A DNA stretch of 64,000 nucleotides, taken from Syntrophales bacterium. Lineage in GTDB: Bacteria; Desulfobacterota; Syntrophia; Syntrophales; PHBD01. The position numbers and the translations under genes were made by a program. The stretch spans positions 1,920,001-1,984,000 of the forward strand of contig OY764159.1 of NCBI GenBank assembly GCA_963668175.1. Reading direction: 5' to 3'. Shown piece after piece: positions 1 through 64,000 of the stretch. The notes beneath the pieces were generated by a model. It was not told the origin of the DNA, made no database searches, and saw only the letters and a program-made list of their open reading frames with translations. Position 1 is the stretch's first letter. The number at the start of each line of letters is the position of its first letter.

Positions 1-1197
1 GAAGGGCACTCGTGCGTTGAGATAGAGGGGCAGCGGATGCCTGTCGCCCGCGACCTTCAGGATGCCCTCGTTGCTCGTCAGGCATATCTCCACGGCGATG
101 CCTTCCCGGCGCATTTTGGCGAGCAACTCCGCCGCGTTGTCCTCCCAGGCGACCGAGACGCCATGGCCGATGCGCCTGGCGTGGCCGGTCTCGATGCTCT
201 TTCTGATGCGATAGTTCATCACCTCCACGGGCGAATATTCGAGCGTCAGCTCCCCGGCGTGGAGGGAGACGTTGGGTTTGCCCAGGCGCTGCCAGAGAAA
301 GTCGATCATCTTCATCTGGGTGTCGAAGTTCCGCCGGGCGTAGTAGTCGTCTTCCGGCGCGACGATATTGATGCCCACGACGCGCCTGTCGTTCCTCATG
401 ATCGCCATGCCGCAGGCGATTGCGGCGAAGAAGGCGTCCGTCGTTTTTCCCGTGCGCGACGTGCTGAAGATGTAACGGATCTTGATCGGTGTGCTGTTCG
501 TGATCGGGCGGGGCACGCCGGCGAGATCGGCGACCTCCCTGTCCATCTTGTCGAGAAAGGCCCGGGAGGCGCTCAGGACCGCCGGGAAGCGCTTCTCCAT
601 CTCTTTCAGGGCCAGGGTCCAGTCGCCGTCCTTGATCGTGAAACCCTTCTGGGCCTCTTTGATGACGGCGCTCGGTGCTACGGCGGCCATCAGTTCGAGG
701 TACTGGACGTTCTGGCCCCGGGCGCGCGTTACGATCTCGGCAAGGATCCGGGCGTAGTCGATCTGGTTGAAGGCGGCGTCGAATTTGCCGAAGGAGTCGA
801 AGAAGTGGTCGTGGCCGCTGACGCCGGGCTCGCCGCCCCGCATGCTGGCCGCGTCCAGGAATTTCCGCATCAGTTTCGTGTCTTCTTTGAGTCTGCTTGC
901 CGGTACGGTTCCCTCGGTTTTCGTCGTGAAGGCGCCGGTCGTCAGGTCCGCGTTCAGGTTCGCCGCCACGGCGGCGTCGAGCATGGATTCGGCGAAGACC
1001 GCCCCCGTCGCGTGGCTGTGGAGGTCCGCCCCCTTGGGCATTCCCCGCAGGAAGGCGATGAGCATGGGCTCGTTGGCCTTCGCGCTCTCGAACGCCCTGA
1101 TCGCCGCCGCCTCGTCCGCCAGTGCCGCAAGCGGCAGCAGCATCAAGGCCAGTACCAACGCCGCCGCCAGGCCTTTGATCCTCAGCGCTGTCTTCAT
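1..1197 (-). CDS. Secreted adenosine deaminase family protein (ADA2/ADGF-like); 3' end runs off the window
   Basis: Not in the ORF track; translated by hand. Signal peptide MKTALRIKGLAAALVLALMLLPLAALA, then MPKGADLHSH, SLHAGE, ARRIGHG and VEICLTSN deaminase motifs; GAGGAG RBS. Confidence 0.85.
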   Translation of the reverse strand, partial: MKTALRIKGLAAALVLALMLLPLAALADEAAAIRAFESAKANEPMLIAFLRGMPKGADLHSHATGAVFAESMLDAAVAANLNADLTTGAFTTKTEGTVPASRLKEDTKLMRKFLDAASMRGGEPGVSGHDHFFDSFGKFDAAFNQIDYARILAEIVTRARGQNVQYLELMAAVAPSAVIKEAQKGFTIKDGDWTLALKEMEKRFPAVLSASRAFLDKMDREVADLAGVPRPITNSTPIKIRYIFSTSRTGKTTDAFFAAIACGMAIMRNDRRVVGINIVAPEDDYYARRNFDTQMKMIDFLWQRLGKPNVSLHAGELTLEYSPVEVMNYRIRKSIETGHARRIGHGVSVAWEDNAAELLAKMRREGIAVEICLTSNEGILKVAGDRHPLPLYLNARVPF

Positions 1198-1527
1198 TCT
1201 GCGATTCCTCCTCGTGAATGTTTCCGTCCGGACGGCATCCGGCGATTCCCGTATATCATATCCATGTTAAATTCTACTTGGGCAAATTACATCAAAAGAA
1301 CGTCCGGGCATAGTAATATTTGCTTCGTATCCATTGAATTTTTAACCTTGTCTTCATTACGGGCAGATGAGGCGCTGCGGAGCGGCCTGTTCCGGCTTTT
1401 TTCTCCGTGAAGCGGTCGAGGCGCGCTGCCGGCCAATGGCCGCTAAATCGTTATTGAGATATGAATTCAAAAAGTTATCTTTCGATATGGTTATTGTTTT
1501 CTCCCCGGTTGTTCGAAAAAATGACCA

Positions 1528-1558
1528 TTGACATTAGTCCTACAAAAAAGTATACAAT
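1528..1558 (+). promoter_or_regulatory. Putative sigma-70 promoter
   Basis: TTGACA-N17-TATACA(AT) in an AT-rich intergenic region. Confidence 0.4.
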
Positions 1559-1637
1559 ATGGTAACCGTATTGAAGTAGACAATGCCTCGATGGGCGGCA
1601 CGCGGTTAGATGTCTGAGGCCCGGACAAGGGCCGGAA

Positions 1638-1820
1638 ATGAGGACCATCATCGGAATGAATACGAACCAGAGAACTTTGTCCCTGAAATTCACCGCCGCC
1701 CTGGCGGTTCTCCTCCTGGCCGCCTGCGCCTGCCAGGCGGATTCGCTCCGCGCGACGCCCGCCGATCCCGGCGGCAGGAGCCGCCGGCTGCGTGGTGACG
1801 GCCGTCTTCGAACCTGCTGA
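1638..1820 (+). CDS. Small exported peptide, possibly a frameshifted remnant
   Basis: Signal-peptide-like LKFTAALAVLLLAACACQA. A different frame after about 1768 reads PAAGAAGCVVTAVFEPAEQKKQIPEM*. Confidence 0.3.
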   Translation: MRTIIGMNTNQRTLSLKFTAALAVLLLAACACQADSLRATPADPGGRSRRLRGDGRLRTC

Positions 1821-2185
1821 ACAGAAGAAACAAATCCCTGAAATGTGACCGATCATGCGGGAGCGTCCCCTCGCGCGTGCCGTTGCCGGAGTGATGCAAG
1901 GCTCGCCGGCACTGCTGCCGCGACGCTCCCCGCATCAGGTAAGGCCTGTCGGGGTGCGGAACGGCATCCCCGGAAGTGTCCATGGCGCGCAAACGCTGCT
2001 GCGGGACCGTTGAGGACGCCTAAAGGCCGTCGTCGACAAATGGAGGCCGACCTTCAAAGCGGCTATAGAGCGTGCTGAATAAGATAGGGCGGGAAAAGGG
2101 CGGGCCGGACTGCGCAGGCGGGCGCCTGCGGCCTGTAGGGTTTGCCTTGCGGCGCATTTGCCGGGGAAAAACGCCCGCGCCGCTG

Positions 2186-3553
2186 TCACCTGAGGCCGTA
2201 TTTCCTGAGACGGTAGAGGAGCATGGCCCTCGTGATGCCGAGGAGCCGGGCCGCCTTCGTCTTGTTGCCTCCCGATTCCTGCATGGCCTGCACGACGAAA
2301 TTCCGGTTGATGACCGAAAGATCGACGCCTTCCCCGATGGGCTGGACCCTCTCGGAGCCGGGCCGGAGTTCCGGCGGCGCGCTCTGGAGGAACCAGAGAT
2401 GGCCGGGCAGGATCAGGTTCTCGTTTTCCATGAGGACGATGCGCTCGACGGCATTCTGCAGTTCCCGGACGTTCCCGCCCCAGTGGTAGTTCAGGAATAT
2501 CTCCTCCGCCTCCGGGGCGACGCCCTGGAATTTCTTGCCGAACTTGGCATTGAATTTTTCGAGGAACAGGCCGATCAGGGGCATGATGTCGTCTCTGCGC
2601 TGCCGCAGCGGCGGCAGCTTGATCTTCGCCACGTTGAGCCTGTAGAACAGGTCCTCCCGGAAGGTCTTCTCCTCGATGCATTCCGCCAGCGGCCGGTTCG
2701 TCGCGGCGATGATGCGGACGTCCACCTTGATCTTTTCCGTCCCGCCGACGCGGTAGAACTCCTTCTCTTCGAGGAACCTAAGCAGCTTGACCTGGGCCGG
2801 CGGGGCCAGTTCGCTGATCTCGTCGAGGAAAAGCGTGCCGCCGTCCGCCATTTCGCATTTCCCCTTCTTGCCTTCCCGGAGGCCGCCGGTGAACGTTCCC
2901 TGCTCGTAGCCGAAGAGTTCGCTTTCGACCAGGTCGCGGGCGATGGCGCCGCAGTTGATGCCGACGAAGGGCATGTTGCAGCGGTCGCTCCCGTAATGGA
3001 TGACCTTGGCGATCACTTCCTTGCCCGTCCCTGTTTCGCCTTCCAGAAGGACCGTCGTGTCGAAGCTGCCCGCCACGATGCCGGCCATCTTCAGGGCGGC
3101 CTTCATGCCGTCGCTCCGGCCGATGATGTTGTCGAGGTTGAATTCGCGGTATTTCTGCTCCCGGAGCTCTTCCAACTCCCGCTTGAGCTTCAGGTTCTCC
3201 AGGGCCTTGTCGATGATGACGTCCAACTCCTCGATGTCGAGCGGCTTGACGAGATAGTCGAAGGCGCCCATCTTCATGGCTGTCACCACCGATTTCACGT
3301 CTTCGTAGGCGGTCATCATGATGACCGCGACCTCGATGCCCGACGCGCGGATCTGCCGGAGCGTTTCGATGCCGTCGATGCCCGGGAGCTTGATGTCCAG
3401 GAGGACCAGGTCGGCGGGATGCTTTTTCAGGTACTGGACGGCCCGCTCTCCCGTGGGGGCGATGACCGTTTCGAACTTCTCCGACAGGATGTCCTCCAAA
3501 GATTCCTGAAGGAGCCTGTCGTCGTCGGTGATGAGGATCTTATACCGGTACAT
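2186..3553 (-). CDS. Sigma-54-dependent response regulator (REC-AAA+-Fis HTH, NtrC/AtoC family)
   Basis: Receiver LLDIKLP, Walker A GETGTGKE, ESELFG..GTFTGG, FLDEI, FREDLFYRLNV, WGGNVRELQN, C-terminal HTH. Confidence 0.95.
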   Translation of the reverse strand: MYRYKILITDDDRLLQESLEDILSEKFETVIAPTGERAVQYLKKHPADLVLLDIKLPGIDGIETLRQIRASGIEVAVIMMTAYEDVKSVVTAMKMGAFDYLVKPLDIEELDVIIDKALENLKLKRELEELREQKYREFNLDNIIGRSDGMKAALKMAGIVAGSFDTTVLLEGETGTGKEVIAKVIHYGSDRCNMPFVGINCGAIARDLVESELFGYEQGTFTGGLREGKKGKCEMADGGTLFLDEISELAPPAQVKLLRFLEEKEFYRVGGTEKIKVDVRIIAATNRPLAECIEEKTFREDLFYRLNVAKIKLPPLRQRRDDIMPLIGLFLEKFNAKFGKKFQGVAPEAEEIFLNYHWGGNVRELQNAVERIVLMENENLILPGHLWFLQSAPPELRPGSERVQPIGEGVDLSVINRNFVVQAMQESGGNKTKAARLLGITRAMLLYRLRKYGLR

Positions 3554-5207
3554 GGGTGCCTGCCGTTTCTTCGATGGGAAATCTCAGGAAGAAACAGGTC
3601 CCCGTGCCTTCCCTGCTCTTGACGTCGATCAGCGCATTGTGCTGCTGGACGATCTTGTGAGCGATGGAAAGCCCCAGGCCCGTTCCTTCCGGTTTGGTCG
3701 TGAAGAAGGGGTCGAAAATGAGCTTCAGGTTTTCGTGGGGGATGCCGATGCCGTTGTCCTTGACGACAAGCAGGAGCCACCGGGAGCCTACCTCCGCATT
3801 ATTCTCCTCCACGCGGGTGATGATCGTGATCACTCCGCCCCTGGGCATGGCCTCCGCCGCGTTGAGGAGGAGATTGACGAGGACCGTCCGGATCTGGTGA
3901 GGATCGAAATAGATGTCCGGAATGCCGTCGCTGAACTTGTTCTTGACCGCGATCCGCCGCGCCTTCAGCTGCCGTTCGACCAGCTTGAGGGAATCGGCCA
4001 CGATATGGTGGATGTTCCCGTAAGACATCGCCGGGCTGATGTTCTTGGAAAAATCGAGGGTGTTCCGGATGACGGTCTTGATGCGGTCGATGCCTTCCTG
4101 GGTATTGGTCAGGACGCGTTTCCTGCCCGGATCGTCCGGCAGCGTCTTGGCAAGCCTCTGGATGTTGAAATTGATGCTGGCGAGGGGGTTCCTGATTTCG
4201 TGGGCGATGCTGGCCGACATCTGCCCCAGGGAGGAGAGCTTGTCCACCCGCTGGAGCATCATCTCGGTGCGTTTGATCTCCGTCAGGTCCTGGATCGTCA
4301 TGATCGCCCCCGTCATCGCGCCGTCGTGGCCCTTCGTAACGGAGAAGTTCACCCCGTAGATGTCCGCCGTCTTGTCTTTCCTGCTCGTGGCGATCTCGGC
4401 GTACTGGGTGGCCTTCTGGCTGACGATGAAGTCGTCCAGAAGCTCGACGACGTCCTTCCTGAAGACTTCGGAAACGGACCGGCCCAGGATCTTCTTTCTT
4501 TTGAGTTTCAGGATCTTTTCCGCCGGCCCGTTGACGGAACGGACCTTCCTGTGCCTGTCGACGGCGATGATCCCGTTGGGGACGCTTTCCAGAATGTTTT
4601 CGGCGATGTTTCTCTCCGCGAGGACCTGTTCGTAAAGCCGGGCGTTCTCCAGGATGATGCTCGCCTGGTTGGCGAAGGCCGTGAAGAGCTTGATGTCGCT
4701 CGCCGAGAGATTCATCTCCTGGTCGATCCTGTCCCCTTCGATGACGCCGATTACCTCCCGGTTGATCTTGAGGGGCACGGTGATCGTGGAGACCCTCTTC
4801 CATATCTTCTCCATCTTCCGGTCGTATTCCGTCAGGTTGGGGTCGTTCGGGACGTCCCGCGTATAGCGCGCTTTCCCCGAACGGGCCGTCATCGTCTCCC
4901 GGCATATCTGCGTCTTCATCCGGAGGGGGTGCGCCAGCGCGTGGGCCGATTCGGTCGGCGTGAAGCCGATGCAGTACCTGGCTTCCAGTTTCTCTTCCGC
5001 CTTATTGATCTGGAGGATGACGCCCCGGGAAAACCCGAATATTTTCTGGGATTCGTGAAGGATGGCCTGGAGGATCTTGTCGCGGTTGGCAGGACGGTTG
5101 AGCAGCCGGCTGATTTGATAAATGGAGGCCAGGATCCTCCCTTTCTTGTCCAGCTCGTCCCGGTCGCGCTCGATTTTCTTTAGAAGCTTGTCCGTGCTTG
5201 GTCTCAT
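3540..5207 (-). CDS. GAF-PAS sensor histidine kinase
   Basis: GAF ending FANQASIILENARLY, PAS, H-box AHEIRNPL, DNGIGI/FFTTK/GTGLGL. Start taken at MRPSTDK. Confidence 0.93.
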   Translation of the reverse strand: MRPSTDKLLKKIERDRDELDKKGRILASIYQISRLLNRPANRDKILQAILHESQKIFGFSRGVILQINKAEEKLEARYCIGFTPTESAHALAHPLRMKTQICRETMTARSGKARYTRDVPNDPNLTEYDRKMEKIWKRVSTITVPLKINREVIGVIEGDRIDQEMNLSASDIKLFTAFANQASIILENARLYEQVLAERNIAENILESVPNGIIAVDRHRKVRSVNGPAEKILKLKRKKILGRSVSEVFRKDVVELLDDFIVSQKATQYAEIATSRKDKTADIYGVNFSVTKGHDGAMTGAIMTIQDLTEIKRTEMMLQRVDKLSSLGQMSASIAHEIRNPLASINFNIQRLAKTLPDDPGRKRVLTNTQEGIDRIKTVIRNTLDFSKNISPAMSYGNIHHIVADSLKLVERQLKARRIAVKNKFSDGIPDIYFDPHQIRTVLVNLLLNAAEAMPRGGVITIITRVEENNAEVGSRWLLLVVKDNGIGIPHENLKLIFDPFFTTKPEGTGLGLSIAHKIVQQHNALIDVKSREGTGTCFFLRFPIEETAGTHVPV

Positions 5208-5396
5208 GGCTGCCTGCCTTTTCACCGCGGGTTGCGAAGGGTGAGTCCGGGCGGGCGGCGGCGAAAGCCCGCCGCCCGTCCAACCGATCCATACCAGACC
5301 CGCCGTCCAATAGCAAGATCGGGAAGCTAAGTTGCTGAAAAGCTGGAACGGGCTGCAGGCCTTCCTTGCCAATGCATAAATGCCGACGCCGTCCGG

Positions 5397-6611
5397 CTAG
5401 CGCTTCAGATTCTCGACAATGGTCGTGACGCCCTGGCCCCCGCCGCAACACGCCGTCATGACGCCGTAGCGGCCGCCGGTCCGGATAAGATGCTTCATGG
5501 CGAACATGGCGCAACGGGCCCCCGACGCCCCGTTGGCGTGGCCGAAGGCGATGGCCCCGCCCTGGGGGTTCCACTTGTCCATATCGACCTTTTCGCCGGT
5601 TTGTGTCTGGATTTCCTTGATGACGGCCAGGTTCTGGACCGCGAAGGCCTCGTTACACTCGACGACGTCCATGTCGGCAAGCTTCAGCCCCGCCCTCTTC
5701 AGGGCGACAGGCACGCCGTAGGCGGGGGCGATGCCCATGATGGAGGGATCGACGCCGATATCGGAGCCGGCGATCCACTTCGCCAGCGGCTCGTAGCCCC
5801 ATTCCTTCGCCTTGTCCGCGGACATCAGGAGGACGAAGGCGGCGCCGTCGTTGAGTCCGGAGGCGTTGCCCGCCGTCACGGTGCCGTCCTTCTTGAATAC
5901 CGGCGGCAGTTTGGCGAGACTCTCCAGCGGTTCCAGCCGGGGATGCTCGTCCGTCCGGTATTCCAGGGGAGGTTTCTTCTTGCCCTGGGGCACCGGGACC
6001 GTGATGATCTCCTCCTCGAAGTTGCCGGCGTCGATGGCCTTCTTTGCCAGGGTCTGGCTGCGGAAGGCGAACTCGTCCTGCTCCCGCCGTGAAATACCGT
6101 ACTTCTCAGCCAGGTTTTCGGCCGTCAGCCCCATTTCGAAGGGTGCATAGGCCCGGCCTTCCGCCGGTTTCGGCTGAAGCTGGTAGTCGAGAAGCTTGGG
6201 CGGCGAGATGCGGAACGGGGCCGTGCTCGACGAGTATTTGAAGGGGAGCTGGCTGAAGGACTCCATGCCCCCGGCGATGACGGCGTCCGCCGCGCCGCTC
6301 ATGATCTTCCAGGCCGCATGGTTGATCGAATCGATCGCCGAGCCGCACTGCATCTCCACGTAGGATGCCGACGTGCTCAGGGGAAGCCCGGCGTTGAGCA
6401 CGATCCAGCGCGCGGGATTGATGGCGTTGGCCACGTGGAACGCCGTGCCGCAGAAGACCGAGTCCAGATGTCCGCGCTCGCAGATCTTCGTCTTTTCCAC
6501 AATGGCTTTGAGGGCTATACTGCCCAGCTGTTCCGCCGTGAAATCCTTGAGCGATCCGCCCAGCCTGCCGAAGGCGGTCCGCACACCCTCTACCAATACC
6601 ACTTCTCTCAT
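5397..6611 (-). CDS. Thiolase (acetyl-CoA acetyltransferase)
   Basis: QCGSA catalytic Cys, GGMES, NEAFA, GHANGASG, CCGGGQG; AAAGGAG RBS. Confidence 0.95.
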   Translation of the reverse strand: MREVVLVEGVRTAFGRLGGSLKDFTAEQLGSIALKAIVEKTKICERGHLDSVFCGTAFHVANAINPARWIVLNAGLPLSTSASYVEMQCGSAIDSINHAAWKIMSGAADAVIAGGMESFSQLPFKYSSSTAPFRISPPKLLDYQLQPKPAEGRAYAPFEMGLTAENLAEKYGISRREQDEFAFRSQTLAKKAIDAGNFEEEIITVPVPQGKKKPPLEYRTDEHPRLEPLESLAKLPPVFKKDGTVTAGNASGLNDGAAFVLLMSADKAKEWGYEPLAKWIAGSDIGVDPSIMGIAPAYGVPVALKRAGLKLADMDVVECNEAFAVQNLAVIKEIQTQTGEKVDMDKWNPQGGAIAFGHANGASGARCAMFAMKHLIRTGGRYGVMTACCGGGQGVTTIVENLKR

Positions 6612-6724
6612 GGTGCTGCTCCTTTCATTCTCCTTGATTCCCAAGGTCTGTTTGTCGTCTCGCGTTCTGATGGACGCCCGGTCCGCGGCCGGGCTCCTCC
6701 CTCTCCATCCGGGGTTTCCCGGGT

Positions 6725-7582
6725 CTATTTCCCGTCGTACTTGTAGAACCCTTCACCCGTCTTGCGGCCGAGTTTCTTGTCGGCGAGCATCTTGTCGAAG
6801 AGGGGGGACGGTTTGTAGCGCTCCTCGCCGGTCATCTGGTACATGGCCTCGATGGCGAAGGCGCAGACGTCGACGCCCGCCAGGTCGATGATTTCCGTGA
6901 TGCCCATCGGCCAGTTGCAGCCCAGCTTCACGGCCTGATCGATCTCCTGCGCCCCGGCCGAGCCGTTGAGGATCATGTTGGCCGCCTCGTTGTAGAGGAG
7001 GCAGAGGAAGCGGTTGACGATGAAACCGGGGATGTCCTTGACGACGATGGGCGTCTTGCCGAAGGACTTGCAGATCTCCACGGTCTTGCTGACCGTCTCG
7101 TCGCTCGTGAACTCGCCCTGGATGACCTCCACGAGGCGCATCGCCGGAACGGGGCTGAAGTAGTGCGTGCCGATGACCCTGGCGGGATTCTTGGTGGCGG
7201 TGGCCAGCGTCGTGATGGGAAGGGTCGACGTGTTGCTCGCCAGGATGACGGTGGGCGGGCAGAGGGCGTCGATCTTCTGGAATATCTCTTTTTTGAGTTC
7301 GAGCTTTTCAAAGACGGCCTCCACGACCATCAAGGCGCCCTCGACGCCGTTCTTCATGTCCGTCGTGCCCGTGAGGCGCGAGAGGATGTCGTCGCACTGG
7401 TCCTGCTTGAGCTTTCCCTTTTCCACCTTTTTCGCGATAAATTTCCGGATATTGCCGATGCCGCGGTCTACAAAGCTCATTTCCGTGTCCATGAGGGCGA
7501 CCTGATAACCGCCTTCCACGGCGATCTGGGCTATGCCCGATCCCATGGTTCCTGCGCCGATGACTGCAATCTTGCCTTTCAT
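6725..7582 (-). CDS. hbd: 3-hydroxybutyryl/3-hydroxyacyl-CoA dehydrogenase
   Basis: GAGTMG Rossmann fold, EAVFE, SNTSTL, GTHYFSP, PGFIVNR, LGRKTGEGFY. Confidence 0.92.
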   Translation of the reverse strand: MKGKIAVIGAGTMGSGIAQIAVEGGYQVALMDTEMSFVDRGIGNIRKFIAKKVEKGKLKQDQCDDILSRLTGTTDMKNGVEGALMVVEAVFEKLELKKEIFQKIDALCPPTVILASNTSTLPITTLATATKNPARVIGTHYFSPVPAMRLVEVIQGEFTSDETVSKTVEICKSFGKTPIVVKDIPGFIVNRFLCLLYNEAANMILNGSAGAQEIDQAVKLGCNWPMGITEIIDLAGVDVCAFAIEAMYQMTGEERYKPSPLFDKMLADKKLGRKTGEGFYKYDGK

Positions 7583-7711
7583 AATGCTCTCCTTCGTATC
7601 GAGTAATTGATATGTACGGCCTGGGACATTCCGCCCCTCTTGGCGACGGTCCGCCGGGCCTTCCACTCCATTTGGTTTGTATTTGCGATTGCGATGATTG
7701 ACCGATGCCAG

Positions 7712-7728
7712 TGCATGAAGGATGCCAA
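7712..7728 (-). promoter_or_regulatory. Sigma-54 -24/-12 promoter of the hbd-thiolase-HK-RR operon
   Basis: Minus strand TTGGCATCCTTCATGCA (GG-N10-GC), with an AT-rich IHF-like tract upstream. Confidence 0.7.
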
Positions 7729-7799
7729 TACGATGGCGGCTTCTAACATGTTAAAATAATGAAGATAAAATTTTGAGGTGCCGTGGCCGGCCGCAGAGA

Positions 7800-7930
7800 T
7801 GGAGAATTTTCTACAGTTCCTAGCAGAGGCAAATCATTCGACAATTTTGCCATGCCCCCATAAAGAGGTTATGAAATTAATACCTTATGATTTGTACATC
7901 CTTTCCTGTAGTACTGTATAAAATTCTACA
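7800..7930. promoter_or_regulatory. Putative enhancer (UAS) sites for a sigma-54 activator
   Basis: TGGAGAATTTTCTACA (7800-7815), GGCAAATCATTCGACA (7828-7843), TGTATAAAATTCTACA (7915-7930); TGT-N10-ACA-like. Confidence 0.55.
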
Positions 7931-8077
7931 ACTCCGGAGAACGCGGCTGCCGGCACGGTCCGGCCGCTGTATGCTGTATCCGGTGTGAACACCGCAGCCT
8001 GCCGTTGACACCGGGCAACGCCCTGCTTAAATTATAGCGGACGGTGGGTAAATCGTTGTGCGAAAGGAGGAGGCAAT

Positions 8078-8635
8078 ATGACCAGGAGGATTGCTGTATT
8101 GGTAGGAAGTCTGCGCAAGGAATCCTTCAATAGGAAAATGGCGAATGCCTTGAAAGCGTTAGCGCCGGAGACGTTGCATCTGGATATCGTAGAAATCGGC
8201 GGCCTGCCCCTCTATAATCAGGATCATGACGACGAGGGAAAGCCTTTGGCGGCGTGGGTCGAATTCCGGAATAGGGTGAAGGGGTTCGACGGCGTCCTTT
8301 TCGTCACGCCCGAATACAACCGGTCGGTCCCCGCCGTACTGAAGAACGCCATCGACGTGGGTTCGAGGCCGTACGGTCAGAGCGTCTGGGCGGGCAAGCC
8401 CGGCGCGGTCGTCAGCGTATCGCCCGGCAACATCGGCGCTTTCGGCGCGAACCATCATCTCCGGCAGTCGCTCGTCTTTCTGGACGTTCCCGCCATGCAT
8501 CAGCCAGAGGCGTACATCGGCAATGCCGCCCGCCTGTTCGACGCCTCCGGCAACCTGACGGACGACGCCACCCGCGGCTTCCTCAAGGGATTCATGAAGG
8601 CCTTTGCGGTCTGGGTCGAGAAGAATGTATCCTAG
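8078..8635 (+). CDS. NADPH-dependent FMN reductase (ChrR/YieF family)
   Basis: GSLRKESFN, TPEYNRSVPAVLKNAID, GANHHLRQ; strong RBS; upstream TTGACA at 8005. Confidence 0.93.
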   Translation: MTRRIAVLVGSLRKESFNRKMANALKALAPETLHLDIVEIGGLPLYNQDHDDEGKPLAAWVEFRNRVKGFDGVLFVTPEYNRSVPAVLKNAIDVGSRPYGQSVWAGKPGAVVSVSPGNIGAFGANHHLRQSLVFLDVPAMHQPEAYIGNAARLFDASGNLTDDATRGFLKGFMKAFAVWVEKNVS

Positions 8636-8710
8636 TGACGACGCCGCCCGCGGGCAACGTGCCGGCCGCTTGCAGCTTCGACCACAGCCGCCGGTCGGAC
8701 CGAAAGGGGG

Positions 8711-9496
8711 ATGACGATGACGAAACCCATGCCTGCCGTCTTCATCGGGCACGGCAACCCGATGAATGCCCTGCACATCAACGACTATACAAAGGGATGG
8801 GCCGCCGTCGGCGCGGCGATCCCAAGGCCCCGGGCCATTCTCTGCATTTCCGCCCACTGGTACCTGCCCGCCACGATGGTGACGGCGATGGACCGTCCCC
8901 GGACTATCCACGACTTCGGCGGGTTTCCCCGGGAACTTTACGCCGTCGAGTACCCGGCGCCGGGCGACCCGGACCTGGCCGAGCGCGTCCGGTCCCTGCT
9001 TGCGCCCGTTGCCGTCGAGCGGGACCGCACATGGGGCCTCGACCACGGAACCTGGTCGGTCCTCCGTCACGTCTTCCCGCAGGCCGATGTCCCGGTCGTG
9101 CAACTCAGCATCGACGAGATGCGGCCCGCGGCCTTCCACTACGAACTGGGCCGACGGCTTTCGCCCCTCCGGGACGAAGGGGTCTTCATCGTCGGGAGCG
9201 GCAATCTCGTCCACAATCTCCATACGTATGCCTGGGGACGGCCGGGCGTAGAGCCTTACGACTGGGCCGTCCGCTTCGAAAACGAGGTCAGGAAATTATT
9301 GATTGCCGGCGACGATCAGCCCCTTATCGCATACGAGACATTCGGCGGCGACGGGAGGCTTTCGGTCCCGACGCCGGACCATTATCTGCCGCTCCTCTAT
9401 ATCGCGGCGCTCCGGCGGCCTGGCGAGGAAGTGCGTTTCCCCGTCGAAGGGTTCGACGGCGGTTCCATCTCCATGCTTGCCGTGCAGATCGGTTGA
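8711..9496 (+). CDS. ygiD: 4,5-DOPA extradiol dioxygenase (LigB/DODA family)
   Basis: GHGNPMNA, ISAHW, TIHDFGGFP, GLDHGTW, GSGNLVHNL, PTPDHYLPL. Confidence 0.92.
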   Translation: MTMTKPMPAVFIGHGNPMNALHINDYTKGWAAVGAAIPRPRAILCISAHWYLPATMVTAMDRPRTIHDFGGFPRELYAVEYPAPGDPDLAERVRSLLAPVAVERDRTWGLDHGTWSVLRHVFPQADVPVVQLSIDEMRPAAFHYELGRRLSPLRDEGVFIVGSGNLVHNLHTYAWGRPGVEPYDWAVRFENEVRKLLIAGDDQPLIAYETFGGDGRLSVPTPDHYLPLLYIAALRRPGEEVRFPVEGFDGGSISMLAVQIG

Positions 9497-9604
9497 AGGG
9501 GGGCTTGCCGGCGGCAGTTAAGATCGTCGGTTAGCGGCGGCTGCGGCCGCTTCGGCGGGCAAAATGGACATGAAAAGGCGGAAAATCGTCATTCCCGCCT
9601 TGTT

Positions 9605-11656
9605 TTATTTGGTCGGGTCACCGGATGGAGAGACTGCGGCGGTCGCCGCCGGATTCATCGCTATCATGTCGAGAAGGATATTGACGCCTTCCTCGTCGAA
9701 GGGAATTTCCCGTTCCTTGGACTTTTTCCGCAATTCCGACCAGTCCGTCTTGGCGAGGTTCTCCTTTTTGGTTTCGTCGCGCAGGTCTGCTATCCGGACG
9801 ATGCCTTTCTTCGCCGCGATCTCCTGGTTCGTCTTCACGATTTCTGCGAAGGCCTTGCTCTTTTCGACCCTGGCCTTGGATTTGGCGGCCAGGTAGGAAA
9901 CGAGGGCCGGATCGACGGGGCGCCAGGGAGGATATGGGACCGACGCGTTTGCCGGGGTATAGACGAAGGGAGGGATAGCCTGGGTGGGCAGGGCGTAATC
10001 GAGGGTCTGCTCGCCGATGTCCTCGTTGCTGAAGAGGCCGGGGAGGACGACGTCCGCGGCGACGCCCGCCTTCTGGGTGGACGTGCCGCCGGGGAGGAAA
10101 AACATATCGGTCGTGACCCTCATGCCGCCGAGCCCCCGGGGAAGCTGTTCGACGCGCTGGACGGAGCCCTTGCCGAAGGTGTGGTCGGCGCCGACGATGA
10201 CGGCCCGGCGGTAATCTTTCAGCGCCCCGGCGACGATTTCGCTCGCCGATGCGGAAAGGCGGCTAGTGAGTACAACAAGGGGTCCCGTGTAGACGGCCGC
10301 CCGGTTCTCCCTCGGGTAGCCCGTGATCTTCAGCATGCCGTTCCCGGTCTCCCGCGACGAGATGCCGTTGGCAAGGATGTTGATGCGGCCCTCCGCGTTT
10401 TTCGTCGCCACAACGCCGCCGCGATCGATGAAAAGTCCCGTAATACGGACGGCGTCGTTGAGAAGGCCGCCGCCGTTGCGGGAAAGATCGAGGACGATCC
10501 CGTCCACTTTCTTTGCCTTGGCTTCTTCGAGAAGGGCCTTGACGTCCCTGTAGGCCGACTTCCCCTCCTTCTGCTCGCCGTAGAACGAGGGCAGCCTGAT
10601 AATGCCGAATAGGTATTTCTGTTTCCCGACTTTCCTGTTCTCGTAAGTGATCTTCGCTTCCTGTTCCTTGAGGTTGATCTTGTCGCGTACGATGGTTACG
10701 GTGAAGCGGTCCGTTTTTGCGCCGCGCCGGAGGATCGTCAGGGTGACCCTGGTTCCTTTCTTGCCGCGGATCATCTTGATGACCTCTTTGAGGTCCATGT
10801 CGATCACGTTGACGGGTTTTTCCTTTTCCTGGGCCACGGCGATGATTCTGTCCTTCGGCTTGATAAGGCCGCTGCGTTCCGCCCCGCCGCCGGGAACCAG
10901 CTCTTCGATGATGGTGAAGCCGTTTTCGCTGCTCAGCATGGCCCCGATTCCTTCCAGGGAGAGCTGCATATGGATGCGGAATTCCTCCAGGCTGTCCGGG
11001 GACATGTAGGCGCTGTGGGGGTCCAGGGCCACGGCGAAGGCCTCGGCGAAGGACTCGATCAGCTTGTCCGGATTGCGTTCGGCGAGGCGCTTGGTCTGCA
11101 ACTCGTAGCGGTGGATGAGCTGTTTCTTGGCCTCCGCGAGGCTGTTGTCCGCCAGAAGGTCGTTGGCGATCTGGAAATGGACGAATTTCCGCAGGATGTC
11201 TTCTTTTTCGGCCTTCGTCTTCGGATAGGGCCGCTTGTCGATGTCGGTGTTGATCTCCACGGACTCGTCGAGCTTATAGCCGGCGCCCAGGAACTCTTTG
11301 ACGAACTGTTCGTTCTCTTTCGCCCGCTTGAGAAGCAGGCTGTAAACATCTGTGAGTGCGGTACATTTGCCCTCCTGTATCGTGCCGAACATTTCGATGA
11401 GGTCCCGGCGGAGCTTCACCACGTCCGCTTCGTAAAAAAGGGTCTTGGTCGTGTCGAGGCGCTTGATCATCTGGTCGACCGTATGGGCCGCGATCGTTTC
11501 GTCCAGGAACCTCATGGCGTAGTGATTGGCGAGAAAGTCGTTCATGATGCCCGGGAGGTAGTTGCACGTGAGATTGTCCGCCCGCGAACAGGCGGGGAGC
11601 AGTATGATCGTAAGTGCTATGAGGAGCAAGCGCAGAACGCGAAAATATCTTTTCAT
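9605..11656 (-). CDS. Carboxy-terminal processing protease (S41A, Prc/Tsp-like)
   Basis: Signal peptide, LDPHSAY, LSLEGIGA PDZ, DLSRNGGG, SASASEI, TFGKGSVQ. Confidence 0.93.
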   Translation of the reverse strand: MKRYFRVLRLLLIALTIILLPACSRADNLTCNYLPGIMNDFLANHYAMRFLDETIAAHTVDQMIKRLDTTKTLFYEADVVKLRRDLIEMFGTIQEGKCTALTDVYSLLLKRAKENEQFVKEFLGAGYKLDESVEINTDIDKRPYPKTKAEKEDILRKFVHFQIANDLLADNSLAEAKKQLIHRYELQTKRLAERNPDKLIESFAEAFAVALDPHSAYMSPDSLEEFRIHMQLSLEGIGAMLSSENGFTIIEELVPGGGAERSGLIKPKDRIIAVAQEKEKPVNVIDMDLKEVIKMIRGKKGTRVTLTILRRGAKTDRFTVTIVRDKINLKEQEAKITYENRKVGKQKYLFGIIRLPSFYGEQKEGKSAYRDVKALLEEAKAKKVDGIVLDLSRNGGGLLNDAVRITGLFIDRGGVVATKNAEGRINILANGISSRETGNGMLKITGYPRENRAAVYTGPLVVLTSRLSASASEIVAGALKDYRRAVIVGADHTFGKGSVQRVEQLPRGLGGMRVTTDMFFLPGGTSTQKAGVAADVVLPGLFSNEDIGEQTLDYALPTQAIPPFVYTPANASVPYPPWRPVDPALVSYLAAKSKARVEKSKAFAEIVKTNQEIAAKKGIVRIADLRDETKKENLAKTDWSELRKKSKEREIPFDEEGVNILLDMIAMNPAATAAVSPSGDPTK

Positions 11657-12089
11657 GTTATCGGTTTTTTCCTTCCCGGCGCCTGCGCCGTTGCGAAATG
11701 ACGCCGCCGGCCTGTTGCGCCGGCGGTTGCGGGTGTCGTGCTTTGATATTCCTTTGCCCGGGGGACCTCGCCTTTACCGGGGATCTTTTAATTATTTGAA
11801 GATAGAGGCGAAACCCTTTTTTTGTCAAGGAAAAAGGTTAAAAAAACCCGCCGAACGGGGGGGCGCCGCCGCATGGAAAAAAGAACAGTATACGGGCAGA
11901 GAAAGACTGTATTCATCCCAACTCCATTGACTTTGCCTCCGGTCCCGTATATGGTGAAAAATCGATGTTCGAAGGAAAGCAGCGGTTCCTGCCGGCGCAG
12001 ATGCCCCGGCTTCGCCTGGGTGCGGTGGAGGCGCTGAGGATTTTCATGTTTAAGGGCTTTTATAAAATTCAATGCAAGGGAGATGATTC

Positions 12090-12611
12090 ATGAAAAGAAA
12101 ATGTCTGTCCATGGCGGTCCTGTTGGTTCTCGTGATACTGTTCGGCTGCGCCACGTCCCGGGACATGGCCGACAAGAAGGCCAGCGGCGAGGCCACGAAT
12201 GTTTCCTACGACTACCCGTGGGAAAAGGTGTACGACGCTTACCATTACGTTCTGGAAAACACGGCCATGAGCCCCATCAACATCAGGACGAGTTCGCCCT
12301 TCAGCCACACCAAGTACCTGAAGATGGAGAAGATAATCATGGTCATGAATTACGCTGTGTCGACCAAGCATGTGGAACTCGCCATGTACTTCACGGCGGA
12401 GGGGGACGGCAAGACGAAGGTCACGATCGTCGGAGGGACGACCTTGTTCACCACATTCACCCAGCAGGCCGCCGTCAGGCAGATCGTCGACGAAGTCGCG
12501 TTCGTCCTGAAGAACGACGGCAAAGGCTATAACGACTATTCGACGGCGAATTCGGAGAAATGGGAAGACAGAGGCGAAAACAAAGGGAAAGCCGCTGATC
12601 CCGGTATATGA
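12090..12611 (+). CDS. Uncharacterised lipoprotein (paralogue 1 of 3)
   Basis: Lipobox LFGC; YDYPWEKVY motif shared with 16424 and 16958; upstream TTGACT-N17-TATGGT (11927-11955). Confidence 0.8.
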   Translation: MKRKCLSMAVLLVLVILFGCATSRDMADKKASGEATNVSYDYPWEKVYDAYHYVLENTAMSPINIRTSSPFSHTKYLKMEKIIMVMNYAVSTKHVELAMYFTAEGDGKTKVTIVGGTTLFTTFTQQAAVRQIVDEVAFVLKNDGKGYNDYSTANSEKWEDRGENKGKAADPGI

Positions 12612-12839
12612 TAAATTCCCTGTCCCGTCCGGTGCGTGAACGCGCGGCGGACGGGACGATGCGTGCCGCACAGGGGCTTCGCCGGGACGGTTCGATCAAG
12701 AATGAAAAGGCTTGACCCCGTTCCGCAATGATGTATATTTCATCCGTATGTCATGCAGGCTGCAGGGAGAAGGCCGGATCGTTCAACATATGCGCCCGGA
12801 GGTTATGCCGAAATGTCGCGACGGTTTGCCGCTTAACGC

Positions 12840-12872
12840 CCCCGTTTCTTAAGAAGAAACCGGGGTTTTTTT
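12840..12872 (+). terminator. Intrinsic terminator
   Basis: CCCCGTTTCTT-AAG-AAGAAACCGGGG followed by T7. Confidence 0.7.
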
Positions 12873-13002
12873 GCGGTCGGCGCCCGCCTTGGTTATGCAC
12901 CCGGGGCAAATGCGGAGGCAGGGAGAAAAGATGCCGCCGCCGGCCTTTCTCGCGGACATCAGTGATCGCGCAGGCATACAGGGACGGCGCCGCAGCGAAG
13001 AC

Positions 13003-13593
13003 TTAACGCGGCAGCAGCAGTTCCCGTGCCCCTTTCAGGAATATCTCGACGGCGACGAGCGTGAGCAGCATGCCCATGAGGCGCTCGATGGCCGTCAGCA
13101 CGCGGTCTCCCAGAAGACGGCCGACATGTTCGGAAAAGAGCAGCACGGCACCCGACGCGAACCAGGCCATGATGAGGGCGGCGAACCATTCCGGCCAGCG
13201 CGACGGGTCCCTGGCCATGAGGAGCAGGACGGTAGCGACGGCGGAAGGGCCGGCGACGAGCGGTATGGCCAGGGGAACGATCAGCGGCTCCCCGGCGGGG
13301 ATATCGCCGAATATCTTTTCCGAACCGATGAAGATCATCTTCAGGGCGATCATGAAGAGGACGATCCCTCCGGCGATGCTCAGGGACGGTTCGGAAATGT
13401 CGAGGTAGCTGAGGATATAGCGGCCCGCAAAGAGGAAAAGGACAAGAACGATAAGGGCGATCAGCATCTCCCGTGCGATGATCCCTTTGCGCCGTTCCTC
13501 CGGGACGCTTTTCAGGATGGAGAGGAAAAGCGGGATGTTCCCGAAGGGGTCGATCACCAGGAACAGCAGTATGGCCGCCGAAAACATGGACAT
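13003..13593 (-). CDS. MarC/NAAT family membrane protein (YhgN-like)
   Basis: DPFGNIPLF, IAGGIVLF, IVPLAIPLVAGP, ERLMGMLL. Confidence 0.92.
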   Translation of the reverse strand: MSMFSAAILLFLVIDPFGNIPLFLSILKSVPEERRKGIIAREMLIALIVLVLFLFAGRYILSYLDISEPSLSIAGGIVLFMIALKMIFIGSEKIFGDIPAGEPLIVPLAIPLVAGPSAVATVLLLMARDPSRWPEWFAALIMAWFASGAVLLFSEHVGRLLGDRVLTAIERLMGMLLTLVAVEIFLKGARELLLPR

Positions 13594-13949
13594 AACGACA
13601 TCGCTTTCGTGTGCGTCGGGTGCGGCACGGAGCCGTCCCGGACCGGTTGCGCGTTGAACCGCCGCCCGCCGGGCCGCGAAGACCCGGCAAGGGAAGCGTC
13701 CATACGGGACATGTAAATAATATAGCACAGCGGCAGCCATAGTTCAAAAGGAGACGGAGGCGGGACTGCCGGCGCGCATCGGGCGCCGGGGAAGGAGAGG
13801 AATTACAGGGCCAAGGCCGGCCGGCAGGGCGTTCCGGCCTGCGGAGGCGGATTGTGCATGTTTGGTATATCCGTGGGACATCCCGGCGATAAGAGGACGG
13901 TTTACGAAAAACCGCCATCCAATAAAGCGAGGGAAAAGGAGGGGAGCAC

Positions 13950-14744
13950 ATGGATTACGAAAGCATCATCTTCGAGAAATCGGACCGCATTGCGACCATC
14001 AGACTCAACCGTCCCAAGTATTTCAACGCCCTGGACTTCACGCTCGGCAACGAACTGGTGAACGCCCTGGAGATCTGCCAGGACGACGAAGACATCCGGG
14101 TCGTGGTCCTGACCGGGGAGGGCAAGGCCTTCTGTTCCGGCGGCGACCTCCGCCTCTTCCGGGAGCAGGTGGACAGCGCCAATCCTTCGGATGTGGTGCG
14201 GAAGCTCGTGCGGGTCTTCAACGCCACGATCCACGCCGTCCGGCACATGCCCAAGCCCGTGATCGCCTCCATCAACGGCGCCCTGGGCGGCGGCGGTTTC
14301 ACCCTGGCTGCGGCCTGCGACATCCGCATCGCGGCGTCTTCCGCCATCCTGCGGCAGGCCTACACCAGCGTCAGCCTCGTCCCCGACGGCGCGTGGACGC
14401 TCATGGTGCCCATGCTGATCGGCCTGGGGAAGGCCACGGAACTGCTCCTGCTCGATCCGATCCTCACGGCCCGGGAGGCCTTGGAGATGGGCCTGATCAA
14501 CCGGGTCGTGGACGACGCCGATCTGAGAAGGGTCACCATGGAAATGGCGGCAAAGCTGGCGGCCGGACCGACGCGCTCTTTCGCCATCGCGAAGGACAAC
14601 CTGAACCACGCGACACTCGACCTCCTGGAGAGGCAGCTCGAACTGGAGCGGTCGGGAATGATCCGGGCGGCAAGGACCGCCGACTACAGGGAAGGCCTGA
14701 AGGCGTTCTTCGAGAAAAGGGAGGCCCGTTTCACGGGGAAGTGA
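13950..14744 (+). CDS. Enoyl-CoA hydratase/isomerase family (PaaG-like)
   Basis: LNRP..NAL, AFCSGGDL, PKPVIASING, ACDIRIA, REGLKAFFEKR. Confidence 0.92.
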   Translation: MDYESIIFEKSDRIATIRLNRPKYFNALDFTLGNELVNALEICQDDEDIRVVVLTGEGKAFCSGGDLRLFREQVDSANPSDVVRKLVRVFNATIHAVRHMPKPVIASINGALGGGGFTLAAACDIRIAASSAILRQAYTSVSLVPDGAWTLMVPMLIGLGKATELLLLDPILTAREALEMGLINRVVDDADLRRVTMEMAAKLAAGPTRSFAIAKDNLNHATLDLLERQLELERSGMIRAARTADYREGLKAFFEKREARFTGK

Positions 14745-14780
14745 ACCGGCGGGGAATACATATGACAAGGAGCATGTTTC

Positions 14781-15119
14781 ATGAGTAAAGCAAATGCCGG
14801 CGTGACTGTCGAAGACGAACAGAAACTTGCGGAAATTTTGAAAGCGAACGACCGCATCGTCGCCCTGTTCTATGCATCCTGGTGCCCGTTTTGCGCCAGG
14901 TTCCTGCCGATTTTCGCAAAACAGGCCGGTGCCGGACGGAACTTTATCTTCGTCAAGGACGACGATGAAGAAATCGCGGGCCGTTACGCCGTAGATATTT
15001 ATCCCACGGTGATCTTTTTCAAGGGCGGAAAAGCCGTAAGGAGGCTGGACGGCAAGGCCGGTGTCGGCCTGAACGAAAAGCAGCTGACCGAATTCGTCGA
15101 GTTGTGCGGGCCTGCCTGA
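14781..15119 (+). CDS. Thioredoxin-like protein
   Basis: FYASWCPFC motif and cis-Pro loop YPT. Confidence 0.85.
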   Translation: MSKANAGVTVEDEQKLAEILKANDRIVALFYASWCPFCARFLPIFAKQAGAGRNFIFVKDDDEEIAGRYAVDIYPTVIFFKGGKAVRRLDGKAGVGLNEKQLTEFVELCGPA

Positions 15120-15218
15120 AAGCGGCGCCCGGCAGGATCGCGAAGGCGGAGAGAAGGGAATCGGAAAAAACAGACGGGCCGCTCTCTATGGCAGATCGGT
15201 CCGATAAGCGAGGATCGT

Positions 15219-15686
15219 ATGGTAAAAGTACGCACGGCGACGCCGGCCGACTATAACGACTGGCTTGCGCTGGCGAAAGAGGTGGAGCCGCTGTTCGGCC
15301 CCATGGTCGGCGATGCATCCTTCCGCGATGCGCTGAAAAGCGCCCTCCTCGAACGGAGCGCGTTATGCGTTTCCGGGCCGGCAGGGGACGGCGGGGAGAT
15401 GTTTCACGGCGGTGTCGTCGTTTCCAGGGAAGCCAACGAAATCCTCTGGCTTGCCGTCTGCCGGGACAGCCGCCGGCAGGGAGCGGGGAAAGCGCTGCTG
15501 GCGGAGGCCATCGCGGGGATGGACAGGGACAGGCCGGTGACGGTGACGACCTTCGACGGGACCGTCGAGGCGGGTCTCCCCGCCAGACGGCTCTACCTGT
15601 CGTTCGGCTTCGTTGACGGAGAACCGGCGGGAGCGAACCCTGCGGGTATTCCCACGGCTACAATGGTTCTTGCGGCGTCTTCGTGA
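15219..15686 (+). CDS. GNAT family N-acetyltransferase
   Basis: RRQGAGKALL acetyl-CoA motif, ARRLYLSFGF. Confidence 0.88.
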   Translation: MVKVRTATPADYNDWLALAKEVEPLFGPMVGDASFRDALKSALLERSALCVSGPAGDGGEMFHGGVVVSREANEILWLAVCRDSRRQGAGKALLAEAIAGMDRDRPVTVTTFDGTVEAGLPARRLYLSFGFVDGEPAGANPAGIPTATMVLAASS

Positions 15687-15895
15687 CAGCCGTGCGGATG
15701 TCCCGGAAGCCCGAGGCGCTTCCCGTCCGTTGCCGTTGTCTCGCGGGATGCGGGGCCGGTTCGGGCGGTTGCCGGACCGGACAAGAAGCGGCTGACCGAA
15801 TTCGTCAAATTGTGCCGGACCGCCGGATAAGGGTTGGAAAATCGCCGCGGCGGTTCGGTCGATGAAAGTCCGGGGCGTTGTTTGTAGAAGGATGT

Positions 15896-16228
15896 ATGAA
15901 GAGCAGTATGAACGAGCAGAGATCGGGGAGGCCGACGGGAAAAGCGAAAATCGCGCTCGCGTTTCTCATGGCGGGCCTCTTTTTCCTGGGGTCGGTCCTT
16001 GCCGATTTTGCCGATGCCCGGACGCGGCGGCACGACCGGCACGGCCGCCCGGCGCAGAAGACCGTCGCCAAGAAGCGCACGGGCAAGCCGCAAAAACAGA
16101 AAAAGCCCAGGGCCAGGAAAATCAAACGCGGCAAGAAAAGCCCCGTCAGGAAGAACGCCGACGACAAGGTCGTCTTCATGCGCGGCGATTCACGCCCGTT
16201 CGTGAAAAAGGCCGACGGGCCTTCCTGA
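15896..16228 (+). CDS. Small, highly basic exported/membrane-anchored hypothetical protein
   Basis: Signal-like hydrophobic segment ending ADA, then a Lys/Arg-rich tail; start uncertain. Confidence 0.55.
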   Translation: MKSSMNEQRSGRPTGKAKIALAFLMAGLFFLGSVLADFADARTRRHDRHGRPAQKTVAKKRTGKPQKQKKPRARKIKRGKKSPVRKNADDKVVFMRGDSRPFVKKADGPS

Positions 16229-16423
16229 TTGCGCCGGCGGGACATAAGCAGGACGAGGGCAAAGAACAGGCGGGAAAGCAGCGGCGGCAACGACGTGTCG
16301 CCGAACGAGGAGGCGGTTATGGCGGGAGTGAACGAAGGGGGCTGCGGCCGGTAGATATTGTCCGGAGCGGTTCCGTTCGTTCGTAATCTTTCAAACAAAT
16401 CCATTGAACCAGGGGGGGTACCA

Positions 16424-16921
16424 ATGAAAAAGAGCATTGCATTCGTTTTGATTCTGTCGGTCGTTGTCACGGTCTTCGGTTGCGCCACGCCTCAGGACAT
16501 GGCGCAGAAGAAAGCCGGCGGCGAAGCCATTCACGTCTATTACGATTATCCGTGGGAAAAGGTCTACGAGACGTATCGTTACGTCCTCGAGAATTCCGCC
16601 ATGGAACCCATCCTCGCAAGGACAAGCACGCCTTTCAGCCGTATCAAATATCTCACCTATCAGAAAGTGATCATGGTCATGTTCTACGGGGTGACGTTCA
16701 GGGATGTGGAACTGGCCATTTACTTCACGCCGGAGTCGGATAAAAGGACGAAAATCTCCCTCGTAAAAGGCCTGACCATGCTGGGAACGGTGAACCAGGA
16801 CGAGGCCGTCAGGGAGATCTTCGACGAGGTCGACTTTGTCCTGAAGAACAAGGGCCAGGGCTATATCGAATACACGACGGCCAATTCCGCGAAGTACGAT
16901 CTGGAGAAGCCGTTCAAGTAG
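16424..16921 (+). CDS. Uncharacterised lipoprotein (paralogue 2 of 3)
   Basis: Lipobox VFGC; clear similarity to 12090-12611. Confidence 0.8.
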   Translation: MKKSIAFVLILSVVVTVFGCATPQDMAQKKAGGEAIHVYYDYPWEKVYETYRYVLENSAMEPILARTSTPFSRIKYLTYQKVIMVMFYGVTFRDVELAIYFTPESDKRTKISLVKGLTMLGTVNQDEAVREIFDEVDFVLKNKGQGYIEYTTANSAKYDLEKPFK

Positions 16922-16957
16922 GATGCGTTCATAAAACGTCATGAACTTGGGGGGGCC

Positions 16958-17491
16958 ATGAAGCGAAGAGGTTTATTCATTCTGGTGGTGTCCTTTATTA
17001 TCGTCATCTTCGGGTGTATGCCCGCCTGGAAGGAAGAAAGGCAGGCTAAATACGGAAGCGAGCCCGTCGATGTCTCTTACGACTATTCATGGGAGAAAGT
17101 GTACGACGCCTATCACTATGTCTTCCGGAATTCTCTCATGCCGCCCATCGTTATGAGATCAAGGTGGGAGTACAGTCATCTGGCATTATTGACCAAGGAG
17201 AAAAGAATAGTCGTCATGGTCTATGTTCCGGCCATCTTTATATACCAAGACATTGAATTGGATATTTCCTTCACGCCTGAGGGAAACAATAGAACGAAGG
17301 TCCATATCGTAAAAGGCGTGACCAATCTTCAGAAGCATCAGGAGTACGCGGTCAAAATGCTCCTGGACGAAGTGAATTTTGTTCTTAAGAATGACGGCAA
17401 GGGTTTCTTTGATTATACGAAGACGAATTCCTTGAAATGGTATCGAGACACCATGGCCGAAAGGATGAATTGGAATTACAACTTGAAATGA
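16958..17491 (+). CDS. Uncharacterised lipoprotein (paralogue 3 of 3)
   Basis: Lipobox IFGC; YDYSWEKVYDAYHYV, DEVNFVLKNDGKG. Confidence 0.8.
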   Translation: MKRRGLFILVVSFIIVIFGCMPAWKEERQAKYGSEPVDVSYDYSWEKVYDAYHYVFRNSLMPPIVMRSRWEYSHLALLTKEKRIVVMVYVPAIFIYQDIELDISFTPEGNNRTKVHIVKGVTNLQKHQEYAVKMLLDEVNFVLKNDGKGFFDYTKTNSLKWYRDTMAERMNWNYNLK

Positions 17492-17618
17492 TGCGGCCGT
17501 GTGTTGTGGATGTGGCAGGCTTAATCTCCCGTTCGTATAAGGGATGACGATGAGCCCCGTGCGCGCCTCATCGAAATGGGGTCGGACACAGCAACAGGGA
17601 AAGAAGGGGTATTCCTTT

Positions 17619-17801
17619 ATGAAGCCCGTCAAGGTTGTCACTATCTTGCTTTTGATTTTCATCGCCCTGGCCCAGCTTCTGCGCGTGTGTTTCGGCCTGG
17701 AGATAACGATCAACGGCTACCGCGAACCCGTGTGGCTCAGTGCGGTCGCCGCCACGATCTTCGGCGGGCTTGCCTTCCTGCTCTGGCGCGAGGAGCGCTG
17801 A
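17619..17801 (+). CDS. Small two-TM membrane protein (60 aa)
   Basis: MKPVKVVTILLL...PVWLSAVA..IFGGLA; paralogue at 17952. Confidence 0.75.
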   Translation: MKPVKVVTILLLIFIALAQLLRVCFGLEITINGYREPVWLSAVAATIFGGLAFLLWREER

Positions 17802-17951
17802 ACCATCCGTTCAGGAAAGGACTGTTGCCGCGGAACGAATCGCCGCCGGCTGAAAAGTATGCCCCGGGGACGGCGGGCGTCCGGGACCGGGAAGCGGCGC
17901 CCGCGCCGCACATCCGAAAGAGCCGTTTCAATGTAAAGGAGGAGGTCGTTT

Positions 17952-18131
17952 ATGAAGCCTGTCAAAATTCTCACCGTGGCACTCCTGCTCTTTATCGCCG
18001 CGGCGCATCTGGTGCGCCTCGCAACCGGCATGGAGATCGTCATCGGCGGCCATGTCATTCCCGTGTGGATCAGCGCCGTCGCCGTCGTGATCTTCGGCGG
18101 CCTGGCCGCCTGCCTCTGGCGCTCGCGGTGA
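17952..18131 (+). CDS. Small two-TM membrane protein (59 aa; not in ORF track)
   Basis: MKPVKILTVALLLFIAAAHLVRLATGMEIVIGGHVIPVWISAVAVVIFGGLAACLWRSR; AAGGAGGAGG RBS. Confidence 0.8.
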   Translation: MKPVKILTVALLLFIAAAHLVRLATGMEIVIGGHVIPVWISAVAVVIFGGLAACLWRSR

Positions 18132-18345
18132 AGGCAACCGGCCGGACTGGTCCCTCAGAGCCGTCGCAGCTAGATCGTCTTTACAGGTGCGGGGGCAATC
18201 GTGGCAGCCGAACTTGTCGCCGCAAGTGGAAAGAGCGAACAATTTTGTGTAGAGATCATAGGCAAATCATGGTAGTGAAAATCTGAAGATTTATATTTGC
18301 CTAAGTTCCATTCCTCATCACCATGCCTGTTTATGGAGGAACAAT

Positions 18346-18463
18346 GGACTGATTCGTAAGACCCCGTATCTTTTGAACAAGAGAACGGGGTTTTTTAATG
18401 GCTCATATCCAAGCAAATTGGTTCAATAAAGTTATTCAGCTATATTTAAAAGAAAAGAGGTAA
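18346..18463 (+). other. Hairpin plus T-tract and short MAHIQ ORF at the island edge (terminator or IS1182-like end remnant)
   Basis: ACCCCGT...ACGGGGT-TTTTT hairpin (18361-18396), then ORF 18398-18463. Confidence 0.3.
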
Positions 18464-18465
18464 TA

Positions 18466-19902
18466 ATGCATCGCGAAATAAATCGAATTCGTGAGAAAAT
18501 GGGAACTGCTCCATGGCCCAAGTATCTAGCATCAGTACAGATAAGAAACCTACGAGGTTGGACAGGACAAACAACACGTTTCCCTTTCCCTGTGACAGTA
18601 GTTGTGGGCGAAAATGGTTCAGGGAAATCAACCATATTGAAAGCTGCAGCTTCCGCTTATACAAATAATATTCCAGGAAAATCATTTGCCGCAGGTACAT
18701 TCTTTCCAGATACGCCGTGGGAAACAATCACAGATGCTGTAATCACTTACGAAGTAAAGCAAGGAAACCAATCGCGCCAATTCAGTATCAGGAAACCTAC
18801 AACTCGTTGGCGTTTACCAAGTTCGGGTAGACCAAAGAGGGATGTAATCTGGCAAGATGTATCAAGAACTTTGCCATTAGATTCAACCGTAGGTTACTCG
18901 AAAATTGCCAAGAGAGCTGCTAGCGAAGTCTCATCAAATATTCTGATGCCGGATATTCATAAATATTTTTGTATGGTTTTAGGAAGACCATATGAAGAAT
19001 CCGGTTTCGCGGTAGCCAATGTAGATCAAAGTAAAAGCGTTGGGGTGGTGCGATATGGAGGTACAAGGTACTCCCAGTTCCATCAAGGGGCAGGAGAAGA
19101 CGCAACGCTTGACTTAATGTCAGTTCTTCAAAATATTCCGGAGACCGCTTTAGTAATCATTGATGAGATCGAAGCGTCTCTCCACCCCAGAGCCCAAAGA
19201 CGTTTGGTTCATTTCTTGCTGTGGCTTGCGCGCACAAAACAAATCCAAGTAATAATCTCGACCCATAGCAAATATATAATAGATGAACTTCCACCGGAAG
19301 CACGGGTCTTTCTTTCAAGGTCTGGTGAAGGCGTTGAGGTCATTTACGGCGTATCATCGAATTATGCACTTGATCGGATGGATGATATAGAGGCTCCCGA
19401 TTTATACGCTTTTTGTGAGGACAAAGAATCTTGTTGTTTGACGACGGAGTTGCTTCGCAAGGCTGGCATTGACCTGTCAAGAATACGGCCGATGGGCGTT
19501 GGACCCAATGATGTTGTCAAAGTGTTGGGCCGACTAGGCGCAGGGAACCGACTTCCAATTCCGTCAATTGGTGTTGTTGACCCGGATATGGAGGTTAGTA
19601 TCGGGTGCGTTAAAATACCGGGCATTAATGCACCTGAGCGTCAGGTTTTCCAAGATATACGCGATCATGCGATATCGATGCTGGCGAGTCGTATTGGTAT
19701 CGAAGAAGGTGTAGTAGCAGGTCATCTTGAGCAGACTATCGCAATTGAGGATCACCATGACTACCCCAAGGAATTTTCAAGATGGATCAATAGAACTCCG
19801 GAATATACGTGGGAGATTATGTGTCAAATTTGGGTTGAGAATTGTGTAAATCAAGATGCAATCGATGAATTCGCGCAGCCCTTTAATGAAAGTTTGTTCT
19901 AA
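18466..19902 (+). CDS. ABC/AAA ATPase with TOPRIM-like C-terminus (OLD-like; candidate defence protein)
   Basis: Walker A GENGSGKS, signature FHQGAGE, Walker B IIDEIEASLHP, STHS, then FCED...GVVDPD; markedly AT-richer than the flanks. Confidence 0.8.
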   Translation: MHREINRIREKMGTAPWPKYLASVQIRNLRGWTGQTTRFPFPVTVVVGENGSGKSTILKAAASAYTNNIPGKSFAAGTFFPDTPWETITDAVITYEVKQGNQSRQFSIRKPTTRWRLPSSGRPKRDVIWQDVSRTLPLDSTVGYSKIAKRAASEVSSNILMPDIHKYFCMVLGRPYEESGFAVANVDQSKSVGVVRYGGTRYSQFHQGAGEDATLDLMSVLQNIPETALVIIDEIEASLHPRAQRRLVHFLLWLARTKQIQVIISTHSKYIIDELPPEARVFLSRSGEGVEVIYGVSSNYALDRMDDIEAPDLYAFCEDKESCCLTTELLRKAGIDLSRIRPMGVGPNDVVKVLGRLGAGNRLPIPSIGVVDPDMEVSIGCVKIPGINAPERQVFQDIRDHAISMLASRIGIEEGVVAGHLEQTIAIEDHHDYPKEFSRWINRTPEYTWEIMCQIWVENCVNQDAIDEFAQPFNESLF

Positions 19903-20133
19903 ATAGTCTAGTTAAATAGATTTTGGTCAGATGTTTTTTATGAACTTTCTTTTCGATTCGGCCTATTCAACAGTCGTCGCGTCCTATGATCCTCGTACTA
20001 TTTCTCCCCTTGACCCTGCCGGTTTCTTTTTCTATACTCGTGATGTCGGACGAACGATTATCACGCTCGGGGGCCTCTCCGGGGCCTTTCCCCGTATCTT
20101 CAGCTTTCAAAAAGAATGTTTCAGGAGGAAGAT

Positions 20134-20550
20134 ATGCGCAGACTGAAAATGGGATATTTCCTTTTCGTGTTCCTGACGGCGGCCATGCTGACGGGCGGCG
20201 CCGCCTTTGCGGCCACGCTCGATTCCGTCACCATGTGCCAGGGCGTCGAAGGGGCCGAGGGAAATCCCGTCAAGCCTACGGACAAGTTCTGGACGTACAC
20301 CTCTGCGTTCCACGCCGTGGCAAAAATCGTCGATGCGAATACAAGCACGAAGATCGCCGCCAAGTGGATCTCCGAGGACGAGAATGGCAAGGTCATCAGC
20401 ACCGCCGAAATGAGTGTACAGCGGAAAGGCTTCATGAACGCCCATTTCGAGCTGAGCAAGCCCGACAAGGACTGGTCCGCCGGCAAATACAGGATCGATA
20501 TCTATATCGACGGCAAAAAAGCGGGCTCGGCGTCCTTCAACGTCCTGTAA
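20134..20550 (+). CDS. Exported hypothetical protein, beta-sandwich-like
   Basis: Signal peptide ending AFA; WSAGKYRIDIYIDGK; AGGAGG RBS. Confidence 0.75.
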   Translation: MRRLKMGYFLFVFLTAAMLTGGAAFAATLDSVTMCQGVEGAEGNPVKPTDKFWTYTSAFHAVAKIVDANTSTKIAAKWISEDENGKVISTAEMSVQRKGFMNAHFELSKPDKDWSAGKYRIDIYIDGKKAGSASFNVL

Positions 20551-20673
20551 AAGACATCCGCACTCCCGCCCGCGGTCTTCCGTCCGGCGGGATATTCGGA
20601 AGCGGCTTTGAGGCCGGAAGCCGGCAGGGCGGCGTCATCTATCCGTACGCACGATGCCGGCAGAGCCGGCGTC

Positions 20674-21234
20674 ATGGAGGCATGCGATTTGGGCGACGAT
20701 CCGAAGGTTGATACGGGCGAAAAGCCCCTGCACGTTCTTACGTACGATCCCTGGAGAATGGCCTGGCGGTTCCTGTGGCCGACGCTTCCGGGCCTTGTCA
20801 TCTTTTCCCTCGCGGTATTCTATAAATTCCAGGACGATCCGTCCGCGACGATCCTGTTCGTCCAGGGGGCCGGCATTATCCTCCTTGCCGGCACGCTCTA
20901 CATCACCTGCGACATGGCGATGACCGGCGGCTTCTACCTGTACGGCGACAGGATCGTCAAGAGGTACAGGACGGGGCAGGAAAGGAGCATACCCCTGGAC
21001 CGGGCGAAGATCAGCATCACCCAGGCGCAGATGATCGCGCAGATCCTTTTCACTTCCGCCGACAGGCCCAAACTCGTAAGCTACATCAAGGACGTCTACA
21101 TCGATGCGAAACTGGCGAAGCCCGGCGACGTCGCGGCCTTCAAGGACGCCGTGGCCGAGGTCTCCGGTCAGGACCGGCGCGATCTCGACAGGCGGTATTT
21201 CGCGGCGAAACTGATGAAGAAAAGACTCGGGTGA
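20674..21234 (+). CDS. Hypothetical membrane protein (2 TM plus soluble domain)
   Basis: Two hydrophobic helices; host-like codon usage. Confidence 0.65.
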   Translation: MEACDLGDDPKVDTGEKPLHVLTYDPWRMAWRFLWPTLPGLVIFSLAVFYKFQDDPSATILFVQGAGIILLAGTLYITCDMAMTGGFYLYGDRIVKRYRTGQERSIPLDRAKISITQAQMIAQILFTSADRPKLVSYIKDVYIDAKLAKPGDVAAFKDAVAEVSGQDRRDLDRRYFAAKLMKKRLG

Positions 21235-21544
21235 TCGGATCGGCCGCGAAAAGGCCGGCCTTTTCCCAAGCCTCCTCCGTAACGCGCCGGCGGGCGTCCC
21301 CGCGCACCCCTGCCGCCTTCCCGGCCCCATTCCCCGGCCTCTATAAGTTTTTCCTAACCCTTTTCTCAGTCTTTCCGAGGCGCAAAATCGGGATAATACC
21401 GATTGAGCGCCTGAGGGCCGTTCTGTCATGATAGGATACCGAACAGCCGGCAGGAGCCGTGCCTTCGCGAGCCCAAAGGCGTCCGTAACGGGACGTGTGA
21501 GGTCCGGAGGCGCGGTCCGCCGGACTTCTTTCAGGGAGGGAAAG

Positions 21545-22066
21545 ATGAAAAGAACGGCATTGGTCCTTTTCTTTATCATGACGGCCGCCGGCACCTGCGC
21601 GGCGGCAGAATTGTCCATCCCGGTGAACCTGGTGAACGAATATGGTATCGGCGAGAGCATCGGCACCGTGACAGCCTCCGATACGCCGTACGGTCTTCTG
21701 CTTACGCCGCAGCTCCGCGGTCTCGCCCCCGGCTTGCATGGGTTTCACGTCCACCAGAACGCCGATTGCGGCCTTGTCGTGAAGGACGGCAAGGCGGTCG
21801 CCGCGCTCGCCGCCGGTGGGCACTACGACCCGCTGCAGACGGGCAAACATGAAGGCCCATACGGGAAGGGGCATCTGGGCGATCTGCCCGCCCTGTATGT
21901 CGCAGCGGACGGTAAGGCGACGCTGCCGCTGTTGGCTCCGCGGTTGAAGGTTTCCGACCTCAGGGGGAAATCGCTGATGATCCATGCCGGCGGCGACAAC
22001 TATGCCGACGTCCCGGAAGCGCTGGGCGGCGGCGGCGCCCGCGTGGCCTGCGGCCCGATCCGCTGA
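21545..22066 (+). CDS. sodC: Periplasmic Cu/Zn superoxide dismutase
   Basis: Signal peptide; [36 protein letters not shown]. Confidence 0.96.
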
Positions 22067-22288
22067 CGGAACCGGGGCCATATCCCTCCGTCTCCCGCCC
22101 GAAAGTCCTTCTTCGATCGAAATCGTAACATCGCCGGAGCCGTCCTTTATTCCGGACGGATTCCGGCGCGTAAGGACGCGACGGACCCTGCCGTTTCCGG
22201 GTGCCGTATCGGATATATGCTCGTCGCAACCTGGATAAGTATTTAAATGCAGTGCGTTTATCGCGTAATTTCCATCCCTGCCCGTGCC

Positions 22289-22304
22289 TGGCACAGTTAT
22301 TGAA
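22289..22304 (+). promoter_or_regulatory. Sigma-54-like promoter (variant -12)
   Basis: TGGCACAGTTATTGAA about 55 nt before the start codon. Confidence 0.45.
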
Positions 22305-22357
22305 AATCAACTCTTTCAGATGTCGGGTATTATTCTGTGCATGAAAGAGGGTAAAAA

Positions 22358-25156
22358 GTGAGCGGTTACGGGTCCGGGGAACGGACTCTGGTCCGGCGGA
22401 TGTATCATCCCCGTGTAGTAGGTTTGGGGCTTGGATTCTTCTGTGTCGCCTCGGTCTTCTACGAGCAGCCGACGCCGGTCTTATTGTGGGCCGCCCTCTT
22501 CGCCAACGGGTTCGTCTGGCCGCACCTGGCCTTCTACCTGGGAAAAACGAGCGCCAATCCCTACCTTGCCGAGAGGAGGAACGTCATGATCGATTCCTTT
22601 CTCGGCGCACTTTGGCTCCCCCTGATGTCTTTCAACATGCTCCCTTCGGCAACGCTCGTCTTTATGTTGAGTTTAGACAACATCGCCGTAGGCGGTTTCC
22701 GGCTGTTTATCAAGGGCATCCTGGCACAGGCGGCGGGGGCGCTGCTCGCGGTCCTTCTTTTCGGCTTCCATGTCCGCCCGGAATCGAATCTGCTGAACGT
22801 CCTGGCCTGCCTGCCGATGCTGGGCCTGTATCCCCTGCAGATCGGCTACGTCTCCCATCGCCTGGCGCAGAAGCTGAACCGGCAGAAGAAGGAACTGGAA
22901 GGTGTCAACGACGCGCTCCGGGAATCGAATACCAGGCTGACCGGGGCTTACGAAGATCTGCGGGAGGCCGATAGGCGCTACCGGCTCATATCGGAAAACG
23001 CGGGCGACGTCATCTGGCTCTGGGATCTGGCGAACAAGCGCTACGACTACGTGAGCCCTTCCGTTACGAAACTCAACGGTTTCACGGTGGAAGAAGTTAT
23101 GCGGCAGACCATGACCGATGCACTGCCGCCCGAGTCCCTCCGCCTTTTTATCGCGGAGATGGGCCGCCGCTTGCGGGCCCTCGAGGCGGGAGACGAGACC
23201 GCCCGCGCGCAGTCCTACGAGATGATGCATTATCGGAAAGACGGGACACTCGTGCCGACGGAAGTCATGACGACCGTCATCACCGATGCACAGGGCAAGC
23301 CGATACTCATTCAGGGCATGACCAGGGACATCAGCCGCCGCAAGCAGGTGGAGGCGCGGCTCCGGGAAAGCAATGCGCAGCTCGATCTGGCGCTGACGGC
23401 GGCGCGCATGGGGACCTGGTATTTCGATCTTGCGGAAGACAGGCGTTATCTCGACAGGAGGGCATGCGATCTCCTGGGCGTCGATCCGGAAATGTTCCAG
23501 GGGACGGTGGAGGAATTTCTGCAGGTACTGCACCCCGACGACCATAACAAGATCAGGGAGGCCATGGACCGGACCATCAAAGAAGACGTGCCTTACGAGC
23601 TTGAATACCGGATTGTCACGCCCGGCGGCATCCGCCACATCGCCGCCCGCGGCATGCCGGTCCGGGACGGTATGGGGCGGCCGGTACGGGTCAACGGCGT
23701 TCTCTGGGACGTCACGGAACGGAAGCAGACGGAAGACGCCCTCCTCGAGTCGGAAAGAAAGTTCCGGGACCTGTCCGAAAAGTCGAACGTCGGTATCTTC
23801 CTCATGCAGGACGGGTTCTTCAGATACGCAAATGCGGGATTCGCCCGGATCATCGGCTACGAAGTCGCGGATATATTAGACCACCTGACGCCGGCCGACG
23901 TGATGCACCCGGAGGACCTTCCCGTTCTGAACAAGCGCCTGAAAATGAGATTCGATGGGGAAACCATGTCGAACAGCTTTATATACAGAGCGCTCGCCAA
24001 GGGAGGCGAAGTCAGGTACGTCGAGACGTACGGATCGGTCACCTCTTTCCGGGGAAGGCCCGCCGTCATCGGCACCCTCCTCGACGTGACCGACCGCCGG
24101 CGGATGGAGGAGGCCCTCAGGGAAAGCGAAGAGAGATACCGCTCCATCTTCGAGCGTGCGACGGAAGGGATATACCAGAGTACGCCGTCAGGCCGCTTCA
24201 TCCAGGTCAATCCGGCCATGGCCAGGATCTGGGGGTACGGCTCGCCTGCCGAAATGGTCGCCGAAGCCACGGATATCGCGCAGCAGCACTATGTGGATCC
24301 CCGGGACCGGGAGCGGTTCAAAGCCGCGATCGCCGAGCACGGCAGCGTGGAAGGCTTCAAGGTCGAGATCCGCCGCCGGGACGGCGTAAGGATATGGGTA
24401 TCGCTCAACGCCAGGGCGGTTTACGACGATGCGGGCACTCTGGTCTTCTACGAGGGCACGAACGAGGACATCACCGAACAGAAGCTGATGGAGGATATGA
24501 TCAGGGAAAACGAGAGGCGCTACCGTCACCTGGTGGAGAACAGCAACGACATTATCTACACCACGGACCTCGCGGGACGGATTACCTACGTCAACCCCGC
24601 GACGGAACGGATAACGGGCTTCACCGTCTCCCAGTTGCTGGGCAAAAAGGGCCTGAGGATGATCCGGGAGGATTGCCGCGAAGAGGCGTATGTCTTTTAC
24701 AACCGGCAACTTGCGGAGGGTGTTCCCTTCACCTACAATGAATTGCCCGTCATTACCCGGGACGGGACGGAAAAATGGCTGGGACAGCAGGCCCAGATCA
24801 TTTTCGACGGGGAAAAGCCCGCCGGTTTTCAGATGACGGCGCGGGATATCACCGACCGCCTGAAAGCCGAGGACGAGCATCGCCAGCGGGAAAGACTGGG
24901 CGCGATTATCGAGATGGCCGGCGGGGTCTGCCACGAGATGAATCAGCCCCTCCAGATCATCTACGGGTTGTCGGACCTGATGAGGATGCGCACAGCCGAG
25001 GACCATCCTTTTCGCCGTCAGATCATGGCCATCAAAAAAGCCGCTGACAGGATGTCCTCTATTACGAAAAAGCTGACGGGGATTACGAAATACGAGACCA
25101 AGCCCTACGTCGGCAACGTCAGAATCGTCGACATCGACAGATCGTCGGTGAAATAA
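22358..25156 (+). CDS. MASE2-like membrane sensor + multiple PAS + HisKA, with no HATPase domain
   Basis: N-terminus RRMYHPRVVGLGLG..WPHLAF is AdrA-type MASE2; five PAS/PAC repeats; H-box CHEMNQPL; protein ends about 65 aa later. Confidence 0.85.
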   Translation: MSGYGSGERTLVRRMYHPRVVGLGLGFFCVASVFYEQPTPVLLWAALFANGFVWPHLAFYLGKTSANPYLAERRNVMIDSFLGALWLPLMSFNMLPSATLVFMLSLDNIAVGGFRLFIKGILAQAAGALLAVLLFGFHVRPESNLLNVLACLPMLGLYPLQIGYVSHRLAQKLNRQKKELEGVNDALRESNTRLTGAYEDLREADRRYRLISENAGDVIWLWDLANKRYDYVSPSVTKLNGFTVEEVMRQTMTDALPPESLRLFIAEMGRRLRALEAGDETARAQSYEMMHYRKDGTLVPTEVMTTVITDAQGKPILIQGMTRDISRRKQVEARLRESNAQLDLALTAARMGTWYFDLAEDRRYLDRRACDLLGVDPEMFQGTVEEFLQVLHPDDHNKIREAMDRTIKEDVPYELEYRIVTPGGIRHIAARGMPVRDGMGRPVRVNGVLWDVTERKQTEDALLESERKFRDLSEKSNVGIFLMQDGFFRYANAGFARIIGYEVADILDHLTPADVMHPEDLPVLNKRLKMRFDGETMSNSFIYRALAKGGEVRYVETYGSVTSFRGRPAVIGTLLDVTDRRRMEEALRESEERYRSIFERATEGIYQSTPSGRFIQVNPAMARIWGYGSPAEMVAEATDIAQQHYVDPRDRERFKAAIAEHGSVEGFKVEIRRRDGVRIWVSLNARAVYDDAGTLVFYEGTNEDITEQKLMEDMIRENERRYRHLVENSNDIIYTTDLAGRITYVNPATERITGFTVSQLLGKKGLRMIREDCREEAYVFYNRQLAEGVPFTYNELPVITRDGTEKWLGQQAQIIFDGEKPAGFQMTARDITDRLKAEDEHRQRERLGAIIEMAGGVCHEMNQPLQIIYGLSDLMRMRTAEDHPFRRQIMAIKKAADRMSSITKKLTGITKYETKPYVGNVRIVDIDRSSVK

Positions 25157-25402
25157 CCGGGAGAAAACGGATTTCTCTTCGCGAACACGGCCAATCGTTT
25201 ATCGTGTCGTCCTTCCCGCAAACATAACGGCTGCCCGTGTTTCCGGGCTGCGCCGCCGTGACCGGGATTTCTGTTGTGAATTTGCAGCCTTACTGCTTAT
25301 GCCGGCCTGTGTCGTGCGGGAAAAGGCGATTTCCGCAAGGTTTCTTACGGTCATAATGTGAACATTCCGCGAATGGGATTGCGTTTATCTGATCGCGTCG
25401 CC

Positions 25403-25418
25403 TGGCGCACAAATTGCA
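25403..25418 (+). promoter_or_regulatory. Sigma-54 -24/-12 promoter
   Basis: TGGCGCACAAATTGCA, near consensus. Confidence 0.65.
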
Positions 25419-25471
25419 ATTCCGGCCGCCTCTTTTTTAGGCAATAAGCTAAAAAAACAGTCGTGGCGGCG

Positions 25472-25527
25472 TTTATCACAGTCATCAACAGCTTTATCAA
25501 CATAGATATCCACATCCCTGTGGATTG
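25472..25527. promoter_or_regulatory. Cluster of five DnaA-box-like 9-mers
   Basis: TTTATCACA 25472, TCATCAACA 25482, TTATCAACA 25494, ATATCCACA 25506, inverted TGTGGATTG 25519. Confidence 0.5.
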
Positions 25528-25774
25528 AATAACCAAGTCCTTGAGCCGACGACAAAATCGTGGAAACAGAGGCGTGGCCTGCTTCTTTCCCGGCTTCCCG
25601 GAAGCGGCGTTTTGGGCCCGCCATCAGACAAATACCGATAGTCAACTGCCGTCCCCTCCTACGGAAGAAATATTTTTTTTCCCAGTTCAAATTCAGACGG
25701 AAGACGATTGTTAAAAAAAAGCCGGGAGATTAATCTATAATCGAAAGAAGAGGAAAGGAGGCAGCAGGAAGACG

Positions 25775-25927
25775 ATGACAGCAGAAATCATCGGCATCAG
25801 GACCGGCGGAAAAGTTGAGTTCAACCCTCAGGACCACATCCTGGGAAAACACACGGGCGGTCCCCGGCTGCTTCCCCGCGACAATGAAGGTAAACATCCG
25901 GACGGAACATTCATGAAGGCCTTTTAG
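25775..25927 (+). CDS. Micro-ORF A (50 aa)
   Basis: MTAEIIGIRTGGKVEFNPQDHILGKHTGGPRLLPRDNEGKHPDGTFMKAF; AAAGGAGG upstream, TATAAT at 25736. Confidence 0.5.
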   Translation: MTAEIIGIRTGGKVEFNPQDHILGKHTGGPRLLPRDNEGKHPDGTFMKAF

Positions 25928-25942
25928 CGAGGAGCCGTTGTC

Positions 25943-26059
25943 ATGATAAAGGAACGTAAACCGGAAAGAAGAGAACGAGAAGGGAAATACCGGGCCTGCA
26001 AACGCGGCGGAATCTGGATAGACCCGATGAGCTTTCCCCACCTCGAAAAGATGAATTAA
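25943..26059 (+). CDS. Micro-ORF B (38 aa, basic, GGIWIDP)
   Basis: MIKERKPERREREGKYRACKRGGIWIDPMSFPHLEKMN; GAGGAG RBS. Confidence 0.55.
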   Translation: MIKERKPERREREGKYRACKRGGIWIDPMSFPHLEKMN

Positions 26060-26084
26060 CGAACGACAAGAAGGGAGAAGAGCG

Positions 26085-26183
26085 ATGAAAAAGAGAACCG
26101 TAAGGAAGATCGAAAAACCGATCGAAAAGAAAAGAATCAACAAGGGCTGGATCGATCCTACGTGCACGCCGATGGATCTGTAG
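26085..26183 (+). CDS. Micro-ORF C (32 aa, basic, KGWIDP)
   Basis: MKKRTVRKIEKPIEKKRINKGWIDPTCTPMDL; AGGGAG RBS. Confidence 0.55.
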   Translation: MKKRTVRKIEKPIEKKRINKGWIDPTCTPMDL

Positions 26184-26225
26184 GAGCCCAGAAGACTTAA
26201 CGGACACATCATTCAGCCAATGATG

Positions 26226-26268
26226 AAGGGGCGATCGGTAGCGATACTGAAAGCCCCTTTGTTATTTT
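26226..26268 (+). terminator. Terminator-like hairpin closing the micro-ORF unit
   Basis: AAGGGGC..CGGTA-GCGA-TACTG..GCCCCTT followed by a T-rich tail. Confidence 0.55.
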
Positions 26269-26593
26269 AGATGGATTTGCCGGTTCGAACCGGCGCAGCA
26301 GAACATGTTACCCGAATATCCCCGGTGCCAGCAGCCGAAATTCCCGATACACGGGAATCGTTATTGATCGGCGGGGCGTCTTATTTATTCTCCATGATCA
26401 TCTCCGGAAGCGTCTGAGGCCGATTAGGGTTTTTCGCAGGTTTATTTCCGGAAACACCCCATAGAAAACGGCGATTCCCTATTTTACACTGTCTGCGGAA
26501 GGGCTGCCGCTTCCGTGTGCAGGCGTATCCTTGCGAAGAATCGGTTTTGACGGCAGCAGGTACGGCCATGGGCATCAATGGGAGGGGTAGACG

Positions 26594-27703
26594 ATGCATA
26601 GTCAAAAATACCTATTTGAGAGGATGCTGGCCCCTGCCGGCATCAGGATCAACGGCAACGGCCCGGCGGACATTCGGGTCAGGGACGAGAGGTTTTATGC
26701 GCGGTTGCTGCGCTACAAGAATCTGGGCCTCGGCGAATCTTACATGGAAGGGTGGTGGGACTGCCAGCGCCTGGACGAACTGATCTACAGAGTACTGACC
26801 GCAAGGATCGACAAAAAGATCGTAGGGGGCCTGAAGCTCCTTTTCCCGTCAATCGCCGCCGTCTTTCTCAACATGCAGTCGCGGATGCGGGCCTTCGATG
26901 TCGCCGAGCGGCACTACAATCTCGACAACGATCTTTTCATGTCCTTTCTCGATCCTTACAACCAATACAGTTGCGCCTACTTCGACGGCACCGGCGACCT
27001 GAACGAGGCCCAGGTAAAAAAGATGGACCTCATCTGCCGCAAACTCGACCTCAAGGCGAACGACCGCGTGCTCGACATCGGCTGCGGCTGGGGCGGACTG
27101 GCGAAATACATGGCCGAAAAGCGCGGATGCCGCGTGACGGCCGTCAATATATCGGACAGGCAGATCGAATACGCCCGCGAAACTTGCCGAGGGCTGCCCG
27201 TGGAGATCGTCAGGAAGGATTATCGCGATCTCGACGGCTGTTACGACAAGATCGTCTCCGTCGGCATGTTCGAGCACGTGGGGATGAAGAACTACAGGAC
27301 CTTCATGACGGCGGTGCACCGCTGCCTCAACGACGGCGGCATCTTCCTCCTTCACACGATCGGCAATAACGAATCGCGGATCAAGTGCGATCCCTGGATA
27401 CACAAGTATATCTTCCCGAACGGCATGCTGCCCAGTATCGCCCAGATCGGCAAGGCGGCCGAGGGGCTCTTCGTCACGGAAGACCTGCACAACCTGGGGC
27501 CGCACTATGCAAAGACGCTGATGGCCTGGCACGGGAATTTCCAGAAGGCGTGGCCGCAGCTGAAAAGCAAGCACAGCGAAACTTTCAAACGCATGTGGGA
27601 TTTCTACCTGCTGTCCTGCGCCGGGGCCTTCCGGGCGCGCGACATCCAGCTCTGGCAGTGGGTGCTGACCAGGTACGGCACGACCCAGCCCTGCTGCCGA
27701 TGA
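26594..27703 (+). CDS. cfa: Cyclopropane-fatty-acyl-phospholipid synthase
   Basis: LGLGESYMEGWW, YSCAYF, LDIGCGWGG, SVGMFEHVG, DPWIHKYIFPNG, FRARDIQLWQ. Confidence 0.96.
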   Translation: MHSQKYLFERMLAPAGIRINGNGPADIRVRDERFYARLLRYKNLGLGESYMEGWWDCQRLDELIYRVLTARIDKKIVGGLKLLFPSIAAVFLNMQSRMRAFDVAERHYNLDNDLFMSFLDPYNQYSCAYFDGTGDLNEAQVKKMDLICRKLDLKANDRVLDIGCGWGGLAKYMAEKRGCRVTAVNISDRQIEYARETCRGLPVEIVRKDYRDLDGCYDKIVSVGMFEHVGMKNYRTFMTAVHRCLNDGGIFLLHTIGNNESRIKCDPWIHKYIFPNGMLPSIAQIGKAAEGLFVTEDLHNLGPHYAKTLMAWHGNFQKAWPQLKSKHSETFKRMWDFYLLSCAGAFRARDIQLWQWVLTRYGTTQPCCR

Positions 27704-27721
27704 CGAATTTCCATGGAACAT

Positions 27722-27754
27722 AGCGGGCCCTGCATAGGGGCCCGCTTCTTTTTT
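27722..27754 (+). terminator. Intrinsic terminator of cfa
   Basis: AGCGGGCCC-TGCATA-GGGCCCGCT plus T-tract. Confidence 0.8.
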
Positions 27755-27853
27755 CATCTCGCATCCCCCCGGGGCAAAGGCGACGCATCCCGATGCCTCC
27801 CCGTCGCGTTCCATTTTTTCCTGGGTATTTTCATAAAAATCGGGTAGTATCGC

Positions 27854-27908
27854 GCCTGCGTGCCCCCTGCATAGGGGGTTCAAAACCGAGTTTTTCACAA
27901 GCTGTTAG
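27854..27908. repeat. Partial MITE-like copy (right end)
   Basis: Near-identical to 40789-40844: GCCTGCGTGCCCCCTGCATAGGGGGTTCAAAA..GAGTTTTT..CAAGCTGTTAG. Confidence 0.75.
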
Positions 27909-27974
27909 AAGGACCGTTCCGTTCGCGCGGGCGCGGGACCGGGAGACCAAAGACCCAGGGAGGAGCGGGAAGCC

Positions 27975-28346
27975 ATGCAGACGAAACTGCGCACCTGTAT
28001 CGCGTTCATTGCCGGGCGGCTGATCACCGGCCTCGAAGCGACATCCATTTACGACCACGGCCAGGCCAAGTCCGTCCGGTTCGAAGGGCCGGTGGGCGCG
28101 GCCTTCATCAAGGTCTACGACCACGACCGCGAGTGCTATACCAGCGGGGGCAGTGCGGAAGGCACCGTCGAACTGTTCGATTTCGGCTACCAGCACCATA
28201 TCGACCTGCGGACGGACGGCAACGCCTTCGAAGGCTACGAGGACTACACGCCGTCGCTCTTCCGCGGCGAGGTGAACGGCTCCGAGATCTCCTTCTACGA
28301 CGACAACGAATCCAAAACCTTCCTGTTCAGCCTGCGCAAATCCTGA
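27975..28346 (+). CDS. Hypothetical protein (123 aa)
   Basis: GGAGGAG upstream; host-like GC3 bias. Confidence 0.7.
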   Translation: MQTKLRTCIAFIAGRLITGLEATSIYDHGQAKSVRFEGPVGAAFIKVYDHDRECYTSGGSAEGTVELFDFGYQHHIDLRTDGNAFEGYEDYTPSLFRGEVNGSEISFYDDNESKTFLFSLRKS

Positions 28347-28595
28347 AAACCCGGCCGGCTGCGCCGATTCGGGGAAATGGCGGGCAACGGAAAAGCCGGG
28401 GCCTGAAATTAAGGAAGGGCTGAGCAGATAATCTTGCCGTCCGTGGAATTAGGAGATGTCGTCGGAATTACGGGATAATCCAGGAACAGCAACTCACGCA
28501 GAATCCATTCACGTTCAATCGGGAGGCTCAAAAAAGTGACACGCAATATGTCCTCAGCAAAGTGCGGAATTTGCACCCGAAAAAGATGGATAATA

Positions 28596-29480
28596 ATGTC
28601 TATCCTATTTCTGGAAATGGCAATGTTACTAAGCAATCCGTCGAACGTGCGCGCTGATGCGAACAGACCTGAAGAAAAAAAGCTCTACACATACAGCAAT
28701 CGGGAGTTGGCTGCTTTCTTCAAAAACATAGGTTATAAGGATTTTTGGTATAATGATATTAGTATCTCAAGAAATTCAGATGGTACAGTACTAAGATTTG
28801 TCAATAAGGAAAAGAAAAAGATCCTCGTCGCAAATTGCGACGGCTCGATAACTATTATAGACAGCCCGGGGGATCAGGTTTGGCTAGATGACTCAAATAA
28901 GCCTGTCATTTGGTTAACTTGGTCAAGCGATAAAATTTCAGCACATTATGCAAATGGTATGTCGGAAAAGATGCCATTCGCACCGGATTCCGGACATGAT
29001 CCGTCAGGAAGATATTTCATGAAGGATGCACCTGAAAAGCATTGCTATACAACCATTTATTCGACTGAAAGACCGGATATACCACTTATAAAGGTAAATT
29101 TATGTGGTGATACGAGGCTTTTTGTTAAGAATAAAAAAATCTATCTTCTAGGAGAACGCCGTACCGCTGATGACGTGTTCGTAACTGAAGTTCGTATCTT
29201 TCAGGAAAAAGAACGTTTATTAGAACAAGTCGACAGCATCTTTGTCCCTAAACCGGATACATTTTTACTTTACTTCCGCGCCGAAGATTTAAGCCCCTGG
29301 GATGACGAAATCTTGTATTTGGATGTCCATGACTTTCCTTACAGATCAATATGGTATTCCTTCAATTTGAAGACTCGCCAACTGAATAAGGTTAGCAAGG
29401 CTCCTTTTTTTGGTGGCCATGCTTTTTACCTGCAATGTGATATTATTGAACAAGCTCAGAAGAGAGCTGAGGGACATTGA
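28596..29480 (+). CDS. AT-rich exported hypothetical protein
   Basis: Long ORF in an AT-rich patch; signal-like N-terminus ending VRA; start uncertain (28536-28617). Confidence 0.65.
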   Translation: MSILFLEMAMLLSNPSNVRADANRPEEKKLYTYSNRELAAFFKNIGYKDFWYNDISISRNSDGTVLRFVNKEKKKILVANCDGSITIIDSPGDQVWLDDSNKPVIWLTWSSDKISAHYANGMSEKMPFAPDSGHDPSGRYFMKDAPEKHCYTTIYSTERPDIPLIKVNLCGDTRLFVKNKKIYLLGERRTADDVFVTEVRIFQEKERLLEQVDSIFVPKPDTFLLYFRAEDLSPWDDEILYLDVHDFPYRSIWYSFNLKTRQLNKVSKAPFFGGHAFYLQCDIIEQAQKRAEGH

Positions 29481-29673
29481 TTAACAACGTTAACTTGCCT
29501 GACACCCTGTCCCATCTGACTTTCCCCGGATTCAGAGGTACTTAATTATCGACTTCCGAGATCGCGACCTGCAAGTTGTTTTCATGGCTCGTTTCGCGCA
29601 AATAATCGCCGCCCGATAGCCTAAACGATCTTTCGCTTTTTCTTATGCATTATCCTTTCCGCTGTCATTAGCG

Positions 29674-30453
29674 TCAACCGGGCGGCTTTCCCCAGTGTAT
29701 CGTTTTGTACTGGCGGTAAAGGACGAATGCGCCCCAGGCGAAGGCGGCGATCATGAGGACGATGCCTATCCTGTTTGCAAGCAAAGCCAGCGTGTGGTCG
29801 TATTTGAGCCAGCCCAGGTCCCGCAGCATGTGGTGCCAGTCGTGCATGTCGGGGTTGTCGCTCCCGATGTTGCCGCCCACAAGCGGGATTTGCAGCGCGC
29901 GGGCGTCGTTGACGTAAGGCGCGATATCCATGAAACTCTCCGCCGTCCACCACAGGGCGATCGAAGCGGCGAAGGGGTTCCGATAGAAGAGGAAGGCGCC
30001 CAGGCAGACGAGGGGCATCAGGATCTGGCCGAGCGTTCCGCCGAGGATGCCGATGAACTCGCCGAAGAGGCCGAAGACGACGTGGCCCGCTTCGTGAAAG
30101 GCCAGGTTCACGCCGTGGAGGAAGGTCTCGGCGAAGTAGGCGCTCGCCATCGGCGTGGCGATGAATTTCCAGCCCCAGATGAAGACGATGAGGTAGGCGA
30201 GCATCCGGCCCGCCCAGTAGAAGGGATTCTCCTCCCCGCCGGAGCCGAAGAGGAATTCCGTAAGGGCGCCCTGCCGCTCCGTCTCCGGTTTCTTAACCGC
30301 CGCTCCTGCCGCAGCCGGCTTTTCCGCTTCGATCCGGGTTGTCTCCCGGCCGTCGCCGCCATCGGGCTTTTCGAGCTTCGCGAAAATGACGCCGCAGCGC
30401 ACACACTCCTGCCTGCCTTCTTCCTGTGTGGCGTTGCATTTGGGGCAGATCAA
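29674..30453 (-). CDS. Zinc-ribbon + membrane HExxH (M50B-like) protein
   Basis: TTG start with AAGGAG RBS; CPKC..CVRC ribbon; FHEAGH, GGTLGQ, HDW; several TM helices. Confidence 0.78.
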   Translation of the reverse strand: MICPKCNATQEEGRQECVRCGVIFAKLEKPDGGDGRETTRIEAEKPAAAGAAVKKPETERQGALTEFLFGSGGEENPFYWAGRMLAYLIVFIWGWKFIATPMASAYFAETFLHGVNLAFHEAGHVVFGLFGEFIGILGGTLGQILMPLVCLGAFLFYRNPFAASIALWWTAESFMDIAPYVNDARALQIPLVGGNIGSDNPDMHDWHHMLRDLGWLKYDHTLALLANRIGIVLMIAAFAWGAFVLYRQYKTIHWGKPPG

Positions 30454-30761
30454 GATTCCCTCTCCTTTCCGGAAATATCTCCGTTCGTGCCGGCCAGTAT
30501 AGGGACGGCCGCCCGGTCTGTCAAGGGCCGCCCGGCCGTCTTGTTCTTCTTGATCCGTCCCGCATGCCTGTCCGTTTGCAGGAGGCATGAAGCCGGAGAC
30601 CGGAGCGGCGGGCATGTGCTTTCGGCAGCTTGGGAAAGGGGGTATTGCCATGGCCGCCCGCCCGGTATATACTTGAAACAGGCTCACCGTCGAATTTCGG
30701 GGAGCCGGCCGGCCGCCGGTCCGGTAACTCTCAGGTCAATGCAGGAAAGGAGAAACCCGCC

Positions 30762-31355
30762 ATGAAGCATCTTGTCGTCTATTCCCATCCTAATTTCGGA
30801 AGTTTCAGCCACGCCATCCTGGATGTCGTCAGGGAAACGCTCGACGCCCTGAAGCACGATGTCGTCGTGAGGGACCTTTACGCCCTCGACTTCAACCCCG
30901 TGCTTTCGAGCGCCGATTTCGCCGCCCTCCATGCCGGCGACGTGCCCTCGGACGTCAAGGCCGAGCAGGATTACATCGTTTGGTCGGACATGGTCACCGT
31001 CATCCATCCGATCTGGTGAACGGGTTTGCCCGCGATGATCAAGGGCTACATCGACCGGGTCTTCAGCCACGGGTTCGCATACCGTATCGGCGCGAACGGC
31101 GTTGAGAAACTCCTTACAGGCAAGAAGGTTGTCGTCTTCAATACCCAGGGGACACCGGCGGATATCTACGAACGGTCCGGCATGTTCGGCGCCATGAGGA
31201 TGACGTCCGATACGGGTATTTACGAATTCTGCGGCATGACCGTCCTGGCCCATCGATTTTTCGACGCCGTGCCCTATGTGGACGAAACGGCGAGAAAGGG
31301 CTTTCTGGACGCCGTCCGCAAAACCACGGCGGATGCGGCCGCTTCCATCGCATGA
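30762..31355 (+). pseudogene. Flavodoxin-2 / NAD(P)H quinone oxidoreductase (MdaB/KefF-like) with an in-frame TGA
   Basis: YSHPN..RDLY..IHPIW*TGLPAMIKGYIDRVF; TGA at 31017-31019 sits where the family has PxWW; both halves are in the same frame. Confidence 0.8.
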
Positions 31356-31480
31356 TGGCCCGGGTGCTCGTCCGTATGTATGCTCGCCCACTAATTCCGG
31401 GGACATCCATCCCCCGGTCAGGGGGCGCGGTGATAAGTTTTATCAGGGGGAAAACGGAGATTTCCCCTGACTTCCCGGAA

Positions 31481-31795
31481 TTAGAGCATGTGCGATCTCG
31501 CCGCTTCCATGGCGAGGTCCCTGTTCCGGGTGAAGAGGTGCCACATCAGGTCCGCACTGTGGATGCCGGCCTTCTTGTCCTGCCCCCGGGCCTGGTACCA
31601 GCGCCCGAAGCGCTCGACCGTGGCGAAGGGGTGGTTTTCGGGGCAGAGGATGCTGCAGGGGCGGAACTCTCTGAAGAATATGGTCTCGTCGGGGACGGCG
31701 TCGTACGCCAGGTCTTCCGGCAAGACGATAGCGGACACATCGACGCCTTGCGCTTCCTGCTGGTCGAGCCATTCTGACAGTGCAGAGATCGTCAT
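31481..31795 (-). CDS. Hypothetical protein (104 aa)
   Basis: GGGAGG RBS; host-like codon usage; CxxxC..H. Confidence 0.65.
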   Translation of the reverse strand: MTISALSEWLDQQEAQGVDVSAIVLPEDLAYDAVPDETIFFREFRPCSILCPENHPFATVERFGRWYQARGQDKKAGIHSADLMWHLFTRNRDLAMEAARSHML

Positions 31796-31808
31796 CCCGC
31801 CTCCCTGT

Positions 31809-31859
31809 GGGCTGTTGAAAAACACCCGTCTGCGGTGCGTGCCCCCTGCATAGGGGGTT
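31809..31859. repeat. Partial/deleted MITE-like copy
   Basis: Left IR GGCTGTTGAAAAAC joined to TGCGTGCCCCCTGCATAGGGGGTT. Confidence 0.7.
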
Positions 31860-31951
31860 GCGATTCCTTATTATACACCAACCCGTCTCGATTCCGCCAT
31901 TGCTATGAAACGATCAATCTGTTACAGCGGAAGAAAAAACAAAGGTGCGCT

Positions 31952-32776
31952 ATGGACTTTATGACGATAGACGAAGCGAAATGCAAAAGGGACGGCCTCT
32001 GCGCCGCCGAATGCCCCGTGGGCCTGATCGAAAGGCCGGACAAGACGACGTTCCCGAAAGCTGCGGAAGATGCCGAGTCGCTGTGCGTCCGGTGCGGCCA
32101 TTGTGTGGCCGTCTGCCCGCACGGAGCCCTAGCGCTCCGCGGCATGCGCCCGGAGGACTGCGACCCCGTCGACGATCGCCTCCGCCCGAGCGCCGCGCAG
32201 GCCGAATATTTTCTCCGGAGCCGGCGTTCCATCCGCTCATACAAGGACAAACCGGTCGGCCGGGAGACCGTCGCGAAGCTCATCGACATCGCCCGTTATG
32301 CCCCTTCGGGCCATAACAACCAGCTGACGGAGTGGCTCGTCATCTACGACAGGAAAGACGTTCAGAGGTACGCCGCCCTGGTGGTCGACTGGATGAGGCA
32401 CATCGTCGGGAACGACCCGGAGATGGCCGACCGGCTTCACGCGGACCTGATCGTCAAAATATGGGAGAACGGCTACGACCGGATCTGTCGGAACGCCCCC
32501 CACGTTGTCGTCGCCCACGGGCCGGAAGACAACCCGATGCTCCAGTCCACCTGTACCATCGCCCTGACCTACCTGGAACTGGCGGCGGCGTCCATGAACG
32601 TCGGGGCCTGCTGGGCGGGATACTTCCACCGGGCCGCCGTGGACTGGGCGCCCATGAAAGAGGCCCTGGGGCTGCCTGCGGGCAACGCCGTCTTCGGCGC
32701 CATGATGGTCGGCTACCCGAAATATGCCTACCGCCGCATCCCTCTCCGCAAAGAGGCAAAGATCATCTGGAAGTGA
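31952..32776 (+). CDS. Nitroreductase with N-terminal 2x[4Fe-4S] ferredoxin domain
   Basis: CKRDGLCAAECP, CVRCGHCVAVCP, RRSIRSY, APSGHN. Confidence 0.93.
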   Translation: MDFMTIDEAKCKRDGLCAAECPVGLIERPDKTTFPKAAEDAESLCVRCGHCVAVCPHGALALRGMRPEDCDPVDDRLRPSAAQAEYFLRSRRSIRSYKDKPVGRETVAKLIDIARYAPSGHNNQLTEWLVIYDRKDVQRYAALVVDWMRHIVGNDPEMADRLHADLIVKIWENGYDRICRNAPHVVVAHGPEDNPMLQSTCTIALTYLELAAASMNVGACWAGYFHRAAVDWAPMKEALGLPAGNAVFGAMMVGYPKYAYRRIPLRKEAKIIWK

Positions 32777-32846
32777 GAGGGAACGGAGGTGACGATGACG
32801 GCCGTCCGGCGGGGAAGCGGAACGGGAGGGACGGCAGGATTTGTTG

Positions 32847-33815
32847 TTACCATTTACGCCAGCGGTGCCAGCGGCCGGCCAGGGGAATGTCCCCCGGGCC
32901 CCCGTAGGTGAAAACGATGTCCGCCTCGCCCGTGCCGTGGGAGTTCTTCAGATAGAAACGCGACTCGCCCGGCCGGTAAACGCCGACGGTGTCGTAGCCT
33001 TTCCCCGTCCAGTCGCCGACGATCGGGATGTCTCCGGGGACGCCGTAGGAAAAAACGATGTCGGGCCGGCCGGGACCGTTCCTGTTTTTCAGGTAGAAGC
33101 GCGACTCGCTCGGCCGGTAGACGCCGATGCTGTCGTAGCCTTTTCCCGTCCAGTCCCCGGCCAGGGGTATGTCCCCCGGTTTGCCGAACTCGAAGCTGAT
33201 ATCCGCGTTCCCTTCGGAATTGTCGTATCGCAGGAAGAATTTGGCCTTTTGAGGCCGGTAGACGCCGGCGCTGACGGCGCCCTTGGGCCGCCATTTGCCG
33301 ACAATCGGGATGTCACCCGGTTTGCCGAACTGGAAACGGATATCGGCGGTGCCCCCGGTGTTGCTGTTTTTCAGGTAAAACATCGACTCGTCGGGTTGAT
33401 AGACCCCGACGGAATCGTACCCCTTGCCGGTCCAATCCCCCACGAGGGGGATATCCCCCCGCATGCCGTAATCGAAATCGGTGTCCGCGATGCCCGTCGC
33501 ATTGTTGTACTTTAAGTAAAATCTCGTCTCGCTGGGGCGGTAGACGCCGACGGTGTCCATGTTCTGCGATGCGGCCAGGACCGGCTGGCACATGGCTGAA
33601 AGCAGCAGGCTTGCGGCGGCAGCCGCAACGAAGCGCCGTCCCGGCCCGAGAAGAGTGCGAAGGCGGCCGTCCCGTTTTCCATGTGCATCGGGGCGCTCCG
33701 GGAATATACCTTCCCGGTCATTACTTATCTTGTCTCCGCCGGCAAAGGCGTAAGCGGCGGGATGATCGTTCCTCCGGGGGAGGGTCGCGTCGGTCTTTGA
33801 CATGATCTTCATCAT
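32847..33815 (-). CDS. Exported repeat protein with five ~46-aa FG-GAP-like repeats
   Basis: GDIP(L/I)xGDWTGKGYD(S/T)xGVYRP..FYLKN repeats; start uncertain. Confidence 0.75.
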   Translation of the reverse strand: MMKIMSKTDATLPRRNDHPAAYAFAGGDKISNDREGIFPERPDAHGKRDGRLRTLLGPGRRFVAAAAASLLLSAMCQPVLAASQNMDTVGVYRPSETRFYLKYNNATGIADTDFDYGMRGDIPLVGDWTGKGYDSVGVYQPDESMFYLKNSNTGGTADIRFQFGKPGDIPIVGKWRPKGAVSAGVYRPQKAKFFLRYDNSEGNADISFEFGKPGDIPLAGDWTGKGYDSIGVYRPSESRFYLKNRNGPGRPDIVFSYGVPGDIPIVGDWTGKGYDTVGVYRPGESRFYLKNSHGTGEADIVFTYGGPGDIPLAGRWHRWRKW

Positions 33816-34033
33816 ACCAAGAATGACATGACGGTCAAGGCCTTATTTTGCGACGGCTGGCGGCAGCTGATGCAGAGGCGAACTATGCGGAAACAGGACA
33901 TCTCCGACGGAACCTACGCCTGACGCCGGTCCCGGATGTATGCTGTAATGCCTGTGACGCCGTAGAAAGGGCCCGTCATCCGGCCGGGCCGCGGCTTCCG
34001 GGTACGGGCCTCTTCTTCCTGCGACGGCAGTTG

Positions 34034-35857
34034 CTAAAAATCGTCGTCCAGCGGCAATTCGGGTTGGCGTGGCCGGACGGATTTTTCTTTTCCCCGCGCC
34101 GGCGGCGCTGCATCGAGGACCGCATCCCGGGTGACGACCGCACCGGTATTGCCGCCCAGGACCAGGGACGACATATCCAGCACCATACCCTTCATCGTCG
34201 CGGCCTGGGAGGACAGCTCCTCGGCCGCCGCCGCCGATTCCTCGGCGCTGGCCGCCGTGTCCTGGACGACCTTGTCCATGGCGGATACGGCCTTGTTGAT
34301 CTGGTCGATCCCCTGGGATTGTTCCTGGGAAGCCGTCGCGATCTCGTCGACGAGGCTGCCGACCTTGCCGGCGATCTCCACGTTCTCCTTGAATATCTCC
34401 TGCGTCTGCGTGGTCAGCTCGTTGCTCTTGCGCACAACCTTGATCGTGTTCTCGATCAGCACGGTCGTGTTCTTGGCGGCATCCGCCGCGCGCATGGCGA
34501 GGTTCCTCACTTCCTCGGCGACCACGGCGAAACCCGCCCCGGCTTCCCCCGCCCGGGCCGCTTCCACGGCGGCGTTCAGGGCGAGGAGATTCGTCTGGAA
34601 GGCGATCTCGTCGATCGTCCTGACGATCTTCGACGTCTCTTCGCTGGTCTTGGTCACTTCCTGGATGGCCGATGCCATATCGGTCATACGGTCGTTGACT
34701 TTGGAGACGATGGCCCTTGTTTCCGCCATCAGCGATTTGGCGGCTACGGCGTTCTCGGCGTTGCGCTTCGTCATGGAGGACATCTCTTCCAGCGACGACG
34801 AGGTCTCCTCGATGGCGGAGGCCTGCTGCGCGGCGCCGTCGGCCAGGGACTGGCTCGTCATGGCGACCTCGGAAGAAGCGGAGGCCACCTGATCGGCGCC
34901 CGCGTCGAGACCGCCGGATATCCTTGTGATCGGCCCGACGACGGATCGGACGATGAGAATGAGCAGGGCCATCAGAACGGCCACGCCGCCGACCAGGAGG
35001 ACCAGATTAACGACGGTCATCCGGTTCGCCGCGGCGAGCACTTCACTCGTGGGCGCCACCACCAGCACGGTCCATCCTACGTTCCGGCAGGGGTATAAAT
35101 AGGCCGTCCTCTTCGTATTCTGAAAGGTGTAGCTGATTTGTCCCTGCTTCTGCTTCATCATCTCCCGGCCGAACTCCTGATCCTTCAGGTTCAGTTTCAT
35201 GATCAGGCTCTTGTCCTTGTGGGCGAAGACAAGCCCGGTCTCTTCGTACAGGGCGACGTAGCCGGTGGTGAATACCTTCGCCCCCTCCACGAGACTCTCG
35301 CTGAACTTCACCAGATCCGGCACGCCGACCAGGACGCCGATCACCCGGTCGCCGTCCGTGATGGGCGAGGCGATGGCCAGGGACGCTTGACCGGTGGTGC
35401 GGGAGAGATAGACCTCGGAGACGTTGGTCTCGCCCTTCATGGCCTTCTGGAAGTAGGCCCGGTCCGGGACCTTGACCTTGCCGATGGCATCCGGCATCGA
35501 CGATGCGACGACATTGCCTTGCTGGTCGGCGATATTGAAGTAGGCGAACCCCGAGGTGGCCTTGACGATTTCAGCCATGGCGGCGTTCGCGATGCCCACC
35601 GACTTTTCGTCCCCCGATTTCAGGACGTTCCTGAAGACGTCCCGCGGGGCCTGCGTACGCACCGTGGACATGGCATTGGCCACCCACAGGTCGACCAGGT
35701 TGGCCCTCGCTTCGCCGATCGTCCGGAACATCTCGGTCGCATTGTCGCTGAGCGTCCGGGACGAGATCCAGTAAGTGACGCCCGTGGATACGCCCATGGC
35801 GAGAACGACCAGTAAAAACGTCGGTATCAAAACCCTCTTCTGCAGACTCCAGCGCAT
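34034..35857 (-). CDS. Methyl-accepting chemotaxis protein (dCache), copy 1
   Basis: TM-dCache-[26 protein letters not shown]-terminal LDDDF. Confidence 0.96.
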
Positions 35858-36297
35858 AGAACCTCCTTATTTTCCTGCGGCCGACACATGTGGCTTCCGC
35901 CGGTCGCCGGGGCTCGGCGAAACGGCCCTCCATCTTTTCCACCGCTTCGTGTGTTTCAAATGCGGAATGACGGAAACGCAGGTCAACCGCAAGTTGGCCG
36001 GCGGCATGGGGCCGCCGGGACCTGCTGAATATGATGATGGATAAACGGTTGGTTGATGAACGACGTTCGCTTGTCTACGGCCTTAAGAGAGATTCGGAAA
36101 CAACCGGGGAAAAGTGCGGGGAAAAGCAGGCTTTATATCGCTTCTGGTTGCGCGCGCAAGGGGAACGGGACCGATGCCCTCCTGTTTGTAAAATGGGGTC
36201 CGGCAAGTGCCTCCCCGGTATCGTGACCGACACCGGAAAATGCCGGCAACCGGCTGTCGAGGCGTCCCCCTCCGTGAATCGCCGCTACGTATTTTAA

Positions 36298-36326
36298 TTA
36301 ATAGGGAAAGTGCCCGCGCCTGTCAA
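36298..36326 (-). promoter_or_regulatory. Putative sigma-70 promoter of MCP1
   Basis: TTGACA-N17-TATTAA, conserved upstream of MCP2. Confidence 0.5.
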
Positions 36327-36596
36327 GCGGAATATCGTTCTTTGCCTATCCGCCGCCGGGCGGAAGCGTCCTGGGTCGCTCCCGGTCCGTTTTCGCAAGT
36401 GAGCGGACCGGGACGGAGCATGATGAAGGGCGCCGGCCTGTCGGAGGCCGGCGCCCTTGGCGGATTAATAGGTTTATCAGGGAAAATTTAAGGGATCCTC
36501 AACGCTGTTGCAGCTGTCGTTGGGACTCCCGCCTCTTTCATGGCAGCCGAGAAACGGTTCGGGTATTCGTTTCCCGAAGGAGGCCGTCCGCTTTTT

Positions 36597-38420
36597 CTAA
36601 AATTCGTCCCCCCCCGGCAGTGCCTTTTGAGGCGACCGGACGGGTTTTTTCTTGTCCATCTTGGACGGGGCGGCGGGAACGGTCGCATCCCGTGTGACGA
36701 CCGCACCGGTATTGCCGCCCAGGACCAGGGACGACATATCCACCACCATGCCCTTCATCGTCGCGGCCTGGGAGGACAGCTCCTCGGCCGCCGCCGCCGA
36801 TTCCTCGGCGCTGGCCGCCGTGTCCTGGACGACCTTGTCCATGGCGGATACGGCCTTGTTGATCTGGTCGATCCCCTGGGACTGTTCCTGGGAGGCCGAC
36901 GCGATCTCGTCGACGAGGCCGCCGACCTTGCCCGCGATCTCCACGTTCTCCTTGAATATCTCCTGCGTCTGCGTGGTCAGCTCGTTGCTCTTCCGCACGA
37001 CCTTGATCGTGTTCTCGATCAGCACGGTCGTATTCCTGGCAGCGTCGGCCGCCCGCATGGCGAGGTTCCTCACTTCCTCGGCGACGACGGCGAAGCCCGC
37101 CCCGGCCTCCCCCGCCCGGGCCGCTTCCACGGCGGCGTTCAGGGCGAGGAGGTTTGTCTGGAAGGCGATCTCGTCGATCGTCTTGACGATCTTCGACGTC
37201 TCTTCGCTGGTCTTGGTCACCTCCTGGATAGCGGCGGCCATACCGGTCATATGGTCGTTGACTTTGGACACAATGGCCCTCGTCTCCGCCATCAGTTCCT
37301 TGGCGGCGCTGGCGTTCTCGGCGTTGCGCTTCGTCATGGAGGACATCTCCTCCAGCGACGACGAGGTCTCCTCGATGGCGGAGGCCTGCTGTGCGGCGCC
37401 GTCGGCCAGGGACTGGCTCGTCGTGGCGACCTCGGATGAGGCCGACGCCACCTGATCGGCGCCCGCGTCGAGACCGCCGGATATCCTCGTGATCGGACCG
37501 ACGACGGATCGGACGATGATAATGAGCAGGGCCATCAGGACGGCCACGCCGCCGACCAGGAGAACCAGGTTGACGACGGTCATCCGGTTCGCCGCGGCGA
37601 GCACTTCACTCGTGGGCGCCGCTGCCAGCACGGTCCATCCCACAATCCGGCAGGGGTATATATAGGCCGTCTGCTTCGCGCCCTGAAAGGTGTAGCTGAT
37701 CTGGCCCTGCTTCAGCTTCATCATCTCGCGGCCGAACTCCTGATCCTTCAGGTTCAGCTTCATGATCTGACTCTTGTCCTTGTGGGCGAAGACGAGGCCG
37801 GTCTCTTCGTACAGGGCGACGTAGCCCGTCGTGAAGACCTTGGCCTTGTCTACGAGACTCTCGCCGAATTTCGTCAGGTCCGGCACGCCGATCAGTACGC
37901 CGATCACCCTGTCGCCGTCCTTGATGGGAGAGGCGAGGGCCAGGGACGCCTGCCCGGTGGTGCGGGAAAGAAATACGCTGGAGACGTTGGTCTGCCCCTT
38001 CAAGGCCTTCTGGAAATACTCCCGGTCGGGAACCTTGATCTTGCCGACGGCATCCTTCACGCCCGAAGCGATGATGTCCCCCTTCGGATCGGCAACATGG
38101 AAATAGGCGAAGGCCGAGGATATCTTGGCAAGTTCGACCATGGCGGCATTCGCGGCGGCGACGTTGTGTTCGTCCCCGGATTTCAGGACGGTTTTAAAGA
38201 TATCCCGCGTCGATGCCGCAATCATCGTTTCCGTGGCATCGTTCACCCACAGGTCGACGAGATTGGCCCTGGCCTCGCCGATGGTCCTCAGTATCTCTGA
38301 CGCATTGTCGTTGAGCGCCCGGGACGACATCCAGTAAGTGACTCCCGTGGAAATGCCCATGGCGAGAACGACGAGTAAGAATGTTGGTATTAAAACCCTT
38401 TTTTGCAGACTCCAGCGCAT
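36597..38420 (-). CDS. Methyl-accepting chemotaxis protein (dCache), copy 2
   Basis: Tandem paralogue of identical length (607 aa). Confidence 0.96.
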
Positions 38421-38868
38421 AGAACCTCCTTCTATTCTTACGGCCGGTACAGCCTGTTCCGTCGATCGTCAGGTCTCGACGAAAGAATGCCCCCCCTCTT
38501 CTCCACCGCTTTGACGCGCCTTTGGCAGGCACGCCCCTGATACGGAATGTCAGAGATGCATCATAGCCGTATATCGGCCGGCGGCGGAAAGCCGCCGGGA
38601 CCGGCTTACGTTATGTTTGATTAACGGTTGATTGATTCATGGCGATCGCTTGCTTGCCGCCCGAAGAGAGATTCGGGAAAACCGGGGTAAGTTGCGGGGA
38701 TAAACGGCCCTTGTCTCGCTACCGGCTGAGCGTTTGCAGGATCTATACTCTCCTTTCGCTGTTTGTATCCGACAGGGCCTCTCCGGTGCTGAAACGAACG
38801 CCGGAAGATGCGCAATGCCGGATGTTGGCGCGTCCCGCCCCTCAATCGGGAACGCAGCTACTGTGCCT

Positions 38869-38898
38869 ATTTTATAGGGAAAATGACGGTGCTGTCAA
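38869..38898 (-). promoter_or_regulatory. Putative sigma-70 promoter of MCP2
   Basis: TTGACA-N18-TAAAAT. Confidence 0.5.
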
Positions 38899-39076
38899 GA
38901 AGAATAAAAGTGTAGGGTTTTTCAGACGCTTTATGGGCGGGCCTTTCCGGCTTTTCGCAGCGCTATTACCGCGTGGATACAGGGCTGCGACGGGCGAGAG
39001 GAAAGGAAAAGGGCGCCATCCCGTCCGGCAACCGGCGCCCTTCAAGGGGTTAAAAAAGTATGCTCCGGGAAACGCT

Positions 39077-40387
39077 TTAGGAGGCCCGCGTCGCCGTCCC
39101 GGCATTCGTCACATTCTCTGAGGGGTTCATGGCGGCGGCTGGCAGGTCCGGATGTTTGGCTTCCGGCGGCAGGCGGAGGCCGCGCGAGGGGATGACGCCG
39201 CCCTGCATCCGCCTTATCTGGCGGACGGCCTGGCGGATGCGTTCTTCGTTTTCCACCAGGGCGATGCGGAGCCAACCCTCGCCCTCCGGCCCGAAGCCGA
39301 TGCCCGGCGCGACGACGACGTTGGCCTCCTCGATGAGCCTGATGGAGTAATCCATGGAGCCCATGGCCCGGTAAGGCTCCGGGATCTCGGCCCAGACGAA
39401 CATGGAGGCCTTTGGCTTCTCCACGGTCCAGCCGATGGCGGCGAGTCCGTCGCAGAGGCAGTCGCGGCGGCTCTCGTAAATGGCCGCCTGCCCGCCGATG
39501 AAGTCGTCGCAGTCCCGGACGGCGATGATCGCCGCGATCTGGACGGCCTGGAAGAGGCCGTAGTCGTAATAGCCCTTGATCTTCCCCAGGGCCTCGACGA
39601 TCCGCGGGTGCCCGGCGCAGTAGCCTACGCGCCATCCCGCCATGTTGTAGCTCTTGGAGAGGGTGCCGAACTCGACGCCGACGTCCTTCGCGCCTTTCGC
39701 CTGGAGGAAGCTCGGGGCCTCGTAGCCGTCGAAGGTCACGCGGCCGTAGGCATGGTCGTGGACGACGATGAGCTTGCGGCGCTTCGCGATCCTCACCATC
39801 TCCTCGAAGAAGGCGAGATCGACGGTCTTCGTCGTCGGGTTGTGGGGATAGTTCAGCATGATCGCCTTCGGCGCCGGCGTGAGCGTGCGGCAGAGGTCGT
39901 CCACGCTCTGCAGGAAGGCTTCGTCTTCGACGATGGGGACGCGGACGATGGAGGCCCCGGCGATCGTGCACGAATAGATATGGATGGGGAAGGCGGGCAC
40001 GGGGACGAGGGCGGTGTCGCCCGGCCCGAGCAGGACGAGCGACAAATGGGAGACGCCCTCTTTGGAGCCGATGGTGCAGAGGATTTCGCCCGCGGGGTCC
40101 AGGGAGACGCCGTAATGCCTCTCGTAGTAGCGGCCGATCTCGCGCCTCAGGTTGTAGATCCCCGAGGCCACGGAGTACCGGTGGTTCCGCGGGTCGTTCA
40201 CGACCTCGCAGAGCTTGTCCACGACGGGCTGCGGCGTCGGGTCGCTGGGGTTGCCCATGGCGAAATCGATCATGTCGATCCCCGCCTTCCTCTTCTCCAG
40301 TTTGATCTTATTGAGCCGCCCGAAGAGATAGGGCGGCAGCATGTCCATGCGGTCTGAAAATGTTACGAAGTCTTCTGTATCGTTCAT
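39077..40387 (-). CDS. alaC: Alanine (glutamate-pyruvate) aminotransferase, class I PLP
   Basis: LPPYLF, MGNP, TIGSKEG, PIHIY, TLSKSYNMAGWR, DYG, PKASMFVWA, PGIGFG, ENEERIRQA all match AlaC/YfdZ as recalled; CAGGAG RBS. LL-DAP aminotransferase is the nearest alternative. Confidence 0.82.
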   Translation of the reverse strand: MNDTEDFVTFSDRMDMLPPYLFGRLNKIKLEKRKAGIDMIDFAMGNPSDPTPQPVVDKLCEVVNDPRNHRYSVASGIYNLRREIGRYYERHYGVSLDPAGEILCTIGSKEGVSHLSLVLLGPGDTALVPVPAFPIHIYSCTIAGASIVRVPIVEDEAFLQSVDDLCRTLTPAPKAIMLNYPHNPTTKTVDLAFFEEMVRIAKRRKLIVVHDHAYGRVTFDGYEAPSFLQAKGAKDVGVEFGTLSKSYNMAGWRVGYCAGHPRIVEALGKIKGYYDYGLFQAVQIAAIIAVRDCDDFIGGQAAIYESRRDCLCDGLAAIGWTVEKPKASMFVWAEIPEPYRAMGSMDYSIRLIEEANVVVAPGIGFGPEGEGWLRIALVENEERIRQAVRQIRRMQGGVIPSRGLRLPPEAKHPDLPAAAMNPSENVTNAGTATRAS

Positions 40388-40464
40388 GGCCGTTGTTCTC
40401 CTGAAAAATCGTCCCTCCGTTCGCCTGCCCTTTCGCCGCCGGAGGGGGGCGGGGAGAGGAAATG

Positions 40465-40495
40465 AAAAAAGCCCCGGACATATGCCGCCCGGGGC
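40465..40495 (-). terminator. Attenuator terminator in the alaC leader
   Basis: GCCCCGG-GCGGCATATGT-CCGGGGC-TTTTTT, about 78 nt before the alaC ATG. Confidence 0.88.
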
Positions 40496-40566
40496 CCTGA
40501 AAGCAGGAAGGCCATGGACGGCACGAATGCGACCGCCCATGGCCTTTGATGTCTTATGTGAAAAAG

Positions 40567-40653
40567 TTACAGGAAGGCATCACCAGCCATGGGCGGAAGA
40601 GCCCTGGCGGCCGCTGCTGCCGCTGCGAAATGGATCGTTCCCGTAACGTTCAT
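40567..40653 (-). CDS. Ala-rich leader peptide (28 aa; not in ORF track)
   Basis: MNVTGTIHFAAAAAAARALPPMAGDAFL*; Ala codons GCA GCG GCA GCA GCG GCC GCC; AAGAAAGG RBS. Confidence 0.85.
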   Translation of the reverse strand: MNVTGTIHFAAAAAAARALPPMAGDAFL

Positions 40654-40665
40654 CTCATGCCTTTC

Positions 40666-40844
40666 TTAGCAGGCTGTTGAAAAACGCCCATCTGTCGCGT
40701 TGCGCTGCAAGCCGCGTCAATCGACATACTTCTATGTATGCCTCATTCCTTGGCTTTTGCGCGCCTTACATCTGGACATTTTTGAACAGCCTGCGTGCCC
40801 CCTGCATAGGGGGTTCAAAAGCGAGTTTTTCCACAAGCTGTTAG
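40666..40844. mobile_element. MITE-like non-autonomous element
   Basis: TTAG at both ends; imperfect terminal IRs CAGGCTGTTGAAAAAC / GTTTTTCCACAAGCTG; internal IR copy TTTTTGAACAGCCTGC; CCCCCTGCATAGGGGG hairpin; two further partial copies in the window. Confidence 0.75.
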
Positions 40845-40857
40845 AGTAACTTACAAT

Positions 40858-40886
40858 ATTAAATATCAGAAACCGCCGGTTGTCAA
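40858..40886 (-). promoter_or_regulatory. Putative sigma-70 promoter of the leader-alaC transcript
   Basis: TTGACA-N17-TTTAAT. Confidence 0.55.
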
Positions 40887-41105
40887 TTTTTTTGTGACGG
40901 CGACAAGACGCGGCGGAATGGCACGTGCTGATGACCCGTGCCCAAGTCTTGCTTGCGTTGCCGTGTACACCTACAAGTCGATGACTTTGTAAATCTTTGA
41001 GAATAATGAACATCAGTAGAAATGTTAATCTAACGTCATCGATATTCTATTTTTGCAACGCATTCTTTTTTATATATATCTTCAGATCATGTTATTGGAT
41101 AGCTT

Positions 41106-42092
41106 TCATTTTACGGTAGATTGACAATTGGTTATGTTTTCAATTGCAGCCTTGATTTCATGCTCTGCCTCATTCCATTGATTATCCCAAGTTACCCTTG
41201 AATCCGCACTAAATGCCTCTGAAGCGAGCAGTTGAATCGATTTTAGTTGTTCTTTTAAAGCCGATATAATCTTTTCTCTGTTCGTCGCAGACATGAAACA
41301 AGGGGCAAACGAATCGCCTGTGTATCCATTGCCCAAAATGCTAACAACAGAACGTACTGTTTCAACTCTCTTTAATCCCTTGAATAGCTTGTCTAGATTA
41401 CGCTCTAAAGGTTTTATGTAGAGATCGCCCTCAGAATCATTAGATGTATAAAAGCTGCTAAGTGAATATCCAGCACTTGCTCTTACCTCTGAATTCGGAT
41501 CATTCGCTATTATATTGATTATCATGGGCACGAAGCGATTTGGCTTACCCCTTAGGAAAAATGCTGCCGTCTCCCTGACAGCGGGAGACTTATCTTTTAA
41601 CCCAAGCTCATTGTATTTATCCCTATCCTCACGCAACTGAAGATTGATTTTATGTAAGGCTTCTTGCCTAGCTTTTCCTGTTTTTCCATGAATGAACTTT
41701 ACAGTCTGGTCTTTAGCCGTAGATGGATCAACTTTTAGGTAGACGCAATAAACGCTGTAATTGTCTGACAAAGCTTTTTGTGCGTCGTCGTATAATTTTA
41801 CTCCGATACTTTCGTTAAACGTCTGACCACGTTCTATCCTGACAAATTTAAATTCGCATTTTGATGATGGTCTTCTAAGTTCAATAACTGAATATTCGCT
41901 TTCTGAACGGATTATTTTGTATGATGCCTTTTTGCATTCCTCTATACTTATTTTGTCTTTATCAAGAACAATGAATGATGACTGGCAGCCTCGTGAAAAG
42001 CCTTGATAGACGCCAAAGAAGGTATCCGTTGATCCTGCATAACAGGTAAGAGGCATGAAAACCAAACAACAAAAGATAATGTATTTTTTCAT
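41106..42092 (-). CDS. AT-rich exported protein with HEAT-like repeats
   Basis: Signal peptide MKKYIIFCCLVFMPLTCYA; LKDKSPAVRETAA and NDPNSEVRASAG repeats. Confidence 0.7.
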   Translation of the reverse strand: MKKYIIFCCLVFMPLTCYAGSTDTFFGVYQGFSRGCQSSFIVLDKDKISIEECKKASYKIIRSESEYSVIELRRPSSKCEFKFVRIERGQTFNESIGVKLYDDAQKALSDNYSVYCVYLKVDPSTAKDQTVKFIHGKTGKARQEALHKINLQLREDRDKYNELGLKDKSPAVRETAAFFLRGKPNRFVPMIINIIANDPNSEVRASAGYSLSSFYTSNDSEGDLYIKPLERNLDKLFKGLKRVETVRSVVSILGNGYTGDSFAPCFMSATNREKIISALKEQLKSIQLLASEAFSADSRVTWDNQWNEAEHEIKAAIENITNCQSTVK

Positions 42093-42442
42093 GGCAATAC
42101 TCTTATTAACGCTGATCGAAGATTTCCATAAACAGACTTGAAGCATTTCGTTGGTTGCAGATGAAATATCCTTTACTCATGAAAGACTGAAAATTCAATA
42201 GCAAAAAATATTAGCAAAAATATTAGAGTGCTGTTTCGGAATGGACTGAATTAGCAAGAGACTCAGTGCATGGCTATTTAAGAATACTATTTGAAAGGTT
42301 CTACGCCAGTTGTTAAACCATGTTTATTGAGTATAGGAAGAAAGTAATGAATGTGCCATCGCCGCCGCAATCGCTGTCAAGGTTATCCCGCTTAAAGAAA
42401 ACGCGGACGTTCCTTGCTCCGGCCTGCCGGCCCCGCTTCTCC

Positions 42443-42627
42443 TTACCGGCCCGGGCCTTCGCCGTAGACGGCGCATTCGAGGAACGCCTTGGCTGCGGAG
42501 GTCATGTACTTGTCCTTCCTGTAGGCGAAATAGAAATCCCTCGTCATGTCGACGCCGTCAAGGCGCAGCGATTTGATCACGCCCGGATGTTCTTCGCGGG
42601 CGATCGCCGCCCGGGAGATGGCGGAGA
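42443..42627 (-). repeat. 185-bp diverged duplicate of the LysR gene 3' end (44151-44335)
   Basis: Colinear, ungapped, mostly third-position differences; includes the stop codon. Confidence 0.9.
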
Positions 42628-42696
42628 CGACCGATCCCGGGAGCAGGCAGCGACGAAGGCCGCCAAATTTTCACATTGCGCCCGCTTGCGACCGCA

Positions 42697-43713
42697 TTAC
42701 AGGAAGTTCTTGTAATCCGCCCAGTTCTCTTCCAGAAGCTTCGGCGTATCCAGTCCATAAGGGCAATGATCGCTGCAATGGTCGCAATGAATGCAGTCGT
42801 CGATCTTCTTCATCTTTTCCTTCCATTCGTCGTTCAGATAGATGGATACGGGCGCGCGGCGGATCATGAGCGACATCCGGGCCGACGTGGGAATATCGAT
42901 TTCGGCGGGGCAGGGCAGGCAATAACCGCAGCCCCGGCAGAAATTCCCGCCAAGTTCGTCACGGTCCTTTTTAATCACCGCCTTCAGTTTCTTCGTCAGG
43001 GACGGCGGATGATCGATATACCGGATGAACTCGTCCAATTCCTTCTCCCTTTGTACGCCCCAAATCGGCAGGACGTGATCGTATTGTGCCAGGTAGGCAT
43101 AAGCAGCCGCCGAGTCGGCGATAAGGCCGCCGGCCAGGGATTTCATGGCGATGAATCCGATCCCTTTTTTCTTGCAAAGATTGACCAGGGCAAGGTCCTT
43201 CTTCGCGGCCAGGTAGCTGAAAGGAAACTGGATGGTCTCGTACAATCCGGACTCGGCGGCCTCCAGCGCGACGGGAAGACGATGATTCGTGATGCCGATG
43301 TGTCTGATCATCTTTTTCTTCTTCGCCTCCAGCATCGCCTCGTATAAGCCCGTGCCGTCGCCGGGCTTCGGACAGGATTTGGGATTATGGAACTGATAGA
43401 TATCGAGATAGTCCGTCTTTAATAATTGCAGGGATGTATGGAGCTGGTCCCAGAACTCCTCCGTCTTGGTGCACATGGTCTTGGTGGCGATGAAGACGTG
43501 TTTTCGCACGTCGCTCAGGGCATAACCCAGCTTTTCCTCGCTGTCGGTATAAAACCTGGCCGTGTCGAAAAACGTGATGCCGCTCCGGTACGCCTTCTTC
43601 AATAACAGCGCCGCATCTTCCCTATCGATCCGCTGTATCGGAAGCGCACCGAAACCGTTCTTGTTCACCGTAATTCCTGTCCTGCCCAATGTTACCTGAT
43701 CCATAGTCGTCAT
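42697..43713 (-). CDS. Aldo/keto reductase with C-terminal 4Fe-4S domain
   Basis: GFGALP, FFDTARFY, DYLDIYQFH, CRGCGYCLPCP, CIHCDHCSDHCP. Confidence 0.92.
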   Translation of the reverse strand: MTTMDQVTLGRTGITVNKNGFGALPIQRIDREDAALLLKKAYRSGITFFDTARFYTDSEEKLGYALSDVRKHVFIATKTMCTKTEEFWDQLHTSLQLLKTDYLDIYQFHNPKSCPKPGDGTGLYEAMLEAKKKKMIRHIGITNHRLPVALEAAESGLYETIQFPFSYLAAKKDLALVNLCKKKGIGFIAMKSLAGGLIADSAAAYAYLAQYDHVLPIWGVQREKELDEFIRYIDHPPSLTKKLKAVIKKDRDELGGNFCRGCGYCLPCPAEIDIPTSARMSLMIRRAPVSIYLNDEWKEKMKKIDDCIHCDHCSDHCPYGLDTPKLLEENWADYKNFL

Positions 43714-44150
43714 TTTCCTCTGTGTGATAAGAAATAAAATTCGCGCCCCCGGTTTGTTCGATCATAACGCCGGAAAATACCGGGGCGGCTGTCCTTCCGG
43801 CATGCAACGCGGGTATTCCGGCGCCGTTATTATTACATCATTCGCATCCGCTTTGCATGCTTTTCAATCGGTCTTTTCCGTTCAGGGGATGTCCTGTTCC
43901 CATGAAATGCAGTCAGCGGCGGATCGCCGGGGATATAGTATTATCCCCGGAACAACCGCATGCCGAGAGAAGTTTGCCGCGGCTTTCTTCCTGCCGGAGA
44001 CGGATTTTTTGCCGAAGACGTTTTCCTGCGGCATCGCGATGCAGGCATTCCCCGAGACGCCGATTCGGCCTGTTCGGAAGTTGGCCGAATCTTGCCGCCA
44101 TGCTGAACGCTTTCAGCGGAAAGGCGAATCATGTCTCGTGCCGCCGCGTC

Positions 44151-45050
44151 CTACCGGCCCGGGCCTTCGCCGTAGACGGCGCATTCGAGGAAAGCCTTGG
44201 CCGCGGAGGTCATGTACTTGTCCTTCCTGTGGGCGAAGTAGAAATCCCGCGTCATGTCGACGCCGTCGAGGCGCAGCGATTTGATTACGCCCAGATGTTC
44301 TTCCCGCGCGATCGCCGCCCGCGAGATAATGGAGATGCCCAGGCCGGACTCGACGGCCTTCTTCACCGCCTCCGTGTGGCCGAACTCGATGCAGTTCTTA
44401 AGGACGACCCCCGCCCGGCCAAGCCTCTCTTCGACGATGCGCCTCGTTCCCGAGCCGCGCTGGGAGATGATGAAGGGCTGCGCCGCGAGGGCGTGGGGCT
44501 CGACGGCGTCTTTCCGCGCCCAGGCGTGTCCTGCCGGGACGATCAGCACCAGCTCGTCCTTCATGAACGCGCCGGAACGGAGTTTCCCGTCGGCGACGGG
44601 GGCCCCGAGGAAGCCGATGTCGATGGCGTTGTCGAGGATCATGTCCGCGACCTGGCGGTTCAGGACGATGTCGAGGCTCAGTTCGATGCGGGGATGGAGG
44701 TGCCTGAACCGGCTCATGATCCCGGGCAGGATGTAGATGCCCAGTGTGATGCTCGCGCCGATCCTGAGCGACCCGCGCTCGAACCCCTGGAGTTCGTCGA
44801 TCTCGACCTTCGACTGGTCGATGGCGTTGAAGATCGTCTCCGTCCGGGCGTAAAGGACCTCGCCCGCCTCCGTGAGGACGACCTTCTTGCCCAGGCGGTC
44901 GAAGAGCCTGACGCCGTAGTAATCCTCCAGGTCCTTGATGTGCTTGCTGATCCCCGGCTGCGTGAGAAAGAGGGCCTCGGCGGCGCGGGTGAAGCTCTGA
45001 AGCTTCGCCGCCACGTGGAACACCTTGAGCTGGTTCAGGTTGACATCCAT
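44151..45050 (-). CDS. LysR family transcriptional regulator (CysL-like)
   Basis: SFTRAAEALFLTQPGIS HTH, IGASIT, QRGSGTR, EAVKKAVESGLG. Confidence 0.94.
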   Translation of the reverse strand: MDVNLNQLKVFHVAAKLQSFTRAAEALFLTQPGISKHIKDLEDYYGVRLFDRLGKKVVLTEAGEVLYARTETIFNAIDQSKVEIDELQGFERGSLRIGASITLGIYILPGIMSRFRHLHPRIELSLDIVLNRQVADMILDNAIDIGFLGAPVADGKLRSGAFMKDELVLIVPAGHAWARKDAVEPHALAAQPFIISQRGSGTRRIVEERLGRAGVVLKNCIEFGHTEAVKKAVESGLGISIISRAAIAREEHLGVIKSLRLDGVDMTRDFYFAHRKDKYMTSAAKAFLECAVYGEGPGR

Positions 45051-45063
45051 AATTTATCCTTAT
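45049..45063. promoter_or_regulatory. LysR box (T-N11-A dyad)
   Basis: ATAA-TTTATCC-TTAT overlapping the LysR start, in the divergent AT-rich gap. Confidence 0.55.
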
Positions 45064-45143
45064 GGTTATAATTATAATAATTCATTTGATTTATATCATG
45101 CAGGCGCTCATGGTATCAATTAAAAAAAGAGGAGGTGGGCGTT

Positions 45144-45590
45144 ATGAACAAAGCGGAAAAAACGGCCGATTTGCATCGAAACGGCGGCTTGAGCTGTTCC
45201 CAGGCGTTGCTGACCGTTTTCGGGGAAGCGTACGGTATCGATCCGGACAAGGCGAGAATCCTTGGCCGGACGCTGGCGGGCGGTATCGGAGGGCAGGGGG
45301 AAGTCTGCGGGTACGTCACGTCGGCGCTTTTGATCCTGGCCCACGCCTGTAACGATCCGGACGAAGCGCAGGCGAGAAAGCAGACCCATCCCGCCGTCGA
45401 ATCCCTGCTCCGTCAGTTCCGGGAGCGGCGCGGAACCCTGCTGTGCAAGGAACTTCTGGGCGCGGACTTCGGCACGCCGGAGGGGAAAAAGAAGATCGTC
45501 GAGGAAAAACTGGTCGCCGGGAAGTGCCATTGCGGCGGCGGAATCGCTCACGATGCGGCCGCCATCCTGGAATCGCTGCTGCCCGGGTGA
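45144..45590 (+). CDS. C-GCAxxG-C-C family putative redox protein
   Basis: SCSQA, GGIG..GEVCG, LCKELLG, KC. Confidence 0.88.
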   Translation: MNKAEKTADLHRNGGLSCSQALLTVFGEAYGIDPDKARILGRTLAGGIGGQGEVCGYVTSALLILAHACNDPDEAQARKQTHPAVESLLRQFRERRGTLLCKELLGADFGTPEGKKKIVEEKLVAGKCHCGGGIAHDAAAILESLLPG

Positions 45591-45774
45591 TGCCTCCCGT
45601 CTACGACCGAGAAGGCTGTCCTGCGGGTTATCGTGACTCGTATTGCGGGGTCGCCGCCGTCCGAACGGGGTGGACTTCCCGCCGGCACCCCGGCCGGCGA
45701 ACGGAAAATGCGAGGGGACTGCGCGAAAGAAGACATTCGCGCAGCCTCCCGAACGTGTACGGGTTTAGGGTTTG

Positions 45775-46344
45775 TCAGAAGAGATGGATGGCCGTCGGCG
45801 CCAGGAAACCCACAAGACTGAGAATGACGGCCACGATGCCGAGTCCTCCGGAGATCCAGATCAAGGCGGCCACGCCGGTGATAATCTGCGCCGAAGCGAG
45901 GACGATGGCGATCTGCAGGGCCGCCGAAGACAGCTCGTAATAGTGATACGAGGCCATGGCGCGGACACGGTTCTTTTCGGCCTCTTTCGCCCGCACGGCC
46001 AGCTCCTTGCGCCCCTCCCTGGTTTCCGGTTCCGAATCGTAGGTTGCCGCAACCTTCCTCCAGTCTTCAACCCGCTTCTTGAGCGCTTCCGCTTTGGCCG
46101 GGTTCTTTTCGTGCTTCAAGTCGACGTCGGCGGCGTCCGCGGCGGTCCGCAGCGTCGTCATGCGAATCGTCTTCGCCTGAAAGAACGCCCAAAGGTTGGA
46201 TGCTTCGATGTTGTAGCTGAGCGCCGACGTTTGGGCGCTCTTGGCGAAGGTTTCGCTCAGCGCCAGAAAAAGCGCCAGAACGGATATGAGCAATGCAATT
46301 TTCTTGTTGGCCGGATCGACATGGCCGGCACCGTGCCCTGACAT
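45775..46344 (-). CDS. DUF4337 family membrane protein
   Basis: NKKIALLISVLA, ASNLWAFFQAKTIR, ALQIAIVLASA; GGAGG RBS. Confidence 0.8.
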   Translation of the reverse strand: MSGHGAGHVDPANKKIALLISVLALFLALSETFAKSAQTSALSYNIEASNLWAFFQAKTIRMTTLRTAADAADVDLKHEKNPAKAEALKKRVEDWRKVAATYDSEPETREGRKELAVRAKEAEKNRVRAMASYHYYELSSAALQIAIVLASAQIITGVAALIWISGGLGIVAVILSLVGFLAPTAIHLF

Positions 46345-46599
46345 AGATACCTCCTTTTTCGCATCGGGGACGCGATGTCTTTTGAATAATCTTGAATGAC
46401 GATTGCTTTCGACGGCGGGATTATAGGCGGGGGCGTGTTTCCTGTCAAAGTAAATCTATCGCACAAAACATCCGGCGGAAAGAGACATGCTATTGACATG
46501 CGCACGCTCTCTTCATATACTGCCCACGACGAACAAGCGGATGACGCGGTATCGAGGAATCCGGGCATTCCCTTTCGGGGGGCCCGCCGGGAGGACGGT

Positions 46600-47970
46600 A
46601 TGGTCGGCAATCTCAGGGAAGGCCGGTGCCTGGCGATAGCGGCGCAGGCGATCCTGCTCTCTCTTCTTTTTCAGCTGGCAGGGTGCGAAAACGTATCCAA
46701 TTATCTCGGCTACATGTCGCGAAAGAGCACGCTGTCCAACACGTTTCACGACCGCCCGAGCCTCCAGGTGCTGCGGGACCTTGCCCCGGAGAATTGCTAT
46801 TCCCTGGACGGGACGATCGAGGCGGAGAATTTTTTTGAAGAGCCCGTTCTCGTCGTCGCCGTTTCCGACCGGTACCAGTCCCGCGAGATCGTCGCCTCCC
46901 GTATCGTCCGCGCCCCGGCGCTCTACTATTCCATCTTTCTTCCCGAAGGCGATTACGACATTTATATCTTCGCCGATCTGAACAAGAACGGCATATTCGA
47001 ACAAAACGAGCTTGTCGGCCGGACGGCGCCCGGCAAGCCCGTTACCGTCGCCAGGGGCAGGGCGGTGGATAATATCCTGGTCAACGGCCCGCCTATTAAG
47101 CTGGACCTCCGCCGGCCGGCGACGGCGGACATTCCCGTAAACGCTCCGGTTGCCGTGTCGGGCTACCGGTACGACTCCCTCGACAACGATTTCTTCGACG
47201 CCCGCTGGGGAACCATGGGCATCTACCGGCCGACGGAATTCCTGGCCCACACGCAGGGCGCGTTTTTCGCGCTGGACGAATACGATCCCGACAAGACGAT
47301 GGTCCTCTTTGTCCACGGCGTCGAAGGCACGCCGCAGGACTGGAAATACCTCGTCGAGGGCCTCGACCGGAAGCGTTTCCAGCCGTGGTTCTATTTCTAC
47401 GCGTCGGGACTTCCTCTCGACAAGCTGGGATCGATCCTGGGCGGCTCCATCGAGGTCTTCGACGAACTCAGGGAATACCGCCTGAAGCGTCTGGTCATCG
47501 TGGCCCACAGCATGGGCGGCCTCGTGGCGCGCTCGGCCATCGACAAGGTCTGCCGGAACGGCAAACCGCCCTATCTCAAGATGTATATCTCCCTGTCGTC
47601 GCCGTACGGCGGCGTCGAGGACGCGAACGAGGGGATCAAGACCGCGCCCGTCGTCGTCCCGTCCTGGCGCGACGTGGCGACGGAGAGCCTTTTCCTTCAG
47701 AACATCTACCAGCGCGACCTGCCGCCCGACGTGCCCTTCCACATGTTCTTCGGCTACCGCAACAAGTCTGGGGTGAGCAGCGACGGCACGATCACCCTGC
47801 GGAGCCAGCTCGACTACCGGGTCCATCTGAAGGCCGTCAAGACCTACGGCTTCGACGTCACCCATGTCGGCATCCTGAACGACGAGGCCGTGCGCAAGGA
47901 GTTCTACCGGCTTCTCGATACCGTCGCGCCTCGGGAACGTTCGGCGGGCAATCCGGGAGGTGCGAAATGA
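46600..47970 (+). CDS. Lipoprotein alpha/beta hydrolase (lipase/PGAP1-like)
   Basis: Lipobox LAGC; FVHG, AHSMGG, SDG, HVGIL. Confidence 0.82.
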   Translation: MVGNLREGRCLAIAAQAILLSLLFQLAGCENVSNYLGYMSRKSTLSNTFHDRPSLQVLRDLAPENCYSLDGTIEAENFFEEPVLVVAVSDRYQSREIVASRIVRAPALYYSIFLPEGDYDIYIFADLNKNGIFEQNELVGRTAPGKPVTVARGRAVDNILVNGPPIKLDLRRPATADIPVNAPVAVSGYRYDSLDNDFFDARWGTMGIYRPTEFLAHTQGAFFALDEYDPDKTMVLFVHGVEGTPQDWKYLVEGLDRKRFQPWFYFYASGLPLDKLGSILGGSIEVFDELREYRLKRLVIVAHSMGGLVARSAIDKVCRNGKPPYLKMYISLSSPYGGVEDANEGIKTAPVVVPSWRDVATESLFLQNIYQRDLPPDVPFHMFFGYRNKSGVSSDGTITLRSQLDYRVHLKAVKTYGFDVTHVGILNDEAVRKEFYRLLDTVAPRERSAGNPGGAK

Positions 47971-49160
47971 AGAAGCGGTTCATCGTCCTGTGCCTGATTC
48001 TTGCGGCGGCGGCCGCCCCGGCGGCGGGGCAGGATAATGCCGTGCCGCGAAACGGACAAGCGGCCGTGCGGGAGGCCGAGCGGGTGACGATGGCGTTCAT
48101 CGGGCCTCTCAGCGGGCCGTATCGACAGGTCGGGAAGGAGGCGGCGCAGGTCCTCAGGCTTCTCGTCGCCGACGTCAACGCGAAGGGCGGCGTCCTCGGG
48201 CGGCCGGTGGAGGTGTTCTACGCCGACGACGGGGACGATCCCGGAAAGGCGTTGCAGGCAGGGAAGGCCATGGTCGGCCGGGGGATCGTTGCGGCCGTCG
48301 GCTCCCTGCAATCGGGCGCGACGGCGGCGCTCCAGGGCGTCTTCAACGACGCGAAGATCGTCCATGTCTCGTACGGTTCGACGGCGCCGTCCCTCACGGA
48401 GAAGGGTTACCGGTACTTCTTCCGCACGTGCCCCCAGGACAACGAACAGGCCAGGGTCGTCGCGAACCGGATTCGCCGGGCGGGGGTCAAGAAAGCGGCC
48501 CTCCTCCACGACGGGAGTCTCTACGGCAGGGAGCTGGCGGACAGAATCGGCAAATACCTTTTCGATTTCATGATCGACGTGGTCTACCAGGGCGCCCTGA
48601 CGCCGGGGCGGGCGGACTATGCGCCGGAGCTTGCGAAGGTCAGGGCGGCGGGGCCGGAGGTGCTCTTCTATGGGGGCTACTACCCCGAGGCGGCGGCGCT
48701 TCTTAAAAGCCGGGAACGGATGCAGTGGGACGCCGTCTTCGTGGGCGGCGACGGCACGGACAATCCGGAACTCGTCCGGCTTGCCGGCCGGAAGGCCGCC
48801 GAGGGCTTCTACTTCATCGGCGCGCCCGCGCCTTCGGACCTCAAGTCGACCAGGGCGAAATCGTTCCTTGCCCGCTACCGGGAGGCCTACGGGGAAGACC
48901 TTACGTCCGTCCATGCCCTTTTTGCCGGCGACGCCTTTCTGGCCCTCGTGGCCGCCGTCGAAAAGACGGGGACGACCGCGGCGGAAAAGGTGGCCGATTA
49001 CCTCCACCGGACCTACGTCAATCCCGCGGGACTGACGGGAAACCTCTACTTCGATTACAAGGGCGACGTCGTGGGAGACCTCCAGGCCGTCTACAGGATC
49101 GACGCCGAAGGCCGCAGCGTCCTGCAAAGGTTCATGGAAAAGGGTCGGTCCGTCGAGTGA
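47967..49160 (+). CDS. Branched-chain amino-acid ABC-type substrate-binding protein (LivJ/K-like)
   Basis: Signal peptide; GPLSG, NAKGGVLG, YFFRTCP, YGGYY; ATGA overlap with the upstream gene. Confidence 0.9.
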   Translation: MKKRFIVLCLILAAAAAPAAGQDNAVPRNGQAAVREAERVTMAFIGPLSGPYRQVGKEAAQVLRLLVADVNAKGGVLGRPVEVFYADDGDDPGKALQAGKAMVGRGIVAAVGSLQSGATAALQGVFNDAKIVHVSYGSTAPSLTEKGYRYFFRTCPQDNEQARVVANRIRRAGVKKAALLHDGSLYGRELADRIGKYLFDFMIDVVYQGALTPGRADYAPELAKVRAAGPEVLFYGGYYPEAAALLKSRERMQWDAVFVGGDGTDNPELVRLAGRKAAEGFYFIGAPAPSDLKSTRAKSFLARYREAYGEDLTSVHALFAGDAFLALVAAVEKTGTTAAEKVADYLHRTYVNPAGLTGNLYFDYKGDVVGDLQAVYRIDAEGRSVLQRFMEKGRSVE

Positions 49161-49287
49161 AGAGACATGCCTTCCGCCAGGTCGGTGTGCGGCGCTTTGC
49201 CGAAGCGAGAGATTATACCTACCGTTTCACTGCCTAAAATATATTATAACAATATTAAGCATGTGATAATGTCTGTAGCGAAAAATC

Positions 49288-49495
49288 TGTAAAATAAACC
49301 GACATTGCCATTCTTTCTTACATCCCCTGCTCTATCTGAAAATATCAATATAATAGTATGGTTAGTAAGGAAGCACGCACGTTCCGGGTCGCCGGGATGT
49401 AAAGAGATATTACACAAATGCGAAGGTGCAAGACAGGTCGAATCTTAATTAAACGTTTATAATCGAGGAGTTATTTGATTGGTACTGTTTGTGCT
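49288..49495 (+). promoter_or_regulatory. Enhancer boxes plus sigma-54 promoter of the PEP-CTERM gene
   Basis: TGTAAAATAAACCGACA (49288-49304), TGTAAAGAGATATTACA (49398-49414), TTGGTACTGTTTGTGCT (49479-49495; GG-N10-GC). Confidence 0.7.
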
Positions 49496-49602
49496 CCAAG
49501 TTATCGTTATCATCGGCGCGACGTGCCGAGAAAAGGGAGGGGCTTTCGAGGCCGCTCGAAGCTCTCGATAAAACAGATAATCACCGAAAAAGGAGCATAG
49601 AC

Positions 49603-50238
49603 ATGAAAAAGGTAATTGTCGTGTGTATCATGATCTGCCTGGCGCTGTGCGGTCAGGCTTCTGCAGCGTCTCTCAGCCCGACGGACGACGCCTATGTCCT
49701 CAGCAAGTACCCCACCACCGTCACCGGCAACAGCGAAACGTTCAGCATAGGTGCGACGGCCGCATCCGGTTATATAAGGACGTTTTTGAAGTTCGATTTG
49801 ACGGGTTATACAAATATTGAATCAGCGACATTATGGCTGTATAACTTTTACGGTGCCACCGGTACGCCGGTTACCGTAAGCGTTTATTCGGCTTCAAACG
49901 CCTGGAGCGAGACGACGCTGACTTATAATAATCAGCCTGCTTATTCAGGCGCCCCTGTTAACGCTACACTGGGCATCACGGGCGGTTGGTTTTCATGGGA
50001 TGTCGGTTCGTTGGCGCAAGCTGCGGCCGGGAATCAATTATCTTTGGCTATGATTATGCAACTGGGGGGATACGGATCGCAGAATTTTTATTCCGACGAA
50101 TATACCGGCAATATCGCTCTCAGACCTTATCTTGACGTAACCGCTGCCGCACCCGTTCCGGAGCCTGCGACCATGCTGCTCCTCGGCCTCGGTCTGGCCG
50201 GCATTGCGTTAGCGAGGAAGTCTAAGAAAAGATCATGA
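49603..50238 (+). CDS. PEP-CTERM protein with DNRLRE/CBM96-like domain
   Basis: Signal peptide; DDAYV, FLKFDL, WSETTLTYNNQP; VPEPATMLLLGLGLAG + RKSKKRS. Confidence 0.9.
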   Translation: MKKVIVVCIMICLALCGQASAASLSPTDDAYVLSKYPTTVTGNSETFSIGATAASGYIRTFLKFDLTGYTNIESATLWLYNFYGATGTPVTVSVYSASNAWSETTLTYNNQPAYSGAPVNATLGITGGWFSWDVGSLAQAAAGNQLSLAMIMQLGGYGSQNFYSDEYTGNIALRPYLDVTAAAPVPEPATMLLLGLGLAGIALARKSKKRS

Positions 50239-50260
50239 AACAAGGGATTGACGACATGCT

Positions 50261-50300
50261 GAAGGGCAGGGCGATCATCGACCCTGCCTTCCCTTTTTTC
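50261..50300 (+). terminator. Intrinsic terminator
   Basis: GAAGGGCAGGG...CCCTGCCTTC plus T-tract. Confidence 0.7.
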
Positions 50301-50832
50301 TCCGGAGCGCGAATGGCGTTAACCCCGCTTCGGGGCATCGTCTTTTAAAATACTGAAAAAACGCGTCGGCTCACCCCGACCGCAGCGGCGCCAGTCCGAT
50401 GCTCCGCTGTCCCGCTTGAATCCGTCGTCATTCTTGCCGTCGCCCAATCTCCATATCATGAGCTGAAAATCTTCATTTGACAGCCGGCATTTTTACACAT
50501 TATTTTCGTTTTCTCGGCAACAAGTTGTCCATTGACGGTATGACCGGCGTTCGGGTGTTATGCTAACCAATCGCGCAGATATATCCATGCGTTGGAAAAT
50601 GGCACCCATAACGCTTCCTATGGCGTATCAAAGATCATCGCATGATCACCGCGTTGATGTCGCTTCTGCCTGACGGAATCCCCGCAGAAAAGAGGGGGCT
50701 AAGCGAAATAAGCCCTGCGAATGTGGGGTCTTATAAACCGTGGTTCTTGCCGTGGGAGGGGAAGGCTGAGTGTTACGTGAATCTGCTTTAAGCTTTCCTG
50801 CGATCTCCATGTGGCGCGGTATGTGAGGGGAT

Positions 50833-51513
50833 TTAAACCGGGATGCCATCCCGCTCCAGCGTGTAAATATTCACGGGATTGTTCTTCACGGAGATGGCGT
50901 CGACGCCGCTCAGCTTCGCCGGCTTGCGCAGTTGCTCCCTCGTGAATTCCGAAAGAAGGATCTCCGTTCCATACCGGCCGTTGAACCCCGCCAGGCGTGA
51001 GGCCAGGTTGACCGCGTCGCCCAGGATCGTGTACTGGAAGCGGGTCGGTGTGCCGAAGTTGCCCAGCATTACCCTGCCGCTGTTGATGCCGATCGCCACG
51101 TCGAGGGGCGGGATGCCCTTGGCCTGCCATTTCCTGGACAGGTTCCTGCCCCGCTCGACGGCGTCCATGGCGCAGGCGCACGCATTGTCGGCATGGTCGG
51201 TTTCGTCGCGGGCGCCCCAGAACGCCACCATCGTGTCCCCGATGCCGATGGTGCGGTCGACAATGCCCTTGCGGCTTTCGATCGTGGCGGTCATGACGGT
51301 GAGGTACTCGGTCAGAATATGGACCAGCATCTCCGGCGGCAAGCGTTCGGCGATCTCGGCGAAGCCGCCGATGCGCTGGAAGTAGACCGTCATCTTCTTC
51401 ACCTGGCCGCCGAGGTGCAGGGCGTCTTCGCCGTGTTGCAGCACCCTCTCGAGGACGTGTTCGCCGTTGTAGGCCGCCAGCGCTTTCTTCAGAAGCTTAT
51501 CCTTGAACAGCAC
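50833..51513 (-). CDS. Stand-alone class III adenylate/guanylate cyclase domain, degenerate
   Basis: IGINSG..GNFG..YTILGDAVNLASRL; FQRIGGF replaces FxDIxGF; GTG start. Confidence 0.82.
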   Translation of the reverse strand: MLFKDKLLKKALAAYNGEHVLERVLQHGEDALHLGGQVKKMTVYFQRIGGFAEIAERLPPEMLVHILTEYLTVMTATIESRKGIVDRTIGIGDTMVAFWGARDETDHADNACACAMDAVERGRNLSRKWQAKGIPPLDVAIGINSGRVMLGNFGTPTRFQYTILGDAVNLASRLAGFNGRYGTEILLSEFTREQLRKPAKLSGVDAISVKNNPVNIYTLERDGIPV

Positions 51514-51692
51514 GGTGATCCCCCCTTGACGGAATGAAGATACACTATCGCCGCCGCCGATTCAAAGGTTAAATTGCCGGGAGCCGGCCCGACGGCCGGT
51601 CCGGAAGGATGTGCGGCAGAGGAAAGACGGGTCTGTCCGCCGACTGCCGGTGCTGCGGCGGAAAGCGAAAATACACGGCGCCGAATCGTCCT

Positions 51693-54104
<2,412 letters not shown>

Positions 54105-54242
54105 GCTTCCTCCCCTTTTACGAACAGCGGCGGACGCCGTCGCCATGAAACTATTGCAGTCGAATCAAGGACCGGATTCAGGGCCTGTTCCGCCCGGATA
54201 CCTCCTGACGTGCGGGGTCACCCGGCTTGATCTCCCCCTGTT

Positions 54243-54258
54243 ACCAAAAATCGTGCCA
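54243..54258 (-). promoter_or_regulatory. Sigma-54-like promoter (variant -12)
   Basis: Minus strand TGGCACGATTTTTGGT. Confidence 0.4.
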
Positions 54259-54952
54259 GATCGGATGCTTACGGGGAAATAAAGCAGTATGCATATAGTA
54301 ATCATATACTTAGATGACTGATTCGCGTATCTCCGCGGCCGGAAAGCGGAATCGCCGGGGCCGCCATTCCCGTCGTTCCGGAGCCCTTTGTCCGGAAAAT
54401 CGGACAAATAAACAGGAATGCCGGACGGTTGGCATGGGTTGTTCCGGCGATAAAGAAGGGAGCAGGCGATGGGTAAGGAATAGGAAGCAGTGGGGTTCGG
54501 GGCCGTCACGTCGAACAGTGGCAGGCAGGGCCGTTCCCGGTCGTTCCATCGTCCGGAAATGCGCCAAGCCTCCCTTACGCGGACTCTTATATGCAAAAGC
54601 TATCGAATTAAGTCTAATGATATATTTTTAATTTTGGGAAGCGGGGATTAGGGTGACGTCCGAGCCAGGGATCATGCCGTCCGGAGGCGAATGGATCGCG
54701 GCGCAACCTTGCGTTGCGCGCGGGCTCGGGCAGGTTGCGAGGGAGCGCCCGGGGCAGGCGGGCAATGAGAGCCGGCCCTTGAGCGAATAGCGCCGCTCCG
54801 GAGGAGAAGGAAGAGGGACGATCGGGTGGCGGTCGAGGGGGTCGTCGCGTTCCTCCCTAGCTTGTCCAAACGGGAGGTTCCCGGAGTGTTCGCACCGAAT
54901 CGGGCCCTCCCGTTTTTCTTCAGAAAAGAACCGTCGTCCGTTTCTTCCCGCC

Positions 54953-55828
54953 TTACGTCTCTTTCAAAAAAGCGATCAGCTCCCGGTTGAACTTCGCGGC
55001 GTCCTGGATGTGCAGGGCGTGGCCGCAGTCCGCGAACGGGACGATCCGGGCCCTGGGTATCATCTCCTTCATGTACTCGTAGTTCTCCGGCGGATAGTAG
55101 TTGCTCTCCAGGCCGTACGTGAGCAGGCAGGGCGCCGTGATGTACGATAGGTAAGGGCGGTAGTCCTGGACGGACATGGATATCCAGAAGGCGATGATGA
55201 CGTGGGGCGTGTTCCTTTTCGCCTCCTCGTAGAGCCAGGGGAGGTCCGCCTTGCCAGGAAAATCGGCCCGGTCGTCGAATTCCATTTTCGCATTCATGAG
55301 GGACCTGTTCAGGATGCGCTGGGCGACGATGCGGCTGTAGGCATCCCAGCTGCCCAGCATGGCGGCCAGGATTCTCAGATTGTCTTCGTGGCCGAAATCC
55401 CCCGCTTGTCCGTTCAAGAGTCCCGGAAGTCCGAAGGACCAGTCGTCGGCCTTCATGATCTTCGGAGCCATATCGATGACGCATATCTTCTCCAGCCTGT
55501 CGCAGGAGAACTGCTTCACGAATTCGAAGATGACGTGCGTCCCCATGGACCAGCCGACGGCGGAGAACGTCCCCACTTCAAGGTAGTCAAGCAGTTCCCT
55601 GATGTCCTGGGCCAGGCGGCCGATCGTCAGGCCGTGCTCCGGGACCTCCGAATCGCCGTGCCCCCTGAGGTCCAGCGTGATGACCCGGAAGTGTTCGGCG
55701 AGTTCCGGCGTCTGCTTCCTGAAATGCCGCCTGTTCGCCGTGAGCCCGTGGATCAGAAGGACCGGTCTGCCTTTCCCCTTCTCTTCGTAATAGAGCCGCA
55801 CATGGTCGTCCGTGACAAAATAGGGCAT
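54953..55828 (-). CDS. Alpha/beta hydrolase (non-heme haloperoxidase/esterase-like)
   Basis: LIHG, DLRGHGDS, GWSMG, CGHAL. Confidence 0.9.
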   Translation of the reverse strand: MPYFVTDDHVRLYYEEKGKGRPVLLIHGLTANRRHFRKQTPELAEHFRVITLDLRGHGDSEVPEHGLTIGRLAQDIRELLDYLEVGTFSAVGWSMGTHVIFEFVKQFSCDRLEKICVIDMAPKIMKADDWSFGLPGLLNGQAGDFGHEDNLRILAAMLGSWDAYSRIVAQRILNRSLMNAKMEFDDRADFPGKADLPWLYEEAKRNTPHVIIAFWISMSVQDYRPYLSYITAPCLLTYGLESNYYPPENYEYMKEMIPRARIVPFADCGHALHIQDAAKFNRELIAFLKET

Positions 55829-56071
55829 GGTTGTATCCTTTCTTTCAATCAGTCAATGCGGCGGAAAACGGCCCGCCCGGCCTTTTCTCTCCGGGGCGGC
55901 CAAGCCCCGGAATGCCTCACGGATACGGATTTTCCGGCGCCGGTTGCCGGAAGTTCCCGGATTTACATATTTTCACCTATGTTAACTTTATTCCCGCATA
56001 CGCCTCCTATATAACATACCCAGACCGCAAGACAGAAACAGATAATGTTTCGGCACAAAAGGAGGTTCGTT

Positions 56072-56605
56072 ATGAAAAAAATCATCGTTGCGATACTCGC
56101 GGTTCTCGTTGTGTCGCTTTCGGCACCCGGCTTTGCAGGCGGCGGTCCCCCGCCGTTTCCCTGCCCCGAAGAAGGCCGCCAGGCTCCTCCGGGATTCATG
56201 GGCGTCATGGCTCCCCCCGGTTCCGATGTCCCGATGCTTTTGCATCCCGCGCTGGTCCGGCATCTCAACCTGTCTTCCGATCAGAAGGCCAGGATGGCTG
56301 CATTGAAGGATAAGGCTGACAAGGAGGCGAGGGAACTGGCGTACAGACTTGCCCACAGGCGTCTGGAGATGCGCGAGCTTTTCTCCGACCCCCGTGTAAA
56401 GGAGGCCGCCCTTATTGAAAAACAGAAGGAACTGGGCGCCATAGACGGAAAACTGAACGCCGTCAGAGCGCAGGCGGCGATCCGGATGAGGTCGATCCTG
56501 ACGGCCGAACAGATCGCCAAACTGGACCGGCTGGCTCCGCCGCCGCCCCCTCTCCCTTACGATATTCTCGGCTTGGACCCGATGGAAGAACCTTTCGACG
56601 AATAG
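56072..56605 (+). CDS. Spy/CpxP family periplasmic protein
   Basis: Signal peptide; LNLSSDQ and ILTAEQ (LTxxQ) motifs; AGGAGG RBS. Confidence 0.85.
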   Translation: MKKIIVAILAVLVVSLSAPGFAGGGPPPFPCPEEGRQAPPGFMGVMAPPGSDVPMLLHPALVRHLNLSSDQKARMAALKDKADKEARELAYRLAHRRLEMRELFSDPRVKEAALIEKQKELGAIDGKLNAVRAQAAIRMRSILTAEQIAKLDRLAPPPPPLPYDILGLDPMEEPFDE

Positions 56606-57077
56606 GGGATACCCCGATCCGGCCCTTTCGACGAAGGAGCGGGACGGCGGCGGCAGTCACGCGCCGCCGCCCTGCTCCGCATTTTTCCCCCTTTTCCCTG
56701 AAATGACAAACCGTGTATGTTTTTATACGGGCTCTGCGCCTGCGGAGGGATTTTCTTTGTCTTGAGTCAGTCCCCATGCGGTCATTTTCTGTAGGAAAGA
56801 GTGATAAAATACAATGCATTACTGGATTTTCTGTGCGCAGTGTGGTAGTCAGTTACGCAGGAAAGGCCGGTGAATGACTCCATGCTGGAAAAACTGCTGA
56901 AACGCCGATGCGATCCGGTTCGTGAAACCCCGCTTCTGTTTTATAGAGAGGAGGGGTTTTTTTTCGGCTGAAAGCGTATGCCCCGCCTCGCCGGGCGGGA
57001 TCGTGACATTTCGGCTCCGGGAACGGACGACGCCCCGGGAAGCTGTCGGATTTCATAAGGAGGAGAAACAAGGAAGG

Positions 57078-59261
57078 ATGGAAAAAGACAGGAAAACAGC
57101 GCGCAAAAAGTCGACGGACAGGCAAAAGGAGATGCAGTGGGCGATCGATTCGTTTCAGGTCGCCAACCTCGAAGTTCTGCTGAGGCGGATTCCCATCGTG
57201 ATCGGCAAGGGATTCAAATGTCCCGTCTGCGTCCTCTATCTTCTCGAAAGGGACCATCTCAGGTTCGTTTCATCCGTCGGCCTCGATGCCGGCGTCGCCG
57301 TCGCCGAAAAGATACCCGTGGGCCAAAGCTTTTCCGGGCGGCTCCTTGAGCGCGGGGAGCCGAGACTTTTTGCGGACATCGCGCCGTTCCTCGCGGAAGT
57401 TCCCGACAACCGGGAGCCTTACTTCAACGGGTCCGTTGCGGCGAGTCCCCTCATCTTCAACCAGCAGATCATCGGTCTGATCGTCATCTGCCGGCCCGCT
57501 CCGCTTCCGCCTTTCACCGTCGAGGACCGCGACTGGCTGATCACCTACGCCAACCAGGCCGCCTTCGCCGTCGAGTGCCAGAGGCTCGCCGACAAGCGCA
57601 GCAGCCAGCTGGTGAAGGCCCAGTCCGAGTTGACGAAACTCAACGAGCAGCTCCGCCGGGACATCCTCCGCCGCAAGAAGGCCGAAGATGTGCGGCGGGA
57701 ATCGGAACGAAGGCTCGCCGACATCATCGAGTTCCTGCCCGACGCCACGATCGTCATCGACAGGGACAGCAAGGTCATCGCCTGGAACCGGGCCATGGAG
57801 GTCATGACCGGGGTCCCGAAGGGGGAGATGCTCGGCAGGAACGACAATGCCTACGCGGTGCCCTTTTACGGACACAAGAGGCCCATGCTGATCGACTACG
57901 CCCTCCATCCGGAGCTGAAGATCGGGAACGAATACACCGCCGTCCGGAGAACGGGGGACACGCTGACCGGCGAGTGCTTCGTCTCTTCCATCCCGCCCGG
58001 CGACGTCCACATGTCGGCGACGGCGTCGGTCCTGCGCGACTCCCACGGCGGGATCATCGCCGCCATCGAGTGCATCCGCGACAGCACGGAACGGAGGAAA
58101 CTCGCGGAGCGCCTGAACAGGGCGGAGAAGATGGAAGGCCTGGGCAGGCTGGCGGGCGGCGTGGCCCACGACCTGAACAACGTCCTCGGCGTTCTCGTCG
58201 GGTACTCGGAGCTTCTTGCGGCCAAGCTGCCCGGGGACAGCCCCCTGCGCAAGTATGTCGACAACATCCACCGCTCCAGCATCCGCGGGGCGGCCATCAT
58301 CCAGGATCTCCTCACCCTGGCCCGGCGGGGCGTGACCATCTCGGAAGTGGTCGATCTCAACCGCGTCGTCGCCGACTATTTCCGCACGCCCGAGTTCGAG
58401 AAGCTCCGTTCTTTTCATCCGAACGTGAAGATCGAAACGGACTTCGATCCCGGGCTCCTCAATATCAAGGGCTCGCCCGTCCATCTGGGCAAGACGCTTA
58501 TGAACCTCGTCTCCAACGCGGCCGAGGCGATGTCCGGTCCCGGCGAGATCGCGATCCGCACCGAAAACCGGTACCTGGACCGCCCCCTCCAGGGATTCGA
58601 CGAGATGAAGGAAGGGGAGTACGTGGTCCTTACCGTATCCGACACGGGAAGCGGGATATCCGAACAGGATATCGGGAAGATCTTCGAGCCCTTCTACACG
58701 AAAAAGGTCATGGGACGGAGCGGCACGGGCCTCGGGCTGGCCGTCGTCTGGGGGACGGTGAAGGACCACAACGGCTGCATCGACGTCCGGAGCGAGGAAG
58801 GGAAGGGGAGCACGTTTACCCTCTATTTCCCCGCCACGAGAGAGAGGCTGCCCGCGGCCAGGGAACCGGCGTCGATGGCCTCCTATATGGGCAAGGGCGA
58901 GGCGATCCTGGTCGTGGACGACGTCGATGCCCAGAGGGATCTCGCCCTCACGATGCTGGAGACGCTGGGGTACCGTGTGGATGCCGTGGACTGCGGCGAA
59001 GCGGCGATCGACTACCTGAAGGAGAACAAGGCCGACCTCGTGGTTCTCGATATGATCATGGACCCCGGGATGGACGGCCTGGAGACCTACCGGAGGATTA
59101 TCGAGATCGTCCCCGGCCAGAAGGCGGTGGTCGTGAGCGGATACGCCGAAACGGAAAGGGTCAGGCAGGCGGGGAAGCTCGGGGCCGGCCCCTTCGTGAA
59201 GAAGCCTTACAGCCTGGAGACGATCGGTCTCGCCCTGAGACACGAGCTGGACCGGGAATGA
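57078..59261 (+). CDS. Hybrid GAF-PAS sensor kinase / response regulator
   Basis: GAF, PAS, AHDLNN, DTGSGI, GTGLGL, REC VVLDMIM. Confidence 0.94.
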   Translation: MEKDRKTARKKSTDRQKEMQWAIDSFQVANLEVLLRRIPIVIGKGFKCPVCVLYLLERDHLRFVSSVGLDAGVAVAEKIPVGQSFSGRLLERGEPRLFADIAPFLAEVPDNREPYFNGSVAASPLIFNQQIIGLIVICRPAPLPPFTVEDRDWLITYANQAAFAVECQRLADKRSSQLVKAQSELTKLNEQLRRDILRRKKAEDVRRESERRLADIIEFLPDATIVIDRDSKVIAWNRAMEVMTGVPKGEMLGRNDNAYAVPFYGHKRPMLIDYALHPELKIGNEYTAVRRTGDTLTGECFVSSIPPGDVHMSATASVLRDSHGGIIAAIECIRDSTERRKLAERLNRAEKMEGLGRLAGGVAHDLNNVLGVLVGYSELLAAKLPGDSPLRKYVDNIHRSSIRGAAIIQDLLTLARRGVTISEVVDLNRVVADYFRTPEFEKLRSFHPNVKIETDFDPGLLNIKGSPVHLGKTLMNLVSNAAEAMSGPGEIAIRTENRYLDRPLQGFDEMKEGEYVVLTVSDTGSGISEQDIGKIFEPFYTKKVMGRSGTGLGLAVVWGTVKDHNGCIDVRSEEGKGSTFTLYFPATRERLPAAREPASMASYMGKGEAILVVDDVDAQRDLALTMLETLGYRVDAVDCGEAAIDYLKENKADLVVLDMIMDPGMDGLETYRRIIEIVPGQKAVVVSGYAETERVRQAGKLGAGPFVKKPYSLETIGLALRHELDRE

Positions 59262-59362
59262 AGCGCCGTCCCTCCGCGGCGGGCGGCCGCTGCCTGATGC
59301 GCGTTCGATGCCTCAGCCGGGAAGATGCGCCGTTGCGGTGAAGACGAACCGCGTAAGGTCCC

Positions 59363-59539
59363 TCACCTGGGCTGGGCCGGAGTGAATGCGTCGCAGGGGC
59401 TGTCGTTGCGGCAGTATTTATCGAAGATGCATTCCATCTCGCAGGCGTTCATGAGCTTGCGCACCTCATCCGCAGTATTGCCGATGAAAGAGGCGCATTG
59501 GGCGCATTGTTCTTCGTAACGGTCGAATGCCTCCGTCAA
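59363..59539 (-). CDS. Small Cys-rich hypothetical protein (58 aa)
   Basis: GGAGG RBS + TTG start; CAQC..CEMEC..YC..PC. Confidence 0.5.
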   Translation of the reverse strand: MTEAFDRYEEQCAQCASFIGNTADEVRKLMNACEMECIFDKYCRNDSPCDAFTPAQPR

Positions 59540-59701
59540 CGTCGGTACCTCCCTCCATCTCATGCGCGGCGGCCGGACCCGGGTAAGCGATCCTGCCGTT
59601 TCGTTCCATACGTCAAGCCTGGTTGCCGGTATGATTAGAGAAACGGCGGGATCGTGTCAATATAGAAAGACTATTCATAAAAGGAGTAGAAATTCTCTAC
59701 C

Positions 59702-61507
59702 CTAGGCCAGCGTCAGCAGGTGCGACTGCAGGTTGATGCCTCTGTTGCGCAGGTCGAGCTTGCGTCTCAGATTGTTCCGGTGCGTCTTCACCGTGCCCAG
59801 GGCGATATTCAGGATCGACGCCATCTCCTGCGACGATTTGCCATGCCTTACCATTTCGGCGACCTGGATCTCCTGCGGCGTCAGTTTCTGATACGAGGCG
59901 GCCAGGTTCTGCATGAAAGGCGAGACGATGTTCTGCAGGTTCGATTCGAGCATGTCCAGGTACGTCGCGCATTGCTTCCCCGGGTTGTGCTGCCGGAGTT
60001 TCCTCACATAGGGGATGACGAATTCGTTGACGTTGTAAATGAGCTTCTCCTCGATCTTCTTCTGATCCTCGGCGTGGCGTTTGAAGAAGAACCGAAGTGC
60101 CGTGTTGGCCTCTTCCAGCTCCAGCGCCCTCTGGTGCATGGCCTCTTCGTGCTCCTTCAGGTCTTCCTCGGCGATTTTCCGCTCCGTGATGTCGTGGGTG
60201 ATGACGGAGACATGCGTCGTCTCCCCGCCCGTCTGCGAATAGGGGTAATAGCCGATGACGAAGTAGCGGCGACCCAGGCGGGGAAAAACGATCCAGTCTT
60301 CATCCCTCACCGTTTCCCCGCTCAAGCAGCGGTCCATCTTGGGTTTGATGAAGGCGGTGAAACGCCGGCGGCCCCACATCGCCGCCATGGAGCGGCCGAC
60401 GATCTCCTCGCGCGCCTTCCCCACGGCCCGGCAGTAGGCCTCGTTGACGGCCTCATAGACGTAACTGCGGTTGGCGAGGGTCATCATCTCCCGGGCGCTG
60501 TTCACGACGAAGGCCATCTTCTTCAGGCTCTCCGCGATACGCCGGTGCTCCTCGATTTCGGCGGTCAGGGTCCGCGTCCGCTCCGCGACGCGCGCCTCCA
60601 GTTCGACCCTGCTTTTCAACAGGGCCTCCTCCGCCTCCTTGCGGTCCGTGATGTCCTGGAAAGAACCCTCGTAATAGAGTATCTCCCCGCGGGCGTCCCG
60701 CACCGCGCGGGCGTTCATGACGCACCACCTGGTGCTTCCGTCCTGACGGGCGAACGCCGCTTCGTAATCCCGGACGTAGCCCCGCTTTTTCAGGAGACGG
60801 GCCATTTCGCGGCGGTCCTTCGGATTGCGGTAAAGCTGCCGGCCGATGTCGTCGACCGACCGGATCATATCCTCCGGCGATTCGAACCCCATGAGCCTGG
60901 CGGTAAAGGGGTTGACGGCGAGAATCCGCCCTTCCGGCGAGGTGCGCCAGATGCCGATGGGGATTTTTTCGAACATGTCGCGGTATTGTTTTTCCGAAAG
61001 CGTCAGGGCCTCTTCGAGGCGCTTGCGGCCGGTGATGTCGCGGACGACGACCAGGAAGATCCTGCCGCCGCCGTACCGGACCGGCGTGAACGAAACCGTG
61101 ACGGCTACGGCGGCGCCGTCCTTTCTTAAGGCCTTCGCCTCCAGGCTGTAACGCCGCCCGGACCTGCCGTAGGCCCGCATCGTCCCGCCCCGCGCCTCCC
61201 TGGAAAGGAGCGCCGCGAATTCTTTTCCGAAAAGCTCTTCCGCCGCGTAGCCGAGAAGCTCTCCCGCTTTCCGGCTCGCGTCTACGATCGTCCCGCCGCG
61301 GTCCGTGACGAAGACGGCGTCGGGGGCCTCGCGGACGATGGCGCGGTATCGCCCGCCGTCTCCGCCGCCGCCTTGATCGCGCCGTGCCGCCTCCTTCTTC
61401 AGTTTCCCGATGGTCCGTTTAAGCTCTTCGATTTTCCCTTCAAGCTGTCCGCTGTCGCCTCGCCGCTGCCGCCCGGTCCTCGCCTCGCTTCCCATCTTGC
61501 CCAACAT
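59702..61507 (-). CDS. Multi-PAS LuxR-family transcriptional regulator
   Basis: Three PAS domains; LTPQEIQVA..TVKTHRNNLRRKL HTH. Confidence 0.92.
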   Translation of the reverse strand: MLGKMGSEARTGRQRRGDSGQLEGKIEELKRTIGKLKKEAARRDQGGGGDGGRYRAIVREAPDAVFVTDRGGTIVDASRKAGELLGYAAEELFGKEFAALLSREARGGTMRAYGRSGRRYSLEAKALRKDGAAVAVTVSFTPVRYGGGRIFLVVVRDITGRKRLEEALTLSEKQYRDMFEKIPIGIWRTSPEGRILAVNPFTARLMGFESPEDMIRSVDDIGRQLYRNPKDRREMARLLKKRGYVRDYEAAFARQDGSTRWCVMNARAVRDARGEILYYEGSFQDITDRKEAEEALLKSRVELEARVAERTRTLTAEIEEHRRIAESLKKMAFVVNSAREMMTLANRSYVYEAVNEAYCRAVGKAREEIVGRSMAAMWGRRRFTAFIKPKMDRCLSGETVRDEDWIVFPRLGRRYFVIGYYPYSQTGGETTHVSVITHDITERKIAEEDLKEHEEAMHQRALELEEANTALRFFFKRHAEDQKKIEEKLIYNVNEFVIPYVRKLRQHNPGKQCATYLDMLESNLQNIVSPFMQNLAASYQKLTPQEIQVAEMVRHGKSSQEMASILNIALGTVKTHRNNLRRKLDLRNRGINLQSHLLTLA

Positions 61508-61813
61508 CCTCCCCCATGCCGGCTCGAATACAGAAACGCCGTTTCTCCCCCCGGGGGCCTTATACCATTATTGCATGCAGGATCACAGCGATTTGACGGG
61601 CGTATGAGCAGCACATTTTTGTCATACATGCGCTTGCGGGAGCGGGCGCGGCGGTTTAGACCGGGAATATGAAAGGGAAGGGCGGCGGGATACGGCTTGC
61701 CGTTTTTGTCCGGCGGAAATGTCCGGACGGTCGTTTTTCCGGTTATGTCCGACGCCGGGACGAATGGGGTACGGCCCCGTTCCGGCGGCGGACCGCCGGA
61801 ACGGGACACGGCC

Positions 61814-61993
61814 TTATCGGCCTTTTCTTACCTTCTCGATACGGCCGGCGTCCATGCCGAGCCATTCGAGGAAGTTCTGATGCGCCGCGGGATATTCGGC
61901 CTCGAAGAGGCGGTGCCATTTCTCCATGGCCTCGTCCGTAAGCCCGATCTCGCGGAACATGCCGACCCACTGTTCGACTGTCACTCTGTCCAT
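61814..61993 (-). CDS. 59-aa protein resembling a MerR-family C-terminal domain (not in ORF track)
   Basis: MDRVTVEQWVGMFREIGLTDEAMEKWHRLFEAEYPAAHQNFLEWLGMDAGRIEKVRKGR; AAAGGA RBS. Confidence 0.78.
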   Translation of the reverse strand: MDRVTVEQWVGMFREIGLTDEAMEKWHRLFEAEYPAAHQNFLEWLGMDAGRIEKVRKGR

Positions 61994-62044
61994 GTTTTTT
62001 ATCCTTTCGATTTGAGAATTTCCCCATGGCCATGGGCAGCGGAC

Positions 62045-62075
62045 TTCCTAATCTATAAAGCGGTAGACGGGTCAA
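62045..62075 (-). promoter_or_regulatory. MerR-type promoter (19-bp spacer with dyad)
   Basis: TTGACC-CGTCTACCGCTTTATAGAT-TAGGAA; dyad TCTA-N8-TAGA. Confidence 0.55.
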
Positions 62076-62437
62076 GGGATTTTTTTCGGGGTGCTAAAAT
62101 TATTTTAACGGCGGCCGGCAAAGGTCGGCCCGAAATGCCTGTTCGCGCCGTCGGCGCATGTACGCCGCAGGCCTACTCCTGCCCGGAGAGGGGACGGGTT
62201 TTGTGCTTCGGCTGGGCAGCGCCCGGAGCGTTTCGCCGCAATTTTCCATTGACCGCACCGAGGGTATCCGCTAGACAAGGCGGGAGGACATTCACAGAGA
62301 CAAACGGAGCTATCGCTGCCGCGCATGCATCCTATCGGCTGCCTGCGGGACGGCTTGGCAGGCGCGACCTGCGGGTTGTTGTCGGACCGCAGACGGCGTC
62401 GTATATTCATTTGCATACAGGAGGACAGAAAGAAGTC

Positions 62438-63028
62438 ATGCTCATTTTCGGAAAGCCCATGGGGGAAAAATATCACACGAGAAGCATCGAGACGGGAACA
62501 TACGATTACGACGAAACACGGTTCGTCACGGAAGGCGTCCTGACGGACCGCCGCTTCAAGGAATTCCATCTGGCCACGGGGGACGTGAAGAAACCCGGCG
62601 TCCTGCACCAGATGGTCGTACGCCTCCTCGTGAACAAGGCCGACCTTGTCATCGAGGACCTGGAGACGGAGATGCGCGCCGTGCCGCGCGAGGAATGCCG
62701 GGACTGCACCCATTGCCTCGACGGCATCAAGGGCGCGCGCGTCGTCGGAGGCTTCACGGCGAAGGTCAAGGAGATCGCCGGGGGCGTCAAGGGATGCAGC
62801 CATCTGGCCGCCCTGCTCACGGCGATGGGACCCGCCGTTATCCAGGGATACGGCGCCTATTGCGACCACAACATCCCCGACTTCGTCCTGGATCATTACG
62901 AGTTCCTCGTGAACACCTGCCGGAACTGGCGCGAGGACAGCCCCATCGTCGCCATGCTGAAAGAAAAGAGAGAGGCCAAACGGAAGGCCGGGGGACAGGG
63001 CGGCGGCGACGGCCGTCCGGAGCGCTGA
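62438..63028 (+). CDS. DUF2889 family protein
   Basis: HTRSI, EGVLTD, LHQM, VP..EC, GVKGCSHL, NTC; AGGAGG RBS. Confidence 0.8.
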   Translation: MLIFGKPMGEKYHTRSIETGTYDYDETRFVTEGVLTDRRFKEFHLATGDVKKPGVLHQMVVRLLVNKADLVIEDLETEMRAVPREECRDCTHCLDGIKGARVVGGFTAKVKEIAGGVKGCSHLAALLTAMGPAVIQGYGAYCDHNIPDFVLDHYEFLVNTCRNWREDSPIVAMLKEKREAKRKAGGQGGGDGRPER

Positions 63029-63123
63029 CGCGGGAGGCCGGCATGAAGGCGGTAATGGCTGCACGGCTGCAATGTGCGGGGCAAGGTGTCCCGGCGGCGG
63101 CCGGCTTTTAACGGGACGGGGGC

Positions 63124-63741
63124 ATGATGGATGCAGGGCGGATAAGGGACAAGTTCGGCTGCGATTATACGGCGGACGATCGTACGTTCAAGATGGGCAT
63201 CGATAGGCGGTTCGCCGCCCATATGGCGGAGCGATTCCGTGGGCGCAATGTGCTGGAGACATGCACGGGCGGTGGTTTCACAACCATCGCCCTGGCACAG
63301 GCTGCGGCGCGGGTGACGACCGTGGAGATCGAGCCGCGCCATCAGGCCCAGGCCAGGGAGAACTTGCATAAGGCCGGCCTTCTTGACGCCGTGGCGCTCG
63401 TTTCCGGCAGTATCCTGGATGCGGAAATCTTGTCCGGGCTGCCGCCTTTCGATGCCGCCTTCCTCGACCCGGACTGGGCCGTGACCGGCCCCGACCACGT
63501 ATACCGATTTATCGGCTCCAACACGCAGCCGCCGGCGGACGTCCTGTTCAGGACGATCCTGGGGCTTACGGAACATATCGCCATGGTGCTGCCGCCGTGC
63601 CTGGGTACACGCGAATTCGCAGGCCTGCCGCCACATGAATGCGAGCGGCTTTACCTGGGGGACAGCCACGAACTCTATTGCCTCTACTTCGGAGACCTGG
63701 CGTCCGGCTTCGCGGAAACCTCTTTTCGCGCGGCGCCGTGA
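63124..63741 (+). CDS. Class I SAM methyltransferase (TGS1-like DPxW)
   Basis: LETCTGGG motif I, VEIE, FLDPDW. Confidence 0.8.
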   Translation: MMDAGRIRDKFGCDYTADDRTFKMGIDRRFAAHMAERFRGRNVLETCTGGGFTTIALAQAAARVTTVEIEPRHQAQARENLHKAGLLDAVALVSGSILDAEILSGLPPFDAAFLDPDWAVTGPDHVYRFIGSNTQPPADVLFRTILGLTEHIAMVLPPCLGTREFAGLPPHECERLYLGDSHELYCLYFGDLASGFAETSFRAAP

Positions 63742-64000
63742 TGCCGCCGGCCGGCGCGGGGCCGAATCCTCCGTTCTTTCGACGGTGCGCGTCTGTGTCG
63801 ATAGAGCGGCGTAAGACGGGTTTATTATGTAACACGGCCATTCCATATACGGTAGCGGGCCGGGCGAGGGGCGTGTCCGGCGGATCTTTCAAAGCACGAT
63901 AACGGAGGTTGCCATGAATGCCACGAGGGCCGCATGCATCGGCTTGTGCCTGTGCGTGTGGATGGGGGGTTGCGTTACGAGGCCGGCGTCCTGGGAGCAT

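Follow-up and report, generated by a model that had tools for sequence, protein, structure and literature searches.

Several described systems of short bacterial proteins resemble parts of the locus reported here. The SASP genes, and other scattered genes for small nucleic-acid-binding proteins, form short self-contained units with a common promoter layout, their own terminator and high transcript levels; the SASPs themselves are acid-soluble alpha-helical DNA binders. The lineage-specific small ribosomal proteins bTHX, bS22 and bL36 are strongly basic and 25-45 aa long, and small ribosomal proteins are normally single-copy. Among the RiPPs, the CbpA/CbpB system (NCBIfam TIGR04164/TIGR04163) has a short precursor with a Lys-rich N-terminus, and streptide-type and other Trp cross-linked RiPPs derive from short peptides with a conserved Trp and a Lys a few residues upstream. 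RiPP precursors usually combine a conserved leader with a more variable core, some fixed-core classes being exceptions. Small proteins can also modulate signal transduction, as MgrB and Sda do.

The unit described here consists of three consecutive microprotein genes (ORFs A, B and C) of a Syntrophales bacterium (contig OY764159.1), lying in a window of 64,000 nucleotides (positions 1,920,001 to 1,984,000 of the contig). The unit has its own promoter region, its own terminator, strong Shine-Dalgarno (SD) sequences and tightly spaced or overlapping genes, with the following features (window positions):

25691-25698 and 25706-25715, plus strand: conserved upstream boxes ATTCAGAC and GATTGTTAAA
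25736-25741, plus strand: TATAAT, 30 nt past the start of the GATTGTT box, with the conserved CGAAAGAAG directly after it
25755-25761, plus strand: SD sequence of ORF A, AAGGAGG, 13 nt ahead of the ATG, with an AGGAAG nearer to it
25775..25927, plus strand: ORF A, 50 aa, A-type microprotein
25929-25934, plus strand: SD sequence of ORF B, GAGGAG, spacing 8 nt
25943..26059, plus strand: ORF B, 38 aa, B-type microprotein
26071-26077, plus strand: SD sequence of ORF C, AAGGGAG, spacing 7 nt
26085..26183, plus strand: ORF C, 32 aa, C-type microprotein
26226-26259, plus strand: hairpin of an intrinsic-terminator-like structure found by folding, with a T-rich tail to 26268
25730..26212, minus strand: antisense open frame of 160 aa, judged not to be a gene

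A preliminary description of this DNA had proposed the TATAAT, the three ORFs with an SD sequence each, the gaps of 15 nt (A to B) and 25 nt (B to C) and the closing hairpin, and all of these were confirmed at their positions. The region 26184-26275 folds with -29.7 kcal/mol (z = -4.03; 0 of 200 shuffles as good), and a GC-rich hairpin with a T run stands at the equivalent position in both paralogous copies of the unit, which retain ATG, SD, stop and terminator alike. The terminator is missing from the list given by the consensus scan because its hairpin loop is above the limit of that scan. The same description had called the unit unannotated, which was not confirmed: the exact sequences of A, B and C are recorded in the protein collection as products of the contig of 4,567,304 bases.

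The likeness to the SASP genes is one of organisation only, and for the family of A, B and C the high transcript levels come from one data set. There is no sequence relation, since A, B and C have no match in Pfam-A at E up to 10; they are basic, and their genes stand in fixed tandem sets of different types. No sporulation is known from the host order. With bTHX, bS22 and bL36 the three share size, strong basicity and, in one data set, a transcript level like that of ribosomal proteins, but they occur as several paralogues per genome behind a dedicated regulated promoter and match no Pfam or NCBIfam ribosomal family and no PDB chain; a role on the ribosome is putative. In NCBIfam, neither the three nor their paralogues gave a match at E up to 10, except for an unrelated weak PatC row, and PHROGs and PADLOC gave nothing at E 0.01 or better; wherever a family model has a curated cut-off, no match came up to it. 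The profiles of the A-, B- and C-type alignments (A5, A6 and A7) returned 0, 0 and 2 rows from the PDB, both of them noise (the best, ribosomal S19, at E 1.6); in the ESM Atlas the best score of A was 0.77, below the usable range, and B was without a usable match. Six core-motif strings were found in 0 papers of the literature searched. Judged by these comparisons, the family is uncharacterised and matches no described protein family or solved structure.

The claimed Lys/Arg-rich N-termini, followed by GGIWIDP in B and KGWIDP in C, and the single Cys of each, were borne out by translation; the Cys residues stand at non-equivalent sites (before the GG in B, within the core in C). B-type peptides have a basic N-terminus followed by [KR]-x-G-G-I-W-x-D-P-[MT]-[CS]-[FY]-P, and their alignment (n = 87 sequences) shows no variation at G22, G23 and W25 and at least 90% conservation at D27, P28 and P32. 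C-type peptides begin with MKK and a basic N-terminus, followed by K-G-W-x-D-P-[TM]-[CAS]-T-P, with M1, W22, D24, P25 and P29 invariant (n = 22 sequences). The core of the W-type family is W-x-D-P-x-x-x-P, with a basic tail of about +6 ahead of it: the residues preceding the Trp have a median net charge of +6, those from the Trp onward one of -1 or 0. The W-type peptides are bipartite, with a variable Lys/Arg/Glu-rich tail of constant charge (about +6) and a conserved C-terminal knob. At the Cys position of the core, 25 of the 85 B-type peptides have Ser instead, and 6 of the 22 C-type peptides have Ala or Ser. A-type peptides are conserved in the N-terminal half (..R.EFNPQ...LG) and variable in the basic tail (n = 17 peptides). 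An AF2 model of ORF B, only moderate overall (mean pLDDT 69.4, N-terminus of low confidence), reaches pLDDT 87 over residues 21-30, where the G-G turn is predicted to form a small beta-hairpin ahead of the knob.

A, B and C are very probably real protein genes of a real coding family. That B and C are paralogues under selection on the peptide, as had been suggested, is supported by differences that fall mostly on third codon positions: for the ORF C paralogues, third positions hold 15 of 19, 18 of 29 and 15 of 23 differences (1/3/15, 4/7/18 and 3/5/15 on codon positions 1/2/3). The core pN/pS in the plus frame is 0.29 (B) and 0.49 (C), the summed entropy of 30 B cores is 5.4/4.1/14.6 on codon positions 1/2/3, and the plus frame has no stops in the B and C homologue sets; the pN/pS sets are biased towards this frame because they were picked by its motif, and only the paralogue comparison, whose copies were found by DNA similarity, escapes that bias. 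The sole antisense frame with a low pN/pS, which shares the wobble position, is interrupted by stops in 9 of the 30 homologues of B and 9 of the 37 of C, and the remaining antisense frames have pN/pS values of 1.06 to 1.78. Homologues, conserved reading frames and evidence of expression were all found.

By the profile searches, the family is restricted to the order Syntrophales. The B profile matches 42 of the 301 genomes of the order and 0 of the 387 genomes of the phylum outside it; the A profile matches 40 of the 301, 31 genomes match both profiles and 51 match either. Protein clusters number 85 for the B type and 222 for the A type, all unnamed or 'hypothetical', and 36 representatives, all of 32-159 aa, were found among 1.84 billion proteins. 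Genomes carry up to about a dozen family genes. The genome of the window has at least five family loci; two copies of the unit besides that of the window were found by a DNA search, with 69% and 66% identity. The 30 loci retrieved by the B profile have their genes always on one strand, in the orders ABC (9), ACBC (7), AB (5), BC (4), B alone (3), ABCC (1) and CBC (1), and the A-type gene comes first in 22 of them. Natural in-frame fusions also occur: A-B (P0094), C-type-B (P0086, P0105) and B-C (P0034, P0038).

Of 23 homologous upstream regions in the alignment, 21 have the same two boxes about 16 nt apart ahead of the first gene, and this recurrence makes the pair at 25691..25715 a likely regulator or promoter-recognition site. 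The TATAAT at 25736-25741 is likely the -10 element: a TAnnnT stands at offset +30 in 13 of the 21 box-bearing regions, and the layout of box, 30 nt, TAnnnT and CGAAAG is preserved across four families. With an alternative TAnnnT at +25, the spacer to TTGTTA would be 17 nt; a consensus scan of 25100-26700 called no sigma-70-like promoter. GATTGTTWAA has 9 occurrences in the 4.57-Mb genome, 3 of them at family operons. A wider regulon was not seen with a relaxed pattern of the two boxes and the -10 element, which found four places in the genome, only the window operon among them with family genes, but this pattern was too strict, missing the other four family loci of the same genome.

Evidence of expression comes from a relative. 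The B peptide of another family locus (L053) is identical letter for letter to CSYNP_01881, which ranks 30th by TPM (3,911) among the roughly 4,484 genes of an endosymbiont transcriptome; EF-Tu (2,041) and the majority of the ribosomal proteins come below it, and the genes next to it reach TPM 0 and 13.8 (PMC10579272, supplementary file 5). In this transcriptome the family is expressed at the level of ribosomal proteins and central enzymes of catabolism. The result comes from one organism and one study, in which short A-rich mRNAs may be favoured by the poly(A)-tailing SmartSeq2 protocol combined with normalisation by length. Another locus is weak in the same data set (A-type CSYNP_03868, TPM 162; adjacent 114-bp gene, TPM 0) (PMC10579272). 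The third row of the table is CSYNP_01901, a 123-bp gene with a TPM of 12,334 between yebS and a 2,241-bp gene (PMC10579272). The A and C-type pair of locus L052 has the same kind of neighbours as CSYNP_01901; exact look-ups of the L052 peptides as candidates for it, including a reading from an upstream TTG, gave no match. The annotation of a relative had called just the middle gene, of 38 aa, in one operon, and the 23 sequencing runs listed for the genome of the window include none of RNA.

Our best explanation as a whole, which we favour tentatively, is that the genes encode co-transcribed tandem basic microproteins forming a free, co-regulated, polyanion-binding set. A, B and C would be used as made, as free and unmodified cytoplasmic proteins, and a dedicated DNA-binding factor acting on the GATT boxes would bring about their joint production at a high level. 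The three peptides would function as a set, the basic tails gripping a polyanionic partner (rRNA or the ribosome, DNA or some other structure rich in nucleic acid), and docking would owe its specificity to the W-x-D-P knob. We give an even chance to the part of this explanation that has unmodified cytoplasmic proteins acting together; binding to a polyanion or to the ribosome specifically would fit the composition and the high transcript level, and is possible but doubtful.

The leading alternative is modification in trans: A, B and C would be RiPP precursors whose W-x-D-P-[MT]-[CS]-x-P core, behind a basic N-terminal leader, is cross-linked or cleaved by an unlinked enzyme, for instance through a radical SAM cross-link of the Lys-Trp or Trp-centred kind. 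The peptides are short and have a sharply conserved core with Trp, Asp, Pro and often Cys, Lys or Arg stands 2-5 residues before the Trp, several precursor-like genes occur per locus and several loci per genome, and the fused forms carry more than one core. The genome of the window also encodes seven SPASM-domain radical SAM proteins and one YcaO, and a CbpA/CbpB pair, whose CbpA likewise begins Lys-rich, lies 4 kb from one paralogous locus. We nevertheless consider the reading improbable. The variable N-terminal two thirds and the invariant C-terminal core are the reverse of the usual leader and core, and the Cys of the core is exchanged with Ser or Ala. No radical SAM, YcaO or lanthipeptide enzyme, peptidase or ABC exporter is encoded among the 83 flanking ORFs at 21 clusters or the 26 ORFs of the window (22 loci together), so that the neighbourhood holds no maturase, and A, B and C lack the adjacent radical SAM enzyme or transporter of the streptide-type systems.

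CbpB has its own precursor, the CbpA at L048:2354-2464 (55.6 bits against the TIGR04164 cut-off of 35), and the window peptides match neither the CbpA model nor any other NCBIfam precursor model. Of the 301 genomes of the order, 23 have a CbpB above its cut-off. Only 4 of the 51 family-positive genomes do, CbpB being missing from the other 47, and 0 of the 8 other genomes of the same taxonomic family; a tblastn search of the window and the 20 large loci with CbpB turned up nothing besides CbpB. CbpB as a maturase in trans was rejected on this phyletic pattern and on its absence from the other loci, and the RiPP-like precursors of the preliminary description are left unsupported, with no flanking maturase and no co-occurrence.

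A regulatory role, in which the peptides would be small-protein modulators of signal transduction binding adjacent sensor histidine kinases, sigma-54 activators or response regulators, is suggested by the gene neighbourhood, though we regard it as distinctly unlikely. At 9 of 21 clusters (L047, L048, L049, L050, L051, L052, both in L053, and L060), the two large ORFs closest on each side include signalling proteins (PAS/GAF/Cache kinases, sigma-54 activators and LuxR-type regulators were counted), and in the window a MASE2-PAS-HisKA protein ends 580 nt upstream. Such adjacency is often expected by chance, however, since the genome of the window has 107 HATPase_c and 126 receiver-domain matches, and some of the positive loci are not independent because they are orthologous (L049 and L050). 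The neighbouring signalling proteins differ in architecture, 12 of the 21 clusters have none, and transcript levels like those of ribosomal proteins are a misfit for a stoichiometric regulator of a rare kinase.

Export, with the products acting outside the cell as leaderless bacteriocin-like or signalling cationic peptides, is very unlikely. Cationic, Trp-containing peptides of 25-45 aa in tandem sets would suit it, and by analogy the invariant G-G before the B-type core could be a double-glycine processing site; but G-G is absent from the C-type and A-type peptides, all are strongly hydrophilic and without a signal peptide or hydrophobic stretch, and the PADLOC and PHROGs searches speak against it as well. 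None of the 22 loci is flanked by an ABC exporter or an immunity-like gene and the genome of the window has no Peptidase_C39 domain, and membership of the class II or leaderless bacteriocins was rejected on these grounds.

The reading in which the true product is encoded on the opposite strand or is no protein at all (the 160-aa frame, a hydrophobic peptide opposite C, or a structured RNA) can be dismissed as extremely improbable: the antisense frame is open over the whole unit in all three copies of the genome, with a hydrophobic stretch opposite ORF C that is 63% identical between copies, but open antisense frames follow from the T-poor, purine-rich plus strand, neither the start nor the length of the frame is conserved (160, 271 and 199 aa in the respective copies), its similarity is limited to the stretches opposite ORF C and ORF A and is gone opposite ORF B, and the terminator and SD/ATG signals sit on the plus strand. 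In 25100-26700, the Rfam 15 covariance models had 0 matches up to an E of 1. A type I toxin-antitoxin system was rejected, the antisense small ORF being interrupted in homologues and without a conserved start.

Syntrophic bacteria of this order have a key part in the methanogenic degradation of fatty acids and aromatics, and little is understood of their physiology. A microprotein family that is conserved, multi-copy, tightly co-regulated and abundantly transcribed is likely to be important to the life of these cells. At its most far-reaching, the explanation of a free, polyanion-binding set would make the family a new, order-confined class of stoichiometric cell components, a basic-microprotein regulon at ribosomal-protein levels that remodels the ribosome or the nucleoid, its dedicated regulator reading the paired GATT boxes and its W-x-D-P knobs plugging into a shared partner under a particular physiological state; we hold this to be rather unlikely. 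In an equally novel alternative, the peptides would be precursors that an unlinked enzyme converts into a new modified peptide centred on Trp. The single gene called in the operon of the annotated relative illustrates how much standard annotation can miss. The fixed promoter layout offers a handle on the regulator and the inducing condition, and the sharp W-x-D-P-x-x-x-P core a handle on the partner.

The window operon consists of three consecutive small ORFs, A, B and C, separated by 15 nt (A-B) and 25 nt (B-C), and the TATAAT, ORFs, gaps, Shine-Dalgarno sequences and hairpin reported in the preliminary description proved exact to the base on re-reading. Its label "unannotated" was not borne out: A, B and C are already recorded, in identical sequence, as products of this contig. 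The features of the operon are:

25691-25698 and 25706-25715, + strand: upstream boxes (upstream alignment)
25736-25741, + strand: TATAAT (sequence reading and upstream alignment)
25775-25927, + strand: ORF A, 50 aa (Shine-Dalgarno AAGGAGG before ATG)
25943-26059, + strand: ORF B, 38 aa (Shine-Dalgarno GAGGAG before ATG)
26085-26183, + strand: ORF C, 32 aa (Shine-Dalgarno AAGGGAG before ATG)
26226-26259, + strand: hairpin with T-rich tail (fold of 26184-26275)

The 26184-26275 segment folds at -29.7 kcal/mol (z = -4.03; 0 of 200 shuffles as stable), and the hairpin is missing from the consensus scan because its loop exceeds the length allowed by the scan. No sigma-70-type promoter was called at the operon by a simple consensus scan, and Rfam gave 0 matches at E-values up to 1 for the operon region.

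The B- and C-type homologues have the core W-x-D-P-x-x-x-P in common, as follows from their two cores: [KR]-[VR]-G-G-I-W-[VYI]-D-P-[MT]-[CS]-[FY]-P in the B-type (87 sequences; G-G and W invariant; D, P and the second P conserved in at least 90%) and K-x-W-x-D-P-[MT]-[CAS]-[TFY]-P in the C-type (22 sequences; M1, W, D, P and P invariant). The earlier remark that B and C each have one Cys holds in the window as a count and does not extend to a shared residue, the two Cys occupying non-equivalent positions; Ser replaces the core-position Cys in 25 of 85 B-type sequences, and among 22 C-type sequences 6 have Ala or Ser there. The N-terminal parts of the B- and C-type peptides (together, the W-type) vary in sequence and length, yet their median net charge stays at +6; from Trp onward it is -1 or 0. 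The A-type peptides (17 aligned) share ..R-I-E-F-N-P-Q-x-x-L-L-G at the N-terminus, followed by a basic tail that varies; the first gene in one genus joins an A-like N-terminal half to the W-x-D-P motif and thereby connects the types. For B, an AF2 model (87 rows; mean pLDDT 69.4, reaching 87 at residues 21-30) predicts a beta-hairpin around G-G and a short C-terminal helix, with low confidence at the N-terminus.

A DNA search of 61 genomes gave matches in 6 (own genome counted), partial in the relatives; the own genome (4.57 Mb) holds two further copies, one 69% identical over all three ORFs and the other 66% identical over B and C. When read, the DNA-matched loci repeat these small frames, cores included. 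Two additional own-genome loci were found by motif scan, bringing the total to five; a further A-type match in this genome (G000:C1:4468434-4468550, + strand; E 8.3e-10) lies beyond these. The homologue search proposed in the preliminary description was positive within the order: the B-type profile matched 42 of 301 sampled genomes (7 of 24 families; at most five places per genome), mostly within open frames shorter than 100 aa, and the A-type profile matched 40 of 301. According to the two profile tables, 31 genomes carry both types, 9 A only and 11 B only (51 of 301 in total). A wider B profile matched 3 of 401 genomes of the phylum, all three from the own order, and 0 of the 387 sampled outside it. 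The protein collections yielded 85 clusters with the B profile (28-74 aa) and 222 with the A profile, all unnamed or "hypothetical protein" and without a Pfam domain, and among 1.84 billion representatives searched exhaustively by HMM just 36, each 32-159 aa long, were recovered. There were no family matches in Pfam, NCBIfam, PHROGs or PADLOC, no PDB chain matches for the family profiles, no usable cluster in the ESM Atlas and no core-motif strings of the family in the literature searched.

Gene order was read with three type HMMs in 30 loci retrieved through the B profile (window included, some orthologous, at least two cut by contig ends): ABC (9), ACBC (7), AB (5), BC (4), B alone (3), ABCC (1) and CBC (1). 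The family genes of each locus always lie on one strand, neighbours overlapping or sitting a few bases apart; an A-type gene leads in 22 of the 30 loci, and in 22 of them there is a C-type gene after B. Natural in-frame fusions join A to B (peptide P0094), a C-type to B (P0086, P0105) and B to C (P0034, P0038), and one B-type peptide (P0099) has a Cys-rich tail. Two further Lys-rich small ORFs with their own Shine-Dalgarno sequences (G000:C1 ~3822622-3822729, - strand; homologous locus L052:5883-6080, - strand) lie downstream of a W-type gene on the same strand, have a common C-terminal E-C-Y-E-S-T-[LI]-V and may represent a fourth microprotein type in the same units.

A GATT[GT] box was found upstream of the first gene in 21 of 23 regions examined, usually as GATTGTT(T)AAA and with (G/A)ATTCA about 16 nt before it. 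Counted from the box start, TAnnnT occurs at +30 nt in 13 of 21 regions, followed directly by CGAAAGAAG, and at +25 nt in 16 of 21. At the window operon the two boxes occupy 25691-25698 and 25706-25715, and the +30 element is the TATAAT at 25736-25741. If the +30 element is the -10, the boxes lie at about -58 to -31, which would be the right place for an activator that overlaps the -35 region; alternatively, the +25 element as -10 would make TTGTTA a -35 at 17-nt spacing. GATTGTTWAA occurs 9 times in the genome, 3 of them at these operons, and a relaxed two-box pattern revealed no further regulon members across the genome.

The window operon is located between genes for a MASE2-PAS-HisKA protein (22358-25156) and a cyclopropane-fatty-acid-synthase-like protein (26594-27703). 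The preliminary description had considered RiPP precursors modified in trans and a neighbourhood check for maturases. This reading is unlikely: the genome encodes seven SPASM-domain proteins and one YcaO, but no peptide-modifying enzyme lies within 10 kb of the operon, and none of the 83 flanking ORFs (the two nearest large ORFs on each side of 21 clusters, which lie in 20 larger loci) encodes an ABC exporter, a peptidase or an enzyme of the radical SAM, YcaO or lanthipeptide type. One SPASM-domain protein, 4 kb from the third paralogous locus, is CbpB (TIGR04163, 695.8 bits; cut-off 375), directly preceded by a 37-aa ORF that is its precursor CbpA (TIGR04164, 55.6 bits; cut-off 35):

L048:2354-3885 (4 kb from the third microprotein locus) = G000:C1:3686853-3688384, + strand: complete CbpA/CbpB pair (TIGR04164, TIGR04163; radical SAM/SPASM)

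CbpB was not found near the other examined family loci. Of the 301 genomes sampled from the order, 23 have a CbpB scoring above cut-off, mostly in families without the microproteins; these 23 include just 4 of the 51 microprotein-carrying genomes and 0 of 8 own-family genomes besides the own genome. CbpB, with its own precursor, its absence from other loci and its mismatched distribution, is therefore ruled out as the family maturase. Flavin reductase or nitroreductase genes and a few DNA-repair genes recur near the clusters, with no clear pattern.

A role as modulators of neighbouring sensor proteins is distinctly unlikely: signalling proteins adjoin 9 of 21 clusters as well as the window operon, but this adjacency carries little weight in a genome with 107 HATPase_c and 126 receiver matches. 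Two-component signalling is unusually abundant in this genome, and many of the matches lie in frames about 1,000 aa long or longer, fitting hybrid kinases. The upstream sensor (932 aa; 22358-25156, + strand) has MASE2, five PAS stretches and HisKA; HATPase_c was found neither in it nor nearby in the genome-wide search, and either its gene is truncated or the protein is a kinase lacking the catalytic domain. The roughly 580 nt after it (gap 25157-25690) hold no recognisable gene. The ORFs on either side of an AAA_21/AAA_15 ATPase with an AbiEii/OLD-like P-loop (window 18466-19902, + strand) have no Pfam match; this ATPase may belong to a defence or mobile island. Export of the peptides is very improbable; Peptidase_C39 was absent from the genome.

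The proposed selection on the peptide was borne out by a third-position excess in the paralogues and by the pN/pS of the + frame. The least biased test compared codon positions between paralogues found by DNA similarity: differences at positions 1/2/3 were 1/3/15, 4/7/18 and 3/5/15 in ORF C, and 6/2/6, 5/2/12, 6/3/8 and 7/2/10 in the B core and in the N-terminal half of A, the third position leading or tying. In the + frame, pN/pS was 0.29 (30 distinct B cores) and 0.49 (37 C-type cores), with 0 stops, in sets that were selected via the + frame motif and therefore lean to that frame. The ATG starts, Shine-Dalgarno sequences, stops and terminator are kept on the + strand across copies. A, B and C are therefore the genes of the unit, and the family is very probably a real coding one. 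That the real product is an antisense protein or RNA is extremely unlikely: a 160-aa frame is open opposite the unit (25730-26212, - strand), but antisense frames are open because the + strand is T-poor, with few stop codons opposite, those of three copies (160, 271 and 199 aa) have no common start and are alike only opposite ORF C and ORF A, and the one antisense frame whose ratio is low has its wobble positions in common with the + frame and is interrupted by stops in 9 of 30 B and 9 of 37 C-type sequences.

A search for RNA sequencing runs covering the window operon found none. The B peptide of the homologous locus L053 is, letter for letter, NCBI protein CSYNP_01881 of an endosymbiont relative with a published transcriptome (ISME J 2023; PMC10579272). 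In Dataset 4 of that study this 117-bp gene ("hypothetical protein") has a TPM of 3,911, the 30th data row among about 4,484 genes ordered by TPM (supplementary file 5), exceeding EF-Tu (TPM 2,041) and most ribosomal proteins; its flanking genes have TPM 0 and 13.8. The L053 A and C peptides are absent from the protein collection and therefore were not called as genes there. CSYNP_03868, an A-type gene at a different locus, has TPM 162, and the adjacent 114-bp gene TPM 0. The libraries were prepared by poly(A) tailing and modified SmartSeq2, which may favour short, A-rich RNAs. In the same dataset CSYNP_01901 (123 bp; TPM 12,334; third row), a candidate member, stands where its neighbours would predict another family locus. 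The top transcripts include "hypothetical" genes of 276 bp and 237 bp that recur in pairs (e.g. CSYNP_01883/01884, 02127/02126), and other short abundant genes (99-150 bp) are CSYNP_01901, 03205, 02907, 02908 and 00511. The main text, with 0 occurrences of "hypothetical protein", therefore seems silent on these genes (PMC10579272).

Two to four paralogous basic microproteins, co-transcribed, kept in fixed order and under purifying selection, make up this self-contained set; several loci per genome share one conserved promoter layout, modification or export genes in cis are lacking, and in one relative the set is very highly transcribed according to the supplementary dataset. By the criteria tested, it belongs neither to RiPP precursors, CbpA, bacteriocins or type I toxins nor to any curated protein or RNA family searched. 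Since its database entries are solely unnamed or hypothetical proteins, we rate the family as outside every described kind, with any role for it putative. Its organisation appears to resemble that of small abundant nucleic-acid-binding proteins encoded by dispersed, co-regulated genes, and its size and charge appear to resemble those of lineage-specific tiny ribosomal proteins, going by the general features of both systems, but it is a member of neither. The chance that these proteins are cytoplasmic, unmodified and act as a set is about even; binding to nucleic acid or ribosomes specifically is possible, if doubtful. The peptides would stay unmodified in the cytoplasm and work jointly, as their fixed order, translational coupling and natural fusions suggest; the basic tails would hold a polyanionic partner, the W-x-D-P knob would give specific docking, and a dedicated DNA-binding factor would turn on all loci at once.

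Follow-up and report, generated by a model that had tools for sequence, protein, structure and literature searches.

A conserved alanine-codon leader upstream of AlaC-like aminotransferase genes of Desulfobacterota is a probable transcription attenuator

Results

An AlaC-like aminotransferase gene and its surroundings

The window analysed here is a 64,000-nucleotide stretch of contig OY764159.1 from a Syntrophales bacterium, and all coordinates count from its first letter. On the minus strand lies a gene encoding a 436-residue class I/II aminotransferase (40387-39077), with the motif AGGAG at the position of a ribosome-binding site 10 nt upstream (40402-40398, same strand). The product matches a single Pfam family, PF00155 (Aminotran_1_2). 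Among 69 NCBIfam families, alanine transaminase NF006033 comes out on top with 512.5 bits (its cut-off being 647 bits), and LL-DAP aminotransferase models rank next (471-436 bits); no NCBIfam cut-off is reached, including that of the AlaC/YfdZ equivalog NF006033. An earlier note on this DNA had described the enzyme as AlaC-type, and the alanine transaminase family does come out as the best match, but the score stays below the cut-off and LL-DAP models follow closely, so that we use "AlaC-like" as a best-hit label and not as a demonstrated function. Near relatives of the enzyme (70-96% identity) belong to the Syntrophales, and some relatives have been named "alanine-synthesizing transaminase" by JGI. 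The nearest PDB chain, 2x5d, is an uncharacterised "probable aminotransferase" and is uninformative on substrate. The enzyme presumably makes alanine. A terminator-like hairpin follows the gene on the minus strand (39042-39003; the inner part, 39030-39014, was returned by a scan, and the longer stem, AAGGGCGCC/GGCGCCCUU, was recognised by eye), which suggests that the aminotransferase is transcribed as a monocistronic unit.

Upstream of the gene, on the same strand, we noted by eye a candidate sigma-70-type promoter (40886-40858), composed of TTGACA (40886-40881), a 17-nt spacer and TTTAAT (40863-40858). This element is absent from the list returned by the consensus scan. TTGACA-N17 promoters are found at the equivalent place in the two loci with the most similar enzymes (L001 and L002, see below), and the TTGACA/TTTAAT element might tentatively be taken as the promoter of the leader described next. 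The interval between the candidate promoter and the ribosome-binding site of the leader is occupied by copies of a dispersed short repeat (40669-40845, strand not assigned) with inverted arms at 40669-40695, 40768-40794 and 40816-40843, probably an insertion into the 5' leader. A 57-nt copy of this repeat, 96% identical, occurs at 27854-27909, and partial copies occur at 31807-31859.

A leader ORF with an alanine codon run and two alternative RNA folds

Between the repeats and the aminotransferase gene, the minus strand carries an upstream ORF (uORF) of 28 codons plus stop (40653-40567) whose product, MNVTGTIHFAAAAAAARALPPMAGDAFL, contains 10 alanines, seven of them consecutive. The run of seven alanine codons (codons 10-16, 40626-40606) is the proposed sensor and a possible segment 0 of the RNA. 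A Shine-Dalgarno-like tract, AAGAAAGG (40667-40660), is positioned 6 nt 5' of the ATG, and the uORF is probably translated.

A series of complementary segments on the minus strand begins inside the uORF. Segment 1 (40596-40585, with CCGCCCAUGGC at 40596-40586) starts 12 nt past the first base of the last run codon. Segment 2 (AAGGCCAUGGGCGG, 40546-40533), assigned from folding, duplex energies and a conserved helix, is the left arm of hairpin A, while segment 3 (40524-40508, with CCGUCCAUGGCCUU at 40521-40508), assigned from duplex energies, serves both as the right arm of hairpin A and as the 5' strand of a putative antiterminator. Segment 4 (40498-40482), assigned from duplex energies and a conserved helix, comprises the left arm and loop of a terminator and is the part that the antiterminator would consume. 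This intrinsic terminator, terminator B (40495-40465), has a 10-bp stem (40495-40486/40480-40471), the loop GCAUA and a run of six U (40470-40465); the consensus scan returned it at 40498-40468 plus tail, with 13 pairs. A small hairpin sits between hairpin A and terminator B, and 77 nt separate the end of terminator B from the aminotransferase gene.

The minimum free energy (MFE) fold of 40680-40388 consists of hairpin A and terminator B (z = -4.3), and none of 200 shuffled sequences is as stable. In the window, the duplex energies are -26.4 kcal/mol for 1:2, a pairing of 12 bp, -29.5 for 2:3, -27.2 for 3:4 and -23.7 for 4:5, and for each of these pairings none of 200 shuffles of the partner region reaches the observed energy. 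The 3:4 helix joins GUGCCGUCC (40524-40516) to GGGCGGCAU (40490-40482) and is extended by GGCCUU (40513-40508) with AGGGCC (40498-40493). Summed over the pairings of each state, the energies are nearly equal, at -53.6 kcal/mol for 1:2 plus 3:4 versus -53.2 kcal/mol for 2:3 plus 4:5. The tract that follows hairpin A in the window, CCUGCUUU, is a poor U run. The uORF with its alanine run and ribosome-binding site, the complementary segments 1, 2 and 3 and the intrinsic terminator had all been put forward in the earlier note, and each of them was verified on the minus strand.

The device is conserved upstream of orthologous genes

We compared the window with 80 orthologous loci listed by a genome scan. 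Only L001 and L002, whose enzymes are 73% and 76% identical to that of the window, are close among the matches listed, so that the Syntrophales subtype rests on three sequences; the enzymes of the remaining 78 listed loci are 49-61% identical. The same device, composed of an Ala-run uORF, hairpin A and terminator B, lies directly 5' of the aminotransferase gene at 12 of the 80 listed loci, and this conservation makes it more than a chance arrangement. All 12 carriers are Desulfobacterota (Syntrophales, Syntrophobacteraceae, Desulfococcus, Desulfatitalea and Desulfosarcina). The search proposed in the earlier note, for poly-Ala uORFs and covarying helices conserved ahead of alaC orthologues in this phylum, thus gave a positive result. 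In the close relatives, the homologous uORFs encode MKFTEIIRQTAIAAARAKMPVACCEL (L001) and MFSVITMQAAAAARAKRPMACGGSL (L002), with hairpin A and the terminator equivalently placed. Among the distant carriers are L017 from Desulforhabdus sp. TSK (MNAAAAAARKTAWATVGDVTKP), L005 from Desulfococcus, L015 and L020 from Syntrophobacteraceae, L024, L040 and L048 (Desulfosarcina cetonica JCM 12296).

A covariance model seeded with 12 sequences and searched against 81 sources (the window and the 80 listed loci) gave 13 matches at 80-124 bits, and the next best score was at most 20.8 bits. Locus L042 from Desulfatitalea, which is outside the seed, scored 103.9 bits and carries the uORF MKYTIGAAAAARSTARAEGGD. 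Every one of the 13 matches is located directly 5' of the aminotransferase on the same strand. The distance from the terminator end to the aminotransferase match is 21-63 nt in 10 of the 11 loci measured and 244 nt in L040, while the distance from the alanine run to the terminator end is 142-159 nt in the relatives versus 162 nt in the window.

The uORFs at the 12 loci have 15-27 codons (15-28 counting the window), and Shine-Dalgarno-like purine tracts precede most of the 13, those of L005 and L017 being weak. All 13 retain a start codon, an open frame and a stop codon despite N-termini that are unrelated in sequence and length, and the sole coding feature common to the 13 peptides is the alanine run. 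Its length varies from three to seven residues and is at least four in 11 of the 13 sequences, the exceptions being L001 and L020 with three. Column counts were made on A3, an alignment fitted to the model, as a MAFFT alignment (A1) had misplaced the right arm of the terminator. In the Ala-run columns of A3, G and C hardly vary at codon positions 1 and 2, and position 3 is variable, with an entropy of 1.1-1.8 bits at three of five codons. At two codons of the run (columns 15 and 18), the third base is almost always C. The L001 leader is only 43% G+C, yet it retains its alanine run. At the level of sequence comparison, this periodic codon conservation, together with the divergent N-termini and the low G+C content of L001, argues for selection on the alanine codons rather than on a G+C-rich RNA element alone.

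Sense-strand uORFs with a run of at least four alanines occur at 10 of the 80 listed loci. These 10 all belong to the 12 model-positive loci, the other 68 having none, and four antisense Ala-run matches are the reverse complements of those same runs. Runs of three alanines were also seen in long uORF-like frames at five model-negative loci (L021, L065, L071, L078 and L079), and these we take as chance.

Two mutually exclusive folds are conserved, with covariation

Per-sequence duplex prediction recovered 1:2, 2:3, 3:4 and 4:5 in all 13 sequences at the same A3 columns. In the terminator state (2:3 plus 4:5), 89.0% of cells are paired, compared with 30-52% in slid controls, and 12 of 26 pairs are changed on both sides, counts that lean toward this state, to which A3 was fitted, and that are inflated because the 13 sequences share descent. 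The antiterminator state (1:2 plus 3:4) was not used in the fitting, though it was derived from the same 13 sequences; here too 89.0% of cells are paired, compared with 22-46% in slid controls, and 10 of 20 pairs are changed on both sides, with the same inflation by shared descent. None of 500 shuffles reaches the covariation score of either state. The 1:2 and antiterminator pairings first proposed in the earlier note are therefore in register across the family, with helix 1:2 at A3 columns 28-39 and 90-102, and helix 3:4 at columns 117-126 and 146-155 (92.7% paired, with five of nine pairs doubly changed). At columns 119:153 of the antiterminator, for example, the pair is CG in seven sequences, UA in five and UG in one. 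Terminator B is kept in 13 of 13 sequences, with six of its 12 pairs doubly changed and a U tract in every case. The family has kept two folds that exclude one another and draw on strands 2, 3 and 4 in common, the hallmark of an attenuator.

Hairpin A is followed by at least four U within 8 nt after column 129 in eight of the 13 sequences. With a U run behind hairpin 2:3 in most relatives, the family seems to carry a tandem of terminators: T1, which 1:2 would oppose, and T2, which 3:4 would oppose. Hairpin A is probably the first terminator of the tandem.

Every single-sequence MFE contains, in addition, a helix between the alanine run and segment 1 (median z -1.7) that might act as a protector. 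When this helix was evaluated in a fixed register, neither a conserved register nor covariation was found (63.5% paired, a value matched by 85 of 500 shuffles), and a fixed-register protector helix is unsupported on these counts.

The spacing of the alanine run fits a ribosome-controlled switch, and masked folding reproduces it in part

The first alanine codon of the run lies 21 nt from segment 1 in eight of 13 sequences (range 15-30), and the last lies 9-12 nt from it in 11 of 13. Owing to this spacing, segment 1 is left bare by a ribosome on the early alanine codons and becomes covered once the ribosome advances. In 10 of 13 sequences, 12-15 nt lie between the end of segment 1 and the stop codon, a distance at which a ribosome waiting on that codon would scarcely cover the segment, and segment 2 begins 15-45 nt beyond the stop.

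We also folded the leaders with and without a ribosome mask. For transcripts cut just before segment 5, with 30 nt masked around the second alanine codon, the probability of 3:4 exceeded 0.5 in seven of 13 sequences, as against one of 13 without a ribosome and one of 13 when the ribosome was placed at the stop codon. The terminator state was still dominant in four of the 13 cut leaders despite the stalled ribosome. By contrast, equilibrium folding of full-length leaders with ribosome masks failed to yield the switch for the majority of sequences, among them the window, whose full-length leader stays in the terminator state with any mask (probability of 2:3, 0.97-0.98; of 4:5, 0.82-0.83). The expected shift on masking is seen in a majority of the cut leaders but not in the full-length window. 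The MFE of the window depends on the placement of the A site: codon 10 gives 1:2, codon 13 gives both 1:2 and 3:4, and codons 11 and 16 give neither. Since the summed energies of the two states are nearly equal and the antiterminator is the MFE at some stall positions only, the decision between the folds must be kinetic, as it is in classical attenuators.

Carriers of the leader group in one Desulfobacterota clade of the aminotransferases

In a quick maximum-likelihood tree of 81 enzymes (the window and the 80 listed loci), the carriers form the basal branches of a single Desulfobacterota clade of 29 rows. Presence of the leader needs three changes on this tree versus a mean of 12.2 for shuffled labels, and none of 500 shuffles is as low. 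Two nested clades are without the leader, one of 11 Desulfobacteraceae rows and one of five Desulfocapsaceae-like rows, together 16 Desulfobacterota orthologues, and the simplest reading is that the leader was gained once and lost twice. Upstream of 15 of these non-carriers, the DNA is A+T-rich and contains no uORF or hairpins of the leader kind (L007, with 143 nt upstream, was excluded). In the 52 rows outside the Desulfobacterota clade, which comprise Poribacteria, Planctomycetota, Acidobacteriota, Methylomirabilota, Burkholderiales, the Deferrisomatales row L064 and others, no model match exceeded 18 bits, the best being L051 (18.0 bits, E 0.078).

The leader does not correspond to a family in Rfam. 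At E values up to 10, the window region gave only sub-threshold, terminator-driven matches to sRNAs (among them Spot_42 at 22.7 bits versus a gathering score of 80), and the 12 relatives gave no match at gathering score. The leader families (His_leader, Trp_leader, Leu_leader, Thr_leader, Phe_leader and others) matched neither the window nor its relatives.

Discussion

The leader has the structural make-up of an attenuator: a uORF on the same strand, clustered alanine codons, an intrinsic terminator and an exclusive antiterminator that reaches into the uORF. We consider it quite probable that it is a ribosome-mediated (leader-peptide) transcription attenuator tuned to alanine and controlling the AlaC-like aminotransferase gene. 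Transcription would begin upstream and the 28-codon leader would be translated. When Ala-tRNA is short, ribosomes would stall within the alanine codon run, which ends 9-12 nt before segment 1, and the exposed segment 1 would pair with segment 2. Segment 3, thereby freed, would pair with segment 4 and so take up the terminator's left arm and loop; no terminator could form, and transcription would read through to the aminotransferase. With Ala-tRNA in good supply, the ribosome would overrun segment 1, pairing of 2 with 3 would form hairpin A (a terminator with a U run in most relatives), segment 4 would pair with segment 5 as terminator B, and transcription would stop. Stalling would thus decide the fold, termination would occur at the leader and alanine would be the signal. 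The earlier note had outlined this logic, with stalling favouring 1:2 and the antiterminator and ample alanine favouring 2:3 and the terminator, and the comparative test lends it support as far as conservation of sequence and pairing can.

The same RNA could also work as a general translation-stress attenuator, in which ribosomes slowed in the uORF for whatever reason, be it antibiotics or a lack of any amino acid, open the antiterminator, without alanine being the specific physiological signal. The structural logic needs merely a ribosome held upstream of segment 1, and the whiB7 leader behaves in this way, with a uORF responding to shortage of many amino acids (PMC10274678). We regard this as unlikely for the alanine leader, where the alanine run is the only coding feature conserved among 13 peptides with otherwise unrelated N-termini, and where the regulated gene itself is an alanine-type transaminase by best family match. 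The conservation of start, frame and stop in 13 of 13 sequences with divergent N-termini, and the three-base periodicity within the run, also weigh against a switch made of RNA only, riboswitch-like or tRNA-binding, in which the GCN repeat would be structural and the ORF incidental. Such a switch could account for the near-fixed C at the third positions of two run codons (A3 columns 15 and 18) and for the ability of the run to pair with segment 1 in every MFE, but this helix is without covariation and Rfam returned no matches, and we judge the explanation very improbable.

We likewise give very little credence to a self-contained small gene or sRNA that has a promoter and terminators of its own and whose peptide or RNA of ~190 nt would act in trans. 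Leader and terminator would indeed yield a discrete short transcript, and trans action of attenuator RNAs is exemplified by rnTrpL and peTrpL. A free-standing gene, however, would have no purpose for a conserved alternative pairing that consumes its terminator, nor would it call for a fixed position and orientation before the same gene in 13 of 13 cases, with a gap of 21-63 nt between terminator and aminotransferase in 10 of the 11 loci measured; moreover, the peptide is unconserved beyond the alanine run and the part constrained by the RNA. As to a chance ORF beside an ordinary terminator, GCN-rich ORFs are common in G+C-rich sequence, and five model-negative loci do have frames with three alanines. 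This explanation is contradicted by conservation of the whole device in 13 sequences from several orders, one with a leader of 43% G+C, and we assign it almost no weight.

Leader-peptide attenuation belongs to the textbook mechanisms; most known cases concern Trp, His, Leu, Thr, Phe and Ile/Val, with Cys added in actinobacteria. The enterobacterial leaders trpL, hisL, leuL, thrL, pheL and ilvL have a short uORF rich in codons for the amino acid of the pathway, together with overlapping alternative helices of which one set ends in an intrinsic terminator, and the position of the ribosome picks the fold. The alanine leader shares with these the uORF with a run of pathway codons, the overlapping helices and the terminator, and the ribosome-selected fold that we propose. 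Its layout is closest to that of hisL, having more than four segments too; the his-type six-segment attenuator has a protector helix that joins the codon run to the following segment and brings about termination if the leader goes untranslated, whereas the candidate helix of the alanine leader is present in every MFE with an unconserved register. It is unlike the classical leaders in its amino acid, in its target, a single transaminase gene, and in its hosts, the Desulfobacterota, as well as in a proposed stall site upstream of segment 1 instead of within it and in its apparent tandem of two terminators.

Sensing of alanine by a uORF already has precedents, and the earlier statement that no Ala-codon attenuator had been characterised is out of date on their account. 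The whiB7 5' leader uORF of mycobacteria has been described as an "Ala leader" (Poulton et al. 2023, PMC10274678). It shares with the alanine leader an Ala-enriched uORF and the sequence of stalling, antiterminator formation and read-through that we propose here, and its physiological output includes more alanine aminotransferase (aspC). The mycobacterial route is indirect, however, with an attenuator that controls a transcription factor, which in turn activates aspC, and the uORF, from Actinobacteria, is longer, mixed in composition and responsive to many amino acids and antibiotics (PMC10274678). By contrast, the alanine leader stands directly before the transaminase with 3-7 consecutive alanine codons, and the gene downstream encodes a PF00155 protein and not WhiB7.

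A second precedent is alaL, a predicted alanine-dependent leader of 22 residues with six alanines before alaS in Streptomyces lividans TK24 (Droste et al., PMC8079986), whose authors remark that a leader like alaL was previously undescribed. It has in common with our leader the proposed alanine-dependent leader peptide, but it is a prediction from RNA-seq of a single genome, precedes a tRNA synthetase gene and has scattered alanines, three of them at the C-terminus; conserved alternative helices, present in the alanine leader, are not described for alaL in the accessible text (PMC8079986). Polycysteine uORF attenuators of mycobacteria (bioRxiv 10.1101/834739) likewise place a run of codons for a single amino acid in control of downstream biosynthetic genes, and differ in sensing cysteine and in being leaderless. 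No alanine-run leader before alaC or in Desulfobacterota was found in the main text of the openly available literature searched, and a term search of the available text of PMC2965389, PMC4833913 and PMC4007540 returned no relevant mention of alanine. A direct alaC attenuator family is thus not found in the literature searched, while alanine-tuned uORF sensing as such is. On balance, we lean toward the view that no direct attenuator of the classical type was known for alanine codons before this leader. It would represent an RNA family of ancient origin in the Desulfobacterota, whose poly-Ala leader peptide and two tandem pairs of terminator and antiterminator couple the charging of Ala-tRNA to transcription of the alanine-synthesising transaminase of the cell.

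If true, this reading makes alanine a further entry among the few amino acids that leader-peptide attenuators sense, and it assigns a physiological role to the AlaC-like enzyme clade. The leader would then be regulatory evidence for the function of a clade of aminotransferases that homology cannot separate from LL-DAP aminotransferases. As a new cis-regulatory RNA family of ~150 nt with at least 13 members, it could be of use to RNA family databases and annotation, and, judged from its sequence, it may offer a compact natural switch responsive to alanine. From a conserved alanine leader placed directly in front of a transaminase that forms alanine, it would follow that anaerobic syntrophs and sulfate reducers keep track of charged tRNA-Ala, in parallel to the indirect alanine loop recently found in mycobacteria.

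Sequences flanking the probable attenuator and its candidate promoter

The proposed Ala-tuned leader, whose uORF (40653-40567, minus strand) precedes the gene for the AlaC-like aminotransferase, lies downstream of an island of low G+C content (36-41% at ~40900-42300, against 55-66% in the flanks). This island, which reaches up to the promoter region of the leader and contains a minus-strand ORF of 346 aa (41106-42146) with weak matches to HEAT repeats, may be foreign DNA. Between the candidate promoter (TTGACA/TTTAAT, 40886-40858) and the leader RBS we found a short dispersed repeat with inverted arms (40669-40845). A second copy, 57 nt long and 96% identical, is located ~13 kb from the leader at 27854-27909, and partial copies occur at 31807-31859. 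Since the promoter-to-RBS interval measures only ~35-60 nt in the two close relatives carrying the leader (L001 and L002), versus the repeat-bearing interval in the window, the 5' leader analyzed here seems, on sequence comparison, to have acquired a small mobile-repeat insertion.

On the other side of the leader, the MFE fold placed a G+C-rich hairpin followed by U5 (~40460-40404, minus strand) between the predicted intrinsic terminator (40495-40465) and the start of the aminotransferase gene. This hairpin was absent from the terminator-scan output and lies outside the conserved covariance model of the leader.

Two plus-strand ORFs from the ORF list of the window, at 35775-36044 and 38338-38514, have nearly the same 31 N-terminal residues. 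Because the latter runs antisense to the start of a chemotaxis receptor gene (36597-38420), this near-identity suggests that a second, paralogous receptor gene begins near 36000.

Variation in the leader peptide, the enzyme and the orthologous loci

In the model-fitted alignment of 13 leaders (the window and 12 loci), 8 of the peptides have Arg immediately after the last Ala of the run (codon 17 in the window, 40605-40603; alignment columns just past the run). The window's aminotransferase carries a C-terminal tail of ~40 aa (39077-39200, minus strand) that most relatives lack, most being 403-410 aa long and covering 90-91% of the query; its length of 436 aa recurred only in P0001 among the relatives compared. 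Among the best 80 orthologous loci listed, the Ala leader is missing from the Desulfobacteraceae and Desulfocapsaceae-like loci L003, L004, L006, L008-L011, L013, L014, L016, L018, L019, L021, L025 and L056, all with A+T-rich upstream regions, and absence from these orthologues apparently reflects secondary loss of the leader.

Follow-up and report, generated by a model that had tools for sequence, protein, structure and literature searches.

The window analysed here is a stretch of 64,000 nucleotides from a Syntrophales bacterium (GenBank assembly GCA_963668175.1, contig OY764159.1, positions 1,920,001 to 1,984,000). On its minus strand it carries a gene for an AlaC-like, PLP-dependent aminotransferase of 436 amino acids (39077-40387; best NCBIfam model PRK08175), which is the putatively regulated gene of the leader described below. 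An earlier note, made from the sequence alone, had read the region before this gene as an alanine-sensing leader-peptide attenuator and had listed a 28-residue ORF with seven consecutive and ten total alanines, a ribosome-binding site and an intrinsic terminator. All three elements were found again. ORF analysis placed the leader ORF of 28 codons, which is conserved in relatives, at 40567-40653 (minus strand). Its run of seven consecutive Ala codons, the presumed sensor, occupies 40606-40626, the whole ORF contains ten Ala codons, and the ATG is preceded, at a distance of 6 nt, by a Shine-Dalgarno (SD)-like AGAAAGG (40660-40666). The terminator, set by the note at 40465-40495, corresponds to a terminator-like hairpin with a U-tract whose stem spans 40468-40498. 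This was the sole match of the terminator scanner in 40200-41300, and since shuffled sequences gave 1.6 matches on average, a single match is not significant by itself. The aminotransferase gene starts 78 nt beyond the hairpin and U-tract (40465-40498, minus strand). Two contigs (X1 and X3) from public sequencing runs of one sample, which may be that from which the assembly was made, showed zero differences from the leader, and a contig from another study (X5) matched 40303-40699 with zero differences. Downstream of the aminotransferase gene, two tandem, similar genes for methyl-accepting chemotaxis-like proteins of 607 amino acids were recognized by eye (34034-35857 and 36597-38420, minus strand).

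A TTGACA motif at 40881-40886 (minus strand) is, judging from its position, the likely -35 box of the leader promoter; it was absent from the output of a promoter consensus scanner. This box is separated from the SD sequence by an insertion of 172 nt (40669-40840, no strand assigned), a palindromic, multicopy MITE/REP-like element with TAA on both flanks. It apparently consists of two nested units bordered by a 3-nt TAA duplication, and a blastn search of the genome gave 40 matches to it at E<1e-5, itself included. The insertion is absent from the closest relative (L086), in which the distance from TTGACA to the SD sequence is 46 nt as compared with 221 nt here, and the difference of 175 nt equals 172 + 3. 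Directly upstream of the promoter lies an AT-rich ORF of about 330 amino acids (41106-42146, minus strand) with no NCBIfam match.

The leader transcript can be divided into six segments, all on the minus strand. Segment A (40600-40626), which consists of the Ala codons and the bases that follow them, is predicted to pair with segment B (40576-40596) unless it is covered by a ribosome. B may instead pair with C (40533-40547), C with D (40508-40524), and D with E (40482-40498), the left arm of the terminator, which was delimited by the terminator scan and local helix energies. The right arm together with the U-tract forms segment F (40465-40479), supported by the energy of the E:F helix and by two-sided base changes in relatives. 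The local helix energies in the focal leader are -26.0 (A:B), -33.6 (B:C), -30.5 (C:D), -24.1 (D:E), and -21.7 kcal/mol (E:F). For the whole region the predicted folding energy is -105.3 kcal/mol (z = -6.49), a value that none of 200 shuffles reached, and the minimum fold of the region contains C:D and the terminator. Segments B, C, and D are segments 1, 2, and 3 of the earlier note, and its 1:2 and 2:3 helices were recovered as B:C and C:D at the same places. The main stem of its proposed antiterminator stood as well, but the inner part did not, as the register is slightly unlike the CCUG/CAGG pairing given there. Its three-segment switch with a terminator was thus right as far as it went; it missed the six-segment layout, including the A:B helix, in which the Ala codons pair with segment 1, and a U-tract following C:D in most relatives. 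The search of Rfam returned no family at the gathering score and ten weak matches with no leader family among them, so that the element, which would work like a his leader, is not a member of the Rfam His_leader family.

Scans of genomes and metagenomes, together with whole-genome searches, supplied the related loci, of which 11 duplicates were dropped. Sixty-nine leaders were aligned (A1; median pairwise identity 51%, with only two pairs above 95%), comprising 13 from Syntrophales, including the focal one (A2), and 56 others (A3). Since these leaders had been chosen for their Ala ORF, two further tests were added. A profile of the downstream RNA (segments C to F) matched 71 of the 110 orthologues in the focal aminotransferase clade that have at least 250 nt of upstream sequence, compared with 0 of 135 homologues outside the clade. 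The 71 matches are the 69 training leaders plus L227 (E 4e-13) and L236 (weak, E 0.07), which had been excluded from the alignments because the anchor pattern failed and which both carry Ala ORFs. A fixed rule, demanding a small ORF with at least four consecutive Ala codons, was satisfied at 59/110 clade loci vs 2/135 outside; it replaced a looser Ala rule (72/111 in the clade and 30/140 outside) that was too permissive. Four clade loci that scored for Ala (L253, L026, L061, and L015) were excluded because by eye they lacked the architecture, and the C-F profile found nothing there. Conservation of the upstream ORF and of helices in relatives, which the earlier note had suggested as a check, came out in favor of that note.

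A covariance model built from the 56 non-Syntrophales leaders recovered the focal leader as the best match in its genome (E 3.5e-14). When applied to five further genomes, it gave one match each in four of them, always at the aminotransferase gene, and none in the fifth, whose orthologue is leaderless. A second poly-Ala ORF of the focal genome (C1:4192893) was discarded, as it runs antisense to a longer frame and lacks a terminator. Leaders are present in Syntrophales and at orthologues titled Syntrophobacteraceae, Desulforhabdus, Desulfococcus, Desulfatitalea, and Desulfosarcina, while 39 of the 110 clade members have none. In some of the leaderless members (L247, L253, L223, and L104) a TTGACA lies close before the gene, which suggests that the leader has been deleted or lost repeatedly in parts of the clade; L250 and the subtree L030-L107 are leaderless, too. 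A phylum-wide search with model R2 gave matches at E<=1e-5 in 5 of 151 genomes, namely the focal leader and four partial 3' matches in other genomes (L272-L275, E about 1e-6), which are possibly further attenuators built on the same scaffold.

The signals expected around a translated leader recur in the relatives. In 65/69 leaders a TTGAC[AT] box occurs at a distance of 30-160 nt upstream from the last Ala codon, as compared with 3/69 control windows inside coding sequences. An ATG is found within 25 codons in 63/69, and 49/69 have an SD-like word ahead of an in-frame start. A start within 25 codons is present in frame in 69/69 leaders, which is true by selection, and in 23/69 and 27/69 in the other two frames. 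In A3, four alignment columns encode Ala in 55, 55, 52, and 53 of the 56 leaders, with all four third bases in use. Parsimony assigned 6, 4, and 53 steps to the first, second, and third codon positions of these columns, a pattern from which the next three codons differ. Within a five-codon switch window, Ala accounts for 312 of 345 codons in the 69 leaders. The spacing between the last Ala codon and segment B is fixed, at 7 nt in the 56 leaders and 10-11 nt in the 13, whereas that between the stop codon and segment C ranges from 8 to 48 nt. This comparative evidence shows the Ala-codon run to be conserved and under coding selection. The rest of the leader peptide is not conserved, and the position of the stop codon varies from just ahead of B to as much as 35 nt into it or beyond, so the peptide product itself is unlikely to matter. 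Two other candidate signals, sensing of Arg through an AGG after the run and stalling at Pro-Pro, were rejected, as neither is conserved across the 56 non-Syntrophales leaders.

We also considered a general sensor of translation stress, in which any slowing within the switch window would lead to read-through and the Ala codons would serve mainly to build a GC-rich A:B helix. A precedent for broad sensing is the uORF attenuator of mycobacterial whiB7, which is tuned to Ala, has been tested experimentally, and responds to many kinds of starvation, according to the part of that report available to us (PMC10274678). It is also true that pairing with B is possible along the entire Ala run, that GCC and GCG make up 244 of 353 Ala codons, and that runs of GCN read as Ala on the antisense strand too, an ORF of this kind being present at 36/110 clade loci, so that codon periodicity alone leaves the strand unfixed. 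However, changes at third positions freely disrupt A:B pairing without altering the Ala identity of the codon (at column 32, 20 of 56 leaders are unpaired), no other amino acid exceeds 6 of the 345 window codons, and A:B has the weakest structural support of all helices. Moreover, the strand is settled by the starts, SD sequences, TTGAC[AT] boxes and terminator, all of which run along the strand of the gene. We therefore regard a stress sensor as quite improbable, and favor the reading in which the codon run monitors alanine.

RNAalifold, run on sub-regions, returned A:B, B:C, C:D, D:E, and E:F in both subfamilies. In A3, 87.7% of the on-state pairs were paired, with two-sided changes at 14 of 21 pairs, and the off-state pairs gave 87.5% and 18 of 31; in neither case did any of 500 shuffles reach as high, although such shuffle-based pairing counts ignore kinship. 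Taken singly, B:C was paired in 89% of cells and showed two-sided changes at 7/11 pairs, E:F showed them at 9/11 pairs, and D:E, which was 86-90% paired in both subfamilies, displayed a C-G/U-A exchange at three pairs (in 10, 8, and 12 sequences). Taking kinship into account with a protein-derived tree of the 56 leaders, we found pairing to be kept beyond expectation for B:C (z 5.0), C:D (4.4), D:E (5.9), and E:F (7.9). A:B was the weakest helix in this test (z 1.7 and 1.6) and in A3 lacked two-sided events on the tree. Under the tree-aware null no single base pair was significant; the best, D:E 136-166 (E 0.8, one event) and C:D 115-138 (E 4.1), nevertheless rank ahead of all other column pairs. 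Within the set of 13 from Syntrophales, the on-state helices are nearly invariant. They are 89.6% paired, their covariation does not exceed that of shuffles (1/26 pairs; 444/500 shuffles as high), and the tree-aware z of the helices is 1.6-3.0, with 1.8 and 2.2 for those of the on state. Part of the D:E signal could be secondary to selection on C:D and E:F, since C resembles E and B resembles D. Taken together, the alignments show five mutually exclusive predicted helices, of which A:B, C:D, and E:F make up the off state and B:C and D:E the on state.

The C:D hairpin, too, carries a U-tract in 50 of the 69 leaders, with at least six T within the 8 nt after D in 11/13 Syntrophales (range 6-8) and at least five in 39/56 others. 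Judging from this U-tract, C:D is probably a first terminator and E:F the second in most relatives. In the focal genome the first U-tract is degenerate, with four T in those 8 nt. This, together with the insertion between promoter and SD sequence that the closest relative lacks and the ability of B to pair also with E in some modelled states, would fit a family that is functional in general and a focal copy that has become impaired or rewired. On the other hand, this copy has kept the SD sequence, the start codon, the seven Ala codons and each of the five helices intact, and its modelled on window (see below) falls on the Ala run; impairment thus seems very improbable to us.

We consider it highly probable that the leader is a his-type, ribosome-mediated transcription attenuator that reads charged tRNA-Ala and controls a predicted alanine-forming aminotransferase. 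When Ala-tRNA is scarce, a ribosome would stall in the Ala run, cover segment A and leave B free. The B:C helix would then form, and D would be free to take E, which would block the E:F terminator and let RNA polymerase enter the gene, whose product would make alanine from pyruvate. With plentiful Ala-tRNA, the ribosome would run over B to the stop codon, C:D would form and E:F would terminate transcription. Without translation, A:B, C:D, and E:F would tend to form; by sequestering segment B, the Ala codons may thus keep the untranslated default mostly off. Translation, stalling, termination, the response to alanine and the enzyme activity are all steps that we infer. The hallmarks of a classical attenuator can nonetheless be recognized. 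There is a short ORF with initiation signals and a run of codons specifying one amino acid under coding selection. A predicted intrinsic terminator, supported by sequence and covariation, lies between leader and gene, and a conserved antiterminator, for which the signal is weak in the 13 Syntrophales, excludes it. Finally, the codons are placed such that a stall would give the antiterminator, as indicated by the fixed spacing and by modelling in which the hisL control partly failed.

In this modelling, the ribosome-covered part of the transcript was removed, the rest was folded up to E, and the probability of D:E was read at each position of the A site. With the A site on codons -3 to 0 of the run, P(D:E) exceeded 0.5 in 10, 13, 13, and 12 of the 13 Syntrophales leaders and in 42, 45, 43, and 27 of the 56 others, respectively. 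With a ribosome at the stop codon, this was the case in 1/13 and 5/56, and untranslated leaders were modelled as on in 3/13 and 19/56. The complete switch, above 0.5 on Ala and below 0.5 at the stop, was reproduced in 54/69 leaders, which agrees in direction with the logic of the earlier note that stalling on Ala gives read-through. In the focal leader the on window covers codons 12-17 if the ribosome footprint extends 9 nt past the A site, or 11-16 if it extends 12 nt; the Ala run comprises codons 10-16. The outcome is sensitive to the cut point, as a transcript cut three bases shorter left the focal leader off at all positions. For the leader of E. coli hisL, used as a control, the model gave the on state at the His codons and the off state in the absence of translation, yet the stop codon came out as on, too (0.99), and the power of the method to discriminate is thus not validated. 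The leuA leader was uninformative, since C:D was formed at all positions. The modelling is supportive, in that it agrees with attenuation, and falls short of proof. When the full transcript is folded, E:F usually prevails at equilibrium all the same (0.57-0.99 in the focal leader with a ribosome on Ala), and read-through would consequently need kinetic control. This dominance of the terminator state, and the single-pair covariation that is not significant, would also be expected of a constitutive terminator or a small RNA with an incidental ORF. Neither, however, would account for the coding signature, the fixed Ala-to-B spacing, the conserved alternative helices or the occurrence only before the aminotransferase gene (one match each in 4/5 genomes searched), and we give this explanation hardly any weight in comparison with attenuation.

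What the enzyme does is indicated by family models, phylogeny and genome content. Its best NCBIfam model, PRK08175 (alanine transaminase), scores 512.5 bits, below the cut-off of 647, and none of the LL-DAP aminotransferase models reaches its own (score/cut-off: PRK09276, 446/507; TIGR03540, 436/593; PRK08636, 471/675; PRK09148, 467/648). The protein is identical to E. coli AlaC (b2379) at 204 of 412 residues (50%). In a tree of 251 distinct homologues, it falls into a clade of 111 (support 1.0/0.999) that is sister to the group with E. coli AlaC and not inside it, and another Desulfobacterota group is closer to the E. coli enzyme (median identity 58% outside the clade vs 49% within). The leader profile had no match among the loci of the group around E. 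coli AlaC, a set that did not contain the upstream region of E. coli itself. E. coli AlaA and AlaC are glutamate-pyruvate transaminases, as stated in the available text of PMC11286295 and in the RefSeq annotation. In the focal genome, an alanine dehydrogenase (TIGR00518) was not found, and in none of six further paralogues scanned was an AlaA-type model the best match. A separate DapL, scoring over its cut-off (PRK09276, 528 bits vs 507), is encoded directly after dapF, so lysine synthesis does not need the focal gene.

The attenuator could be real and alanine-sensing while the enzyme is mainly something other than an alanine synthase, e.g. an LL-DAP or other aminotransferase, or one using alanine only as a donor. 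In line with this, the protein lies below the AlaC cut-off and in a clade outside the E. coli AlaC group, the two LL-DAP-labelled models PRK08636 and PRK09148 score only 42-45 bits below PRK08175, and no pathway is suggested by the genes downstream, where 77 crude ORF calls revealed no conserved family. Yet E. coli AlaC itself matches the same DapL-labelled models in the same order, the true DapL adjoins dapF in this genome, and switching on upon a stall would suit an enzyme that makes the sensed amino acid rather than one that consumes it. We accordingly think a different main function improbable; alanine synthase is our best guess from the sequence, and alaC a likely name for the gene. The codon run would also be an independent piece of evidence on the substrate of a clade that databases cannot place between AlaC and DapL. 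The gene is patchy in its distribution, being present in 18/339 genomes of the order and 0/8 of the same family. A second AlaC-family group (L187-L207), 50-56% identical to the focal enzyme and devoid of the leader, is widespread in the phylum and occurs beside the focal clade in some genomes; both groups together have matches in 266/401 genomes of the phylum at E<=1e-125.

Among known systems, the his leader of Salmonella and E. coli (hisL) is the closest counterpart. As described in the consulted portion of PMC4046918, it has seven regulatory codons in a row and six segments pairing as A:B, C:D, and E:F vs B:C and D:E, with a stall leading to read-through and an untranslated default that is off. 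Unlike it, the focal leader reads Ala instead of His, precedes one aminotransferase gene and belongs to Desulfobacterota; furthermore, E. coli hisL has no U-tract between C:D and E:F, whereas the Ala leaders do in 50/69 cases. The earlier note knew of no characterized Ala-codon attenuator and held that this one may be undescribed, a statement that has to be narrowed, as leaders with Ala codons have precedents. The whiB7 system, in the sections of PMC10274678 that we could draw on, resembles the present one in its Ala-enriched uORF, its terminator/antiterminator switch and its feedback to an alanine aminotransferase, but its uORF is long and mixed, it responds to many amino acids and antibiotics, and it acts via a transcription factor on aspC; in the focal leader, by contrast, the Ala codons form a short uninterrupted run, and the enzyme gene follows directly. 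In Streptomyces lividans, an Ala-rich leader peptide, alaL (22 amino acids, 6 Ala), has been proposed before alaS, and its authors call such a leader not described before (PMC8079986). It differs from ours in preceding an alanyl-tRNA synthetase gene and in its scattered Ala codons, and the consulted text offers neither a structure nor conservation nor a functional test for it. The accessible parts of PMC13434334, PMC2965389, and PMC4833913 show no natural Ala attenuator. What held of the claim to novelty is that we found no his-type Ala leader before an aminotransferase gene, and none in Desulfobacterota, in the literature searched, which included few subscription journals, so that an earlier prediction is possible.

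If correct, our reading adds alanine synthesis to the pathways under classical leader-peptide attenuation, with a conserved his-like architecture and in a phylum without such leaders in the literature searched. Alanine is made from pyruvate in one step, and a dedicated starvation switch for such a product suggests that these anaerobes can run short of alanine. The tandem terminator, if real, would be a design variant open to testing, and the leader a ready-made alanine biosensor.

Two other leaders of the focal genome bear some likeness to this one. The first (G000:C1:3384871-3385059, minus strand; L264/L286) is a Phe-rich leader of 29 codons, seven of them Phe, with three hairpins of which C:D and E:F both carry U-tracts (z -7.27), and in the modelling its on window closes where the Phe run does. 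It precedes a gene for a periplasmic-binding-protein-like product, recognized by eye, with an acyl-CoA ligase-like gene further on, and is a candidate attenuator of a transport operon. The second (G000:C1:1715091-1715276, minus strand; L267/L285) is an Ile/Leu-rich leader of 42 codons before the 2-isopropylmalate synthase gene leuA, with a hairpin and U-tract closely resembling C:D. A broader proposal, which we hold to be about evenly balanced between right and wrong, is that Desulfobacterota reuse a single attenuator scaffold with two serial terminators (C:D and E:F, each with a U-tract) that is tuned by its codon run. It would read Ala before the aminotransferase gene and Phe before the transporter-like operon, with the C:D and U-tract part alone being used after the Leu/Ile-rich leader before leuA. 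In that case, the Ala version would control alanine synthesis directly, as a classical attenuator, and would imply an alanine-synthase function for the clade.
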